NCBI GenBank assembly: GCA_963763775.1
Contig: CAVXPZ010000003.1
Coordinates: 96,001-160,000 of the forward strand
Reading direction: 5' to 3'
Source: an uncultured Chloroflexia bacterium
GTDB lineage: Bacteria; Chloroflexota; Limnocylindria; Limnocylindrales; CSP1-4
DNA length: 64,000 bases
The notes under the pieces are model-generated. The model was not told the DNA's origin. It worked only from the letters and a program-made list of their open reading frames with translations, and searched no databases. The translations under genes were made by a program, and so were the position numbers. Positions 1 through 64,000 of the stretch are shown here, piece after piece. Position 1 is the stretch's first letter. Each line of letters starts with the position of its first letter.

Positions 1-2208
1 GACGCTGTTCCGGATGTAGTCGATGTCGCCACCGCCCAGGCCGGTCGCGTCGAGGGTGCTCGGGTCGAACGCCTGGGCGTTCGGGAACCGGTCACTCGTC
101 GTGTACGCGTCCTGGATGTAGACGAGACGACCGGACCCGTCGATGACGAGGTACGGGTCCTTGTCGAACTTGAGGAACGGCGCCACGCGCTCGAGCCGGT
201 CGCTCAGCGCGCGATGGAAGAGCAGCTGGCTGCTGCCGGTGATCTGGTCGCTGATGAGCAGGTCCAGGTCGCGGAACCGGAGCGCGAACAGGAGCCGCTG
301 GAGCGTCGTGTCGAGCTTGATGCCGGTGGTTCCGGTCCAGCTCGTCGCCGTCCCGACCTGGTCGCTGTCGCCGGTCGGGTAGTCGAACTCCGCCTGCTTG
401 GCCCCGACCACGACGTAGTCGGTGTTGCGCTCGCCGAAGTAGATCCGTGGTTGCGTGATCGTCGGGGCGCCCGCGACCGATTGCGGTGGGAGGTTGCCGA
501 TGAAGAGACGCGGCTGTCCCTCGTTGGTGACCTCGTTGACGGGCACCATCGCGAGACCGATCCCGTGCGTGTAGACGATGCGCTGGTTGACCCAGCCGCT
601 GGCGCCCGGGTTCTGTTCGATGGCGAGCTCGCGACCCGACAGCATCACCTGCCGTTGCGTGCCGTCGATCTGGTAGCGATCGGTGTCGACGTCGGTGAAC
701 TCGTAGTACTTGCGCACCGTCTGGAGCTGGTCGAGCGTGTTCTGGAGTGGCCGGTAGTCCCAGAGGCGGGCGTTGCGGAACGTGTCGGCGTCGTTGTCCA
801 CCGCCGCCTGGGTCACCGGCGCATTGCCGTTGAACGGCCGCTCCTCCCAGTTGCCGATGTCGAAGGCGAGTCGCGTCATCGCGATGTTGTTCGAGATGTA
901 GCGCTCTTCCTGGGCGAACTGGTTCGGCTCGACCGTGAAGCGCTGGATGGCCTCGGGGTAGAGGCGCCCGACCACGAGCGACGCGAGCAGCCAGACGCCG
1001 ATCGTGAGCCCGAGCGGCCAGATCATCCGCGTGAACGCCGCGGCGACGAGCAATGCTGCCGCGAGCCCCGAGATGACCGTCAGCAGGTCGAATGCGAAGA
1101 ACTGCGCGTTCTGGTCGGTGAAGCTGACGCCGGTGGCGAAGCCGCGTGTGCTGTAGACGAGCTCGTACTTGTCGAGCTGGTAGCCGAACGCGACCGAGAG
1201 GAGGAAGAGCGCGCCCAGGACCGCGAGATGGAGACGGACAGGCGTGGTGAAGGCGAGGCCGCTCCGTGAGGCGGCGACGAGATACCGAAGGAGCGCCAGG
1301 ATCAGCGCGACGATCACCAGCCCGTTGAAGAGGCCCTGGACCAGTCGGAGGAACGGCAGCTCGAAGAGGAAGAACGAGATGTCGCGCCCGAAGACCGGGT
1401 CCGTGACCGCCGGGGCGCCGTCCGGCGCGAACGGCACGCGATGGATCCACAGGAGCACGGTCTCCCACGACGAGGAGAGCGTGGCGGCCACGGCGACCGC
1501 CAGCAGCCCGGCCACCAGCGCCAGGGCCAACCCCGCGAGCGGCGTCAGGTCCGGGAGGTCGTCGGCCTCGAACGTGAAGGTCCGCTCGTCGCCGTACTGG
1601 CGGGCGGTCCCACCGCGAGCGCCTGCCGTGGCCTGCGCGGTCGCCTGCGCGGCGTCGTTGAATCGATCCACGAGCGACTGCAGGCCGCTCGGCCCCTCCC
1701 CCGGCGGCGGGCTCAGCCGACCGGCGACCCACAGGTCGCCGAGGAAGACGACCAGCGCGAGGATGAGGCCGACGGCGAACAGCGCCGTCTGGGCGACGAT
1801 GCGCGTCCAGAAGACGCTGTCGAACTGGACGCTCTTGAACCACAGCGCGTCGGTCCAGAGGTCGATCCCGACCGTGAACAGCAGGAGGAGCGCGATGCCC
1901 AGCGCGACGGCGATCCACAGGCCCACCCGCCGGCCCGGTCTGCCCTCCGCGCCGTCATCCGGCCCGCCGGGGCCGACGCGTCGGGGCGGACCGCCGCGGC
2001 CGCGCGAGCGCCTCGCCCGGGAGATCCGGATCGGTTCCTCCTGGGCGTCGGCGGCGTCGCCATCGCCATCGACGTCGGCGTCCGGCGAGTCGTCGTTCGC
2101 GGGTCGGTCATCGTCGTCCGACGTTGCTGTCGCGACCGTGGCGTCGCCCCGCCGGTCCGCGTCCCGCCGGCGCAGCTCGTCCATGAACGCATCCAACAGG
2201 TCCCGCAT
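1..2208 (-). CDS. UPF0182 (COG1615) family membrane protein, runs off the window edge
   Basis: Own translation from ATG at 2208: MRDLLDAFMDEL...DLWTDALWFKSVQFDSVFWTRI...DPVFGRDISFFLFELPF...NARLWDYRPL...YTHGIG...PRIYFGE, typical UPF0182 motifs. Missing from the ORF track because there is no stop in the window. Confidence 0.9.
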   Translation of the reverse strand, partial: MRDLLDAFMDELRRRDADRRGDATVATATSDDDDRPANDDSPDADVDGDGDAADAQEEPIRISRARRSRGRGGPPRRVGPGGPDDGAEGRPGRRVGLWIAVALGIALLLLFTVGIDLWTDALWFKSVQFDSVFWTRIVAQTALFAVGLILALVVFLGDLWVAGRLSPPPGEGPSGLQSLVDRFNDAAQATAQATAGARGGTARQYGDERTFTFEADDLPDLTPLAGLALALVAGLLAVAVAATLSSSWETVLLWIHRVPFAPDGAPAVTDPVFGRDISFFLFELPFLRLVQGLFNGLVIVALILALLRYLVAASRSGLAFTTPVRLHLAVLGALFLLSVAFGYQLDKYELVYSTRGFATGVSFTDQNAQFFAFDLLTVISGLAAALLVAAAFTRMIWPLGLTIGVWLLASLVVGRLYPEAIQRFTVEPNQFAQEERYISNNIAMTRLAFDIGNWEERPFNGNAPVTQAAVDNDADTFRNARLWDYRPLQNTLDQLQTVRKYYEFTDVDTDRYQIDGTQRQVMLSGRELAIEQNPGASGWVNQRIVYTHGIGLAMVPVNEVTNEGQPRLFIGNLPPQSVAGAPTITQPRIYFGERNTDYVVVGAKQAEFDYPTGDSDQVGTATSWTGTTGIKLDTTLQRLLFALRFRDLDLLISDQITGSSQLLFHRALSDRLERVAPFLKFDKDPYLVIDGSGRLVYIQDAYTTSDRFPNAQAFDPSTLDATGLGGGDIDYIRNSV

Positions 2209-2258
2209 CGTCGCGAGAGTCTAGCGGTCGCGACCGAAGTAGGCCGACGGCGACCCGT

Positions 2259-2717
2259 TCAGGGGCGGTGCAGGCCTTCGACCGCGCGGCGAAAGCCCGC
2301 GAGCACCGTCTCCGCGAGCTCCGTCTCGCGCATCGTGGCCGCGCGCGCCGGCTCGAACCGGAACGCGGCCCGCACGGCCAGCGGCGCCCGCCAGGGCCGC
2401 GTCGGATCGTCGGGCGGGGCGACCGCGCCGAGCCGAAGCTGGAGTCGTCCCGCATCCTCGAGGATCAGACCCGACAGGGCGCCGGCGACCGCCGGCCCCA
2501 GGCGCCCGAGCGGCGGATCCGGCGGCGGCCCAGCGGTCGGTGCGACGTCCCGGAAGCTGACGACCCCCTCGTCGTCGGCGACCCAGAGCACGGTCATCCA
2601 CCACCCGTCGGGACCGTCGGACGGACGCGACATCCCGGCGCGCAGGACCGTGGCGTCGATGCGGACCTCGTGTTCGCGAAGGAACGACGGGCCGGGGGGC
2701 GGGAGACGTTCTGGCAC
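2259..2717 (-). CDS. hypothetical protein
   Basis: 152-aa ORF with globular-like composition; TATCCT box 6 nt upstream of the GTG start. Confidence 0.65.
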   Translation of the reverse strand: MPERLPPPGPSFLREHEVRIDATVLRAGMSRPSDGPDGWWMTVLWVADDEGVVSFRDVAPTAGPPPDPPLGRLGPAVAGALSGLILEDAGRLQLRLGAVAPPDDPTRPWRAPLAVRAAFRFEPARAATMRETELAETVLAGFRRAVEGLHRP

Positions 2718-2766
2718 CGGGGCAGGATAGCCGCGGGACGCGATCGACCGGCCGAAGCCGGGCGCG

Positions 2767-3336
2767 TCAGGCGGGCTTGTCCGACTCGGCGGACTCGGCG
2801 GCCTCGGCAGGCGTCGGCGTCTCGGCGGACTCGTCAGCCGCCTCGGTGGCCTCGGCCGTGGCGGCCGCGTCGACGTCCGGCATGGCCGGCAGGTCGATGC
2901 CGGCTGCCTCGACGGCTTCGGCCAGCTCGGGCGGCACCTCGACGACGCGGCCCTCGGCGACCGCCTCAGCCATGATCGCCTCGTTCTCGGCCTGGAGGTT
3001 CGCGACCTCCGCTTCCAGTTCGAGGCGGAAGATCTCGCGCTTCACGGCGAGGTCGGGCGGCTCGAGCGCGTTGCCCTCGGCCTTGGTGAACAGATCGTCG
3101 TCGTCGCCGCCGGTCAGCCAGGACATCAGGCGGCTCTTGGGGCGGATCGCGGTCTGCTTGGCCCGGACGATCGCGCCGGCATCGATCGCGGTGAGGCCCG
3201 GCAGGGATTCCTCGACGCTGCCCTTCAGCGCGGCGCCGCACGACGGGCAGGTGGCGACGGTCGGGTCCGGCAGCGCCGCCGAGCACCACGGGCACACGGG
3301 GCTCGTCTCGACGTTCGCGGTCGTCTCGTCGGTCAT
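2767..3336 (-). CDS. zinc-ribbon (CPWC...CPSC) protein with coiled coil and acidic tail
   Basis: MTDETTANVETSPVCPWCSAALPDPTVATCPSCG; TAGCAT box 7 nt upstream of the ATG. Confidence 0.75.
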   Translation of the reverse strand: MTDETTANVETSPVCPWCSAALPDPTVATCPSCGAALKGSVEESLPGLTAIDAGAIVRAKQTAIRPKSRLMSWLTGGDDDDLFTKAEGNALEPPDLAVKREIFRLELEAEVANLQAENEAIMAEAVAEGRVVEVPPELAEAVEAAGIDLPAMPDVDAAATAEATEAADESAETPTPAEAAESAESDKPA

Positions 3337-3446
3337 GGCGCGAATGCTAGCGCGCCCGGTGACACGGGGAAGGACTTTCGGGTCACCTCGCGGTGCCTCC
3401 GGGCAACCGCGGGCGATGGGCGTGGGGGCCGGTACGCGCCGCCGGC

Positions 3447-5228
3447 CTACTCCCACTCGATCGTGGCCGGCGGCTTGGAGCTGATGTCGTACACGACGCG
3501 ATTGACGCCGGGGACCTCGTTGACGATCCGCGAGCTGATGCGCCCGAGGACGTCGTAGGGAAGTTTCGCCCAGTCGGCGGTCATCCCGTCCTCGCTCGTG
3601 ACCGCCCGGATCGCGACGACGTTCGCGTACGTCCGCCCGTCGCCCATGACCCCGACGCTGCGGACCGGCGTGAGGATCGCGAAGCTCTGCCACAGGCTCC
3701 GGTACAGCCCGGCGCCCTTGATCTCGTCGATGACGATCCAGTCCGCCTCTCGCAGGGTGTCGAGCCGCTCGGCGGTGACCTCGCCGATGATCCGGATCGC
3801 GAGGCCAGGTCCCGGGAAGGGCTGACGGAGCACCATCGCCTCGGGCAGACCGAGCTCGAGGCCCACCTTGCGGACTTCGTCCTTGAACAGGTAGCGCAGC
3901 GGCTCGATGAGCTGGAACCGCAGGTCCGCCGGGAGCCCGCCGACGTTGTGGTGGGTCTTGATCTTCTGGGCGGTCTTCGTCTCGGATGTCGCCGATTCGA
4001 TGACATCGGGGTAGAGCGTGCCCTGGGTCAGGAAGTCGATCCGGCCGAGCTCGGCGGCCTCCTCCTCGAACACCCGGATGAACTCGTCGCCGATGATCCG
4101 CCGCTTCTCCTCGGGGTCCTCCACGCCGGCCAGGCGGGCGAGGAACCGCTCACGGGCGTCGACCATCACGAGGTTCATGCCGAGGTCGCGCTCGAAGGTG
4201 ACCCGGAGCAGCTCCAATTCCTTCTTGCGCATCAGCCCGTGGTCGACGTAGATACAGGTGAGCCGGTCGCCGACGGCCCGATGGACCAGCGCGGCCGCGA
4301 CCGCGGAATCGACGCCGCCCGAGAGCGCACAGATCACCAGGCCGTCAGAGCCGCTGGCCCGGGCATGCGCATCGACCCGGTCGCGGATCCCGGTCACGGT
4401 CGTATCGATGAAGTTCGCCGCGGTCCAGGACGGTGCGATCCCGGCGATCCCGGTGACGAAGTTGCGCAGGACGTCGCGGCCGCGCGGGGTGTGGACGACC
4501 TCCGGATGGAACTGGATCCCGTACAGGTTGCGGTCGGGAGCGGCGAGCCCCGCGTACGGCGTCGAGTCGCTCTGCGCGGTGGCGTGGAAGCCCTCGGGCA
4601 GCCGCGTGATCGAGTCGCCATGGCTCATCCAGACCGGCTGGTCGCGGTCGATGCCCGCGAACAGGCCGTCATCCGAGGTGATCGTGACATTGGCTGGGCC
4701 GTACTCGCGATGCGACGTCGGGAGGACATCGCCACCGAGCTCCAGCGCCATCATCTGCGCGCCGTAGCAGATCCCCAGGACCGGCAGTCGGCCGCTCCAG
4801 ATCGAGGGGTCCGGGCGAGGGGCGTCGGCGTCGTAGACCGACATCGGCCCGCCGGAGAGGATGATCGCCCGCGCGCCGCGCCGCTCCAGTTCCTCGATGG
4901 TCGTGTCGTGCGGCAACAGCTCCGAGTAGACGTCCAGCTCGCGGACACGGCGCGCGATGAGCTGGGCGAACTGGCTGCCGAAGTCGAGGACGGCGACCGT
5001 GCCCGGCGCCGTCTCGGTGGCACCGCTTGGCCGGTCGTCGGCCGACCGGTCGGGCGCCGGCGCCTTCAGCGCGGCTTCGAGGTACGCCTCGACCTCTGCG
5101 TCATCCGGGGCCAGGACCCGGTGCCCCGAGTTGGCCTCCTCGCCGTGGACCGTCTTGCCCCGTTGTCTCGGCTCGTCGGCCGCCCGCCCGGCCGCCGGAC
5201 TCGCCGTCTCCTCGGTCGCCTCCGCCAT
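3447..5228 (-). CDS. guaA: GMP synthase (glutamine-hydrolysing)
   Basis: [42 protein letters not shown]-terminal [10 protein letters not shown]. Confidence 0.97.
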
Positions 5229-5291
5229 CGTCGATCCCCGCCCTCCGCTGTAGGTCACCCGCCTGTCGCCAGTGTACCCGGGCCGGGAGGC

Positions 5292-5681
5292 TCACTCGCG
5301 GTTGCGCATCGCCTCGGCGGCCATGTCGAAGTAGCGCTCCAGCTCCGCGGCGACATCCGCCGGCGGCGACAGGGACTCGACCGCAGCGCGCATGTGGACG
5401 AGCCATCGGTCGCGCTCGCCGGGACCGATGGCGAACGGGGCGTGGCGCATCCGAAGACGCGGATGACCGCGTTCCTGGTCGTACGTCGTCGGCCCGCCCC
5501 AGTACTGCGCGAGGAACAGGGTCAGGCGGTGCCGCGCGCCGGCGAGATCCGGTTCCGGATAGAGCGGGCGGAGGACCGGGTCATCGCCGACCGCGTCGTA
5601 GAACCGTCCGACCAGGGCCTCGAAGAACGCCATGCCGCCAGCCCGCGAGTACAGGCTGACGGCGGGCTGGATGTCGGTCAC
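5292..5681 (-). CDS. truncated (2/2, group II GlbO-like) hemoglobin
   Basis: SLYSRAGG...LVGRFY...FLAQYWGGPTTYDQERGHPRLRMRHAPF. Confidence 0.92.
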   Translation of the reverse strand: MTDIQPAVSLYSRAGGMAFFEALVGRFYDAVGDDPVLRPLYPEPDLAGARHRLTLFLAQYWGGPTTYDQERGHPRLRMRHAPFAIGPGERDRWLVHMRAAVESLSPPADVAAELERYFDMAAEAMRNRE

Positions 5682-5754
5682 GTCCCCGAGTCTATCGAGC
5701 CGGATGCGGTCGGGTCGTCTGCTCGACGGGCCGTGGGCCGAGGGCTGTGATGGA

Positions 5755-6249
5755 TCAGCCGGCGTGGGCGAGGATCCTCGTGCTCGGCGACGAGCCGCCG
5801 ACCACCGGCCGGGCCGGCGGGAAGCCGCGGAAGGCGAACCGCGCGGCCACCAGCCACGTCCCGGCCATCCAGATCGCGAGGCCGACCCCTTCAGCTCGTG
5901 CCTGGCCGGCCGGCAGGGCGCTCGTCGACCCGAACGGGTCGAGCCCGGTCACGGTCACGAGCACGACATACGCCGCGGCGCCGACACCGATCGCGGCGAG
6001 GTAGCCGACGAGCCGGGCGCTCCACGGTCGGGCCCGGAGCAGCCCGCCCACGGCGACCAGGTGCGCGATCCCGAACGCGATCGTGAGGATCACGACCCAG
6101 GACCGGATGGTCGGGTCGACCGCCGCGGACCCGGCCGGGGCGAGTGCGGCGGTCACGGCCACGACGCCGGCCAGGCCGGTGACGATGGCGGCGAACCCGC
6201 GGGTGCCGCGGCGACGGGTGATCGGGTCGTAGGAGCGGTTGCTGGACAT
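5755..6249 (-). CDS. hypothetical membrane protein (paralog of 6288-6782)
   Basis: About 4 hydrophobic segments; shares LVA...RPW...GxDPF...(D/E)GxG pattern with the upstream gene; GGAGG RBS. Confidence 0.75.
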   Translation of the reverse strand: MSSNRSYDPITRRRGTRGFAAIVTGLAGVVAVTAALAPAGSAAVDPTIRSWVVILTIAFGIAHLVAVGGLLRARPWSARLVGYLAAIGVGAAAYVVLVTVTGLDPFGSTSALPAGQARAEGVGLAIWMAGTWLVAARFAFRGFPPARPVVGGSSPSTRILAHAG

Positions 6250-6287
6250 GGCGTCGGCCTCCGTGGGCTGGTCTGCTGGCAGGTCGG

Positions 6288-6782
6288 TCAGGCGGCCGCC
6301 GGGAGCGACCGGCGCTCCGGCATGGGCGAGCCCTCCTCGGCCTCGCCCGCGATGGCGAGCGCGACGAGGACGGCGCCGTAGAAGGCGATGGCCGCGGCGA
6401 TGATGCCCAGCCCGTCGCCAGCCGCGGCGATGGTGGAGCGCGACGAGAACGGGTCATGGCCGAGCGCCACCAGGACGAACGCGAACGAGCCGAACGACAC
6501 CGCGACCGTGGCGAGCGCCGTGGCGATCCTGTCCGCCCACGGCCGACCGAAGGTCAGGGCCAGGGCCGCGACGAGGTTGACAGCGGCGAAGGCCGCGACG
6601 AACGGCATGATCGGCACGAGGTCGTCAAGCAGCGCCACGTCGGATGGGCGGACGTGGACACCCGGCAGACCGGTGGCGATGACGGCCTTCGCGACGACGA
6701 TGGCGAAGGCCATGACGGCGATGGTGGTGCCGCTGATGGCGAGCAGCGCGGCGGCGGTGAGGCGGGGGATCGAGCGAGACAT
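6288..6782 (-). CDS. hypothetical membrane protein
   Basis: MSRSIPRLTAAALLAISG..., about 4 TM segments, GGAG RBS before ATG 6782. Confidence 0.75.
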   Translation of the reverse strand: MSRSIPRLTAAALLAISGTTIAVMAFAIVVAKAVIATGLPGVHVRPSDVALLDDLVPIMPFVAAFAAVNLVAALALTFGRPWADRIATALATVAVSFGSFAFVLVALGHDPFSSRSTIAAAGDGLGIIAAAIAFYGAVLVALAIAGEAEEGSPMPERRSLPAAA

Positions 6783-6819
6783 CGGGGACTCCGTGAGGCG
6801 GTGCGGGCAGTGGGCCGGC

Positions 6820-7065
6820 TTAGGCGAGCTCGTCCTCGACCGGGTCGGCGACGGCGGATGGCAGCCGCCAGGCGGGGTCGGGAGCGATGCTGCGGTCGGC
6901 CGTCTCACCGCGCCGGCGAGCGACGTCGGCGAAGAAGGCGGCACGACGATGCGAGACGATGCGAGCGTCCTTGCAGGGGCAGCCCGGGACGAGGCAGGCG
7001 CCGGTCCGGGTCGGCTCGGCGAGCGCGATCGCCTCGGTGGGGAGGCTCTGTTGTGGGTGGAACAC
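6820..7065 (-). CDS. small Cys-rich hypothetical protein (81 aa)
   Basis: GTG at 7065 preceded by AAGGAAGGAG; MFHPQQSLPTE...GACLVPGCPCKDARIVSHRRAAFFA. Confidence 0.65.
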   Translation of the reverse strand: MFHPQQSLPTEAIALAEPTRTGACLVPGCPCKDARIVSHRRAAFFADVARRRGETADRSIAPDPAWRLPSAVADPVEDELA

Positions 7066-7198
7066 GGCGTCTGACTCCTTCCTTCCGAACCTCGTCATGC
7101 GGTTCGATGGGAGGAGGATGGGCGTCGGTCCGGGTCGCCGGCATGGTCGCCCGCCTCGAAGGCTGATGGACGGATGACGAGGACCGGACCGGCGAGCG

Positions 7199-7657
7199 TC
7201 AGTCCGTCGTGGCGGCCCCCACCCGCCGCCGGAACGCCTCGAGGTCCAGTCGCGCGGCTCGCTCCACCTGCGGCTTGGCCATCGATTCGAACATCCGGTA
7301 CTTGAGGGGCAGCGCGATCCGGAGGTGCCAGCGCAGGGTCGTGCCGGCCGGGGCGGCCGCCAGGCGCGCATCGATCCCGACCGAGATCCCGTCCGCGTCG
7401 CGGCCGGCGACCGCGAACCGGGTCCCGGGCTCGATCTCCGTGACCTTGGCCTCGAGCGTGGCCGAGCGCCCCGCCACGCGCTGGTCGATCCGAAGCGCCG
7501 AGTCGCGGACCAGGGCCGCATCGGCGTCGACCCGCTGCACGCGCACGATCCCGCTGGCGATGAGCCATTCCGGCCAGCGTTCGACGTCCGCGATGGCGGC
7601 GTACACCTCGGCGGGCGGCCGCGCGATCTCGACCTCGACGTCGAGGTCGATCGCCAT
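7199..7657 (-). CDS. SRPBCC (START-like) family protein
   Basis: VEVEIARPPAEVYAAIADVERWPEW signature. Confidence 0.88.
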   Translation of the reverse strand: MAIDLDVEVEIARPPAEVYAAIADVERWPEWLIASGIVRVQRVDADAALVRDSALRIDQRVAGRSATLEAKVTEIEPGTRFAVAGRDADGISVGIDARLAAAPAGTTLRWHLRIALPLKYRMFESMAKPQVERAARLDLEAFRRRVGAATTD

Positions 7658-7998
7658 CAGGCGGCCACGATGCGTCGCAGCCGGAAGGACGGCCCGCGCC
7701 CCAGGGATTCGGCCGGGGTCCCGTAGCGCAGGATCAGGGCGCGGATGGCCCGGACATGATCGTCGCGATCAAGCGGCTCCGCGACCGCCGCGAACCGCTG
7801 CTCGCCGACGGTGACGCGACAGGCCGGCTCGGCCAGGAGGTTCAACGCCCACGCCGTGTCGGCCGACCGTGCGGCCACCAGCAGGCTGCCGTCGGCCTCG
7901 CGGACGTAGCCGACGGTCACGGGTCGGGGCACGCCGGACGACCGGCCCGTGGCCTCGATCCGCACGTAGCCGCCCCCGGCGACGAGATCGGCATCCAT
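7657..7998 (-). CDS. nitroreductase/deazaflavin (F420)-dependent oxidoreductase family (Ddn-like)
   Basis: TGRSSGVPR...W-x-x-NLLAEP motif. Confidence 0.8.
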   Translation of the reverse strand: MDADLVAGGGYVRIEATGRSSGVPRPVTVGYVREADGSLLVAARSADTAWALNLLAEPACRVTVGEQRFAAVAEPLDRDDHVRAIRALILRYGTPAESLGRGPSFRLRRIVAA

Positions 7999-8012
7999 CA
8001 CGGCTGGCGCCG

Positions 8013-10145
8013 TCAAGCGGCCGCCTTCTGGTCGACCTTCTTGCCTCGGAAGGTCCCCGTCACGTGCGTGCGGCCATCGGCATCTCGCGTGTAGTGGAGC
8101 GTGTCGCTCCCGATCGTCACGTCGAGCGCGAACGTGCCAGCGTCGTCGTTGATCTCCCCGGTGCCGGTGACCGCCAGGTTCGGCGTGAACTCGCAGGCGT
8201 TCAGGCCGATCGTCGTGCCGGCGCTCGACGGCGTCAGCGTCATCGCCCCGCCGTAGTCGCAACCGGCCGCGATCGGCGTCTTGTCGAGGCGATAGGCGTA
8301 GTCGTCACTGTTGATGATCTGGTCGTCGATCGACCGCATCAGGGCGAGGGCGGTCCGGTAGTCGGTCGCGGCGAGCGCCGCGTTCCGCACGTACGTGTCC
8401 GCCACCTCGCCGACGCACGTCGTCACGCGGGCGGCGGGCGGCGTCCCGTCGGCGATGAGCGCGGTCATCTGGTCGTCCGGGCACGCGTTCCCCCAGGCGA
8501 AGATGACATGCGGGCCGCCGACGTCCTGGAAGAAGTACGCATCGTTCAGCCGGCTGAAGATCCGCATCCCGTTCGAGATCGGCGTCGCGGGGTCGGTCGT
8601 CGACGTGAGCACGACGACGGGGTACGGCGTGTCGGTCAGCGGCGCCGGACGGTCGTTCGTCGTCGGGGTGCTCGGCCAATAGAGGCAGGGCAGGTCGCCG
8701 TAGTAGGAGGTCGCGAGCCGCAGGTCGTTGACCCCGGCCTTCGCGGCACCGTCGATCCAGGCACTGAGCCTCGCATCGGCACTCGCCGGTCGTTGGGTAG
8801 AAGGCGTAGTCCTGGCACTCGACGGCGTAGTAGACCGCGTCCGACCAGGTCGGGTCCGGGACCGGCTGGAGCGTGTCCGGGTCGACGCTGAGGCTGTCGT
8901 AATAGAGCTTGGCGAGCGGCACGAAGTCGTCGTGCGACGCGGCCGCGATCGCGCGCTCGAGCAGGGCGCGCGCGCCGCGGCTGTAGAGGTAGTAGAAGCT
9001 GCCGTACTCGAGCGCGCTCTCCGTGAGCTGGCGCGGCTGGGTCGTGCCGTCCCCCATCGGATAGTCGAACGTGATCGGACCGCTCTGCGAGCCGCGCGGC
9101 CAGCGCGTCGTAGACGGCCAGGGCGTCACCGCCGCGGACGTCGCCCTTGCAGGTGGCCTCGGCCGTACACGCATCGAGCGTCGCGACGAGCGTGTCGGTC
9201 GCGCTCCGCGCGGCCTCGGTGTAGTACGTAGGCCCATCGACGGTGAGGTCGACCGCGCCGTCGAGATAGAGCGTCTGGATCCGGTCGGGATGGGCGGCCG
9301 CATAGGTCTGCACGTACTGCGTGCCGTAGCTCTCCCCGTAGAGCTCCAGCTTGTCAGCGCCCAGGTAGTCGCGGACGGCCTCGAGATCCTCGACCGCCTG
9401 CTTCGTGGCGTAGTAGGGCAGGTCGGCCGGCGCCACGCCGGACTCGGTGACGCAGTCCGTGGCGAACGTCTGGGCGTCCTTGGCGGCCTGGTCGCGCTCG
9501 GCGGGGACCTGCGGGCGGTAGGCCGACTGGTAGAACGCGGCCGCGGCCTTGACGCACTGGATCGGCTCGGACTGGCCCGTGCCGCGCTGGTCCATGAACA
9601 CGATGTCGTAGGCGTCGGTGATCGACTGCGCGTAGTAGCTCGTGTAGTCGTCCGCCGAGGCGATCCCGCGAGTAGCCCGGCCCGCCGGTGATGACGACGA
9701 ACGTGCCCTTCTTCTCCTTCGCGGCGCGCTTCACCGCGAATGTGACATCGACGGTGTCGCCGCCGGGGGCCGCGAAGTGGTCCTTCGGGACGCTCAGGGT
9801 GATGCACTCGAAGGCGCTGCCGTCCGGGCAGGGCTTCGTCCCGACGAACGTGTACGCCGTGTTCGTCGCGCCCGGGGAGGCGACCGGGCCCGAGGACGAC
9901 CCCGGCGACGCCGACGGAGCTGCCGAACCGGTGGCCGCCGATGCGGCGGGCGAGGCCGCCGCCGATGCCGAGGCGTCCGCCGATGCTGCCGCCGACGGCG
10001 CGCTGGAGGCACTCGCGGACGGCGAGCCGCTCGGCGGGATGCTCGTCGTGTAGGTCCACTTCGGTCCGGTGGTCCCGCACGCGGCGACGAGCACGGCGAG
10101 AAGGACCGCGGGGACGGCGAGGCGAAGCGGGTGACGTGACGTCAT
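8013..10145 (-). CDS. lipoprotein alpha/beta hydrolase (TAP-like peptidase), split by about 3 apparent sequencing frameshifts
   Basis: Lipobox LVAAC, Ser/Ala linker, TGGPG, DQRGTG, GESYG nucleophile, DPATP and GGPH in consecutive frames. Confidence 0.85.
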
Positions 10146-10173
10146 CGCGGCGACCGGACCTCGTGCAGGAGAC

Positions 10174-11374
10174 TCAGCGGCTCCGCTGCCAGGACTTGCC
10201 CTCGGTCTGGACCGACGGCGCGTACACCATCTCGACACGCTGCATCTCGCGGATCGTCCGCGCGCCCAGCGCCGCCATCGACTGCCGCAGCGCCCCGATC
10301 AGGTTCTCGCTGCCGTCCGTGACGTGAGCCGGGCCGAACAGGATGCGCTCGAGCGTGCCGACGGTCCCCACCTTGATCCGCGTGCCGCGCGGCAGGGTGG
10401 CCGACGGCGCGGCCATCCCCCAGTTCATCCCACGGCCGGGAGCTTCCTCGGCGCGGGCCAGCGGCGACCCGATCATCAGGACGTCGGCGCCGGCCGCGAT
10501 CGCCTTGGCCAGCTCGCCGCCCCGACGCATGCCGCCGTCCGCCACGACCGGGACATAGCGGCCGGTCTCGTTCATGTAGGCATCGCGCGCCGCCGCCACG
10601 TCGCTGATCGCGGTGACCTGTGGCACGCCGATGCCGAGCACCTCGCGGGTCGTGCAGGCCGCGCCGGGCCCGACGCCGACGAACACCGCGGCGGCACCCT
10701 GCTCCATCAAGCGCGAAGGCGGCCTCGGCGTTGGTCGTGTTGCCGACCGCGACGGGGATCGGCATGTACCGGGTGAAATCGGCGAGCGAGAGCGGGTCGT
10801 AGTCGGTCGCGAGGTGGCGAGCGCTCGAGACCTGGCTCTGGACGAGGAAGAGGTCGGCGCCATGCTCGGCGCAGAAGGGCCCGAATCGACGGGCCGCGCC
10901 GGGGGTCGCCGCGACCGCGGCCTTTGACCCGGCCGCGTGGATCGCCTCGAGGCGAGCGGCGATCAGGTCCTCCTGGATGGGTCGAGCGTAGGCCTCGGCG
11001 AGCAGGTCCTGGACCTCCCCGTCGGTCGCCGACGCGATCCGGGCGAGGACGGCGTCCGGGTCGTCGTAGCGGGTCTGGACGCCCTCGAGGTTGAGGATGG
11101 CCAGACCGCCGAGCCGCCCCAGCTCGCCGGCCATCCGCGTGTCCACGACCGCGTCCATCGCCGACGCGAGGACCGGGATGGCGAGATCGATCCCGGCGAA
11201 GGTCTGGGCCAGGTCGACGTCCGCGGGCTCGACGGTGTCGGTCCCGGGCGCGAGCGAGACATCCTCGAACCCGTACGTGGGTCGGATCGTGTCGACCTTC
11301 GAGTGGAAGACTCGGCGCGATGCGGCGGCCGATGCCGCCTCCGGGATCGGGGTGACCTGGCTTCGCTCGATCAC
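10174..11374 (-). CDS. guaB3: GuaB3-family IMP dehydrogenase-related protein (frameshift near 10710)
   Basis: YGFEDVSLAPG, ASAMDAVV, GVGPGAACTTREVLGIGVPQ, ADGG, LPRGTRI. Confidence 0.9.
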
Positions 11375-11447
11375 GTGGCCCTCCTGTGCCGCCTCACGCT
11401 TGGGCTGCCTGTGGCCGCGAGTCTACCAGCGGCCACGTATCCGGCGG

Positions 11448-11963
11448 TCAACCGGGGCCCGGGTGGTCGCGCGGCACCCTGTCGCCGTCGAGCGACAGTT
11501 CGAACCAGGCCGCACGTTCCGGGTCCGCCAGGTCGTCCCGGATCCGCTCGATCGCGGTCCGGTACCCGGGCCAGACGACCTGGCGATGCGCGGCGGCGAT
11601 CGGCAGCCAGCGCTCGTCATCGTGCTCGTGGGACCGGACCGGTTCGGCGGTCGCGGCCACGCGGACCGCGAAGACCGCGGCCGTGACGACGGCATCGACC
11701 GACGGCTCGTGGAACTGGTTCACCAGGTCAAGGTCGAAGAACGCCTCGATCGCCTCGGCGCCGAAGCCCGTCTCCTCGCGGAGTTCGCGGAGCGCGCCCT
11801 CCGCGACGCGTTCCCCGACCTCGAGGGAGCCCGAGACGCACTGCCACAGACCGGGGAGGATCCGGCCGGGTGCGCGTCGCAGGAGCAGGATCTCGGGCGC
11901 CACCTCGCCGTTCGGTCGTCGATAGACCCAGCAGTCGACGAGGTCGGGCCGGAACGGGCTCAT
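11448..11963 (-). CDS. NUDIX hydrolase
   Basis: Nudix box GSLEVGERVAEGALRELREETG; SHEH motif. Confidence 0.9.
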   Translation of the reverse strand: MSPFRPDLVDCWVYRRPNGEVAPEILLLRRAPGRILPGLWQCVSGSLEVGERVAEGALRELREETGFGAEAIEAFFDLDLVNQFHEPSVDAVVTAAVFAVRVAATAEPVRSHEHDDERWLPIAAAHRQVVWPGYRTAIERIRDDLADPERAAWFELSLDGDRVPRDHPGPG

Positions 11964-13195
11964 CGGTGGCCGTTCGCCATGAGGACCGCGTCGGGTCGGC
12001 CGCGAAGCCGCCACATCGCCGCGACACCGATGGCCGGGCCGATCGCGAGGGCCGCGAAGGCCACGCGCCAGCCGGTGCCGTCGCCCTTGTCCAGGAGGCC
12101 CACCCCGACGATCGTGATGGACGTCAGGAGGAACCCGATGGCGACCTGGAGCGAGAGGGCGGAGCCGGCCGTCCCGGGCGGCGCGAGCTCCGACACGGCG
12201 GCGGAGAACTGCGCCGAATCCGCGACGACCGTCAACCCCCAGACGATCGCCAGGGCGACGACCAGCGCCGGGGCCGCGCCGAAGAGGAAGCCGATGGCGA
12301 TCGCGCAGGTGCCGCTCGCGAGCATCGCGGCGATGGTCAGCGTCGTCCGCCCGAGCCGGTCCGCGAGGACCCCGGCCGCGATGCAGCCGAGACCGCCCAT
12401 GCCGACGACGAGGAAGGCGGCGAACGACGCCCCTGCCGGGTCCGTCGATCCGGCCGCGGCAAAGCTCGCCGCGAGGAACAGCGGGAGCCACGTCCACATC
12501 GCGTAGAGCTCCCACATGTGACCCAGGTAGCCGATGTTCGCGAGCCGGACCGACGGTCGACGGAACGCGGCAGCCGCCACTGACAGGCTGAACCGCGGGG
12601 CTGATGTCTCGAACGGTCCCGGGCGGGCCAGTGCCAGGACGAGGAGGCCGCCGATGACCGCGGCGAGCGACGAGGCAGCGACGATCGGCCGCCAGTCAAG
12701 ACCGGCGAGTGCCCCGAGACCGCGGAACAGGTGCGGCAGGGCCGACCCGATCGTCAGCGCCCCGATCAGGACACCGATCGCCAACCCTCGCTGGACCCGG
12801 AACCAGCCGGTGATCATCCGCATCCCGACCGGGTAGACCGCCGCGAGGGCGACGCCCGTCAGCGCTCGAAACGGGAGCGCGGCCACGGGATCCGTCGCGA
12901 CGAAGGCGAACCCGAGGTTGCAGACTGCCGCCGTCGTCGCACCGGCGCAGAACAGGATCCGGCCCGGGATCACGTCCGCGGCCCCCGTCATCGCGATCAC
13001 CAGGGCCCCGGCGGCGAACCCGAGTTGCACGGCCACCGTGAGCATCGGGAGCTGCAGCCCCGTGAGATGCCACTCGCTCGTCAGCAGCGGGGACACCGCC
13101 GACGCGCTGAACCATGGCGCGAGCGCCAAGAGCATCCCGACCGAAAGGACGGCGAGGGCGAACCAGCGACCGTCCGGGTCCGCGTCCGTCGTCAT
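11960..13195 (-). CDS. MFS transporter
   Basis: About 12 TM segments, GVLADRLGRT, GYLGHMWELYAMW, ADSAQFSA. Confidence 0.92.
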   Translation of the reverse strand: MTTDADPDGRWFALAVLSVGMLLALAPWFSASAVSPLLTSEWHLTGLQLPMLTVAVQLGFAAGALVIAMTGAADVIPGRILFCAGATTAAVCNLGFAFVATDPVAALPFRALTGVALAAVYPVGMRMITGWFRVQRGLAIGVLIGALTIGSALPHLFRGLGALAGLDWRPIVAASSLAAVIGGLLVLALARPGPFETSAPRFSLSVAAAAFRRPSVRLANIGYLGHMWELYAMWTWLPLFLAASFAAAGSTDPAGASFAAFLVVGMGGLGCIAAGVLADRLGRTTLTIAAMLASGTCAIAIGFLFGAAPALVVALAIVWGLTVVADSAQFSAAVSELAPPGTAGSALSLQVAIGFLLTSITIVGVGLLDKGDGTGWRVAFAALAIGPAIGVAAMWRLRGRPDAVLMANGHR

Positions 13196-13353
13196 CGGGC
13201 CCGCTCCGTCGTCATCAGGTGAGCTCGGCACGATGTCGTGCCGTCCGACCGACGCGCATCCGGTCCGGTGTCAAATGGTCCGGGCGCGTGCCGCCAGGCG
13301 TCGGAACGAGCCGTTCTGCGCTCCCTGGGGCGCGATCGCCCCGCCACGGCTGC

Positions 13354-13379
13354 CGGCCGGCACGGATCCGTGCCGGCCG
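13354..13379. terminator. perfect 26-bp palindrome downstream of the c-di-AMP receptor gene (likely terminator hairpin)
   Basis: CGGCCGGCACGGATCCGTGCCGGCCG is self-complementary; no U-tract. Confidence 0.5.
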
Positions 13380-13402
13380 TTCGGAGCACGACCGGTCGGC
13401 CA

Positions 13403-13732
13403 CTACAGGCGCTCGAAGCGCTCCACCGGCAGCACGAAGACCGTCGCGCCGCCCACTTCGACCTCGAGGGGATACGGCATGAAGAACTCGCCCGGCTCCA
13501 TGATCGGCGGCATCGGGTTGACCACCTGGGTCCGCGACGTGCAGTTCTCGCGGACGACGCCCATGACCTCGTCCACGTCGCCGTCCTCCACGCCGAGGAT
13601 GATCGTCGCGTTGGACTGCTTGAGGAATCCGCCCGAGCTGTGGAGCCGCGTCGCGCGGAACTCCTTCTCGAGCAGGGCGTCGACGAGGGTGCCCGCATCC
13701 TCGTGATGGACGATGGCGACGACGAGCTTCAT
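13403..13732 (-). CDS. darA: cyclic-di-AMP receptor, PII-like (DarA/PstA family)
   Basis: MKLVVAIVHHEDA...ATRLHSSGGFLKQSNAT...VEVGGATVFVLPVERF. Confidence 0.9.
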   Translation of the reverse strand: MKLVVAIVHHEDAGTLVDALLEKEFRATRLHSSGGFLKQSNATIILGVEDGDVDEVMGVVRENCTSRTQVVNPMPPIMEPGEFFMPYPLEVEVGGATVFVLPVERFERL

Positions 13733-13829
13733 CGCGCGGAGTATCGACGGCGCGACCGACCGCGGTCAACGCGCGGATGCGGGGTGTACGATGCCGGCTC
13801 CGACGACCGATGCGTGCAGGAGTCCCCCC

Positions 13830-14852
13830 GTGGCTGAAGACGGACCGTCCAGCGATCCCCGCGCGAGCCTCCCGGCGGCCATCGCCGCGGTCACGGATGC
13901 GAGCGACCTCGACGGCGCGCTCGCCGGCCTGCTCGCCGTCGCCGGGACCGCCCTTGCGCCGACGATGGGCGCCATCCTGATCGCCGACCCGGATCGCGCC
14001 GACCTCATCCTCGCGAGCTCGCTCGGCATGGACGCCGAAGGTGACGCCCGCCTGACCGCCTCGGTGGCCGATCCCGCCGATCCGTTCGCGGCCGCGGCAC
14101 GCGAGCGCGTCGCGACCTTCGACCGCGCAGCGACCACGCCGACCGGCGACGCGTTCGTCGGCGCCTATCTGCCGCTGCTGATCTCGCACGGCGGGGTCGA
14201 GGAAGCCCTCGGCACGATCGGCTTCGGCTGGCCGGCTCCGCACGAGGCGGGAGAAGCCGAGCGCGAGACCCTGACATCCCTGGCCGGCCTGGTGGCGCTG
14301 GCCGTGGACCGCGCGCGCGTGGCCGCGACAGCCGCGGAGCGGTCGGAGTGGTTCGAGCGCCTGGCGCACAGCGATGCGTTGACCGGTCTCGCCAACGAGC
14401 GGACCGTCGCCCGGGTCCTCGAGCTCGAGCTCGCCCGAGCCGGGCGGCAGGGCGGCGAGGTCTCGCTGGCGATGTTCGACGTGGACGACTTCCAGGCCAC
14501 GAACCGCGACGGCGGCCACGCGGCCGGCGATGACGTGCTGCGGCGGGTGGCGGCGGTCCTCGCGGAGTCGGTGCGGCTCGTCGACACGGTCGGACGCGTC
14601 GGCGGCGACGAGTTCGTGCTGATCGCCCCGGGCTCGGCCGGTCTGACGGTCGCCGAGCGCGTCAAGGCCGGCATCGCGCGCCTCCCGGCCGTGGCCGGTC
14701 GCGAGGTCTCCGTGTCGGTCGGTATCGCGCGGTTCCCGACCGACGGCGCGGACGCCGACTCGCTCATCGCGGCCGCCACGAGCGCCCTGGCACGCGCCAA
14801 GGCCGAGGGCCACGGCAGCATCGCCGAGACGGACGCCGTCACCGAGGGCTAA
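13830..14852 (+). CDS. GAF-GGDEF diguanylate cyclase
   Basis: DALTGLANER, FDVDDF, intact GGDEF, N-terminal GAF; AGGAG RBS before GTG. Confidence 0.9.
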   Translation: MAEDGPSSDPRASLPAAIAAVTDASDLDGALAGLLAVAGTALAPTMGAILIADPDRADLILASSLGMDAEGDARLTASVADPADPFAAAARERVATFDRAATTPTGDAFVGAYLPLLISHGGVEEALGTIGFGWPAPHEAGEAERETLTSLAGLVALAVDRARVAATAAERSEWFERLAHSDALTGLANERTVARVLELELARAGRQGGEVSLAMFDVDDFQATNRDGGHAAGDDVLRRVAAVLAESVRLVDTVGRVGGDEFVLIAPGSAGLTVAERVKAGIARLPAVAGREVSVSVGIARFPTDGADADSLIAAATSALARAKAEGHGSIAETDAVTEG

Positions 14853-14892
14853 TGAGCCGGAGTCGGACCCGTCGGCCGCCGTCGGCGGCCCG

Positions 14893-15783
14893 TCATCCGG
14901 GAGCGGTCGCCGTCCCCGATGAGACGATCGGCAGCGTCGGCGTCGTCGCCCCGGCCGCGGGCTCGAGGGTCAGCGCGAGCACCATCCCGCCCTGGGGTGC
15001 CGGGCCCGCGGCCTGCAGCGACCCGGTCCCGGCACTCCCGACGTCGAAACTGCCGAGCGGCATCGGGACCCCGTCCGAGCCGATGGCCCACGCTTCGTAG
15101 ACCGACGTCCCCGTCGTCGGGGCAAGGTCGTGCATCGCCATCGTCACCTCGCCCGACGAGGCCACGGCCGCCACCCCGGCCGGCCCGGAACCGCCTTCGG
15201 TCGTGAGGACCGCGGTCAGCGCCCCTGGCTGCGCCGCCGCCGTGATGACCGCGGCGACATCCTGCTGGTACTGCTGGGCGGTGCTCACCTGGCCCTGGAG
15301 TGACAGGTTCCACGCGGCGAGCACCCCGATGACCAGCACCGCGGCGATCCGGACGGCCCAGGTCAACGGCGACGTGCGTCGCGACGGCCGGGTGCCGGGA
15401 ACAGGATCGGACGTGGGTGCCGGGAACGGGATCGGAGCGGCGGCGGACTCGGGCACTGCGCCAGGCGCGGGCACCGCGGCGGCCGGCGAGGAGGCGGTCG
15501 GCGCCACCGCAAGACCAGCCACCGGGACCGGCTCGAGATCGGTCGCCGCGGCCGCGAGGACACGGGCCTTCAGCCCGGCTGACGGCTCCATCTGCGGGAC
15601 GGACGCATCGAGCGCGGGCAGCACCGACCCGAGCTCCGCGATCTCCTCGTGGGCCTCGGGGCAGGTCGCGAGGTGCTCGCGGACCGCGGCCTCGTCGACG
15701 GGGTCGAGGGCACCCAGGACGAACGCGGCCGCGAGGTCGCGGACGTCGTCGCACGTCAGCTCGGGCGGCATCGGATCGCTCAC
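14893..15783 (-). CDS. anti-sigma factor, RskA-like
   Basis: N-terminal zinc-finger-like TCDDV...HLATC, TM helix, YEAWAI...LALTLEP-x-x-G-x-x-x-PT. Confidence 0.88.
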   Translation of the reverse strand: MSDPMPPELTCDDVRDLAAAFVLGALDPVDEAAVREHLATCPEAHEEIAELGSVLPALDASVPQMEPSAGLKARVLAAAATDLEPVPVAGLAVAPTASSPAAAVPAPGAVPESAAAPIPFPAPTSDPVPGTRPSRRTSPLTWAVRIAAVLVIGVLAAWNLSLQGQVSTAQQYQQDVAAVITAAAQPGALTAVLTTEGGSGPAGVAAVASSGEVTMAMHDLAPTTGTSVYEAWAIGSDGVPMPLGSFDVGSAGTGSLQAAGPAPQGGMVLALTLEPAAGATTPTLPIVSSGTATAPG

Positions 15784-16376
15784 GGCGTGTCCGCCTCGAG
15801 TTCGCGACGCATCGCGAGCAGGCCCAGCCGCATCCGGCTCTTGACGGTCCCGAGCGGCGTCCCGGTCCGCTCGGCCACCTCGGTCTGGGTCAGACCGCCG
15901 AAGTAGGCCATCTCGATCGCCTCGCGCTGCACGTCGGACAGGCTGGCCAGCGCGCGTCGGACGGCGTCCGCGTCGAGGTTCGCGGACACCTCGGCCCAGA
16001 CGTCGGGCAACCGGAATGCCGGCGGCGGGGCCTCCTCGTGCTCCGGGAGCTCGGTGGTCGGCTTGCGCCGACGGATCGCGTCGATCGCCCGGTGGTGGAC
16101 GATGGAGAGCAGCCAGGTCTTCACGCTGCCACGGCCCTCTACGTAGCGGGCGGCGTTGCGCCAAGCGCCGAGGAAGGCGTCCTGGACGACGTCCTCGGCA
16201 AGGCTTGCGTCATTCGTGATCCGGTAGGCGATCGAATAGGCCATCGTCTTGTATCGCTCATACAGTTCGTCGAGGGCGTCGAGCTCGTGCTCGGCCACCC
16301 TGGCGAGCACGGCTCGATCGGCGTCGTCCGCCGGCGTGGCGGTCCGCAGTCGAAGCGACCCCCGATCGTCGCTCAT
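15780..16376 (-). CDS. ECF RNA polymerase sigma factor (SigK-like)
   Basis: AEDVVQDAF, WLLSIVHHRAID, AYFGGLTQTEVA...PLGTVKSRMR. Confidence 0.93.
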   Translation of the reverse strand: MSDDRGSLRLRTATPADDADRAVLARVAEHELDALDELYERYKTMAYSIAYRITNDASLAEDVVQDAFLGAWRNAARYVEGRGSVKTWLLSIVHHRAIDAIRRRKPTTELPEHEEAPPPAFRLPDVWAEVSANLDADAVRRALASLSDVQREAIEMAYFGGLTQTEVAERTGTPLGTVKSRMRLGLLAMRRELEADTP

Positions 16377-17062
16377 GTGCTGGTGCGCAGCACGCGCGGT
16401 TTCGGTTCATCGACCTGGAGCACCCGGTCAACGGCGGCCGCGACATCCGATGCCACGGCGTCCGGTGATCGCGTCGCATCGACGGTCGCGAACCGGCTCG
16501 GTGACGCCGCCGCGAGCGCCAGGAACCCCTCCCGGACCCGCTCGTGGAAGGCGAGGTCGAATTCCGCCTCGAACCGCGTCAGGTCATCTGGGGCCTTCCG
16601 GGCCAGACCGATCTCGACCGGCACGTCCAGCAGGATGGTGAGGTCGGGCTGGAGGCCGTCGGTCGCGGCCGCTTCAAGGGCTCGCAGCCGGTCCAGCGGG
16701 ACCCCGGCACCATAGCCCTGGTAGGCGATCGTCGAGTCGGCGAACCGCGCGCACACGATCGTCCGACCTGCGGCCAACGCCGGACGGATCACCTCGACGA
16801 CGAGCTGGCGACGCGCCGCGTCGAACAGGAAGGCGTCCGTCAACGGGTCCGCCCGAGTCCCGGCGCCGGTCCGCGCGAGAAGCAACTCGCGGAGCCGCTC
16901 ACCCAGCCAGGTCCCGCCGGGCTCCCGCGTCGAGTGGACGTCGTGACCGATCGACTCGAGGTACGAGACCAACCGGGCCGCCTGCGTGGTCTTGCCGGCT
17001 CCCTCGGGCCCTTCCATCGTGATGAACCAGCCGCGCCGGGCCGGTCCGTCGGGACGTGTCAC
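16373..17062 (-). CDS. tmk: thymidylate kinase
   Basis: FITMEGPEGAGKTTQ, TREPGGT, STIAYQGYG. Confidence 0.95.
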   Translation of the reverse strand: MTRPDGPARRGWFITMEGPEGAGKTTQAARLVSYLESIGHDVHSTREPGGTWLGERLRELLLARTGAGTRADPLTDAFLFDAARRQLVVEVIRPALAAGRTIVCARFADSTIAYQGYGAGVPLDRLRALEAAATDGLQPDLTILLDVPVEIGLARKAPDDLTRFEAEFDLAFHERVREGFLALAAASPSRFATVDATRSPDAVASDVAAAVDRVLQVDEPKPRVLRTST

Positions 17063-17138
17063 GGCGGGAGTGTAGCCGACAGGTCCTGGCCGCCCGCCCG
17101 GTCATCCGGCCGGGGACCTCCTGCGTATCCAGGCCACG

Positions 17139-18771
17139 ATGGGACGATCGACCGGCCGACAGACCCGCCCGCGAGCGCTCGCCGCGACGGCCTTGGCGCT
17201 GCTCGCCGTGCTCCTCCTGCCTGCGGTCGCGGCCGCGCACCCGCTCGGCAACTTCACGATCAACCACTACGCGGGCATCCGGGTCGAACCGGCGAGGATC
17301 ACGCTCGACATCGTCATCGACCAGGCGGAGATCCCGGCCTTCCAGACGCGGCAGTCACTCGACGTCGATGGCGACGGCGACCTGTCCGCGGCCGAGATCG
17401 AGGCGGGCCGGTCGAGGGCCTGCGGCGACCTCGCCCCGTCGCTGGACCTCCGGGTCGGCACGGACCGGGTGACCCTGGACACGGGGCCCGGCCGGCTCAG
17501 CTTCCCGCCCGGCGCGGGCGGACTCACGACGATGCGTCTCGAGTGCCCGTTCACGGTGGCCCTGGCGCAGCCGATGACCGCCGGGACGTCGGTCGACTTC
17601 CGCGACGCCTCGTTCGCCGAGCGCATCGGGTGGCGCGAGATCGTCGTGACCGCGGCCGGGGTCGCGGTCGATGGCGACGGCCTCCGCGCCACGAGCCCCT
17701 CCGCGCGGCTCACGGCCTATCCGGCCGACCTGCTCGCAGCGCCGCTCGACGACCGGTCGGTGTCGTTCGCGGCGACGCCGACCGGGGCTCCCGTTGCCGC
17801 GACGGGGACGGTCCCGCCGGTCTCGGGAGCGGTGCCCGCAGCCCACGTCGACCCGGCGATCGGGGCCGCACCGGCCGCGACGACGACCGGCGCCGTGCCG
17901 GGCGGCGTGATCGCCGGCGAGCTGCCATCGATCTTCCGCGCCGCCGACCTCACCCCCGTGGTGCTCCTGATCTCCCTGCTCACCGCGGGCGCGCTCGGCG
18001 CCGGGCACGCGCTCACGCCTGGGCACGGCAAGACCCTCATGGCCGCCTATCTGGTGGGAACCCGGGGCACGCCGCTCCATGCGGTCGGTCTCGGCCTGTC
18101 CGTGACGGTCTCGCACACGATCGGCATCCTGGCCCTCGCCGCGGTCATCGTGGGGGCGCAAGGCCTGGTCGCGCCGGACCTCGTCGTCCGTTGGGCGCCG
18201 ATCGTCGCGGCCGTCTCGATCGTCGCGATCGGCGGCTGGATGCTCCTCGGCGAGATCCGCCGACGCCGGGCGGCTGGCGCGGCCCACGCCCTGGCGCACG
18301 CGCACGACCTCGACCATCCGCACGCCCACGACGACGAGCATCCGCACACCCACGAGGAGCACCACCCGGACGTGGGCGCCACCGCCGGCGAGCACACCCA
18401 CGGCGGCGTCAGCCACTCGCACCTCCCGGCGGCCGGGACGACGATCACCTGGCGGGGGCTCTTCGCCCTCGGGCTGGCCGGCGGCCTCATCCCGTCGACG
18501 AGCGCGCTGCTCATCCTGCTCGGATCGCTTGCGGCCGGCCGGCCGGCGTTCGGGTTCGTGCTGGTCGTCGCCTTCGGGCTCGGCATGGCGGCCGTCATGA
18601 GCGGGATCGGCATCGCCCTCGTCCTGGCTCGCGGACGCCTGGACCGCCTGGACGGACGGACGCGCCTGGGACGCGTCGGGAGCCGCGGTGCCGCTCCTGG
18701 CGGCGGTCCTCGTCCTGGGCCTCGGCTGCTATCTGACGATGCAGGCGGTCGGCGGCTCGCCGACCCTCTAG
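17139..18771 (+). CDS. high-affinity Ni/Co transporter (RcnA/HoxN-like) with N-terminal extracytoplasmic domain; frameshift near 18690
   Basis: Signal peptide, HPLGNFTINHY, HALTPGHGKT, His-rich loop, GGLIP. Confidence 0.88.
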
Positions 18772-18838
18772 ATCGCGACGCGATAGGGGAAACACCCCAG
18801 CGACAGGTCGGCCGTGGCCCTGCTAGGCTCCGCCGCGC

Positions 18839-20293
18839 ATGCGAGACCTGACCGACCGCGCCCTGGACACCGCCTCCGCCCAAGGCGCCGGATACGCCGA
18901 CGTCCGCGTCGTCCGCCGCCTCGACGAGAGCGTCGCGATCAAGACCGGTCGGGTCGAAGGCGTCGCGTCGGGCGAGAGCGAAGGGTTCGGCGTTCGCGTC
19001 CTCGTCGACGGGGCCTGGGGCTTCGCGTCGTCGCACATCCTGACGATGGCCGAGGCGGACCGCGTGGCCGGCGAGGCCGTGCGTATCGCCCGCGCGTCGG
19101 CCACGGCGATGCGCGAACCGGTGGTCCTGTCCGACCGGCCGCCGGCCGTCGGCACCTTCGAGACACCGGTCGTCGAGGATCCCTTCGCCGTCCCGCTCGA
19201 GCGCAAGATCGGGGACCTGCTGGCTGCGGACACGGCCGCCGCCAAGGTCAAGGGCATCGCCTTCACCGAGTCGATGTACGCGGCGCAGCGCGAGTGGAAG
19301 ACGTTCGCGGCGACCGACGGCAGCTACACCGAGCAGACCATCACCCACGTCGGCTCGGCGGTCGAGGCCAACGCCGTCGAGGGCGACGAGCACCAGCGGC
19401 GCAGCTATCCCGACTCGGGCGGTGGCTGGAACGCGGCCGGCTACGAGTACATCCGGAGCCTCGACCTCGCCGCAAGGAGCGAGCCCCTCGCCGACGAGGC
19501 GGTCGCGCTGCTCACCGCCCCGCAGTGCCCGTCGGGGCAGTTCACGATCGTGCTCGACCCGACGCAGCTGTACCTGCAGCTCCACGAGTCCTGCGGCCAT
19601 CCGACCGAGCTCGACCGCGTCTTCGGGACGGAGGCGTCCTACGCCGGGACGAGCTTCCTGACCACCGACAAGCTCGCCGACGGGTTCCGCTACGGCTCGG
19701 ACGTCATCGACATCGTCGCCGACGCCACCGCGCCCGGCGGGATGGGGACGTTCGGCTGGGACGACGAAGGCGTCGAGGCCCAGGCGGTGCCGCTGGTGCG
19801 CAACGGGATCTTCGTCGGCTACCTCTCCAGCCGGGAGACCGCGCCGCGGATCGGTCGCCGCAGCGGCGGGGCGATGCGCGCTGACGGCTGGAACCGGATC
19901 CCGCTCATCCGCATGACCAACGTCAACCTGCTGCCGCAACCGGGGATGAGCCTCGACGAGATCGTCGCCGACACGGACGACGGGCTGTACCTCGCGTCGA
20001 ACCGCAGCTGGTCGATCGACGACCGCCGCCTCAACTTCCAGTTCGCGACCGAGGTCGCCTACGAGATCAAGGGCGGCAAGAAGGGCCGGCTGTTCAAGAA
20101 CCCGACGTATACCGGGATCACGTACGAGTTCTGGCGATCCTGCGACGCCGTCGGCGATGAGCGGAGCTATCGGATGCTCGGGACGCCCAACTGCGGCAAG
20201 GGCGAGCCCGGTCAGACCGGCCACGTCGGGCACGCGGTCCCGGGCGCCCGGTTCCGGAACGTCCAGGTCGGGGTCGGCAAGTGGTCGCGGTGA
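18839..20293 (+). CDS. tldD: TldD family metalloprotease
   Basis: HESCGHPTELDR (HExxxH), DDEG, PLIRMTN, CGKG. Confidence 0.92.
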   Translation: MRDLTDRALDTASAQGAGYADVRVVRRLDESVAIKTGRVEGVASGESEGFGVRVLVDGAWGFASSHILTMAEADRVAGEAVRIARASATAMREPVVLSDRPPAVGTFETPVVEDPFAVPLERKIGDLLAADTAAAKVKGIAFTESMYAAQREWKTFAATDGSYTEQTITHVGSAVEANAVEGDEHQRRSYPDSGGGWNAAGYEYIRSLDLAARSEPLADEAVALLTAPQCPSGQFTIVLDPTQLYLQLHESCGHPTELDRVFGTEASYAGTSFLTTDKLADGFRYGSDVIDIVADATAPGGMGTFGWDDEGVEAQAVPLVRNGIFVGYLSSRETAPRIGRRSGGAMRADGWNRIPLIRMTNVNLLPQPGMSLDEIVADTDDGLYLASNRSWSIDDRRLNFQFATEVAYEIKGGKKGRLFKNPTYTGITYEFWRSCDAVGDERSYRMLGTPNCGKGEPGQTGHVGHAVPGARFRNVQVGVGKWSR

Positions 20294-20330
20294 CGACGAC
20301 GGCGTCGCGGGTCTGCCCGCGGGTGGTCCG

Positions 20331-21683
20331 ATGAACGACGACCGCGCCCGGGACGCGCTCGCGCTCGCGGAGGCGGCGATCGCCCATGCCGAGCGCGAAG
20401 GGGCGACGGAGGCCGAGGCGCTGGTCATGGCCGACGACGCAGCCCTCACCCGATTCGCGAACAGCCAGATCCATCAGAACGTGGCCGAGACCAACGTCGT
20501 GATCAACCTGCGCTTCGTCGTCGGCAAGCGCGTGGCCGTGGCCTCGTCCGGCCGCACGGACGACGAGGGGCTCCGCCGGCTCGCATCGAATGCCGCCGCG
20601 ATCGCCGGGGTGGTCGAGGAACTCGATGACTGGAGCGGGCTGCCCGGCCCGTCGACGGCCGATGACGTCGCGGCCGCCTACAGCACGGCCACGGCCGAGG
20701 CGAGCCCGGAGTCACGTGCCGAGGGCGTCCGACAGGTCATCGCCGCGGCCGACGAGGCGGGGGTCGTCGCCTACGGCTCGTTCTCGACCGGCACCGAGAC
20801 GTTCGCCGTCGCGAACTCGAAGGGCGCCCGCCAGAGCGGGACGCGCACGGTCTCGCAGCTGCTGACGGTGTCGATGGGCCCGGACGGCGGGACGGGCTAC
20901 GCGGAGGCGGCCGCCGTCGACAGCACGACCATCGACGCGGCGGCCATCGGCCGCGAGTCGGCGGCCAAGGCGCGAGCGACGGCGAACGCGGTCGCCATCG
21001 ATGCGGGCGACTACCCGGTGGTGCTCGAGGAGTACGCGGTGGTCGACATCCTCGACATGCTCGGCTACCTCGGGTTCTCGGCCCTCGCCGTCCAGGAGGG
21101 CCGGAGCTTCGTGGAGCCCGGCCGCCGGATCGGCTCCGACCTCGTGACGATCACCGACGACGGCCGCGACCCGCTCGGCCTGCCGCTCTGGTTCGACTTC
21201 GAGGGGGTCGCCAAGCAGCGCATCCCGCTCGTGGACGCCGGGGTCTGCCGCGGCGTCGTGTACGACTCGCAGACGGCGGCACGGGACGGGGTCGCCTCCA
21301 CCGGCCATGGGCTGCCGGCCCCCAACTCCTACGGCCCGTTCCCGCTGAACCTGGTCATGGACGCCGGCTCGACGTCGCGCGAGGACCTCGTCGCCGGCCT
21401 GGATCGCGGTCTGCTCGTGACCCGCTTCCACTACACGAACCCGGTCCACCCCAAGCTGGCGATCGTGACCGGCATGACCCGCGACGGCACGTTCCTCGTC
21501 GAGGACGGGAAGATCGTGGCCCCGGTCCGGAACCTGCGCTTCACGCAGAGCTACCTCGACGCGCTGGCCGGGACGGTCGCCGTGTCCACGGAGCGCAAGA
21601 CGCTCAAGGGCTTCCTCGGCGGTGTCGTGGTCCCGGCGGTCCGCCTCGAGGGGTGGACCTTCACTGGTACTACCGAGCACTGA
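20331..21683 (+). CDS. TldE/PmbA family protein
   Basis: TRFANSQIHQN, FDFEG, STGH, TGMTRDGTF; no HExxxH; follows tldD. Confidence 0.9.
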   Translation: MNDDRARDALALAEAAIAHAEREGATEAEALVMADDAALTRFANSQIHQNVAETNVVINLRFVVGKRVAVASSGRTDDEGLRRLASNAAAIAGVVEELDDWSGLPGPSTADDVAAAYSTATAEASPESRAEGVRQVIAAADEAGVVAYGSFSTGTETFAVANSKGARQSGTRTVSQLLTVSMGPDGGTGYAEAAAVDSTTIDAAAIGRESAAKARATANAVAIDAGDYPVVLEEYAVVDILDMLGYLGFSALAVQEGRSFVEPGRRIGSDLVTITDDGRDPLGLPLWFDFEGVAKQRIPLVDAGVCRGVVYDSQTAARDGVASTGHGLPAPNSYGPFPLNLVMDAGSTSREDLVAGLDRGLLVTRFHYTNPVHPKLAIVTGMTRDGTFLVEDGKIVAPVRNLRFTQSYLDALAGTVAVSTERKTLKGFLGGVVVPAVRLEGWTFTGTTEH

Positions 21684-21716
21684 CGTCCCGGTGCGGGAGC
21701 CGTCTAGCCTCCCGTC

Positions 21717-22640
21717 ATGACCGACATCTGGGTCTGCTCGAACTGCGCATCCGTCAACCGCCAGCGCTCGTCCAGCTGCTACAAGTGCGGCGCACCGCAG
21801 ACCGACGCGACGGGGGCCATGGCGGAGCATCGCGTGGTCGAGGCCGTCGCGAACCGCTCGGTCCGCAGGTATCGCGGCTCGACCCTGATCTTCCTCGTGG
21901 CCTCCGCCCTGGTCCTGGCCGTGGCGACGCTCGGCCTCGTCATCCTCCTGGACAGCCTCCGCGACGTCGATGCCATCCGATCGGCGCTCGTCACCGCCAT
22001 CCAGACGCGGACCCCGTCCGGCGAGGCGCTCGCCGCCGGGGCCGACCGGCTGGCGGGCGCGGAGCAGCTCCACCTCGTCCTGCTGCTGGCCGCGGTCGTG
22101 GCCTTCGGTGCGTGGCTCAGCCGCGTCGTATCGAACATCCCGACGCTCGGCGGCGGGATCCCCGCGACCTCACCGACCCGGGCGTTCATCTACCCGTGCA
22201 TCCCGCTCTGGAACCTCATCAAGGTCCCCGGGATCATGCAGGACGTCCTGTATCGGCTGGATCCCAAGGCCGGCGGCTTCTTCATGATCCTCATCGCCTG
22301 GTTCGGCCTGGTCGGCAGCTGGTTCGTCAGCCTGATCGGTGGCTGGGTCATCGCCTTCGTCGGGGTCCGCGACGTCACGGTCGCCGCCCAGGCGCGCTCG
22401 ACCGACGCCATCGTGGCGGCCGCGGTCCGGGCGTTCGACCAGCTCATCGCGCTGGAGGTCGTGACCGCCCTGATGGTGGCCGGCGGTGCGGCCGTGCTCG
22501 TCCTGGTCATGGCCCGGATCGAGCGGCGAGCGAAGGCGCGCGATGCTGAGATCCGCGCGGCGGCGGCCGCAGCGTTCGGGACCGGCGCGGCCGGGGTGGC
22601 TGAGTCAGCATCTGGCGAGGGCATGCCCGGCACCGTCTAG
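21717..22640 (+). CDS. DUF4328-like membrane protein with N-terminal RanBP2-type zinc finger
   Basis: WVCSNCASVNRQRSSSCYKCG; WL-x-R-x-x-x-N...IPLWNL. Confidence 0.75.
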   Translation: MTDIWVCSNCASVNRQRSSSCYKCGAPQTDATGAMAEHRVVEAVANRSVRRYRGSTLIFLVASALVLAVATLGLVILLDSLRDVDAIRSALVTAIQTRTPSGEALAAGADRLAGAEQLHLVLLLAAVVAFGAWLSRVVSNIPTLGGGIPATSPTRAFIYPCIPLWNLIKVPGIMQDVLYRLDPKAGGFFMILIAWFGLVGSWFVSLIGGWVIAFVGVRDVTVAAQARSTDAIVAAAVRAFDQLIALEVVTALMVAGGAAVLVLVMARIERRAKARDAEIRAAAAAAFGTGAAGVAESASGEGMPGTV

Positions 22641-22774
22641 CGCGACGGGCCGCGTCACAGGGCGACGGGCCGCGCCACCGCGATATCGCCCCTTCGCGTG
22701 ACCACGCGAGCTGAGGCCGTTGGGGTACGCTCGGCGCTGACCTAGCGACAACCCACGACGCCCCCGGAGGACCG

Positions 22775-24043
22775 ATGCCCGCGTTCGATGTCGATGCCCT
22801 GCGCGCCGAATTCCCGGCGCTCGCCCGCGAGCAGGACGGCCAGCCTGTCGCCTTCCTCGATGGACCCGGCGGGACCCAGGTGCCGCAGCGGGTGATCGAC
22901 GCGGTCGTCGGCTACTACCGCGACATGAACGCGAACCACGAGGGTGCCTTCGCGACCAGCGCCCTCTCCGATGCGACGGTCGACGAGGCCCACGCCGCGG
23001 TCGCGGACTTCCTGGGTGCCGCCTCGCCGGACGAGATCAAGTTCGGTCAGAACATGTCGAGCCTGACGCTCCACATCGGGCGCTGCATCGGGTCGACCCT
23101 GGGGCCACGCGACGAGATCGTCGTCACGACGCTCGACCACGAGGCGAACGTCTCGACCTGGAAGGCGATGGCCGCCGACCGGGGGGTCACGGTCCACCAG
23201 GTCGACATCCGCCCCGACGATGTCACCCTGGACCTCGAGGACCTGGAGTCCAAGCTCGGACCGCGCACGCGCCTGGTCGCCGTCGGGTATGCGAGCAACG
23301 CGGTCGGGACGATCAACCCGGTCAAGGCGATCATCGAGCGCGCCCATGAGGTCGGCGCGCTGACGTTCGTCGACGCGGTGGCGTACGCGCCCCACGGCCC
23401 GATCGACGTCCAGGCGCTCGACACGGACTTCCTCGCGACCTCGGTCTACAAGTGGTTCGGGCCGCACCTCGGTGCGCTCTACGGCAAGGCCACCGTCCTC
23501 GACGACCTGCCGGCGTTCAAGGTCCGTCCCGCGACCGACCGGTTCGAGACCGGGACGCAGTCGTTCGAGTCGATCGCCGGCGCCCTGGCGGCCACCGACT
23601 ATCTCCGCGACGTCGGCCGGACCTACGGGGATCCCGGCGCGGCGCCCGGGGCCGAGGGTGGCAGCGAGCGCCGACGCGAGCTGGTCGCCGGCATGGTCGC
23701 GATCGCCGACTACGAGCGCGCCCTGGTGACCCGCCTCATCGAGGGCCTCGGCCGCATCGCCGGTGTCACGATCCACGGCATCACGGACCCGGCGCGGTTC
23801 GCCGCCGAGCGCGTGCCGACGGTCTCGATCTCGATCGACGGGGTCCATCCGCACGATGCCGCCGAGACCCTCGGACGCCAGGGCATCTACGTGTGGGACG
23901 GTGACTTCTACGCCACGAGCCTCATCGAGGCGCTCGGCAAGGCGGAGACCGGGGGCGTGCTGCGTATCGGCCTCGTCCACTACAACACGGCCGCCGAGGT
24001 GGACCGGACGCTCGACGCGCTCGAGGCGATCGCCGCGCGGTGA
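22775..24043 (+). CDS. cysteine desulfurase-like PLP enzyme (class V aminotransferase)
   Basis: FLDGPGGTQVP, LDHEAN, DAVAYAPH, YKWFGPH, RIGLVHYN. Confidence 0.92.
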   Translation: MPAFDVDALRAEFPALAREQDGQPVAFLDGPGGTQVPQRVIDAVVGYYRDMNANHEGAFATSALSDATVDEAHAAVADFLGAASPDEIKFGQNMSSLTLHIGRCIGSTLGPRDEIVVTTLDHEANVSTWKAMAADRGVTVHQVDIRPDDVTLDLEDLESKLGPRTRLVAVGYASNAVGTINPVKAIIERAHEVGALTFVDAVAYAPHGPIDVQALDTDFLATSVYKWFGPHLGALYGKATVLDDLPAFKVRPATDRFETGTQSFESIAGALAATDYLRDVGRTYGDPGAAPGAEGGSERRRELVAGMVAIADYERALVTRLIEGLGRIAGVTIHGITDPARFAAERVPTVSISIDGVHPHDAAETLGRQGIYVWDGDFYATSLIEALGKAETGGVLRIGLVHYNTAAEVDRTLDALEAIAAR

Positions 24044-24501
24044 GCGACGGCGAGCCGGGTCCGTCCATCCAGGCGCGGCTCGCCCGCGGGTTCGACCCGG
24101 TCGAGCTGCGCCGGATCAAGCGGCTCTGGGTCCGGCACTCCATCGCGGAGGACCGGCGGGACATCGACGGCCTGATCGCCACGCTCGCACCGGATTGCGT
24201 CTACGAGATCGTCGTGACGGGCCAGCGATGGACGGGCCACGAAGGCGCCCGCGGCTTCTACACGGAACTCTTCGCGGCGTTCCCGGACAACGCGTTCGCC
24301 CTCTCGGAGATCGTCGTGGGCCCGCAGGGCGTCATGGAGGTCGCGACGCTCACGGGCACGAACCAGGGCCCATGGGCCGGCGCGCCCGCGTCCGGGATGC
24401 CGGTCAGCCTGGAGGTCCTCATCCTCTTCCCGTGGGACCCGGGCACCGGGCGGTTCCTCGGCGAGCGGATCTGGTTCGACCGAGGGTCGCTGCCCCGCTG
24501 A
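24040..24501 (+). CDS. SnoaL-like ester cyclase/NTF2-fold protein
   Basis: FYTELFAAFPD...GT-x-x-GPWAGAPASG...ERIWFD. Confidence 0.85.
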   Translation: MSDGEPGPSIQARLARGFDPVELRRIKRLWVRHSIAEDRRDIDGLIATLAPDCVYEIVVTGQRWTGHEGARGFYTELFAAFPDNAFALSEIVVGPQGVMEVATLTGTNQGPWAGAPASGMPVSLEVLILFPWDPGTGRFLGERIWFDRGSLPR

Positions 24502-24581
24502 CCGGGGCGACCACGGGCGGGTTGCACTCGATCACGCCCCCTCCCCTCGATCCCGCCTCGACCGCGGCCACCGATCAGCCC

Positions 24582-24731
24582 ATGGCACCGGGAACATCGA
24601 TCGATCTCTGGATCGCGGACGCCGGCTACCTGGTCGCATTGGGATCGGTCGACGTCGGTCCCGACCAGCGCAGCTCCATCCAGGTCACCGCCATCAACGA
24701 CCCGAAGAACGTCGTCAAGCGACCGTCCTAG
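24582..24731 (+). pseudogene. probable orphan C-terminal gene fragment
   Basis: SIDLWIADAGYLVA...SIQVTAINDPKNVVKRPS* reads as coding sequence with no convincing 5' part. Confidence 0.45.
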
Positions 24732-27598
24732 GACGCCGCGAGCATCCAGATCCCGGGATCCGGGTCGGCCGGGTCGCCGCCGACCTCCGCGAACGCCGCC
24801 ACCGCGCGGCGGAGATGGTCGCGTGACTCAGGCTCGCGGGCGGCCGCGTGGAGCATGTCCGCCAGGTGGTTCTCGACGGCCGCCTCCAGATGGCGGTCCC
24901 CGATCCGACGGCAGGTCGCCAGGGCGGTCTCACCACGGGCCAGGGCACCATCGATGTCACCCTCCGCGGCGTCTGCCATCGCGAGCCCGACGAGCGCCGA
25001 GATCCCGGCGATCGGGTCCGGGTCTTCGGCGGCCGCGGCCAGGGCGAGGTCGAGGGACCGACGCGCGGCAGCGGTGTCGCCTCGATCGAGCTCGGTCAGG
25101 CCGATGCTCCGGTGCGCGGCACCGATCGAGACGGTATCGCCCGCGGCCGTCGCGTCGGCGAGAGCCGCCCGGGCCGCCGTCGCCGCGCCGTCGATGTCGC
25201 CGGTGCGCCGTCGGACCAGCGCTCGATCGACCAGCATCCGGGCTCGGAGCCCACGGTCATCGGCCGCCGCGAGGCCGGCCTCGAGATATCGGTCTGCGGC
25301 GGTCAGGTCGCCGCGTCGGAAGTGCGCCCTGGCGAGGGACAGCTCCAACGGCGGCAATTCGGCCGGCGAGGCCAGCGCGGCGGCCGACTCCAGGGCCGCG
25401 ATGGCACCGGCATAGTCGCCCAGCCGCGTCCGAAGCGCCCCGATCGCCGCGTACAGCCCGACGACATCCGGGTGACCGAGGGCCACGGCCGCCGAGTAGT
25501 GGCTGATGGCATCGGCATTCGCGAACAAGCCGGCGGCGCGGTCCCCGGCCTCGCGGAACGCCTCGGCGGCATCGGCGTCGCGGCCGGCGTCCCGCTCGTG
25601 CTGGGCGATCTGGACCAGACGGCCCAGGTCGTCGCGACCGACGCCCCCAAGGTCCATGCGGAGCGCTTCCGCGATCCGGCGGTGCAGCAGCCGGCGGCGG
25701 GCCAGGCTGGTCGACTCGTCCGCGAGGTCGCGAAGCGCGGCGTGCGCGAAGTCGTAGCGGATCCCCAGGCGGTTCGGCGACGTCGTGGACGGCGCGGGCG
25801 GTGAGGTCGCCGCCACGGACCGGGCGCGGGGCTCGGCAAGCTCGCGGATCAGGCCCCGCCGCAGGAGTTCGTCGAGGGCCTGGATGGTCTCGTCCTCGGA
25901 CCGACCGCTCGCGTGCCTGACGGTCGCGAGGTCGAACGACCGCCCGATCGCGGCCGCGGCGGCGAGCATCTGTTCGGCGACGCCGTCGACCGACGCCAGC
26001 CGCTGACGCAGCACGGCCCGCACGCCGTCGGGCATCCCGTCGCCTGGCGCCGCGCCGCTGGCGAGGACCTCGACGACGTAGAGCGGCAATCCTTCGGACG
26101 CGGCGACCAGTGGGTCGACGAACGATCGCGCCGGGGCCGACACGCCCGGTCGCCGCGACGACCAGGGCCTCGACATCGTCGCGGTCGAGCCGTTCGAGGT
26201 CGACCGTCGTCACGCGCGGCAGCGCCTCGACCTGACGGGCGAACGCGCGAGCGGCGGCGTCGAGCTCCTCGTGGCGCCACGTCAGCACCAGGACGAGCGG
26301 CCGATCGGCCAGGCGGCGCGCCAGGTAGGCGAGGGCCTCGAGGGATCCGGCGTCGACCCACTGGACGTCGTCGACCCAGACGATCCCCGGCGCGGCACCA
26401 CTTGACGGCGGCCGCGAGCGCCGCCGCGATCGCGGCGACCAGGCGGGCATGCGCACCGGGGCCGTCGACATCGGTCCCGCGTCCGGCCCCATCGATCGTC
26501 GGCAGGAGCCGATGGAGGTCGGCAAGGACCGGTGCGTCGAGCCGGCGGATCCGTGCGAGCGCGGCCGGGTCGGCCTGACCGGCGCGAAGCAGCTCGACGA
26601 TCGGACCGTAGGCGATCGCCTGCTCGGCGGCGTGCGCGCGGGCGGCGAGGACCGTCGCTCCGGCGGCCCGCGCCGCGGCCACGAACGTCTCGGCCAGGCG
26701 AGTCTTGCCGATCCCGGCCTCGCCGGAGAGGACCACGACCCGGCCGTCCGGAGTCGCGCCGGCGTGGGCGTCGGCAAGCATGGCCAGGGGACCGTCGCGG
26801 CCGACCATCGGCAGACCGCCGTGGACGACGCCGGCCGCGACGTCACGAGGAGCCGGCATCGGCCGGGACGGCATCGCGGATCGCCTCGTATCGCGCCGTC
26901 GTCTCGGGCAGCGGCGCGACGCCGAGCTCGCGTTCGAGCGTCGCGACGCAGATCCGGTACTGGCGCATCGCGGCGGCACGGTCGCCGGTGGCGGCGTAGA
27001 GATCCATGAGGCGCACGTGCGCCCCTTCGTCCAGCGGGTCGAGGTCCACGCGATGCGCGGCCGCCGCGACCGCACCGGGCAGGTCCCCTGCCGCCTCGAG
27101 CGTCGCCGACAGCCGGTCCAGCACCGCGTTCACGGTCCGTTCGGCCGCGATCGCGCGGGCGGCTCGCCAGTCGTCGAAGTCCGGGCTGTCACGGAGCGTG
27201 AACCCGGCGAGGAACGGGCCCCGCGCCAGCGCGGCCGCGCGCTGGAGATCCGCGAGGTCCGGGGAGCGCGCCAGCGTCTCGAGGTCCTGCACATCGATGC
27301 GGACGCGGTCGCGGACCAGATCGACCCTCGATCGATCGACGAGGATCGCGACGTCGCCGACCGCGGCCCGCAAGGCCGACAGCGTGCGCCGAAGCGCCCC
27401 GCGCGCGGACGTGTCGTCCGCATCCGGCCACAGGAGGGCGGCGAGCTCCTCGCGAGCGTACGGGCGCTGGTCGGCCGCGAGGACGGCGAGGATCGCGACG
27501 GCCTTCCGGGTGTCGACGACGAGTGGGACGCCGGACACGAGGATCTCTGGCGGGCCGAGCAGGCGGATGTCGAGCCGCGGTGGCTCTCGCTTCGTCAC
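24728..27598 (-). CDS. SARP/BTAD-AAA(STAND)-TPR transcriptional regulator, frameshifted into about 3 ORFs
   Basis: IRLLGPP wHTH, LARGPFLAG...DPLDE BTAD, Walker A GEAGIGKT, Walker B VDDVQW, GLPLYV, YDFAH, TPR-like C terminus. Confidence 0.88.
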
Positions 27599-27600
27599 CG

Positions 27601-27662
27601 CGTAACGGTACTCAACGGCGAGCCCATCCCGTAACGTTCCGGTGACGCCGACCCGCGAGGAT
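27601..27662. promoter_or_regulatory. divergent promoter region with CGTAACG-containing repeats
   Basis: CGTAACG at 27601 and 27630; GCCCATCCCGTAACGTTCCGGTGACG (27622-27647) resembles 32584-32610. Confidence 0.55.
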
Positions 27663-27760
27663 CACCCGATGCCGTCACCGGACCGGACTTGCCCGCGCCG
27701 CCCGCCGATCGCCGCGACGTCACCCGGCGCCGACCGGTGGCTCGCCGTGGCCGCCCGCCC

Positions 27761-28970
27761 ATGAGCCACCGGCGGACCCTGGCCCTCGTCCTGTGGGTGA
27801 TGATCGTGACCGCGGCGGCGATCGCGACGCTCCTCGTGATCGCGACGCGCGACACGCCCGTTCCGACGTCGTGGGGATTTCGCGGCGCATCCGAGGCGTT
27901 CGCCGTCGCCTGCGGGACGGTCGGGGCGATCGTCGGCCTGCGGCGTCCCGAGAACTCGATCGGCTGGCTGTTCGTGGCGATCGGCCTCTGCTTCGCCGGT
28001 CAGGCGCTGATCAACGAGTACGTCGTCGCCAGCATCGTTCGTCGTCGCCGGCGGCCTGCCCGCCACGACGTTCCTCGCCTGGACGCTGACGTGGTCGTGG
28101 GTTCCCGCGCTCGCGATCTCGCTGATCTTCCTGCCTCTCCTGTTCCCGACGGGGCACCTGCTCTCGCCGAGGTGGCGAACCGTCGCGGTCCTTGGCGTCA
28201 TCGCCACCGTCGCCTTCGCCGCCGCCGCGGCGTTCATCCCAGGGCCGATCCAGCAGGCGGTCTTCGTCGACAATCCCTACGCCGGTCACGGGTTGGACAA
28301 GTCGACGTATACCAACGTCATCTTCGGGCCGACCTCGCTCGTCCTGGTGACCGCGATCGGACTCAGCATCGGCTCGCTGGTCATCCGGTTCCGGCGGTCG
28401 TCCACCGAGACGCGTCAGCAGATCAAGTGGTTCGCTCTGGCCGCGTTGGTCGCCGCCACGGCCTTCACCCTCTACGTCGCCGTCTCGTTCCTGGAACTGA
28501 CGTCGGCGACGAAGGCGCTCGAGATCGCGTCCGTCCTGTCCCTGATCGCCCTGCCGACGGCGGCGGGCCTGGCCATCCTCCGCTATCGCCTCTACGACAT
28601 CGACCGCATCATCAGCCGGACCCTCGGGTACATCGCCCTCACGGCCATCCTGTTCGGGATGTTCGCGCTCGTGACGGTGGCGCTCGAAGGGCTCATCAGC
28701 CCGATCACCGGGGGCGACTCGCTCGCGGTCGCGGCCTCGACGCTCCTGGTCGCCGCGCTCGTCGCGCCGATCCGCTCGCGGGTGCAGCGGGTCGTCGATC
28801 GCCGGTTCGACCGGGCACGGTACGACACCGAGCTGACCGCGGTCGCGTTCGGCGAGCGTCTGCGCGAGCAGGTCGACATGGCCGCGCTCACCGACGACCT
28901 GACGACCACCGTCCGGGCTGCGGTGGCGCCGCGGTCGCTCGGTCTGTGGTTGCGGACCGTCGATCGATGA
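27761..28970 (+). CDS. polytopic membrane sensor-like protein, paralog 1 (frameshift near 28040)
   Basis: RPENSIGWL, LFPTG-x-L-x-SPRWR, RQQIKW, RYRLYDIDRIISRT, DRRFDRARYD, ends APRSLGLWLRTVDR. Confidence 0.85.
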
Positions 28971-30139
28971 CGGACGAGCGGCTGCGGCGCGCGGCCACCG
29001 GACTGGCCGTGGCATCGATCGCGGCGACCCTCGTCGGGATCGCCCTCACGATCGCCGCGTCCACGTTCGATCTCGCGACGGGGCCGTCGTTGATCGTGGC
29101 TGGCGTCGTCTACGCCGCCATCGGTGCTCGGATCGTCCGACGGCAGCCCAGGAACCCGGTCGGATGGCTTCTGCTCGGGAGTGGCCTCAGCTTCGCCATC
29201 ACGCTCGTGCTCGACGATTACGCGTCGCTGGCGGTCGCGACGGACCCATCGCTGTTCGCGGCGTCGTTCGCGGCGTGGCTGGGCGCCTGGACGTGGATCC
29301 CTGGCGCCGCGATGTTCCTGGTCTTCGTGCCCCTCGTCTTTCCCGACGGCCGCGTCCTGTCGCGGCGATGGTGGTGGTTCGCGGTCGTCGTGGCCGTCAT
29401 GGTCACGCTGGACACCCTCGCGCATGCCGCCGCCGGCTGGCCGCACGTCGGCGACCTCGCGTATCTCACGGGCACGTTCAACGCCGGCAGCGAACCGGGT
29501 CTCATGGGCGTGGCTGCCGACCAGCTCGATTCCTGGTTCGTCCTGGCCATGGTGTCGGTCGTTTCGATCGTGGTCCGGTTCCGCCGGTCGAGCGGCACGG
29601 AGCGGCTGCAGGTCCGCTGGTTCGCCCTGGCGATCGCGATCGCGGCCGTCGCGATCCTGATCGAGGGGGCGATCTTCGAGGACCCGGGCGGTCCGCTGCT
29701 CCTCATCGCGATCACGGTCATCCCGATCTCGATCGGCGTCGCCATGCTCCGCTACCGGTTGTACGACCTCGACCGCCTCGTGTCTCGGACGATCGCGTAT
29801 GGCCTGGTGACCGGGGCGCTCGTCGCGGCCTACGCCGCCCTCATCCTGTTGCTCGAGGGCCCGCTCAGCTCGCTGACGGGTGGCGACACGGTCGCCGTCG
29901 CCCTGTCCACGCTGATCGTCGCGGCGATGTTCCAGCCGATCCTTCGACGAGTCCGGCGACTCGTCGACAGCCGATTCGACCGGGCTCGATATGACGGTGA
30001 GCGCACGGCGTCCGCGTTCGCGGGACGGATGCGCGGCGCGGCGGACCTTGAGGCGGTCAGCGCCGATCTGGGCTCGACGGTGCGTGGAGCGATGGTGCCC
30101 TCTGGTCTCGGGTTGTGGCTCCGCGGGTCGCACCGATGA
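28967..30139 (+). CDS. polytopic membrane sensor-like protein, paralog 2
   Basis: ATGA overlap; PRNPVGWL, FPDGR, RLQVRW, RYRLYDLDRLVSRT, ends VPSGLGLWLRGSHR. Confidence 0.88.
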   Translation: MTDERLRRAATGLAVASIAATLVGIALTIAASTFDLATGPSLIVAGVVYAAIGARIVRRQPRNPVGWLLLGSGLSFAITLVLDDYASLAVATDPSLFAASFAAWLGAWTWIPGAAMFLVFVPLVFPDGRVLSRRWWWFAVVVAVMVTLDTLAHAAAGWPHVGDLAYLTGTFNAGSEPGLMGVAADQLDSWFVLAMVSVVSIVVRFRRSSGTERLQVRWFALAIAIAAVAILIEGAIFEDPGGPLLLIAITVIPISIGVAMLRYRLYDLDRLVSRTIAYGLVTGALVAAYAALILLLEGPLSSLTGGDTVAVALSTLIVAAMFQPILRRVRRLVDSRFDRARYDGERTASAFAGRMRGAADLEAVSADLGSTVRGAMVPSGLGLWLRGSHR

Positions 30140-30225
30140 CCGCGGCGACACGCGCGGGCGTGACCGTCAACGAGACGATCTCGCCCTCGAGCGTGGGCGT
30201 GTGGATCCGTGGGGCCGGGCATTGA
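30136..30225 (+). other. 29-aa mini-ORF encoding only the family C-terminal tail
   Basis: MTAATRAGVTVNETISPSSVGVWIRGAGH*; overlaps the previous stop (ATGA) and the next start (TTGA). Confidence 0.65.
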
Positions 30226-31387
30226 TCGGGCGGTGGCTCCTCCGGCTCGCGGCCATCGCCTCGATCGGTCTGTCCATCGCGACGGTCGTGGCCGATGCGG
30301 CGCTCGGCTGGTCGACCGGCTGGTTCGACACGCTGTACGCGGCGATCATCGTCGTCTTCGCCGTGGTCGGCTGGCTGATCGCCGAGCGGCGGCCGGGCAA
30401 CGCCGTCGGACCCTTGCTGCTGCTGTTCGCGCTGCCGTTCGCGATCTACCTGCCCTCGAACCTGTACCTCCAGCTCGCGGCGTCGCCGCCCGGGGGAGCG
30501 TACGCGGCGCTGTTCAACACGGTCCTCGACGCGCCGATGTTCGTCATCCTGGCGCTCGTCCTGATCGTGTTCCCGGACGGCCGGCTCCCGTCGCCTCGCT
30601 GGCGGCCGGCGATCGCGCTCGGCGTCATCGGCATCGTGCTGCCCGATCCTCGGCTACACCCTGGACCCGAACCCGATGCCCATCTACCCCGCCTACACGA
30701 GTCCGTTGGGGATCGATGGCTTCCCTGGGCTGGGGCTCGTCTATCTCGGCTACGCGATCATGTTGCTCCTGCTCGGCGGCGCCGCCGTCGCCCTGACCTC
30801 TCGGTGGCGACGCGGCGATCCGATCGAGCGGACCCAGATCAAGTGGGTCGTTGCCGCTGCCGTGGTGACGCTGTTCGTCGAGATCATCAACGTCGCGACG
30901 TTCCGGGCGGACGAGCCGAATGCCCTGATCACCATCCTCGGCAGCGCGGCGATCGCGCTGGTCCCGGCCGCCATCGGCGTGGCCATCCTCCGATACCGAC
31001 TGTACGAGATCGACCGGATCATCAGCCGGACCATCGCGTATGCCGTGCTCACCGGCATCCTGGCCGCCGTGTTCGCCGGCGCGATCCTGCTGCTGCAGGG
31101 TGCGCTCTCGACGTTCACGCAGGGCCAGACCGTCGCGGTCGCGGCGTCGACGCTCGCGGTCTTCGCGCTGTTCCAGCCGCTCCGTCGGCGAGTCCAGTCC
31201 GTCGTCGACCATCGCTTCGACCGTGCCCGGTACGACGCTGAGCGGACCGCCGTCGCCTTCTCGGTCCGACTGCGCCACGAGGTCGATATGGAGACCGTGA
31301 CGTCGGACCTCGCGAGTACCACGCGGCTGACCGTCGCGCCGTCGTCCCTCGACCATCTGGATCCGACAGAAGGAGGTCGCCCGATGA
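30222..31387 (+). CDS. polytopic membrane sensor-like protein, paralog 3 (frameshifts near 30643 and 31354)
   Basis: RPGNAVGPL, FPDGRLPSPRWR, RTQIKW, RYRLYEIDRIISRT; corrected end APSSLDIWIRQKEVAR*. Confidence 0.82.
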
Positions 31388-32567
31388 CGCGAGCTCGCGC
31401 CGCCTGGGTCGTCGCGGTCGTCGCGATGCTCGCGTACGCCGCAGGGGCCATCCTCGACGCCTACACCGACCCCGTCGCGGTGCTGACGTTCGGTGTCGCC
31501 ATGGCGTCGTTCCTCGTGGTCGGCGCGATGATCACCGGACGCGTCCCGGACAACCGGATCGGACCGCTGTTCATGCTGGCCGGGACCATCCTGGCCGTCA
31601 GCGCCGTCACCGCGGCCTACGGTGACATCGGCTTGGCCCAAGATCCGCCGTGGCCGGGGTCGATCCTCGCCCTCGCGATCACGAACATCACCTTCATCTA
31701 CCCGATCATCATCGTGCTGATCTTCGTGCCGTTGGTCTTCCCGGACGGACACCTCCCGTCGCCTCGTTTCCGCTGGGTCGTGTGGCTCGCGATGGCGGCC
31801 CTCGCGGCGACCGCGGTGAACGACCTGTTCCGGACCCCGCTCCTCGGGGCCACCGACATCCCGAACCCGATGCGGGTCGAGTCGCTCCAGCCGCTCCTCG
31901 ACGTCCTGAACACCCTGGTCTCCCTGTCCTCGATCATCGGATTCGGCGGCGCCGCCGCGGCCGTGGTCGTCCGCTACCGTCGTGGCACACCCGTCGTGCG
32001 TCAGCAGACCAAGTGGCTGATGGCGGTGGCGGGCGTCGCCGCGGTCGCGTTCCCGTTGTCGTTCCTCCTCCCGGTCTTCCTCCTCGAGCTCCAACCGCTG
32101 GCCGATGTCTTCTTCCTCATCGGGACCCTGGCGCTGGTCGCGCTGCCGTGGGCCATCACGATCGCCGTCCTGCGCTACCGCCTCTTCGAGATCGACCGCC
32201 TCGTCAGCCGGACCATCTCGTATGCGCTCGTCAGCGCCGTCCTGATCGCGGTCTACGCGTGCGGCGATCCTGCTCGCTCTCGTCGGTCCTCTCGACGTTC
32301 GCCCAGGGCCAGACCGTGGCGGTCGCGGCCTCGACGCTGGTCGTCTTCGCGCTCTTCCAGCCGATCCGGCGACGCGTCCAGCGGGCCGTCGACCGCCGGT
32401 TCGACCGAGCCCGCTACGACGCCGAGCGCGATCGCCGTCGCCTTCTCCGGACGCCTCCGGAACGAGACCGACATGGCGACGGTGACGACCGACCTCGTCC
32501 GGACGGCGAGCGACCGATGGCGCCGGCGACGCTGTCCGGATCTGGCTGCTCGAGGCGGCGGTCGTGA
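31384..32567 (+). CDS. polytopic membrane sensor-like protein, paralog 4 (several frameshifts at 32260-32550)
   Basis: AAGGAGG RBS; PDNRIGPL, FPDGHLPSPRFR, RQQTKW, RYRLFEIDRLVSRT, DRRFDRARYD. Confidence 0.82.
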
Positions 32568-32583
32568 CGATGACCGGTCCGTT

Positions 32584-32626
32584 GCCCATCGCCGTAACGA
32601 TTCCCGGACGCACGCGAACCTAGGGT
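32584..32626 (+). promoter_or_regulatory. internal promoter: CGTAACG-N8-ACG motif plus TAGGGT -10-like box
   Basis: GCCCATCGCCGTAACGATTCCCGGACG, then TAGGGT at 32621-32626, 9 nt before ATG 32636. Confidence 0.55.
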
Positions 32627-32635
32627 GACCGCGAG

Positions 32636-34258
32636 ATGACCGAATTGACCCGTCCCATCCGCCGCCTCCTCGGCCGTCGCGACGCCGTCACGGACGAGAC
32701 GGCGGCCGTGCCCTCGGAGCCGACCGTGGCCGCCGCCCGAACCCCGGACGATCCGGCCATCGCGGTCGACATCCCCGAGTCCGACCCGCTCCTCGCCTAC
32801 CTCCAGACCGCCCCCGGGCCGGTCGAGATCGCCAGGCTCGAGCTCGATTCGCCGGCGGTCCGCGCGATGCGCGAGGCCGGCGTGGCGCTCGTCGTCCCGC
32901 TCGTGTCGCAGGGCGAGCTCATCGGGACGCTCAACCTCGGGCCGCGGCTGTCCGAGCAGGACTATTCCACGGACGACCGACGCCTCCTGACCACGCTCGC
33001 CGCGCAGGCGGCACCGGCGATCCGCGTCGCGCAGCTCGTCCGCGAGCAGGCCGCCGAGGCCGCCGAGCGCGAGCGCCTCGAGCAGGAGATGCGCGTCGCG
33101 ACCCTGATCCAGCAGCAGTTCCTGCCGCGCGAGCTCCCGCACCTCGCCCAATGGCAGATCGCGGCCTACTACGGTCCGGCCCGCGCGGTCGGCGGCGACT
33201 TCTACGACTTCATCGAGATGCCCGGCGGCCGGATCGGGATCGCGGTCGGCGACGTCACCGACAAGGGCGTGCCCGCCGCGCTGGTGATGGCGCGGACCCA
33301 CTCCGTGCTGCGCGCGGAGGCGTCGCGGTCCGACTCGCCTGGCGTGATCCTCGCGCGGGCCAACGACCTGCTCGTCCCGGAGATGCCGGCCCGGATGTTC
33401 GTCACGTGCCTGTTCGCCATCCTGGAACCGGAGACCGGACGGATCGTGCTGGCGAACGCGGGACACAACCTCCCGTACGTCCGGACCGACGCCGGGGTCA
33501 TCGAGCTGCGCGCGACGGGGATGCCCCTCGGATTGATGCCCGGGATCGTCTACGAGGAGACCGAAGGGGTCATCGATCCCGGGAGCAACGTCCTGCTCTA
33601 CTCCGACGGGCTCGTCGAGGCACACGACCCGCAGAGCCAGATGTACGGGTTCCCGCGCCTCCGGGAGGCCATGGCCGTCGACGACGCCGGGAGCGAGCTG
33701 CTCGACCGGCTCCTCGACGACCTGCACCGATTCACCGGCGCAGCGTGGGAGCAGGAAGACGACATCACGCTCGTCACCCTGCGGCGCGCGTCGGGCGTGG
33801 CCCAGCACGACGCGGACCCGTCGGTCCTCAGGACCTCGTTCTCCGTCCCGGGCGAGGAAGGCAACGAGCGACTCGCCATGGACCGCGTCGCGGCCGCCGT
33901 GGCCGATCTGGGCCTGCCTCCCGCGCGACTGGAGCGACTCAAGACCGCCGTGAGCGAGGCCGCGATGAACGCGATCGAGTACGGCAGCCAGGGCCAGCCC
34001 GACGTCCCGGTCGACATCGTCGTCGAGACCACGGCGGACGACGTCATCGTGCGCATCACCGACCGCGCCCTGTCCGGCGTCGTGCCCGCCGATGCCGAAG
34101 CCCCCGATATCGAGCGCAAGCTCGCCGGCGAGCAGAAGCCGCGCGGCTGGGGGCTCTTCCTGATCAAGAACATGGTGGATTCGATGGACGTGACCAGCGA
34201 TGGGTCGTCCCAGACGGTGACGCTCACGATGGCACGCAAGGAGCCCAGCGATGGATGA
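32636..34258 (+). CDS. partial GAF + SpoIIE/PP2C phosphatase + RsbW-like HATPase_c fusion
   Basis: VVPLVSQGELIGTLNLG (GAF), VGGDFYDF, GDVTDKG, NAGH, YSDGLVEA, DDIT; then VSEAAMNAIEYG and RGWGLFLI. Confidence 0.93.
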   Translation: MTELTRPIRRLLGRRDAVTDETAAVPSEPTVAAARTPDDPAIAVDIPESDPLLAYLQTAPGPVEIARLELDSPAVRAMREAGVALVVPLVSQGELIGTLNLGPRLSEQDYSTDDRRLLTTLAAQAAPAIRVAQLVREQAAEAAERERLEQEMRVATLIQQQFLPRELPHLAQWQIAAYYGPARAVGGDFYDFIEMPGGRIGIAVGDVTDKGVPAALVMARTHSVLRAEASRSDSPGVILARANDLLVPEMPARMFVTCLFAILEPETGRIVLANAGHNLPYVRTDAGVIELRATGMPLGLMPGIVYEETEGVIDPGSNVLLYSDGLVEAHDPQSQMYGFPRLREAMAVDDAGSELLDRLLDDLHRFTGAAWEQEDDITLVTLRRASGVAQHDADPSVLRTSFSVPGEEGNERLAMDRVAAAVADLGLPPARLERLKTAVSEAAMNAIEYGSQGQPDVPVDIVVETTADDVIVRITDRALSGVVPADAEAPDIERKLAGEQKPRGWGLFLIKNMVDSMDVTSDGSSQTVTLTMARKEPSDG

Positions 34259-34583
34259 CCGGACGTTCGGAGCGGACGTGACGGAGGTGCCCGACGAGGT
34301 GCGCGTGCGACTGAGCGGCGACCTGAACGGGCGGGCGGACGAGGCCATGGCCGGCGCCTACGCGAAGGTCGTCGACCTCGGCTCGCATCGGGTCAGCCTG
34401 GACTTCCACCAGGTCGGCTACATCAACAGCACCGGGATCGCCCTGGTCGTGCGGTTGCTCGCCGACGCCCGCCGAGACGGACGGACCGTCCGGGCGGTCG
34501 GCCTGAGCGACCACTACCGGGAGATCTTCCGGATCACCCGCCTGTCGGACTACATGGACATCGTGGAGGGAGACGCAGCATGA
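34251..34583 (+). CDS. STAS anti-anti-sigma factor
   Basis: LSGDL...LDF-x-x-VGYINSTGIA. Confidence 0.9.
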   Translation: MDDRTFGADVTEVPDEVRVRLSGDLNGRADEAMAGAYAKVVDLGSHRVSLDFHQVGYINSTGIALVVRLLADARRDGRTVRAVGLSDHYREIFRITRLSDYMDIVEGDAA

Positions 34584-34927
34584 GCGCGACCGTCATCGCG
34601 ACCGATCTGTCGGGGTCCACGGCGATCCTGCGGATCTCGGGCGACATCACCTCCGCGAGCGAGGGCGACCTGACGGCGGCCTACACCCGCGCGCTCGAGG
34701 CGGGTGCCACGACGGTCATCCTCGATTTCGCGGGCCTCGAGTACATGAACAGCGGTGGCATCGGCCTCCTCGTGACGCTCCTGGTCCGCGCCCAGCGCGG
34801 CGGCGTCAGCCTGATGGCGACCGGGCTCTCCGACCACTACCGGCAGATCTTCGAGCTCACTCGGCTCGACGAGGCGATCACGATCCACGACGACACCGCC
34901 GCGGCCGTGGCCGCCGCCGGTGCCTGA
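34580..34927 (+). CDS. STAS anti-anti-sigma factor
   Basis: ISGDI...LDFAGLEYMNSGGIG...IFELTRLD. Confidence 0.9.
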   Translation: MSATVIATDLSGSTAILRISGDITSASEGDLTAAYTRALEAGATTVILDFAGLEYMNSGGIGLLVTLLVRAQRGGVSLMATGLSDHYRQIFELTRLDEAITIHDDTAAAVAAAGA

Positions 34928-34938
34928 TCCCGAAGGAG

Positions 34939-35698
34939 ATGGAGATGACCGAACCGCAGCCCGCTGATCAAGGGGGTCGCGATGCCGCCAACTGGGCGCG
35001 CCCGGTGGACCGGTTGTCCGCCGCCGGTGTCGCCGGCGCCAAGGTCGACTCGGTCAGCGGCAAGCGCGTCTCCGGGCCGCTCCAGGGCTTCGGTCAGCTC
35101 TGGCAGAAGACGTTCAAGGTGCGTCTGGAGGGCAGCGAGCTCGTCCCCCACCGACGCTGATCGCGACATGGAAGGAGCAGCTTTCCCGACGTTCTGGCCG
35201 GGCGGGTACCGGTTCTACTGCGCCGCTCGCCGGGATCGCGCCCGGCGAGGTCGCCCTCCTGGACATCCCACCGGTGCCCGGGTCGCCGGTCAAGCTGTCG
35301 ACGGGCGTCATGGTCATCTACGCGGACGACGAGTCGTTCACGTTCATGACCCCCGAAGGCCATACCCTGTCGGCATGGATCACGTTCTCGGCCTTCCGCG
35401 ACGGCGACGTCACGGTCGCCCAGGCGCAGGCACTGGAGCGCACGTCCGATCCGTTCGACGAACTCGGCTACATGTTCGGTGCGCAACCGGATGAACAACC
35501 GGTTCTGGCGCATGACACTCGAGAACCTCGCGACGCTACGTCGGCGTCGGCCCGAGCCGAGCGTCGAGACGACAGGTCGTCTGCATCGACAAGCACCGGC
35601 AGTGGCGCCACGCGCGCAACGTCCGCAACAGCGCGACGCTCCGGACCGCACGGCACACCATCACCGCGCCGATCCGCTGGGTCACGCGGCGGGGGTGA
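34939..35698 (+). CDS. hypothetical protein, frameshifted
   Basis: AAGGAG RBS; coding-like pieces GPLQGFGQLWQKT / FTFMTPEGH-x-x-x-AWITFSA / CIDKHRQWRHARNV in successive frames. Confidence 0.7.
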
Positions 35699-35711
35699 GG
35701 CGGCAAGACCC

Positions 35712-37146
35712 TTGAGCGGGCCGACGCTCGACGCGATCGTCGTCGGGGCCGGCCCGAACGGCCTGGCCGCCGCCATCACCCTGGCCCGGGCCGGCCGCTC
35801 GGTGCGGGTCTACGAGGCCGCCGACCGCGTCGGTGGCGGGACCCGGACCCAGGAGCTCACCCTCCCTGGTTTCCGCCATGACGTCTGCTCGACGATCCTG
35901 CCGCTGGCCCTCGCATCACCCTTCTTCCGGACGATGGACCTCGCCGCCCACGGCGTCGAGTTCGTCTACCCGGACGCGCCGTTCGCGCAGCCGCTGGACG
36001 GCGGCCGGGCGGTCGTGCTGGAGCGGTCGGTGGCCGCGACGGCGGTCGGCCTCGGTCCGCACGACGGCCGGGCATGGCGACGCCTGTTCGGTCCTCTGGT
36101 TCGCGCCGCGGAGGACCTCGGGGACGAACTGCTCCGGCCCGTCGTGCACGTGCCGCGACATCCGCTGCTGATGGCCCGGTTCGGGCTGCCAGCCCTTCGC
36201 TCGGTCGAGGGGCTGGCCCGCTCGGCGTTCCGGGACGAGCCCGCCCGCGCGCTGTTCGCGGGGGTCGCCGCCCACTCGATGCTCCGCCTCGATCGCCCGT
36301 TGAGTGCCTCGTTCGGCCTCGTCCTCGCGACGTATGCGCACGCGGTCGGCTGGCCGATGGTGCGCGGCGGGGCCGCGGCCGTCGGCGACGCGATGGCCGC
36401 CGAGCTCACGGCGCTCGGCGGCGAGATCGTGACGGACCAGCGCGTGACGTCCCTCGACGAGCTCCCCTCGACCCGCGCCACCCTCCTCGATCTCACGCCC
36501 CGGCAGGCGGCGGCCATCGCCGGACCACGGCTCACCGGTCGCGCCCGTCGGCGCGCCGAGCGGTTCCGCTACGGACCGGGGGTCTTCAAGGTCGACTGGG
36601 CCCTCGACGGGCCGGTGCCGTGGGCCGCCGAGGGGAGTCGCCGCGCCGCGACCGTCCACCTCGGCGGGACCCTCGACGAGATGGCCGCGTCCGAGGCGGA
36701 CGTCGCCGGCGGCCGGCACCCGGACCGCCCGTACGTCCTCTTCGTCCAGTACGCGCCGTGGGACCCGAGCCGCGCGCCCGGCGGGCACACGACCGCGTGG
36801 GCCTACTGCCACGTGCCGGCGGGATCCACGGTGGATATGACGGCCCGCATCGAGGCCCAGGTCGAGCGCTTCGCCCCCGGGTTCCGGGACCGCATCCTGG
36901 CCCGGTCCACCCACTCGCCCGTCGAGATGGAGGCGCACGACGCCAACTACATCGGCGGCGACATCAACGGCGGGATCCAGGACATCCGCCAGCTCGTGTT
37001 CCGGCCGTGGCCGGCCCTCGACCCGTATCGACTCGGTCCGGGCGGGCTGTTCCTGTGCTCGTCATCGACGCCGCCGGGCGGCGGCGTCCACGGGATGAGC
37101 GGGATGCTCGCCGCGCGTTCGGCCCTGCGCCACGAGCTAGCGCTGA
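35712..37146 (+). CDS. NAD(P)/FAD-dependent oxidoreductase, phytoene-desaturase-like family
   Basis: DAIVVGAGPNGLAAA, FRHDVCS, FLCSSSTPPGGGVHGM; true stop inferred at 37146 after removing a 1-nt insertion. Confidence 0.9.
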
Positions 37147-37842
37147 GCGCTCCTCGTCACCTCGGCCGACCTCACGGCGCAGCCAGACCCCGAGCAGCAG
37201 GGCCCCGATGGCGGGCACGACGGCCCACATGACGAAGACGAGGATGAGGATCGTCACCACCGCCTGGAGATCGGACAGGCTCTCCTGGAGGACGCCGCTC
37301 TTCAGGCGGTCCGCGAGCGAGCGCATCTGCGCCCCGAGGGCGGCCAGCGAGTCGTGGTTGGCCGTGAGCGCGTCGCGGTTGGCACTGAGCGATGTCGAGA
37401 CGCCGGAGAGCCGTTGGTCGAGGCCGTTGATGCTGGTCGCGATCGACCCCATCAGGTCGGCGGCCCGCGACAGCGGCTGCGCGCCGAGGATGTTGATGGA
37501 CCGGAACTGGTCCTGCAGCCCGGCGAGCTGCGGCTCGACCGTGGCGATCGTGGTCGCCGCCTGGTCGAGGGTCGTCGAGGCTCCCTCGATCGTCGTGGCG
37601 AACGACCCGGCCGTGTCGCTGGCGTCCTCGAGCGCGGTGGCGGTCTTGTCCAGGGTGGCCGTCAACTCGGCGATCGTGACCGTCGCGCGATCCGCGGCCG
37701 CGTTCATCCGCCCGTTGATCCAGAGCAGGCCGCCCAGCCCGATCACGGCGACCACGAGGCCGACGAGGCCGTAGACGACGAGCCACGAGCCGAGGCGTCC
37801 GAGTCCGCGGCGGAGTCCGAGCGGTCGTTTGTCGGTGGTCAC
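37137..37842 (-). CDS. hypothetical membrane protein (TM - coiled coil - TM)
   Basis: Two hydrophobic segments flank a heptad-rich region; TAGCAT box upstream; stop inferred at 37137. Confidence 0.75.
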
Positions 37843-38603
37843 CCGTCGAATGCTACGCCGTCGCCGACCGCCGTCGGCAGCATCCGCACATCGGGCGCGA
37901 GTTCCGAGGCGTATTCGACGAACGCCGCCGGGGGCTCGACCAGTCGCTCCGGGTAGATCCGCCCCATCGCGTGCGGCCAGTACGTGCCCCAGTGGATGGG
38001 CACGGCGGCGCGCGGCCGGATGAGGCGCAGCGCCTCGGCGGCGCGCAGCGGATCGAGATGCAGCCCGCGGCCGAGCGTCGGGCCCCAGCCCCAGACGGGG
38101 ATGAGGGCGAGGTCGATCGGCCCGGGCAGGCTGGCCATGCCCGGGTGGAGGTCGGTGTCACCGGCGAAGTAGACCGTCCTCGTTCCCGAGATGACGTAGC
38201 CGATGGCCGCGGCGGTGGGGCCGAGCGGCGGTCGGAACCCCGAATGGAGCGCCTCCACCGCGGTCACGCGGACGCCGCCGATCTCGATGACGTCGCCCGC
38301 CGCCTGCTCGCGGACATCGCTGAACCCGGCGTCGCGGAGCCAGGCGCCGGCGCCCTTCGGGACGTGGATCCGGGCGTCGCGGCCGAGGTCACGCAGGGAT
38401 GGGATATCGAGGTGGTCCCAATGCAGGTGCGAGATGAGCACGAGGTCGACGCCACGCAGCCGCTCGCGCGCGGGCACCGGCTCGACGCGCCGCAACGGCC
38501 CGACTCGCGCGCGGGTCACCGGGTCGGTGGCGATGCGGACGCCATCGAGGTCGATGACGAGCGCCGAGTGCCCGAGGAAGTCCAGCGCCAGGGACGCGGT
38601 CAC
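37839..38603 (-). CDS. MBL-fold metallo-hydrolase
   Basis: [21 protein letters not shown]. Confidence 0.92.
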
Positions 38604-40654
38604 CGCCAGCCGCTGCGGGCGGCGTCGGGGTACAGCCGCACCCGACGGTACGGCTCGCGGCCACGCGACCGCGACACGAGGTTGGCGCGCTCGGCCATCT
38701 GGTGCTGGAGCCGCCGGATGTACGCGTTCTGCGGCGCGAGCTCCACGGGCTCGGACGACGCCAGCACGACGCCGATCGCGTCCTCCGTCTCGCGCAGCGC
38801 GGCCTCGCGCGGGTCGATCTCGAGCGAGAAGATCGACGTGAGACTCGCCTGCATCTGTCCGATGGTGTTGCTCTTGAGGACGTAGATCGGCATCGACCGG
38901 TCCTCCGCGTCGCGGAGCATCGGGGTCTTCTGCTTGTACTCGTTCTTGAGGGTCATGACGACATCCGCCTCGTCGACGTCGCGGGCGATCACCACGGGGA
39001 GCTGCAACTCGCGGATGGCCTGTTCGAGGCGCTTGCGGCTGATGCCCTGGGGGAGGATGCGCAGCGTCGGGAGCGGCGAGCCGCCCGGCACGAGCACCGT
39101 CTCGCCACGCGGCCCCTCCTCGGCCCCGAGCGGCAGGTCATCGAGGTCGTCGATCTCGAGATCGTCGGCGTTGACCGGGCCGATCCCCTCCTCCGCCTTG
39201 TGCGCGTTGAGCGCCCGTGCCGCCTGGTCTCGCCACGCCTTCTGCCGCTCGAGCTCGCGGGCCTCGCGGGCACGGGTCTCGGCACTGGACATCGACCCGG
39301 CACGCTCCAGCGGACCACGGTCCGCGATGTCACCGGCGACGAACGGCGCGTCCGCCGACCCGAGGGCCGGACCCGATGCGGGGCCCTCCGATGGCGTGCC
39401 ACGCGGCGCCAATTCGCGGCCGGACCCGCCGCGCGTCTGGCGCCAGCCGCCCGAGGCGCCCGGTCGGTAGCCGGGTCGGAAGCCGGCGCCGCGGTCGGCC
39501 TCGCGGTACCCGCCGCTGCGGTACGACCCCTCGCCCCGCCAGCCGGGCTCCATCCGCCACGGCGACCCCGTCCCGACGAGCCCGGCGAACCGGTCCGGCC
39601 CCAACTGCTCCCGCGGCGATGGCCGTGGCCGGCCTTGCGTCCGGTGCACGCCTTCCTCGTCGCGCCAGCGCAGCTCCGGGGCGACCGGGTCGCCGCGCAG
39701 CATCGCGTCGACGGTGTCGGCGACGTCGCTGTGGACGACGACGCGCTCGCGGTCCTGGATCTCGACGATCACGTCGAAGGTCGGCGGCGCCTTGCGCTCG
39801 AGGACGCTCTTCTGGGTCCGGCGGCGACGCGCCTCCTCGTCGCCGAGGGTGACGCTCTGGATGCCGCCGATGAGGTCCGACAGGGTCGGGTTGAGCATCA
39901 GGTTGTCGAGGTTGTTGCCGTGCGCCGTGCCGATCAGCTGGACGCCGCGCTCGGCGATGGTCCGGGCGGCCTGGGCCTCGAGCTCCGTGCCGATCTCGTC
40001 GATGACGATGACCTGCGGCATGTGGTTCTCGACGGCCTCGATCATGACCTCGTGCTGCAGCGACGGCGTGCGGACCTGCATCCGGCGCGCCTTGCCGATC
40101 GCCGGGTGCGGGATGTCGCCGTCGCCGGCGATCTCGTTGGAGGTGTCCACGACGACGACGCGCTTGCCCATGTCATCGGCGAGCACCCGGGCGGCCTCGC
40201 GGAGCATCGTGGTCTTGCCGATGCCGGGCCGACCCATGATGAGGATCGACTTCCCGGTCTCCACGAAGTCGTTGATGATCTCGATCGTGCCGTACACGGC
40301 CCGCCCGATGCGGCACGTCAGCCCGACGATCTTGCCGCTGCGGTTGCGGATGGCGCTGATCCGATGGAGCGTCCGCTCGATGCCCGCGCGGTTGTCGTCG
40401 CCGAACGTCCCGATGTGCTCGACCACGAACGCGATGTCCGCCTCGCTGACCTCGCGGTCCAGGAGTCCCACCTCGGAATCGGGGAAGCGGGCCTCCGGGC
40501 GTCGGCCGAGGTCCAGCACGACCTCGATGAGGGAGGTCCGGTCCGGCAGCGCGTGCACCGCTTGGACGATCTCCGGCGGCAGCGCAGCCAACAGGACATC
40601 GAGATCGTCCATCGTTTCGAACTGGCGGTCGTCGGATGGCACGGACGCCTCCAC
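38600..40654 (-). CDS. Ycf45/SpoIIIAA-like AAA ATPase with C-terminal R3H domain
   Basis: [33 protein letters not shown]. Confidence 0.92.
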
Positions 40655-40662
40655 TACGCGGG

Positions 40663-41727
40663 CTATCGGACGCCGGCCGGCACGAGAGCCGGTTCGGCGA
40701 CCCGGACGAGGGTTTCCTTCATGAGCAGCGTGACGCTCGCGATCGAGTCGAACCCGGCCTCCTCCAGTCGACGGTCGATCGGCGATTCATAGGTTCGCAC
40801 GGGGGCGATCACGCCGTGCTCGGAGTGTCGCCCATCCTTCGCGGTCGCGCCCGCGATGACCCCGAGCCCGAAGCCGACGAGCGCGGCCGCGTCGGCGTCC
40901 GGCCGGGCGATGACCTTGAGGTAGTGCGGCTGGTCCTCCTTGGCGACGCCGACCTGCACGAAACCCGCGAGTTCGGTGCCGTCGCGCCCGCCGCCGGGCA
41001 GCTCCTGGACGAAGCCCTCGACGTCGGCGAAGCGCAGGATCGGCGCCAGGCTCGAGCGGGGCACGCGCCAGTGGTTGCCCTGCCGCTCCCAGTCCGCGAG
41101 GCGGATGGCCTCGAGGCGCGCGACCGGGTTGGGGGTGGCCACCGCGTACAGGCGCGAGAGCGCGAGGGCGTCCAGCTGCCCCGCCGGCCGGATCCCGGCC
41201 GCGGCCGCACGCTTGTCGGTCCACGGCGCTGGCAAGGGCTTCTCCGGCGGTCGCGCGAGGATCTGCTCCTCGCCGTAGCGCATGAACCCGGCCTGCATCA
41301 GGAGCTCGACGTTGCCATCGCGGTCGGCGCAGGCGACGTGGAACCGCGCGGCGGCGCGTTTCGCGCCCTCGCGCAGGAGCTGCTGCACGAGGCGGTAGCG
41401 GATGTCGCCGGCGTCCGCCATCCCGACCGCATCGAGCTCCACGATCGTCCATTCGTCGCGGACGCTCTCGCGCTCGACGCGGACCAGGCCCGCGATCCGG
41501 CCGTCCTGCTCGTAGACGTACATCAGGTCGTTCGGCCGGAAGGCACCGAGCGGGAGCCGGAACAGGCTGAAGACGCCGATCGGCGGGCCGGAAAGCGGCA
41601 GACCGAGCGAGCGTGTCTCCGCCCCGTCGGACTGGCACAGGCGCGACAGTTCCCCGAGCGCGGCGAGGTCGGTGAGACGCGCGGCGCGGACCTTGCCGGG
41701 GCGGCGCGCGATCGGCGGTCCGCTCAT
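40663..41727 (-). CDS. hypothetical protein, probable tandem GNAT fold
   Basis: VRAARLTDL...LLMQAGF; IRPAGQLD...LEEAGF, two GNAT-like halves. Confidence 0.65.
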
Positions 41728-42362
41728 CGAGGCTGCCTGGTCCGACGGGTCGGATGCGGGCGGCGGCCGGACCCTTCGCCCGGGTCCTCGTGCTCGCTGG
41801 CCATGGCGGCGACCAGCCGATGGAAGCGCGTCTCGCCGGCGAGTTCCGGGTGGAACGCCGTGGCGACGATGTTGCGCTCGCGGACGGCGACGATCCGGCC
41901 GTCATCGAGGCGCGCGAGGACGTCGACGCCCGGGCCGGTCCGCTCGATGATCGGGGCGCGGATGAACACGGCGTGGACGGGGGTGTCGCCGAGCACGGGG
42001 ACGGTCAACTCGGCCTCGAACGAGTCGAGCTGCCGGCCGAAGGCGTTGCGCTCGACGGTCACGTCGAGGAGCGGGAGGATCGGCGGCTCGCCACCGGCGA
42101 TCTCGTCGGCCAGGACGATCATCCCGGCGCAGGTGCCGAAGATCGGCGCGCCGCGCTCGGCGAGGTCGAGGATCGGCTCGCGCAGGCCCCAGCGCTCGAT
42201 CAGCTGGCGCATGGTGGTGCTCTCGCCACCGGGCAGGATCAGGCCGCTGACCCCGTCGAGATCGGCCGGCTCGCGCACGCGCACGCCGTCCACGCCGATG
42301 GCGTGGAGCGTATCGAGGTGCTCGCGGAACGCCCCTTGCAGGGCGAGGACCCCGATCCTCAT
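41724..42362 (-). CDS. pdxT: PLP synthase glutaminase subunit
   Basis: IGVLALQGAF, PGGEST, GTCAG, FHPEL. Confidence 0.96.
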   Translation of the reverse strand: MRIGVLALQGAFREHLDTLHAIGVDGVRVREPADLDGVSGLILPGGESTTMRQLIERWGLREPILDLAERGAPIFGTCAGMIVLADEIAGGEPPILPLLDVTVERNAFGRQLDSFEAELTVPVLGDTPVHAVFIRAPIIERTGPGVDVLARLDDGRIVAVRERNIVATAFHPELAGETRFHRLVAAMASEHEDPGEGSGRRPHPTRRTRQPR

Positions 42363-42396
42363 CGGGTGACCGTCGTGGTCGCCGTGGCCGTCGTGC

Positions 42397-43284
42397 TTAC
42401 CAGCCGCGGACGGCGAGTCGCTCCTGGTCGGGGATCTCCTCGAGGGCGATGCCCCGCATCGGGGCTCCCAGGCCCTTGGAGACCTCGGCGATCTTCTTCG
42501 GATCGTCGAAGAACGTGGTCGCCTGGACGATCGCGTTGGCCATCCGGGCCGGATCCTCGCTCTTGAAGATGCCGGAGCCGACGAACACGCCTTCGGCGCC
42601 GAGCTGCATCACGAGGGCCGCATCGGACGGCGTGCTGATCCCGCCGGCGACGAAGTTCACGACCGGCAGCTTGCCGTTCGCGGCGACGTCCTTCACCAGC
42701 TCATACGGTGCCTGGAGCTCCTTGGCGGCGACGAACAGCTCGTCCTCGCGCATCCCCTGGAGCCGGCGCATCTCGGCGAGCACGTCGCGAAGCTGGCGGA
42801 CGGCTTCGACGATGTTGCCGGTGCCCGCCTCGCCCTTGGTCCGCATCATCGCGGCGCCCTCGTTGATGCGCCGCAGGGCCTCGCCGAGGTTCCGGCAGCC
42901 GCACACGAACGGCACCTTGAAGGCGTGCTTGTCGATGTGGTTCGACTCGTCGGCCGGGGTCAGGACCTCGGACTCGTCGATGTAGTCGACGCCGAGGGCC
43001 TCGAGCACCTGGGCCTCGACGAAGTGGCCGATGCGAGCCTTGGCCATGACCGGGATCGTCACCGCGTCCATGATCCCCTCGATCATCGAGGGGTCGGACA
43101 TGCGGGCGACGCCGCCGGCCTTGCGGATATCGGCCGGGACGCGCTCGAGCGCCATGACGGCGACGGCGCCGGCATCCTCGGCGATCTTGGCCTGATCGGG
43201 CGTGACGACATCCATGATGACGCCGCCCTTGAGCATCTGGGCGAGACCCTTCTTGGTGGCCCAGGTGGACGTTTCGACGGTCAT
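42397..43284 (-). CDS. pdxS: PLP synthase lyase subunit
   Basis: [38 protein letters not shown]. Confidence 0.97.
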
Positions 43285-43525
43285 GTGCGGTGGATCCTTT
43301 GGTTGGCTGCGCTCGGTTCGCCGGTCGGGTCTGGCCCCGGGGTCGTCGCCCGTTCGAGTCGGCCGAGCCCCTCGCGCGTACGGGATTATGGCACGAGGGC
43401 CCGCATCGGCCTACCCCTTGGTCCAGTGGAGTGGGCCATCACGGGTCCCGCGGGACCGGGCGCGGCGGCCGGGGCCCGTGGCGGCGGAAGGCTGTCCGCG
43501 GCCCGGTCGCCCCATTTGCCGATTC

Positions 43526-43705
43526 CTGCCAAATGCCACTCAGGAGAGCCGTCGTCAGCAGATTCGGTCTCCCGACGACGACCCGTGATCGCGCTCCACG
43601 CTCGAGCGGACGCGCGACGTGGGCGACGCCTTGCCAATGGCCGTCCTGATGCGACATATGGCAGCGGATCTGCTGACGAGTGCCCGCCTGAGTGGCATCT
43701 GTCAG
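43526..43705. repeat. about 180-bp intergenic element with about 38-bp imperfect terminal inverted repeats (MITE-like)
   Basis: 43526-43563 CTGCCAAATGCCACTCAGGAGAGCCGTCGTCAGCAGAT versus reverse complement of 43668-43705 CTGACAGATGCCACTCAGGCGGGCACTCGTCAGCAGAT. Confidence 0.7.
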
Positions 43706-43767
43706 AAACGGACGGTCGGTCGGCGTGGCGGAGGCCGGCGCGGGCCGCCCGGCGCGCGGCCGATGTC

Positions 43768-44557
43768 CTACCGCGAAACCGTGCGGACGACCCCCGACAT
43801 GAGCTTCGTCGCGCGGCGGGCAGCCGTCGGCGAGAGGCGGGACAGCGTCTCGACCAGGTCGAGGACGTCGTCGTCCGGCAGGCCGCCGAGCAGGTCGAAC
43901 AGCCGCAGGATCGTTGTGTCGGGCACGCGTGCGAGCAGGTTGAGGGACCGCTCGAGCTCGCGGGGCTCGACCTTCGGCACGAGCCCGACGGCGCGGTCGA
44001 ACAGCTTCACGAAGACCAGGAACGGCGGCCAGCCAATCGCGGAGCGCGCCGAGCTCCTTGTCCTCGGGGTGCGCCTCGGCGGCGGTCGCGGCCTCGACGG
44101 CCTTGGCCTCGAGCACGGCGACGATCGGGTCGCCCTCGCGGACCTTGCGCTCGGCGATCACCCGGCCGAACCACTGCCAGTGGTCGCCGACCGCGAGGTA
44201 GGCGGTCCCGGCCGGGCCGCGTCGACCCACGCGTCGCGGCTCCGGGACGCGCTCGACGATGCCCCAGGACTCCGCCTCGGCGAGGGCCAGGCTGGCGGCT
44301 CGGTGACTGAGACCTAGGGCCTCGCGCACCTCGCGCTCGGTCAGCGGCTCCTGGCGGGCCATCAGGTAGGCCTGCACCCTCGCGATCGCCGGGGTGACCC
44401 CCCAGGCTGCGCCCATCTCGCCCCAGGCTGCGGCGAGTTCGAGCCGGATCGCCTCGGCCGTGGCGGACCCGCCCGCATCGGCGCCGTGCCCGTTCAGGGG
44501 CGCGCGGTCACCACTCGATGAAACGTGCGCCTTGACAGTAGCGAGTTCTTGGTCCAT
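43768..44557 (-). CDS. GbsR/MarR-like winged-helix regulator (frameshift near 44030; start uncertain)
   Basis: WGEMGAAWGVTPAIARVQAYL...LGLSHRAASLALAEAESWGIV. Confidence 0.75.
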
Positions 44558-44579
44558 AACTTGCTATGCCAGAGTAGCA
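44532..44579 (+). promoter_or_regulatory. sigma70-type promoter TTGACA-N17-CATAAC followed by TGCTA-N8-TAGCA inverted repeat
   Basis: TTGACA 44532-44537, CATAAC 44555-44560, inverted repeat 44562-44579. Confidence 0.55.
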
Positions 44580-44593
44580 CGAGGCGATGTCCC

Positions 44594-45073
44594 ATGGACG
44601 CCACGACGCCGATCGTCGCCGTCGAACCATCGTTGCCGGAGCGGAGCGTCCGCGCGATCGGCGCCGCACTCGCCGCCGTCGTCGCGCTCTCCATCGCGAC
44701 GACCGGCGGCGCACTCAAGCCGGACGACCAGGGCTGGTTGCTGGGTGTCCTCGGATTCCCGGCGGCGACGGTCCTTGCATGGCGGACGGCACCGAGGGTC
44801 ATGGCCGAGACCACGAAGGAAGGCGTCGCCCGACGAGCGACCTGGTTCGGCGTGCGGACCATCGCCTGGACCGAGGCGGCGATCTTCGGGCTGGCCATCA
44901 TCGTCCTCGGCCTCGCCAGCCTGCTCGACCAGCAGGGACAGCCGCTCGCCTGGATCCTGTTCCTCGCCGCGTACGGGTTCGTCGCCATGGTCGTCAGCGG
45001 GGTCGTCGTCGCCGTGATCGTCATCCCGGCGGCCATCATGTGGGCGGCCCTGCTTCGGATCGCGGCACGGTAA
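44594..45073 (+). CDS. hypothetical membrane protein
   Basis: Four hydrophobic segments; GAGG upstream. Confidence 0.7.
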   Translation: MDATTPIVAVEPSLPERSVRAIGAALAAVVALSIATTGGALKPDDQGWLLGVLGFPAATVLAWRTAPRVMAETTKEGVARRATWFGVRTIAWTEAAIFGLAIIVLGLASLLDQQGQPLAWILFLAAYGFVAMVVSGVVVAVIVIPAAIMWAALLRIAAR

Positions 45074-45079
45074 GCGACG

Positions 45080-45775
45080 GTGGCGACTGGATGGCAACTG
45101 CCGGCCCCAAGGCGATATCGCGATCCGCGCCGGCTCGGGCTGGCGATGGGGGCGATCGTCATCGTCTACGCCGTGTTCGTCGGCGGCATCCGGGCCGGGT
45201 TCGTCAAGGTCGCCGGTTCGAGCGCCGGCGAGATCGGCCCCAATCGAGCCGACCTCGGGGCGTTGTGGTTCATCGCCGCCCTCGCCCTGCCGGGGTTGAT
45301 CGCGGCGATCGCGGCGACCAGACGGTCGGGGGCGCTGCTGATCACCGCCGGCGTCCTGTGCCTGGCCCAGTCGGTGATCGCCTTCAGCGGCGTGACGCTG
45401 CCGTTCGCCGTGCCCGGGGCAGTCCTGATCGCGCTGGGCGTTGACGCGGGCTCGAGGTCCGCGCCGCAACGAGCGACGCTCGCGGGTCTCGGCGTCTTCG
45501 TCCTGGTGATCGCCGGCTGGGTGGTCGGCCTCGGGCTGACCGAGACTCGATGCTGGGTCGCCACGCAGGGCCCGGATGGTGTCCTCGTCTACGCCGACGT
45601 CCCGGACACCGGTGATGTGGCACTCGGCGAGACGGAGGTCGGCGCCGGTTGCGACGGCGGCGAGCCGACCGCGGCCGGGCTCGGTCTCGGTTTCGTGTTC
45701 GGCGCGACGGCCATCGCGTTGGCGGCATGGGGAACGAGGCCGAGCGCGCGTCGCGCGGACCTCGAGACCGCCTAG
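45080..45775 (+). CDS. hypothetical membrane protein
   Basis: About 6 TM segments with a Cys-bounded loop (TRCW...AGCD). Confidence 0.72.
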   Translation: MATGWQLPAPRRYRDPRRLGLAMGAIVIVYAVFVGGIRAGFVKVAGSSAGEIGPNRADLGALWFIAALALPGLIAAIAATRRSGALLITAGVLCLAQSVIAFSGVTLPFAVPGAVLIALGVDAGSRSAPQRATLAGLGVFVLVIAGWVVGLGLTETRCWVATQGPDGVLVYADVPDTGDVALGETEVGAGCDGGEPTAAGLGLGFVFGATAIALAAWGTRPSARRADLETA

Positions 45776-46248
45776 GTCAGCGGCAGCGGGATGTAGGCGC
45801 CGAGTGCGTTCGCGACCGCGACGAACAGCGGCGCGCCAAGGTCGACCTCGACCTCGCAGGAGGCGATGCGCTCGACGCCGGTCGGCGCGCTGAACTCATA
45901 GACGAGCTCCTGTCCGTCGAAGGCCGTGGGGCACTCGCCGGTGAACGGATGCGTCCGCAGCTCGGCGAAGTCGGTGAGCTTGATCGCCGCATCGATGGCC
46001 GCGACCTGGTCGAGCGGCACGGTCCCCAGGTCGTTCGGCGGCTTCGCGGCCTGGTGGACGCGGCCGTCGCGCTCCAGGATCACCGTCGTGCCGCACGGCG
46101 CGTTCGGACATTCGCCGCCACGCATCTCCACGGTGACGAGCGGTCCGCTCCCGCCGCCTCCGGCGATCGAACAGGCACCGGCGAGACCGGCCGCCAGCAC
46201 GGCGAGGATGGCGATGACGATGGCCGTTGGGCGTCGCATGTCGTGCAT
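45772..46248 (-). CDS. hypothetical lipoprotein
   Basis: Lipobox-like LAGAC; RGGECPNAPC, GECPTAFDG, ASC. Confidence 0.75.
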   Translation of the reverse strand: MHDMRRPTAIVIAILAVLAAGLAGACSIAGGGGSGPLVTVEMRGGECPNAPCGTTVILERDGRVHQAAKPPNDLGTVPLDQVAAIDAAIKLTDFAELRTHPFTGECPTAFDGQELVYEFSAPTGVERIASCEVEVDLGAPLFVAVANALGAYIPLPLT

Positions 46249-46395
46249 GAGCGCCCCGACGGTAGCCGACGGTGCGCGGTTCCCGCCGCGACGTCCTCGT
46301 GGAGGGCCGCGTCGCGCACCCGCCCGGGAGCGACGGTCCACGACCCATGTCGACCCTCGACGACGGCGATCCCGCGCGGACGTTCGCGATGGGAT

Positions 46396-46519
46396 TCACC
46401 CGTTTGCCCGACGTCGTGCATCTACTCTGCTGACCGGCGGATGTGCTGCTGGACGGCGGAGGGAGTGGGGTTGACTGTCGAGTCGTTGCGACGCGGCGAG
46501 GCCGAGGTCCTGACCGAGC
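46396..46519 (+). repeat. ECF promoter/leader/5' end, duplicated in degenerate form at 51286-51407
   Basis: TCACCC-N16/17-C(A/G)TCTA-x-TCTGCTGACCGGCGG-x-TGTGC...CGGAGGGA shared by both copies. Confidence 0.8.
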
Positions 46520-47001
46520 TGCTCGAACAGCATGGCCGGGAGATCCAGGGTGTCGCGTACCTCATCCTGCGCAATGCGGCCGATGCCGAGGACGTCCTGA
46601 TGGACACCCTGATCGCCGCGCTCGACCGGGGCGCCTCGCTCCGTGACGCGGCAGCCCTGCGCCCCTGGCTGCTCAAGATCGCCACCAATCAAGCGCTCAG
46701 CCGTCGGCGTCGCTTCCGGCTCGTGACCTGGGTCGACGTCGTGCCGGATCTTCCGGGTCCGGTGACAGACACCACAGAACACGTGGCCTTGGTCCAGGGC
46801 CTCGCGGCCCTGCCGATCCGGTCGCGCGCAGCCGTCGTGCTGCACTACTACGCCGACCTCCCGGTCGCGGACGTGGCCGCGGCGATGGGCACGAGTCCGA
46901 ACACCGTGAAGTCCCAACTCCGGACCGGTCTGGCGCGACTGCGCGAGTCCCTTGACACCTCCGTCGCCAACGCGACCCATGTGGAGCCGATCAATGGCTG
47001 A
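46471..47001 (+). CDS. ECF RNA polymerase sigma factor
   Basis: DAEDVL, WLLKIATN, AVVLHYYADL...SPNTVKSQLR; GGAGGGAG RBS before TTG. Confidence 0.9.
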   Translation: MTVESLRRGEAEVLTELLEQHGREIQGVAYLILRNAADAEDVLMDTLIAALDRGASLRDAAALRPWLLKIATNQALSRRRRFRLVTWVDVVPDLPGPVTDTTEHVALVQGLAALPIRSRAAVVLHYYADLPVADVAAAMGTSPNTVKSQLRTGLARLRESLDTSVANATHVEPING

Positions 47002-48396
47002 ACAGACGAATGACCCTCGGTTCGAATCGCTGTTGCGAGGGGCCCTGGCGGCCGAGGTCGCGAGCCTCCCGCTGACGATCGGCCCGGAGCGGATCTTGGA
47101 CCACGCCGGTGCTCGTCGAGGCGGTCGCGCGCGTTCGCGCCTCGGACTGGGGATCTCGGTGGCAGGACGGTCCGTCTGCGCCAGGCTTCCCTCGGACTAG
47201 GTGCTGTCGCGGTGGTGGTCGTGGTCGGTGCCGTCGTCCTCACCACCTTGCGGTTCGACCACACCTCCACGGCATCGCTGCCCACGTCGCTCGACGGCTG
47301 GTCGCGCGTCGCCTTGGACATGCCGCCTGACAGTCGGATCGAGTCGATCGTCGCCGGCCCGCATGGACTGCTCGCGATCGCTCGAAGGGATGGGGATGGC
47401 CCGGCCAGCCTCGTCGTCTCGGCGGACGGCCGTGACTGGACGACGGTGCCGAACGACCGAGCTCCCGGTGGGTGGGACACGAGGAAGACCAATCGCATCG
47501 CGGCCACCGGAACGGACGAGGGGTTCCTGATGCTGCTGGGCGACGAGGCCTGGACCGCCAAGACCGGCGACGGCGACTGGCAGCGGATCTCCAGTGAGAC
47601 CGGGCTCTGGCCGAACGTCATGGCCGTCGCCCGAGGCGGTCCCGGCTACGTCGCGGTCGGGGAGAACGACCATGCGTGGTATTCCAACGACGGGTCGGAC
47701 TGGACCCCGGCCAAGCTGCCGCCGCCGCCAGTCGATCTGGTCGACCGCACGGACTACCCCCACGTCACGGTCCTCCTCTCCGGCATCGCCGTCGCGGGCG
47801 ACCACCTCCTCGCGAGCGGCTGGGCCGGTGCCGACAACGGCAAGGAGATCATCGGGCACGACATCGTGCTGACGTCGAAGGACGGCCGGACGTGGACCGC
47901 CGCCCCCGCTGGGGGATCGGATGGGCAATCGATCGCCGGGGGACCCGGCGGCTTCGTGGCTATCGATCTCGATCCGGACATCGATGGGTGGCGAGTCCAG
48001 TCCTCCGCGGACGGCGAGACCTGGCGGAGGACCCAAAGCGACGCGTTCCGACGGAGCCTGCCGCACGCACGGCCATCCGACGACGCTGGCGGCGACCGGA
48101 ACCCCTTCCACGGGATCTCCGTCGCTGATGTCGCCGCGGTCGAGGACGGATATGTCGCGGTCGGCTTCGAGCAGGCCTGCCCGGGCGGGCAGTGCTGGAC
48201 GACCGAAGCCGTGATCTGGACCTCAGCCGATGGACAGACGTGGTCGCGCCTTCCCAGCGACGAGCGCTTCAGGTCGGTGGGTCAGTGGGACTCGTCCGGG
48301 ACCGAAGCACGTTGGGTCGTCGCCATGGGATCCCGGATCGTCATCGCGGGAACGTACGAAGACGTGCCGACGATCTGGATCTCCGATGGTCGCTGA
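46994..48396 (+). CDS. putative anti-sigma partner: TM + extracellular Asp-box (BNR) beta-propeller; frameshift at about 47130-47200
   Basis: Overlaps the sigma stop; repeats SADGRDW, SNDGSDW, SKDGRTW, SADGETW, SADGQTW. Confidence 0.75.
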
Positions 48397-48408
48397 GCCA
48401 TCGAAGCA

Positions 48409-48424
48409 GGTTTCGATCGAAACC
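48409..48424. terminator. 16-bp perfect palindrome after the propeller gene
   Basis: GGTTTCGATCGAAACC. Confidence 0.35.
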
Positions 48425-48633
48425 GCCGCTCCTGCATCGCCAGTCGCCTAGCGCGACGACCGCGAGTCGGGCACGCGCCGGCGCCGAGCGGTTCCGCGCC
48501 CGCCACGACGGCGCCCGCGCATCCGGCCACACGGCCGCAGCGATCGGCGTCGTACTTTTGAGTATCCGGGCGGCGACCATCCGTCATAACGGACAACACG
48601 CGCCACAAGGGCTCGTGTCGGTGGGAGGAGACG

Positions 48634-49185
48634 ATGCGGCGCGATCTCGTCGAGGCGGCACGTCGCGGCGATCACGAGGCCTTCGAGGTCCTCGCGACGT
48701 CGGCCGGCGATCGCCTGTACGCCGTCGCTCGCCTGATCCTTCGCGCGACCGATCTGGCGGAGGATGCCGTGCAGGAAGCGCTCGTTCGCGCGTGGCAGCA
48801 GCTGCCGTCGCTGCGCGACCCGGATCGGTTCGACGCGTGGCTCCATCGCCTCGTGGTCAACGCCTGCGCGGACCAGGGCCGACAGCAGCGCCGCTGGGCG
48901 CAGCAGGTCCGGCCACTCGCGACCGACGTCTCGATCAGCGACGACACCGGTTCGGTCGCCGATCGTGACCAGCTCGAGCGTGGGTTCGATCGACTGAAGC
49001 CCGAACAGCGGGCGGTGGTCGTCCTCCACTACTACAGCGGGTTCTCGGCGGCCGAGATCGCCGTGATCCTTGACATCCCGGAGGGGACCGCAAGGTCACG
49101 ACTCTATTACGCGACCGAGGCGATGCGTGCGGTGCTCGACGCCGACGCCCGTCGGCCGGTGGTCGCCCAGAACAGGACAGCGTGA
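48634..49185 (+). CDS. ECF RNA polymerase sigma factor
   Basis: LAEDAVQEAL, LRDPDRFDAWLHR, IPEGTARSRL; GGAGGAG RBS. Confidence 0.93.
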   Translation: MRRDLVEAARRGDHEAFEVLATSAGDRLYAVARLILRATDLAEDAVQEALVRAWQQLPSLRDPDRFDAWLHRLVVNACADQGRQQRRWAQQVRPLATDVSISDDTGSVADRDQLERGFDRLKPEQRAVVVLHYYSGFSAAEIAVILDIPEGTARSRLYYATEAMRAVLDADARRPVVAQNRTA

Positions 49186-51245
49186 TGGACCGATTCGACC
49201 AGTCCGACGAGATGATCGGCCGATGGCTCAAGGATGCGGCGGACCAGCGACTCCCTCAGCGGGTGTTGGACGCCACCTTCGAGCGGACGCGGAAGAGCCG
49301 CCAGCGAATCCCGTGGCGTGTCATGCCGTGGAGATCCTGGATCCCGCGGGCCGTTCCCGCGATCGCTGGCGCAGCCGTCCTCGTGGTCGCGGTCGTGGTG
49401 GCGGCGAACCTGGCCATCGATCACCGGGCCGCCGTCGGGCCACAACCGACTGCTGGTCCGACCGCCGATGCCAGAAGCCCCTTCCTCGGGACGTGGATCT
49501 CCACCAGCGACGCCGACGGCGGGACACAGACGCTGACGGTCAGCCCGTCCGCCGATGGCGGCGTCGAGATCGCCGTGAGCGACAGCATCGCCACGGTGTG
49601 TACGCGCACCCCGTCCACCATGACCGGGACCGGGCGGATCGAGGGCAGCACGAAGCTCGTCATCCCCGCCCCCGTGTACAAGTGCGACGACGGGAGCGCG
49701 CCCACGGTCCCGAGCAGTGATCCCCCGCTCGATCAGCAGCTCCGTGGCCTGACCTATGTCCACGACCCCGAGACCGACATCCTCACGGTCGGGAGCGGGA
49801 ACGTGAGCGTGTGGCGACGGCCCGAGGCGGTCGAGGTCGTGCCGCCCGATGGCGGCGGCGATCGCGGGCAGTGGGATCCAACCCACTTCGCCGGCACCTG
49901 GGCGTCGTCGAACGCCGACACCGGGTTCCTTGGGACATGGGCAGCGACCGACGTGGACGGCAGCTCCCTCGTGCTCGGGATCCGGGCCGCAGAAGCCTCC
50001 CCGGACACGCTCGAGGTCCTGCTGCTCGACGATCGCGCCGGTGGCGGCCATCGCCGGTGGCCCGATTCGGACTGGCCGAGCCCGTTGTGCTCGACCGGCT
50101 CCGGCACCCCCGGTCCGATCACGATGACCGGGATCGGGCGCGCCGAAGGACCGGCACTCGCCGTCGACCCACAGACCTGGCTGTGTGCGAACTCGCCTAG
50201 CCCGACCGTCGTGACGGGCGATCGCTCGATCCAGATGGCCGGCGCCTATGTACCCCTCATCCACGACCGGGAGACCGACACCCTCGGGGGCCCAGCGGGC
50301 GTGGTCTGGCACCGACGGTCGGTCGGGAGCGACCCGATCGCCCTGCCGTTCTGGGGCGTCTGGCCCCAGTCGTCCGCTCAGGATGCCGCCGAAGCGCAGC
50401 GGCGTGCCGACGCCGGCGACCCGGCGGTCGCATGGCAGATCGCTCCGGATCTGGCCAACCCGCCGGGCTCGGTGACCTACCCGTTCCCGTCGCGAGTCCC
50501 GCTGCCCGACGCCGCCGATGCGGCCGAGATCCTGACCCGGTTCTTCCGGGACCAGCTCGGCTGGGAGCGGTCCATGACCGTCTCCCGGAGCGGACCGCCA
50601 GACGGGTTCCCGGGCCCGGGCTGGGACTTCGTTCGGATCCGCTGCGGCCCTGGGACGAACCCCCTCTACCCGAACGACTCGATCGGGAGGGCCTGCCCGC
50701 CGACGATCAACGGCACGCAGTACGAGACGGTCCGAATGCGGGTCATGCAGCCGGTCCACAACGGGCCGACCGGGATCTGGGTCGTCTCCGGGTGGGAGGC
50801 TCTCGACCCCGGAGACGGGCGGGTCCTGGACTTCGCGAACAGCGGCTGGGTCCATCGGCAGTACGCGCAGGTCGTGCCACCCACCCACGCCGAGATCGTG
50901 GACGCCCTCAAGACCTTCCTCACCGCCAGGGTGGCGGGTCGCGGGGCCGAGGCGTACCTGACCGAGAGCTACCTCGACGCCCAGCAACCCGCGACGGTCC
51001 CACTCCTCTACGCGACGTCCGCGGGCGACCCTTTCGAACGTTTCGAGATCGTCGACGTGCAGAAGGAGGCGGACTGGCCGGCCGGTACGTACGGGGTGAC
51101 GGTGCGGCTGTTCGCCCGTGGGAAGGACGTCGTGCAGCAGGAGATCCAGATGTGGCCGGGCGCTCAGGGACGGATGAACCTGGACTCTTCGATCACCTTG
51201 GAGAACGGGGCAGGGGTCCCGGACGACCTAGGCTTGGTGGAGTGA
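49182..51245 (+). CDS. putative anti-sigma partner: short cytoplasmic domain, TM, large extracellular region
   Basis: Overlaps the sigma stop; one TM (VPAIAGAAVLVVAVVVAANL); duplicated FLGTW-x-x-TD-x-DG domains. Confidence 0.75.
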   Translation: MMDRFDQSDEMIGRWLKDAADQRLPQRVLDATFERTRKSRQRIPWRVMPWRSWIPRAVPAIAGAAVLVVAVVVAANLAIDHRAAVGPQPTAGPTADARSPFLGTWISTSDADGGTQTLTVSPSADGGVEIAVSDSIATVCTRTPSTMTGTGRIEGSTKLVIPAPVYKCDDGSAPTVPSSDPPLDQQLRGLTYVHDPETDILTVGSGNVSVWRRPEAVEVVPPDGGGDRGQWDPTHFAGTWASSNADTGFLGTWAATDVDGSSLVLGIRAAEASPDTLEVLLLDDRAGGGHRRWPDSDWPSPLCSTGSGTPGPITMTGIGRAEGPALAVDPQTWLCANSPSPTVVTGDRSIQMAGAYVPLIHDRETDTLGGPAGVVWHRRSVGSDPIALPFWGVWPQSSAQDAAEAQRRADAGDPAVAWQIAPDLANPPGSVTYPFPSRVPLPDAADAAEILTRFFRDQLGWERSMTVSRSGPPDGFPGPGWDFVRIRCGPGTNPLYPNDSIGRACPPTINGTQYETVRMRVMQPVHNGPTGIWVVSGWEALDPGDGRVLDFANSGWVHRQYAQVVPPTHAEIVDALKTFLTARVAGRGAEAYLTESYLDAQQPATVPLLYATSAGDPFERFEIVDVQKEADWPAGTYGVTVRLFARGKDVVQQEIQMWPGAQGRMNLDSSITLENGAGVPDDLGLVE

Positions 51246-51285
51246 CCGCCGCGGCCAAGCCCGCCTGACCGGGATCCGCGACCAA

Positions 51286-51515
51286 TCACCCGTTCGGCCT
51301 ACCCGGGCGTCTAGTCTGCTGACCGGCGGGTGTGCCGCCGGCCGACGGAGGGAATGGGTTGGCCGTCGACGCATCGCGGCGCGGTGAGGCCGACGTCCTT
51401 GCCGAGCGAAGAGTTCTGGATCCTCGTGATCGTCGCGGAGGGATCGCCTGGATCGCCATCGAAGGACCTCGCCGAACGGCAGGCGATCCTCGACTCCATC
51501 CACATCGAGCCCTGA
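51286..51515 (+). pseudogene. deletion remnant of an ECF sigma/partner cassette
   Basis: LAVDASRRGEADVLAE (compare LTVESLRRGEAEVLTE) joined out of frame to ...AERQAILDSIHIEP*. Confidence 0.7.
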
Positions 51516-51574
51516 GCTCGTCGATCGTCGAACCGCTCGTTCGCAGGGCCCGGCGCCGCCTATGATCGACCGCG

Positions 51575-53183
51575 ATGGCCGTCCTCACGACGCGGATCGT
51601 TCCGGACTCCGATGAGGCGCGCACGAACCGGGCGTCGATGCAGTCGCTCGTCGACGACCTGCGTGCGCGTCAATCCGCCGTCGCCGGCCGGGGTGCCGCC
51701 GGTGACGAGCGCTCGATCGAGCGCCACCGAGAGCGCGGCAAGCTGCCGGTCCGCGATCGCATCGACCGCCTGATCGACCCCGGCTCGGCGTTCCTGGAGC
51801 TCTAGCCCGCTCGCCGCGACCGGCCTCTACGACGACGACGCGCCCGGCGCCGGCATCGTCACGGGCATCGGCCGCATCGAGGGCACGACGTGCGTCGTCG
51901 TGGCCAACGACGCCACGGTCAAGGGCGGCACCTACTACCCGATGACGGTCAAGAAGCACCTGCGCGCCCAGGAGATCGCCCTCGAGAACCGGTTGCCGTG
52001 CATCTATCTCGTCGACAGCGGCGGCGCCTATCTCCCGCTCCAGGCGGACGTCTTCCCGGACCGCGACCACTTCGGGCGGATCTTCTACAACCAGGCACGG
52101 ATGTCGGCCGCGGGGATCCCGCAGGTCGCGCTGGTCATGGGCAGTTGTACGGCCGGCGGCGCGTACGTCCCGGCGATGAGCGACGAGACCGTCATCGTCA
52201 AGGGCACCGGCACGATCTTCCTCGGCGGGCCGCCGCTCGTGAAGGCCGCGACGGGCGAGGACGTGACGCCCGAGGAACTCGGCGGGTCCGAAGTCCACGT
52301 CGCGAAGTCGGGCGTCGCGGACCACGAGGCCCTCGATGACGAGCATGCCCTGGCGATCGGCCGGTCGATCGTCGCCAACCTCAACCGCCGGCCGCCGATC
52401 CCGCCCTGGGAGCGAGCCGAGCCCGAGCTGCCCGCCGTCGACCCGGCCGGCCCGAGCGGCCTGTACGCCGCGGTCTCCTCCGACCCGCGCCGTCCCGTCC
52501 CGGTCCGCGAGCTCATCGCCCGGCTCGTCGACGGCTCGCGATTCCACGAGTTCAAGGCGCGCTACGGCGAGACGCTCGTGACCGGGTTCGCGCACCTCGG
52601 CGGCTACCCCGTCGCGATCCTCGCCAACGACGGGATCCTCTTCAGCCAGTCGGCACTGAAGGGCGCCCACTTCGTCGAGCTCGCCTGCCAGCGTCGGATC
52701 CCGCTCGTGTTCCTCCAGAACATCACGGGGTTCATGGTCGGCCGCGAGTACGAGGAGGCCGGCATCGCCAAGGACGGCGCCAAGCTGGTGATGGCGGTCG
52801 CCAACGCGGAGGTCCCGAAGTTCACCGTCCTCATCGGCGGCAGCTTCGGGGCGGGCAACTACGCGATGGCCGGTCGCGCCTATCAGCCGCGGTTCCTGTG
52901 GTCCTGGCCGAACGCCCGGATCTCGGTGATGGGCGGGCCGCAGGCGGCGCGGGTCCTGTCGACGGTCCGCGGCGGGTTCGCGACGGACGACGAGCGCGAC
53001 GCCTTCGAGGCGCCGATCCTCGAGACCTATGAGCGCGAGGGCTCCCCGTACTTCGCGACGGCGCGGCTCTGGGACGACGGCGTCATCGACCCGCTCGACA
53101 CGCGCCGCATCCTGACGATGGGCATCGAGGCGGCACTGCACGCGCCGATCCCCGAGACGCGGTTCGGGGTCTTCCGGATGTGA
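51575..53183 (+). CDS. liuB: 3-methylcrotonyl-CoA carboxylase beta (carboxyltransferase) subunit; frameshift near 51803
   Basis: [52 protein letters not shown]. Confidence 0.92.
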
Positions 53184-53233
53184 GTCCGATGCACGGACCG
53201 GCGGGCGAGCACGCCAGCCGGTAGCATCGGCCG

Positions 53234-54005
53234 ATGCCGCGCGTCAGCCGTTTCTCGATCGCCCCGGTCCGAAGCCTCGGGCTGGAGCATCCCGACGCGA
53301 TCGACGTCACCGAGGTCGGCGTCGTCGAGGACCGGCGGTTCTTCCTCGCCGACGCCGACGACCGACTGGTCGACCGGCTCGATCGTCGGCGAGCTCGTGC
53401 AGATCGCGACGCACACCGACCCGGAGGCGACCACGCTCCGGATGACGTTCCCGGACGGCCGCGTGATCGAGGGCGAGGTGCGTCTCGGCGGTCCGATCGA
53501 GACGCCGATCTACAAGCGCGTCGGGGTCGGGCACGTCGTGGAGGGCCCCTGGGCCGAGGCGCTCTCCGCCTTCTGCGGTCGCCCGATCACCCTGGTCCGT
53601 TGCGATCGTCCGGCCGGGACACGGTCAGGCAACCCCGTGAGCCTCATCACCGATGGCTCGCTCGAAGAGCTCGCCGGTCACGCCGGCGTCGATGGGGTGG
53701 ACGGCCGACGGTTCCGGATGCTCATCGAACTCGAGGGCGCGGTGCCGCGGGAGGAGGACACCTGGATCGGCCGGCAGGTCGCGCTCGGGAGCGCCGTGCT
53801 GACGATCACCAAACCCGACGCCCGGTGCGCGATCACGACGCAGCACCCGGACACCGGCGTTCGCGACCTCGACACGCTCCGGACGCTCATCGCCTACCGA
53901 GGCCTTCGCGACGGGAACAAGGTGGACTTCGGCGTGCTGGGTGAGGTCGCGGCGCCCGGACGGATCGCGCTCGGGGACGAGGTCCGGGTCCTCGAGCCGG
54001 CCTAG
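53234..54005 (+). CDS. MOSC domain protein (frameshift near 53380)
   Basis: PVRSL, DRRF, RRFR, EDTW, RC-x-x-TT. Confidence 0.87.
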
Positions 54006-54814
54006 CCGGAGATCTCGGCCCGCTCCGTGAACAGGGCCGTGACGAGCAGCGCCCCGATGAGCCACGCGGCCACGACCACGAGCGCCAGCTCGGGATCGAG
54101 TCGCACGGGGCCGCTACCACCGCCCGTGGACGCCGTCGTCGCCACCACGGCGGTGGCGGCATTGAAGGGCAGGAACTTCACGATGTCGGGCAGGAAGATC
54201 GAGGCGAACTGCTCGCCGAAGTAGACGGCGATCCCCACCCCGATCCCGGCGAGCTGGCTTCGCGCGAGCGTCGCGATCGCGAACCCGAGCGCGCAGGCCT
54301 CGGCGAGCGCCAGCCAGCCACGCGCCAGGAGCTCCGGGACCTTGCCAAGGGTGGCCGCGTCGCTGACGCCGGCCGTGGGCACCTGGGCGATCACCGCGGC
54401 GACGAGCGCGACGACGACGCCGATCGCGAAGGCCACGACCATCCCGATCCCGACCATCACGGCGATCGAGGCGAAGGACACGAGCTGGTAGCGACTCCGG
54501 CTCTCGCCGCGCGCGACCGCCGCCTTGAGCGTCCCCCACGTCCACTCCGAGCCGGCGATCGCCGCACCGTAGATCATCGCGAAGAGGCCACCGAGTCCGA
54601 GGATGAAGGACAGCAGCAGCGAGTACGCGCCGGGGAACGTCAGGAGCAGCAGCGCGGACCGACCGCCGTTCCCGCCATCCGCGCCGGTCTGCTGTCGCGC
54701 CGTCGCCCCGACGGCCAGGTAGATGAGCGCGAGCAGGCCGACCAGCAAGCCGAACGTGACGAACGTGGCCGGCCGGCGGACGAGCTTGCGGAGACCCGAG
54801 CGGAAGAGCCTCAC
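54002..54814 (-). CDS. ABC-2 type transporter permease
   Basis: GSEWTWGTLK motif, about 6 TM segments. Confidence 0.88.
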   Translation of the reverse strand: MRLFRSGLRKLVRRPATFVTFGLLVGLLALIYLAVGATARQQTGADGGNGGRSALLLLTFPGAYSLLLSFILGLGGLFAMIYGAAIAGSEWTWGTLKAAVARGESRSRYQLVSFASIAVMVGIGMVVAFAIGVVVALVAAVIAQVPTAGVSDAATLGKVPELLARGWLALAEACALGFAIATLARSQLAGIGVGIAVYFGEQFASIFLPDIVKFLPFNAATAVVATTASTGGGSGPVRLDPELALVVVAAWLIGALLVTALFTERAEISG

Positions 54815-55830
54815 GAGGCGCCTCCCGGCCCGGAAGCGTCCGGTCCGCCCGCGGCGGGCGGCGCGACGTTGCCACCGGCGACGCCGAAGAACGTCCCCTC
54901 GTGGTCGGATGAGCCGTCGCCCGCGGTCAGCTCGAGGAACAGCGACTCGAGATCGCTGCCGGTCTCGAGGCCGGAGGCGTAGACGCCGGCCGATGCCAGG
55001 AGCCGATTGACCTCGGCGGCCCGCTCGGGGCCGATCCGCACCGACAGCCAGCCATCGTCCCCGGCCGTCGCCGGCTCGGTCGCCAGGCCGTCGAGGAGCC
55101 GGCGGGCGGCAGCCACCTCGTCGGCGGCCACGCGGACGCGGACGACGCCCTCGCCCTGGAGGAGCTCGTCGATCGGACCCTCGCGGACGAGTCGCCCCGA
55201 CGCGATGATCCCGAGGACGTCCGCCAGTTGCTGGACCTCGCCGAGGATGTGACTCGACACGAACACGGTCTTGCCCGATGCCGCGAGCTGCTTGAGCGTC
55301 TCGCGCATGGCCACGATGCCCGCCGGATCGAGGCCGTTGGATGGTTCGTCGAGCAGGAGCAGCGTCGGGTCGCTGAGGAGCGCGGCGGCGATCCCGAGGC
55401 GCTGCTTCATCCCGAGCGAGTACGTCTGGACCTTGTCGCGCGCTCGCTCCCGCAGCCCGACCAGCTCGAGCAGCTCCTCGATCCGCTTCGCCGGCGTCGG
55501 GGCACCGACGGCGGCGAGCGCCCGGAGGTTCTCGCGCGCCGACAGGTACGGGTAGAAGGACGGCGACTCGATGAGCGCCCCGACATCGAACAGGTGGCGG
55601 CGGTCGTGGCGGCCGAAGGGCCGGCCGAGGACTTCGATCGTGCCGGCATCCTGGTGGATGAGCCCGGTGAGCAACCGCATCGTGGTCGTCTTGCCGGCGC
55701 CGTTCGGCCCGAGGAAGCCGTACACGACGCCGGCGGGCACCGACAGGTCGAGGCCGGCGAGGGCCAGGCGCTGGCCGTATCGCTTCTGCAGGCCGCGCGT
55801 CTTCAGGGCAAGTCCGTCGGTCATGGGCAT
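54811..55830 (-). CDS. ABC transporter ATP-binding protein
   Basis: GPNGAGKTT, YSLGMKQRL, LLLDEP, SSH. Confidence 0.95.
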   Translation of the reverse strand: MPMTDGLALKTRGLQKRYGQRLALAGLDLSVPAGVVYGFLGPNGAGKTTTMRLLTGLIHQDAGTIEVLGRPFGRHDRRHLFDVGALIESPSFYPYLSARENLRALAAVGAPTPAKRIEELLELVGLRERARDKVQTYSLGMKQRLGIAAALLSDPTLLLLDEPSNGLDPAGIVAMRETLKQLAASGKTVFVSSHILGEVQQLADVLGIIASGRLVREGPIDELLQGEGVVRVRVAADEVAAARRLLDGLATEPATAGDDGWLSVRIGPERAAEVNRLLASAGVYASGLETGSDLESLFLELTAGDGSSDHEGTFFGVAGGNVAPPAAGGPDASGPGGAS

Positions 55831-55860
55831 CCCGATACTGGGAGCGGGCCGGCTGATGTG

Positions 55861-56426
55861 TCAACCGACGGGCCGGGCGACCTCCGAGCGGCGGCCGACC
55901 CAGCGACGGACGATGACGACCCAGGCGAACGCGCGCGAACGCGATCAGCGGCGACACGAGGACGGCCGCCGTGACACCGTCGCGGAGCACGAGCCCGGCG
56001 GCCATCCCGGCTGGGCCGGTCCCCTTGATGAAGGCCACCACCAGGTAGACCCCGATCATCGCGGAGGCGACGGCCGCGAGCGGGACGCCGACGGCGAGCG
56101 CGAGACCGGCGCTCGCCGCGGAGGCTCGGGATCCGAGGGCCGCGGGCGTCAGCCCGGCGCCGAGGAGCGCCAGGGCCGGGATGCTCATCACGACGACCAG
56201 GATCCCGGCACCGTCCGGGGCGCCAAGGCCCTCGGGCGGCGTGACCAGCGCCGCGACCCACACGACCGGTGCGTACAGCACGGCGGCGACGATGGCGCCG
56301 CGTCGCGAGGCCTTGATCATCGCGAGGCGCTGCCCGGTCGGGTCGGGCACCCACTGCGGGTCGGACGGCGAGATCACGCGGAACGGTTCGTCAGACAGGG
56401 TTCGCCACCAGGGTCGCAGGTCGCAT
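55861..56426 (-). CDS. hypothetical membrane protein (frameshifted; start uncertain)
   Basis: Four hydrophobic segments (GAIVAAVLYAPVVW...); TAGGCT box 7 nt before ATG 56426. Confidence 0.55.
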
Positions 56427-56478
56427 CGACCCGAGCCTACCAGCCGTCCTCGCCCGCCCAGCCCTGACCTCCGGGCCA

Positions 56479-57237
56479 TCAGCCGGTCGGTGAGGGTCCC
56501 ATCCGCCAGCGCACGCCGAGCAGGTCCGTCTCGGTGCTCGCATGACCTCGCGCCATGAGGTGCACCGTCGTCCGCGGCGTCGCCGGTCCGCGACGCGGTC
56601 GCAGGCGCAGGCGTTGCGAGCCGATGTCCGCGTCACGCGCGCCGCCGCCCGCGAGCGACGGTCGGAACCGGAGGCCGACGGCACGCAGATCCGCCTGGCT
56701 CTGGCGGTTCACGTCGTCGACGGCCAGTTCCAGCACGGTCAGTCGCGTCGGTCCGTCGGCTCGGGCCGCGCGATCCTCGGGCGTCCATTCCGCGGCCGAC
56801 GAGTCGTGCTCGATGAGGAAGGGCGGCCGGTCGGGATCCAGTCGCGTCCCTGCCGCGAGTCGCCAACGAACGACTCGTCCGTCCGGGCGGAGGCGCTCGC
56901 CACCGATCGGCTCGGCGAGGTCCGACCCCTGCGCCCGAAGGGCGGCGACGTCCGCGTCGATGTCGTCGGACGCGATCGCCCAGGTGGCCAGCCCGCCGCC
57001 GGTCTCCAGCGCCCGCAGCGTCGGCGCCCCGATCCACGAGGCGGCGGCAAGGACTGGGTCGAACACCCCGATGAGCTCGAGATACGTGTCGCCGAGCCAG
57101 ACGAGACGATTGAAGGTGCCGAGCGCCTCGTGTCGACCGCCGCCGCCGGCCACCAGGCCGAGGTTCGTCTCGAGCTCGGCGGCCGCCGCGTCGGGGTCGA
57201 CGACGGCGATCACGAGGTGGTCGATCCCGGTTTGCAT
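56479..57237 (-). CDS. VOC/glyoxalase-like family protein
   Basis: IDHLVIAV, GGRHEALGTFNRL, YLELI, PFLIE. Confidence 0.9.
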   Translation of the reverse strand: MQTGIDHLVIAVVDPDAAAAELETNLGLVAGGGGRHEALGTFNRLVWLGDTYLELIGVFDPVLAAASWIGAPTLRALETGGGLATWAIASDDIDADVAALRAQGSDLAEPIGGERLRPDGRVVRWRLAAGTRLDPDRPPFLIEHDSSAAEWTPEDRAARADGPTRLTVLELAVDDVNRQSQADLRAVGLRFRPSLAGGGARDADIGSQRLRLRPRRGPATPRTTVHLMARGHASTETDLLGVRWRMGPSPTG

Positions 57238-57335
57238 CGCCGGAGCGTACAGGGGCCGGGGCAAGGCCCGGTGGCGGGCTCGCGTGAGACTCGGACGCGA
57301 CACGGGGGCGGTGCCGCGGTCGCTAGGATGACGCG

Positions 57336-58151
57336 GTGAGCCCCACCGTCCGCCTCGAGCGCACCGGACCCGGCGGCGCCGTCGCTCGCGTCTGGCTCTC
57401 CCGGTCCGATGTCCACAACGCGTTCGACGCCACGCTGATCGCCGAGCTCCGGACCACCTTCGCGGCGCTCGCCCGCGAGACGCCGACCCAGCTCCGCGCG
57501 GTCGTCATCGGCGGCGACGGGCCGTCGTTCAGCGCCGGTGCGGACCTCGCGTGGATGCGCGCCGCCTCGTCTCTCAGCGTCGAGGCGAACGAGCAGGACG
57601 CGATGGCCATGGCGGACATGCTCGAGGTGATCGACACCTGCCCCGCTCCGGTCGTCGCTCGGGTGCACGGCGCCGCGCTCGGCGGCGGCATGGGTCTATG
57701 CGCCGTCGCGGACCTCGTCATCGCCGAGAGCGGCACGCGGTTCGGCTTCACCGAGACGCGGCTCGGCATCCTGCCGGCGGTCATCTCGCCGTTCGTCATC
57801 GCGAAGATCGGCGAGAGCCAGGCACGGGCCCTGTTCCCCGGTGCACGGCGCATCGATGCCGTGCGGGCGCAGCGCATCGGCCTGGTCCACGAGGTGGTGG
57901 AAGGTGACGACGCGCTCGATGCCGCCGTCGATGCGGCGGTGGCCGATCTGCTGATGGCCGGCCCGACGGCGGCACGGGCGGCCAAGGCGATCGTGCGCGA
58001 GGTGCGCGGTCTGGGGCACGGCTCGGCGAAGTGGCACACCGCCCGCGTCATCGCGCGCCAGCGGGTCAGCGACGAAGCCCGCGAGGGGTTCGCGGCGTTC
58101 GACGAGAAGCGCCGCCCGGCGTGGGCACCGCCCGATCCGGACGGTGGCTGA
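57336..58151 (+). CDS. liuC: enoyl-CoA hydratase, probable methylglutaconyl-CoA hydratase
   Basis: FSAGADLAWM, GAALGGG, ETRLGILPAVISP; MCC and HMG-CoA lyase context. Confidence 0.85.
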   Translation: MSPTVRLERTGPGGAVARVWLSRSDVHNAFDATLIAELRTTFAALARETPTQLRAVVIGGDGPSFSAGADLAWMRAASSLSVEANEQDAMAMADMLEVIDTCPAPVVARVHGAALGGGMGLCAVADLVIAESGTRFGFTETRLGILPAVISPFVIAKIGESQARALFPGARRIDAVRAQRIGLVHEVVEGDDALDAAVDAAVADLLMAGPTAARAAKAIVREVRGLGHGSAKWHTARVIARQRVSDEAREGFAAFDEKRRPAWAPPDPDGG

Positions 58152-58665
58152 CCGCACCGTCGCCTGCCTCGGCTGCGGCGGGATCGTCCCCGACGTCGAC
58201 GGGCCGTCGCATCGATACATGCTCGCGTCGCCCGGGTGCTGGGCAGCGTATGGGTCGTTCCTGTCTGGCGGGCTCCAAGGCTCGACATCCGGTCCACTCG
58301 CACGGCCGCAGGCGGCGTTGACCGTCGACGCGTATGCCGTCCAGCATCCCGGCGTCCCAGGACCGCAGGCGACCCAGTCGGTCTGGGTGCACCTGATCAC
58401 GCTGCACCTGGTCCTCGATGGAGGCTGGGCACCGTCACAGGCCATCCGCCTTCGCACGATCGGTGCGGACGCGTCGGCCGGCTGGGCGTGGCTCGAACCG
58501 CCCCGATCGATGGGTCCGGTGACCGCCATCGACGTGGTCCACGCCGACGAGCTTGACCTCAGCACGACCGTGCGTGCCTGGGTCGACGGGGCCTGGGCCG
58601 CATGGTCGGTCCACCATCCCGCAGTCCGGGCGACGGCCGCGGACCTGGTGCGCCAGCTGGACTGA
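58144..58665 (+). CDS. DUF5946-like protein
   Basis: CLGCG...H-x-Y-x-x-ASPGCW...VDAYAVQHPG...SVWVHLI. Confidence 0.75.
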   Translation: MADRTVACLGCGGIVPDVDGPSHRYMLASPGCWAAYGSFLSGGLQGSTSGPLARPQAALTVDAYAVQHPGVPGPQATQSVWVHLITLHLVLDGGWAPSQAIRLRTIGADASAGWAWLEPPRSMGPVTAIDVVHADELDLSTTVRAWVDGAWAAWSVHHPAVRATAADLVRQLD

Positions 58666-58686
58666 TATGCGACGATCGCGACATCG

Positions 58687-60705
58687 ATGCCGGATGAGCT
58701 GAGTCCAAGCGAGGTCGCACGTCGCCTCGGGACGTCCACGAGGACCGTCCAGCGGTGGATCGAGGCAGGCCGGCTCCCCGCTCGACGCGTCGGCGGGCGG
58801 TGGCGTGTCGCGTCTGACGCGTTCGGCGCGTTCGAACGGGAGACGGCAGGCCGATCCGCGCCGGAACGGCGGATCCGGGCGCTCTTCATCGCCAATCGCG
58901 GCGAGATCGCCACGCGGATCGCGCGAACATGCGACCGCATCGGCATTCGGGTGGTCACGCCGGCGACGGACGGGCCGGAGGCGCTGGACCTGCTCGACGG
59001 CGATGCTGTGGTCGCGGCCGCGCGCGCTTCGGGCGCGGACGCGGTCCATCCCGGCTTCGGGTTCCTTGCCGAGAACGCGGCGTTCGCGGAGCTCGTGATC
59101 GCCGCCGGCCTGATCTGGGTCGGACCGCCGCCCGAGGCGATCCGGACGATGGGCGACAAGGCCGCCGCACGGCGGCTCGCGGCGTCCCTGGGCGTGCCCG
59201 TGCTGCCCGGCTACGACGACACCGACCAGTCCGACGCCGCCTTCGCCGCGGCGGCGGAGCGCATCGGCTGGCCGCTCCTGGTGAAGCCTGCCGCGGGCGG
59301 TGGCGGCAAAGGCATGCGCGTGGTCCGCGACCCCGCCACGTTCCATGACGCGCTCGGCGGCGCTCGCCGGGAGGCACGCGCCGCGTTCGGGGACGAGCGG
59401 CTCATCCTCGAGCGCCTCGTCGACGGCGGCCGTCACGTCGAGATCCAGGTCCTGTTCGATGCCCACGGGCACGGCGTGCACCTCGGCGAGCGCGACTGCT
59501 CGATCCAGCGCCGCCACCAGAAGGTGCTCGAGGAAACCCCGTCCCCGGCCGTCGACGCCGGGCTACGCGACCGGCTCGGCGCGGCCGCGCTCACGTTGGC
59601 CGCCGCCGTCGGCTACGTGGGTGCCGGCACGGTCGAGTTCCTCGTCGACGATCGTGGGGCGCCGTCGTTCCTGGAGATGAACACACGGCTCCAGGTCGAG
59701 CACCCCGTCACGGAGATGGTCACGGGACGGGACCTCGTGGCAGACCAGCTGCGGATCGCCGCCGGCGAGCCACTCGGGTTCACGCAAGAGGACGTCGTGT
59801 CCCGCGGGGATGCGGTCGAGGTGCGTCTCTATGCCGAGGACGCCGAGGCCGGTTTCCTGCCGCAGACCGGTCGCGTCGAGGCGCTGCGCTGGCCGACGGG
59901 CGAGGGTGTCCGCGTCGATGCCGGCATCGAGGTCGGCACGGAGATCGGCGGCCGCTTCGACCCGATGCTCGCGAAGGTCGTCGCATGGGGCCCGTCACGG
60001 GACGTGGCGCTCGACCGGTTGACCGCCGCCCTCGACGCGACACTGGTGCTCGGGCTTGTGACGAATCTGCGGTTCCTGCGCTGGCTCGTCCGGCAGCCGG
60101 TCGTCCGCGACGGCGCCGCCCGGACCGATACGCTCGACCGGATCTGGCCGCCCGACGACTGGGCGTCGCGGACCGCGATCCCCGATGAGGCGTGGGCGGC
60201 GGCAGCCCGGGCGCTGGCTGCGGGCACGGCCGGCGGCGGCGATCCGTGGAGCGACGGGTGGCGGCTCAACGGCCCCGCGAGGATCCGGCTGGTCGCCGAC
60301 GGCGTCGAGCGCACGGCTCCCGCGGCCGTCGGCTCGGCGGGGCCCGCAGTCGACGAGCCGGCCGCCGTGCGGGTCGGGGAGATGGTCCATGTCGACATCG
60401 CCGGGCGGAGCGTCGCCATCACGGCCGCGGCGGCGCCCGACATCGACCGGGCCGCGCACCGGTCCGGCGCCGGTCCGGGCGGCACGGCCGAGATCGTCGC
60501 GCCGATGCCGGGCCAGGTCCTCACCGTCCATGTCCGCCTGGGCGATCGGGTGGAGGCCGGTGACGGGATCGTCACCCTGGAGGCCATGAAGATGGAGCAC
60601 CGGGTCACGACGCCGGTGGATGGGACCGTCACGGCGCTCGAGGTCGCGGCCGGCGATCAGGTCGCGCGCGCGCAGGGCCTCGCGACGATCGAGCCGTCGC
60701 CGTAG
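58687..60705 (+). CDS. liuD: biotin carboxylase-BCCP (MCC alpha subunit) with N-terminal excisionase-like HTH
   Basis: LSPSEVARRLGTSTRTVQRWIEAGRLPARRVGGRWRV; ANRGEIA, HPGFGFLAEN, GGGGKGM, RDCSIQRRHQK, EMNTRLQVEH, EAMKM. Confidence 0.9.
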   Translation: MPDELSPSEVARRLGTSTRTVQRWIEAGRLPARRVGGRWRVASDAFGAFERETAGRSAPERRIRALFIANRGEIATRIARTCDRIGIRVVTPATDGPEALDLLDGDAVVAAARASGADAVHPGFGFLAENAAFAELVIAAGLIWVGPPPEAIRTMGDKAAARRLAASLGVPVLPGYDDTDQSDAAFAAAAERIGWPLLVKPAAGGGGKGMRVVRDPATFHDALGGARREARAAFGDERLILERLVDGGRHVEIQVLFDAHGHGVHLGERDCSIQRRHQKVLEETPSPAVDAGLRDRLGAAALTLAAAVGYVGAGTVEFLVDDRGAPSFLEMNTRLQVEHPVTEMVTGRDLVADQLRIAAGEPLGFTQEDVVSRGDAVEVRLYAEDAEAGFLPQTGRVEALRWPTGEGVRVDAGIEVGTEIGGRFDPMLAKVVAWGPSRDVALDRLTAALDATLVLGLVTNLRFLRWLVRQPVVRDGAARTDTLDRIWPPDDWASRTAIPDEAWAAAARALAAGTAGGGDPWSDGWRLNGPARIRLVADGVERTAPAAVGSAGPAVDEPAAVRVGEMVHVDIAGRSVAITAAAAPDIDRAAHRSGAGPGGTAEIVAPMPGQVLTVHVRLGDRVEAGDGIVTLEAMKMEHRVTTPVDGTVTALEVAAGDQVARAQGLATIEPSP

Positions 60706-60716
60706 ACTTCCGAGCC

Positions 60717-60905
60717 ATGGCCCACCACGAGACCCCCCTGCCGCAGACCCGCGAGGCGCTGCTGGCCCTGCATGCCGAGACCCGCAAGCGGCGCAACGCG
60801 GCCGAGTGGGGCAGCCATGAGCACACCGAGGCCATCGACCTGATCGGCCGCATCGAGGTCGAGATCGCCCGCATCGAGCGGGCGATGGATCCGCCACGGG
60901 TCTGA
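60717..60905 (+). CDS. small hypothetical helical protein (62 aa)
   Basis: Coding-like codon usage; TAGACT box 8 nt upstream. Confidence 0.65.
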   Translation: MAHHETPLPQTREALLALHAETRKRRNAAEWGSHEHTEAIDLIGRIEVEIARIERAMDPPRV

Positions 60906-60942
60906 TCGTCGCCCTGGCGACGACGGCCGCGGGTCACCGGCG

Positions 60943-61881
60943 ATGACCCTGCCGACCATGAGCGAACGCGTCCGGATCTACGAAGTCGGGCCTCGCGACG
61001 GGTTGCAGAACGAGGCGACGCCGATCCCGGTCGACGCCAAGCGACGATTCATCGAGCTGCTCGCCGACGCCGGGCTCGCCGAGATCGAGGCCACCTCGTT
61101 CGTGTCACCCCGGGCGATCCCCCAGCTCGCCGACGCGGACGAGCTGCTGTCGGGGTTGCCCCGTCGTCCCGGCGTCCGCTACCCCGTGCTCGTCCCGAAC
61201 GAGCGCGGGATGGCCCGGGCCGAGACGGCCGGCGCCGATGCCTTGGCGGTCTTCACCGCGACGACGGACGCCTTCACCCAGGCCAACATCGGCATGACGG
61301 TCGAGGCCTCGCTGGCGGCCTTCGCCCCGGTGCTCGCCAGAGCCGCGGAGCTCGGCTGGTGGCGGCGCGGCTACGTGTCCACGGCGTTCGGCTGTCCCTA
61401 CACGGGGGCGGTCGTACCCGAACGGGCGGTGGCCGTCGCCCTCCGGCTGCTCGAGCTCGGCGTGGACGAGGTCTGCTTCGGCGACACGATCGGCGTGGGC
61501 GTCCCGAGCCAGGTGGCCGCGCTGACCGGCGCCGCGGTCGCGGCCGGCATCCCGCTCGACCGCGTCGCCTTCCACTTCCACGACACGCGCGGCACGGCCC
61601 TCGCCAACGTCGCCGCCGGTCTCGATGCCGGGGTCCGCTGCTTCGACTCGGCGGCTGGCGGCACCGGCGGCTGCCCGTATGCCCCGGGAGCGGCCGGCAA
61701 CCTCGCCACGGAGGACCTGGTCTACTTCCTCGACGCGTCCGGCTGGGAGACCGGCGTCTCGCTCGGCGGCGTGCTGGCGGCCGCGCGATACGTGAGCTCG
61801 GCGCTCGGCAGGCCGCTCGCGAGCAAGGTCGGCCAGGCGGGTGGCTGGGATCCGACGACGGGGGCGGCCTCCGACCGCTGA
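60943..61881 (+). CDS. liuE: hydroxymethylglutaryl-CoA lyase
   Basis: EVGPRDGLQNE, DTIG, HFHDT, GGCPYAPGAAGN. Confidence 0.93.
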   Translation: MTLPTMSERVRIYEVGPRDGLQNEATPIPVDAKRRFIELLADAGLAEIEATSFVSPRAIPQLADADELLSGLPRRPGVRYPVLVPNERGMARAETAGADALAVFTATTDAFTQANIGMTVEASLAAFAPVLARAAELGWWRRGYVSTAFGCPYTGAVVPERAVAVALRLLELGVDEVCFGDTIGVGVPSQVAALTGAAVAAGIPLDRVAFHFHDTRGTALANVAAGLDAGVRCFDSAAGGTGGCPYAPGAAGNLATEDLVYFLDASGWETGVSLGGVLAAARYVSSALGRPLASKVGQAGGWDPTTGAASDR

Positions 61882-61915
61882 GCACCATCCGACGTCTCTG
61901 CTATCGTCCGCGACG

Positions 61916-62431
61916 ATGGACGGTGTCGTACTCGTACTGAACCAGAATTACGAGCCGCTGAACGTCTGCAACGTCCCGCGGGCCTTCCGGCTGCTCTTCG
62001 GCGAAAAGGCCGAGGTGATCGAGTACGACCATCAGATGATCCGCACGCCGCGGACCGAGTACCGGGCGCCGTCGGTCATCCGCCTCCAGCACCTCATCCG
62101 CCGGCCGCGGCCGCGCGTGAAGCTGTCCCGACGCGAGATCTTCGCGCGCGACCGGCACACCTGCCAGTACTGCGGGCGGCAGGCGCACGACATGACCCTC
62201 GACCACGTCGTCCCGCGTCATCGCGGCGGCGGGCACACGTGGGAGAACCTCGTGACGGCGTGCAAGTCGTGCAACCACCGCAAGGGCGGCAAGACGCTCG
62301 AGGAGGCGCGGCTGCGACTGATGCGCCCGCCGTTCGAGCCCCGCAACGACATCTACTCGCTGTTCACGCCGTACCTCGCCGACGAGAAGAACGAGGCGTG
62401 GCGCTCGTACCTCTTCCTGGGACGGAACTGA
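61916..62431 (+). CDS. HNH endonuclease (stand-alone, McrA-like)
   Basis: VLVLNQNYEPL, RD-x-x-x-CQYCG, TLDHVVPR-x-RGG, WENLVTACKSCN. Confidence 0.92.
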   Translation: MDGVVLVLNQNYEPLNVCNVPRAFRLLFGEKAEVIEYDHQMIRTPRTEYRAPSVIRLQHLIRRPRPRVKLSRREIFARDRHTCQYCGRQAHDMTLDHVVPRHRGGGHTWENLVTACKSCNHRKGGKTLEEARLRLMRPPFEPRNDIYSLFTPYLADEKNEAWRSYLFLGRN

Positions 62432-63824
62432 CCGCGTCGGATCTCGACGCGGCCATCCGGGCGGCGGTCCCGGCGCCCGTCCGCGAACTCCTCGAGACGT
62501 TCTGGGGCGCTGGCCATGCCGGCTACGTGGTCGGCGGCTCGTTGCGTGACGTCATCCTCGGGCGCGCGGCGGCCGACTGGGACCTCGCGACCGATGCCCG
62601 GCCGGACGTCATGGTCGACCTGCTCCCGGACGCCGTGTACGAGAACCGCTTCGGGACCGTGGCCGTCCGCCGCGACGGCGAGGTGTTCGAGATCACGACG
62701 TTCCGGTCCGACCACGACTACGCGGACTTCCGGCGGCCGCATCGCGTCGAGTTCGGCGACACGATCGAGCTCGACCTCGCTCGTCGCGATTTCACGTGCA
62801 ACGCGATGGCCTGGGGGAGCGCGGCGGGCGTGGTGTCGGCTGGCGGAACGCCCGAGCTCGTGGACCCGTACGGCGGCGCCGCGGATGTCGACGCGCGGCT
62901 CCTCCGAGCGGTCGGCGACCCACCACGCCGGTTCGAGGAGGACGCGCTCCGCATGGTCCGAGCGGTCCGGCTCGCGGCCACCCTCGGCTTCCGCGTCGAG
63001 CCGTCGACGCTCGACGGCGATCCGGGCCCGGGCCGACCTGGTCCGCCACCTCTCGGGCGAGCGGATCGCGGCGGAGCTCGACAAGCTGCTCGCCGCCGAG
63101 CGGCCGTCGATCGGCCTGCGACTGATGCTGCGACACGGACCTCCTCCGGGGGATCTCGCCCGAGCTGGCCGACCAGCGCGGGATCCCGCAGAACAAGGTC
63201 CCGGGCGAGGACCTCTGGGACCACACGCTGCGGACCGTCGACGCGGCTCCGGCCGGTCGGCCGGTCGTCCGGTTGGCGGCGCTCCTGCATGACATCGGCA
63301 AGCCGGCGACGTTCGCCGACGGCCACTTCATCGGGCACGACAGTGTCGGCGCGGATCTCGCCGGCGCGTTCCTCGAGCGGCTCCGGTCGCCACGGTCCGT
63401 GCGTGAGCGGATCGTCCATCTCATCCGGCACCACATGTTCAGCTACGAGCCGAACTGGTCCGCCGCGGCGGTCCGTCGGTTCATCGCCAAGATCTCGCTC
63501 GATGGCGCCGCGATGGAGTCGATCGAGGAGCTCTTCGACCTCCGAGCGGCGGACAACGTCGGCTCCGGACTCCCCGCGAATGCCGGCCGGCTGGACGAGC
63601 TCCGCCGCCGCGTGGACGAGGCGGTGGCCGAGGGGGTCGTGCTGGATCGTGGCGACCTCGCCGTGGATGGCAGCGACCTCATGGCCGAGCTGGGCATCGA
63701 GCAGGGGCCGCGGCTCGGGCGCATGCTCGATGTGATGCTGCGCCGCGTACAGGCCGACCCGGCCCTCAACGATCGTCCGAGCCTGCTGCTCATCGCCCAG
63801 GCGATGCTGGCGGACGAGCCGTGA
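62428..63824 (+). CDS. cca: CCA tRNA nucleotidyltransferase with HD domain (frameshifts near 63018 and 63130)
   Basis: [21 protein letters not shown]-x-[21 protein letters not shown]. Confidence 0.88.
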
Positions 63825-64000
63825 TCGAGATCCTGCTCCAGGCCGAGCGGGCGCTCGAGATGGGACGCATCGATGTGGCCGAGTCGCTCTACCACCAGGT
63901 CGCGGACAACGACCCGAGGAATGCGATCGCCGTGGTCGGCCTCGCGCGTGTCGCGCTCGAGCGCGACGACCAGGCGGAAGCCCTCAGCCTGGCGCGACGC
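63821..64000 (+). CDS. TPR protein, runs off the window edge
   Basis: [12 protein letters not shown]...[27 protein letters not shown]. Confidence 0.75.

Follow-up and report, generated by a model that had tools for sequence, protein, structure and literature searches.

How can several membrane proteins that lack a catalytic domain be wired to a single soluble enzyme whose N terminus appears to begin inside a GAF domain? This question is raised by a gene array in the window analyzed here, a stretch of 64,000 nucleotides from a contig of an uncultured Chloroflexia bacterium (CAVXPZ010000003.1, positions 96,001 to 160,000; coordinates below are those of the window). A sequence-only reading of the locus had proposed that the GAF fold is completed in trans, with the tails of the membrane proteins contributing its N-terminal part. 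On balance, we consider it more likely than not that two kinds of polypeptide encoded by the locus share one GAF-like fold and form a signalling module, the docking of the tails and the control of the output being what we infer. The array and its neighbours comprise the following features:

24728-27598, minus strand: divergent AfsR/SARP-like regulator (BTAD, ATPase-like part, TPR), a conserved neighbour of the array
27761-28970, plus strand: sensor paralog 1 (P1), multi-TM with a GAF helix 1-strand 1 tail, from the family HMM
28967-30139, plus strand: sensor paralog 2 (P2), intact, 390 aa, a single ORF
30136-30225, plus strand: remnant mini-ORF of 29 codons, from a tail HMM match and the junction sequence
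30222-31387, plus strand: sensor paralog 3 (P3), from family HMM pieces
31384-32573, plus strand: sensor paralog 4 (P4), from family HMM pieces and the junction sequence
32570-32623, plus strand: 17-codon mini-ORF 3' of P4, from three-frame translation and the junction sequence
32636-34258, plus strand: effector, 540 aa, GAF(partial)-SpoIIE-HATPase_c_2, TM-less, from Pfam profiles
34251-34583, plus strand: STAS protein 1 (STAS_2, E 2.8e-12; STAS, E 8.7e-10)
34580-34927, plus strand: STAS protein 2 (STAS, E 3.9e-16)
35700-37232, plus strand: FAD-dependent oxidoreductase, downstream neighbour, start approximate (NAD_binding_8 and Amino_oxidase matches)

The array had been described as four tandem paralogs with stop/start overlaps. 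All four multi-TM genes are present, but only P2 is one open frame, and two remnants had been overlooked. Likewise, ATGA or TTGA overlaps are found at six junctions (28967, 30136, 30222, 31384, 32570 and 34580), but there is none between P4 and the effector; P4 probably ends with the TGA within the ATGA overlap at 32570-32573. The start of STAS 1 overlaps the effector end by 8 bases and STAS 2 in turn overlaps STAS 1 via ATGA. The TM-less effector with its partial GAF, PP2C and RsbW-like domains is followed by two STAS genes as the earlier reading had it (Pfam). Since all six matches to the sensor family in this genome fall within the array, the array is no chance feature. The regulator encoded on the opposite strand was recognized by profile search from BTAD at 26843-27598 (E 3.5e-17) and TPR_12 within 24731-26209, and its pieces lie in several frames, with frameshift candidates at 26121 and 26383.

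The effector consists of a conserved 14-residue N-terminal motif, a variable linker, the remainder of a GAF domain (approximately residues 40-135), a long helix (112-162), a PP2C domain (196-384) and an RsbW-like kinase domain (412-531). Its phosphatase part matches SpoIIE (PF07228) with 169.1 bits against a cut-off of 25 over profile positions 1-191 of 192, and residues 412-531 match HATPase_c_2 (PF13581) with 73.7 bits against 27.4; the SpoIIAB/RsbW equivalogs remained below their cut-offs (TIGR01925, 41 versus 135 bits; NF003144, 29.2 versus 145 bits). The PP2C domain contains the motifs GDVTDKG (205), DG (324) and DD (375), which we take to be metal ligands. The best solved match is 3ke6, the RsbU and RsbW domains of Rv1364c (E 3.4e-21 over 380 aligned columns), and structural matches also include SpoIIE, RssB and SiaA. 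At the effector start, M1, T5, P7, R9, R10, L11 and R14 are invariant in 41 aligned rows, and residues 15-36 vary among orthologues. Both STAS proteins score above the Pfam STAS cut-offs; TIGR00377 (cut-off 53.45) is exceeded by STAS 2 (60.9 bits), with STAS 1 below it (49.1 bits). STAS 1 carries an N-S-T-G motif at residue 59 and STAS 2 an N-S-G-G at residue 57, the serine of which is presumably the phospho-site, and STAS 1 is likely a substrate of the effector. A domain scan of the operon detected neither a sigma factor gene nor an anti-sigma factor gene, and the closest member of the sigma-70 family is encoded on the opposite strand at a distance of about 11 kb (15783-16406); the kinase domain could itself be an anti-sigma factor.

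The intact sensor 2 has about ten hydrophobic segments as judged by eye and a cytoplasmic tail comprising residues 323-390. Comparison of 81 family members bore out the conserved C-terminal block that had been noticed in the four paralogs: pairwise identity averages 28% over residues 1-190, as opposed to 58% over residues 251-322 and 57% over the tail. Within the tail, conservation is lower in the helix 1-strand 1 part, with a mean identity of 46% compared to 69% in the juxtamembrane helix, and P378, W384 and R386 (sensor 2 numbering) are invariant in the 81 stand-alone sensors. As proposed, the sensors match no catalytic family in Pfam. Sensor 2 matched no Pfam or NCBIfam family at all, and no GAF profile of Pfam was matched by the sensors alone. 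HisKA_7TM (PF16927) was matched by the C-terminal half of P3 with 29.3 bits against a cut-off of 28.6 and by P1 with 18.4 bits, with no match for P2, and the nearest named Atlas cluster scores 0.83. Members of the family are common among the Chloroflexota and Actinomycetota of soils. Of 8000 scored proteins, 2080 are relatives of sensor 2 at E<=0.001, and 108 of 120 relatives among the matches listed are 350-425 aa long.

We then asked where the GAF domain is encoded, using as the criterion for a complete domain a match along the whole of a profile (PF01590, PF13185 or PF13492) in one polypeptide. The effector aligns only with the C-terminal 40-60% of these profiles (positions 87-135 of 136 for GAF_2, 80-133 of 133 for GAF and 50-127 of 129 for GAF_3), so neither polypeptide on its own contains a complete GAF by this measure. 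In a GAF domain, five or six strands form an antiparallel sheet, with helices flanking it. In the AlphaFold2 model of the effector alone, residues 1-39 are disordered (pLDDT below 50) and the N-terminal domain consists of helices 51-58 and 73-81, two long strands (85-91 and 94-101) and the helix 112-162, in line with the suggestion that the effector N terminus is incomplete as a GAF. The possibility that the first 46 effector residues represent a degenerate helix 1 and strand 1 was considered and rejected, because this segment is disordered in the model, is variable at residues 15-36 and shows no match to the tail HMM.

The missing part corresponds to the sensor tail. In single-chain kinase relatives, the tail aligns with GAF profile positions 1-30; PF01590 runs from position 1-3 to position 132 in four of the eight fused kinases scanned, and its match starts at the segment aligning with the last approximately 30 residues of the sensors. 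A joint profile in which sensor residues 340-390 are followed by effector residues 50-135 (profile positions 353-483) is matched by whole solved GAF domains, namely 3ci6_A (residues 11-163), 2k2n_A (42-171) and 6oap_A (138-305). By profile, tail and effector N terminus together thus correspond to one complete GAF, to which both halves are homologous. The partial profiles, the alignment with the fused kinases, the model and the spans of the solved domains agree with the earlier assignment of the tail as the N-terminal GAF helix and strand that are absent from the effector, and a GAF domain split between tail and effector is well supported.

Single-chain fusions of the two parts, which the sequence-only reading had put forward, do exist. 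The TM region, the tail, a variable loop, the GAF remainder and PP2C are combined in one chain in P0230 and in 10 of the best 150 representatives, and the fusions P0467 and P0486 have the kinase as well. Over its N-terminal region, the effector shows 52-64% identity to the fused forms. In the model of P0230, the helix (467-482) and strand (487-491) equivalent to the tail are folded with a pLDDT of approximately 93. Since only four strands are modelled (487-491, 527-529, 550-556 and 559-566), the domain of P0230 is a minimal GAF-like fold. In a structure search with P0230, all 50 rows among the matches listed are PP2C proteins aligned over residues 571-861.

The same arrangement recurs in related genomes. 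In eight of eight congeneric loci, three to six sensors precede the effector and two STAS genes follow it, with 33 of the sensors being full length; since these loci keep the design, we regard it as genuine. A BTAD homologue lies upstream of the array in all eight and a homologue of the FAD oxidoreductase adjoins the STAS genes in seven. Across 79 loci, 256 of 257 tails end no more than 30 residues from the tail match (median 3), and one to seven sensors lie directly upstream of the effector in 35 of these loci. Effector orthologues are 77-91% identical over their full length in 39 of 40 aligned rows, and the sensors are 34-59% identical; the evolutionary pattern is one of a conserved output with diversified inputs. 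In a tree, the sensors form well-supported orthologous groups that are shared across species.

A conserved split may also be the relic of gene fission without reassembly. In that case the descendants of a fused gene would no longer touch, the tail would be a dimerization or regulatory element of the sensor itself (or the sensors would be decoys), and the shortened effector N-terminal domain would serve as a PP2C dimerization module. Sensors indeed occur with no effector in the flanking DNA examined in 41 of the 79 loci, 11 of which are singletons with at least 7.9 kb examined on each side and, in the 10 whose neighbours were scanned, unrelated surroundings. Two genomes of the class sample (G058 and G076) contain tail-bearing matches and no effector orthologue that we could find, and the effector N-terminal domain is modelled with a pLDDT of 73-86 even without the tail. 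Because effector-less loci exist, sensors may also function remotely from the effector or independently of it. We nevertheless consider fission without reassembly rather unlikely: the break falls inside a fold and not between domains, and the invariance of W384 and R386 of strand 1 in 81 stand-alone sensors is hard to explain unless there is a sheet to join. Gene order is moreover tightly kept, with sensor-effector junctions that are short or overlapping (-6 to 121 nt), and sensors are present in 17 of 17 genomes of the genus with an effector orthologue and in 30 of 31 effector-positive genomes of the class sample.

Conversely, 31 of the 61 sensor-positive genomes of the class sample are without an effector orthologue at E<=1e-60. 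In such genomes, many of the sensor matches end at about query residue 340 and resemble fused kinases. A scan of 43 neighbouring ORFs in 17 effector-less loci for other truncated-GAF effectors near the orphan sensors revealed no SpoIIE, HisKA or GGDEF domain.

A different objection is that P4 and the effector are really one gene, parted by a sequencing error or joined through read-through or frameshifting. The mini-ORF at 32570-32623 ends in a TAG (32621-32623) that is in frame with the effector and precedes its ATG by four codons, and the P4 tail contains many indels. Among 21 loci with a sensor at most 300 nt upstream of a full-length effector, however, the frame is shared in six, with one or two stops in between; this is the chance rate. 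In none of the 79 loci are tail and effector found in one ORF, effector orthologues start at the same conserved Met-motif, and the same separation is seen in short-read assemblies. With separate genes in 21 of 21 loci of relatives, an in-frame fusion of paralog 4 to the effector, which the earlier reading had named as a refutation of its proposal, is very improbable.

The state of the array in this assembly requires separate consideration, as P2 is its only intact sensor ORF and P1, P3 and P4 contain one, two and at least three frame breaks, respectively. The family HMM matches P1 in two pieces, one in frame 2 (27767-28051) and one in frame 0 (28041-28961), with the break near 28041-28051. P3 is broken at 30641-30733 and at approximately 31350, giving pieces at 30237-30641 (frame 0) and 30733-31350 (frame 1) with the last residues and the stop in frame 2; its probable TTG start overlaps the stop of the remnant mini-ORF. 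P4 is broken near 32259-32277, at 32429-32431 and after 32511, its pieces being 31393-32259 (frame 1), 32277-32429 (frame 0) and 32431-32511 (frame 1), and the end of its tail is disrupted. In the mini-ORF at 30136-30225, a sensor-like start is joined straight to the final 21 residues of a tail, which match positions 46-66 of the tail HMM (30154-30216, E 4.5e-6); by its sequence, this ORF looks like an internally deleted paralog.

These breaks could mean that the array is decaying here, with sensors 1, 3 and 4 being true pseudogenes and the effector served by sensor 2 only. At least six frame breaks in 4.9 kb accompanied by two deletion remnants would fit such decay, as would the unbroken rpoB and rpoC genes of the same genome (open frames of 1184 and 1534 aa); a GC-periodicity scan detects three breaks in the array where 1.0 is expected (P=0.08). 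The same scan, however, yields 679 candidate frameshifts genome-wide, or about 21 per 100 kb, compared to 7 in 94.5 kb (7.4 per 100 kb) in the loci of relatives. The assembly comprises 4 contigs at 87.31% completeness, and the neighbouring regulator gene is frame-broken as well. The end branches of P1 (0.39), P3 (0.28) and P4 (0.51) are no longer than those of their orthologues, P1 clusters with sensors of three relatives (support 100/100), and an uninterrupted counterpart of P3 was found inside P0121. Three soil sequencing runs contain only 0.05-0.07 of the sampled words, with no RNA run among those listed; among the contigs compared, which are short, pieces identical to the window cross no frame break, and a single related contig (approximately 94% alike) spans two. 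At two of the P4 breaks (32429 and 32514), this related short-read contig differs by 1-base indels. Assembly indel errors are most likely the cause of the breaks in sensors 1, 3 and 4, and we consider decay of the array unlikely.

Paralogous sensors with variable inputs and a conserved output-facing part that act on one signalling enzyme are familiar from the RsbR paralogues of the stressosome and from chemoreceptor arrays with CheA. There, complete domains dock as folded units, whereas the conserved part here is an incomplete fragment of a fold. The single-chain membrane-GAF-PP2C(-RsbW) and membrane-GAF-HisKA_3 proteins of Chloroflexota and Actinomycetota (for example P0467, P0486, P0230 and P0172) have the membrane domain, the juxtamembrane helix and the GAF-like domain in common with the locus, and the fused PP2C forms also share the output domains of the effector. 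These relatives are one polypeptide, whereas the sensor chain here breaks off behind GAF strand 1, where the fusions have a long and variable loop, and one to seven or more copies of the sensor part lie upstream of a single effector.

A regulatory design in which a coiled-coil linker connects GAF-type N-terminal domains to PPM phosphatases is described in PMC12143880, as is the architecture of Rv1364c of Mycobacterium tuberculosis, which unites PAS, PP2C, RsbW-like kinase and STAS domains in one chain. The effector resembles Rv1364c in combining PP2C and an RsbW-like kinase in a single polypeptide that acts with a STAS partner, but in Rv1364c the PAS sensor is complete and cytosolic and the STAS domain is fused, as opposed to the partial GAF, the two separate STAS genes and the presumed input from separate membrane proteins found here. 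The same paper describes regulators of the RsbU/RsbP/RsbZ type, in which an N-terminal regulatory domain is joined by a long helix to a PPM phosphatase with STAS antagonists as substrates (PMC12143880). The effector is similar in that a 51-residue helix (112-162) leads into PP2C in the model. The regulatory domain of RsbU/RsbP/RsbZ-type proteins is whole, however, and input comes via a separate complete protein (RsbT of the stressosome, for example); in the present case, part of the regulatory fold itself would come from the input protein, and the operon contains no sigma/anti-sigma gene. The literature searched, to which most subscription journals did not belong, contained no natural split GAF in bacterial signalling.

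For the shared GAF-like fold, we propose the following mechanism. Each sensor, a protein of about 400 aa with about ten TM segments and a variable N-terminal half, ends in a conserved juxtamembrane helix, GAF helix 1 and strand 1, where the chain stops, and the soluble effector holds the rest of the GAF-like domain, linked by the long helix to the PP2C phosphatase and the RsbW-like kinase. Docking of a tail on the effector would add a strand and a helix to the incomplete domain, bring the effector to the membrane and set the conformation of the linker helix, the state of which may shift the balance between dephosphorylation and phosphorylation of the two STAS proteins. Since every sensor has the same kind of tail, several sensor types may feed, or compete for, one effector. 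More tentatively, the arrangement might be a plug-and-socket design, in which the GAF helix and strand of the receptor are the plug, the phosphatase-kinase with its incomplete domain is the socket and completion of the fold is itself the signalling contact; receptors differing in specificity would then compete or alternate on the effector, and arrays would grow and shrink through duplication of the receptor-plus-plug unit only.

If the two halves assemble, the locus would be a case of natural fragment complementation used for signal transfer, and it would offer a simple genetic wiring of many inputs to one output, in which a receptor with its plug is duplicated and one socket is kept. The split would then also provide synthetic biology with a ready-made pair of domain halves, and would extend what is understood of the control of PPM phosphatases by N-terminal sensor domains via a linker helix (PMC12143880). 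For the sensors, it would assign a function to a large unannotated family with more than 2000 relatives at E<=0.001 and no Pfam or NCBIfam family of its own.

The locus had been read from sequence alone as four membrane paralogs, an effector and two STAS genes. The ORF list and a three-frame translation of 27600–34950, together with Pfam, bear this layout out in outline, whereas a single open frame is found only in paralog 2. The array units are linked by ATGA or TTGA overlaps, and the operon contains no sigma gene.

Features of the locus (window coordinates). The four paralogous membrane-protein genes lie upstream of 32636; paralogs 1, 3 and 4 were delimited with the family HMM.
27767–28051 and 28041–28961, + strand: sensor paralog 1, in two frames
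28967–30139, + strand: sensor paralog 2, in a single open frame
30136–30225: 29-codon ORF, sensor-like start plus the last 21 tail residues (E 4.5e-6)
30237–30641 and 30733–31350, + strand: sensor paralog 3, in two frames, with a stop at 31385–31387 in the third
31393–32259, 32277–32429 and 32431–32511, + strand: sensor paralog 4, in at least three pieces, the final ~16 tail positions being unrecognisable
32570–32623: 17-codon ORF after paralog 4, a stub before the effector
32636–34258, + strand: effector, soluble, 540 aa (ORF list; Pfam)
34251–34583, + strand: STAS 1, small gene (Pfam STAS)
34580–34927, + strand: STAS 2, small gene (Pfam STAS)

A cyclic-di-AMP receptor gene, a GGDEF gene and an ECF-type sigma-70 family gene are located 11–14 kb upstream of the array (13406–14849 and 15783–16406).

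The intact sensor, paralog 2, yielded no match in the Pfam scan. The effector carries SpoIIE at residues 196–384 (169 bits) and HATPase_c_2 at residues 412–531 (73.7 bits), and three GAF families match it with their C-terminal parts only (GAF 80–133 of 133, GAF_2 87–135 of 136 and GAF_3 50–127 of 129 profile positions), in agreement with the proposal that the protein starts partway into a GAF domain. Its first 14 residues (32636–32677) are almost invariant in 41 orthologues (M1, T5, P7, R9, R10, L11, R14), and are modelled as disordered despite this conservation. Several sensors have a short cytoplasmic N terminus of similar make-up, with the Met-Thr start, Arg-Pro and a richness in Arg and Leu. 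This motif may serve in docking, and the effector gene may have originated by an internal deletion in a fused gene.

Longer relatives of the sensors number 132 at E ≤ 0.001; most of those listed combine HisKA_3 with HATPase_c, GAF families being a frequent addition, and one, P0230, has GAF_3 and SpoIIE. In four of the eight fused proteins scanned, PF01590 is covered from profile position 1–3 to 132, and its onset is exactly the segment that aligns to the last ~30 residues of stand-alone sensors. Past this tail-equivalent segment, P0230 continues with a short loop and then with sequence plainly homologous to effector residues ~40–160. Comparison of effector residues 1–150 with 1.84 billion representatives returned 6666 matches at E ≤ 0.001. 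Among the best 150, from which the classes were read, 125 matches begin within the first ~170 residues, 10 begin 330–545 residues into proteins of 493–1008 aa, and 15 belong to giant proteins with 7–18 matching stretches each. All ten fusions were fetched and share one layout: a TM region, then the tail, a loop that varies, the GAF remainder and at least the beginning of PP2C. P0460 and P0490 stop shortly after PP2C begins, and P0467 and P0486 possess the kinase besides PP2C. Single-chain membrane-GAF-SpoIIE fusions, mentioned in the sequence-only reading, are represented by P0230 and by these ten proteins. The giant proteins (P0362, P0369, P0401, P0419, P0431 and ten others; 1494–3952 aa) carry their stretches in tandem, ~30–37% identical to the effector's GAF remainder.

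When a joint profile was built from sensors, effectors and fusions, whole solved GAF domains (3ci6_A 11–163, 2k2n_A 42–171 and 6oap_A 138–305) matched its positions 353–483, which map to sensor residues 340–390 followed by effector residues 50–135. At the level of sequence, the sensor tail and the effector N-domain are homologous to one GAF domain; the PF01590 onset in the fusions and the solved domains spanning both proteins identify the tail as the N-terminal GAF part absent from the effector.

The effector alone was predicted with a mean pLDDT of 78.6, residues 1–39 falling below 50. Its modelled N-domain consists of two short helices and one hairpin (strands 85–91 and 94–101), and a helix at 112–162 leads into PP2C. 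The whole chain is structurally closest to the RsbU and RsbW domains of Rv1364c (3ke6, E 3.4e-21). An alignment combining sensors, effectors and fused kinases served to model P0230. There, the helix (467–482) and strand (487–491) equivalent to the tail are folded with a pLDDT of about 93, and a low-confidence loop precedes helices, a hairpin and a long helix as in the effector. The partner of this strand is inferred rather than observed.

The gene order is conserved in all eight congeneric loci fetched in full, where 3–6 sensors are followed by an effector orthologue, matching from residue 1 with 62–86% identity, and by STAS 1 and STAS 2. These loci hold 33 full-length sensors, whose ORFs end 0–23 residues past the match, as well as two half-length copies and one remnant. 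In one genome (G023) an extra sensor gene lies downstream of the two STAS genes (L072, 8698–9708), so sensors are not always positioned upstream of the effector. A BTAD regulator is present upstream of the array in 8/8 loci and an FAD oxidoreductase downstream in 7/8. The regulator, an AfsR/SARP-like BTAD-ATPase-TPR protein (24728–27598 in the window), is divergent and adjoins the array in each of the eight; a Rubrobacteraceae MAG has the same type next to an array of six sensors, with no effector within the 17 kb fetched (relatives' loci L065–L072 and L080). It may belong to the same circuit as the sensors.

The search of the genus covered 25 genomes. Sensor matches turned up in every one of the 17 that encode an effector orthologue (best E 1.9e-94 or better); of the eight effector-less genomes, two gave weak matches and six gave no match. 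Across a class sample of 151 genomes, 61 contain sensors at E ≤ 1e-20 and 31 contain effector orthologues at E ≤ 1e-60, with both present in 30 of these 31; omission of the unpublished G102, G126, G139 and G145 gives 57/147, 28/147 and 27/28, respectively. The converse is weaker, as half of the sensor-positive class genomes lack the effector. Many sensor matches in these genomes stop near residue 340, as in fused kinases, and G058 and G076 have tail-bearing matches. Sensors located far from any effector allow an effector-independent role. Our literature search found no paper bearing directly on the sensor family.

Scanning species genomes more widely identified 549 stretches that encode a relative. 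Record titles place the 79 top-ranking loci in Chloroflexota (Limnocylindria, Ktedonobacterales, Thermomicrobiales, Dehalococcoidia) and Actinomycetota (Rubrobacteraceae, Nocardioidaceae, Gaiellaceae, Thermoleophilia); at least four are on the same contigs as congeneric loci, which means that this set and the congeneric one cannot be counted as independent. The 79 loci contain 257 full tails, 256 of which end within 30 residues (median 3). The effector N-domain is encoded on the same strand in 38/79 loci, in 35 with 1–7 contiguous sensors directly upstream. Where a full-length effector lies within 300 nt (21 loci), the gap is −6 to 121 nt and the frame is shared in six. In none of the 79 loci do tail and effector share one ORF, and an in-frame fusion of paralog 4 to the effector was not seen.

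The frame breaks in paralogs 1, 3 and 4 most likely represent assembly errors, recent decay being the less probable explanation. The genome (3.30 Mb, 4 contigs, 87.31% completeness) shows 679 candidate frame switches, about 21 per 100 kb, in a GC-periodicity Viterbi scan counting same-strand switches without a nearby stop. The eight relatives' loci, 94.5 kb together, show 7, or 7.4 per 100 kb; three of the seven coincide with the junction of sensor and effector and are probably spurious. This approximately threefold rate recommends indel checks of gene calls across the assembly. The regulator gene adjoining the array is likewise broken. A related contig (~94% alike), the only one among the short contigs from public runs to span two breaks of paralog 4, departs from the window there, at 32429 and 32514, by indels of one base each. 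In the sensor tree, the end branches of paralogs 1, 3 and 4 do not exceed those of their orthologues in length. On the side of decay, the array holds 3 breaks detectable by the scan versus 1.0 expected (P = 0.08); rpoB and rpoC are unbroken, an outcome that the excess rate would give about one time in three. Both mini-ORFs (30136–30225 and 32570–32623) are placed at unit junctions and resemble the scars that recombination between repeats would leave on deleting units.

The anatomy of the module, the homology of its halves, the fusions and the gene linkage are documented directly. We infer that tail and effector assemble in trans, the sensor tail completing the effector's domain. Completion would couple the state of the sensor to the linker helix and hence to the PP2C/kinase balance acting on the two STAS proteins, following the general linker mechanism that PMC12143880 describes for PPM phosphatases. 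Several sensor types would share one effector. Full-length identity of the effector is 77–91% in 39 of 40 aligned rows, whereas the sensors are 34–59% identical and form well-supported orthologous groups common to several species, with shuffled array positions. This pattern is consistent with a single conserved socket whose inputs have diversified.
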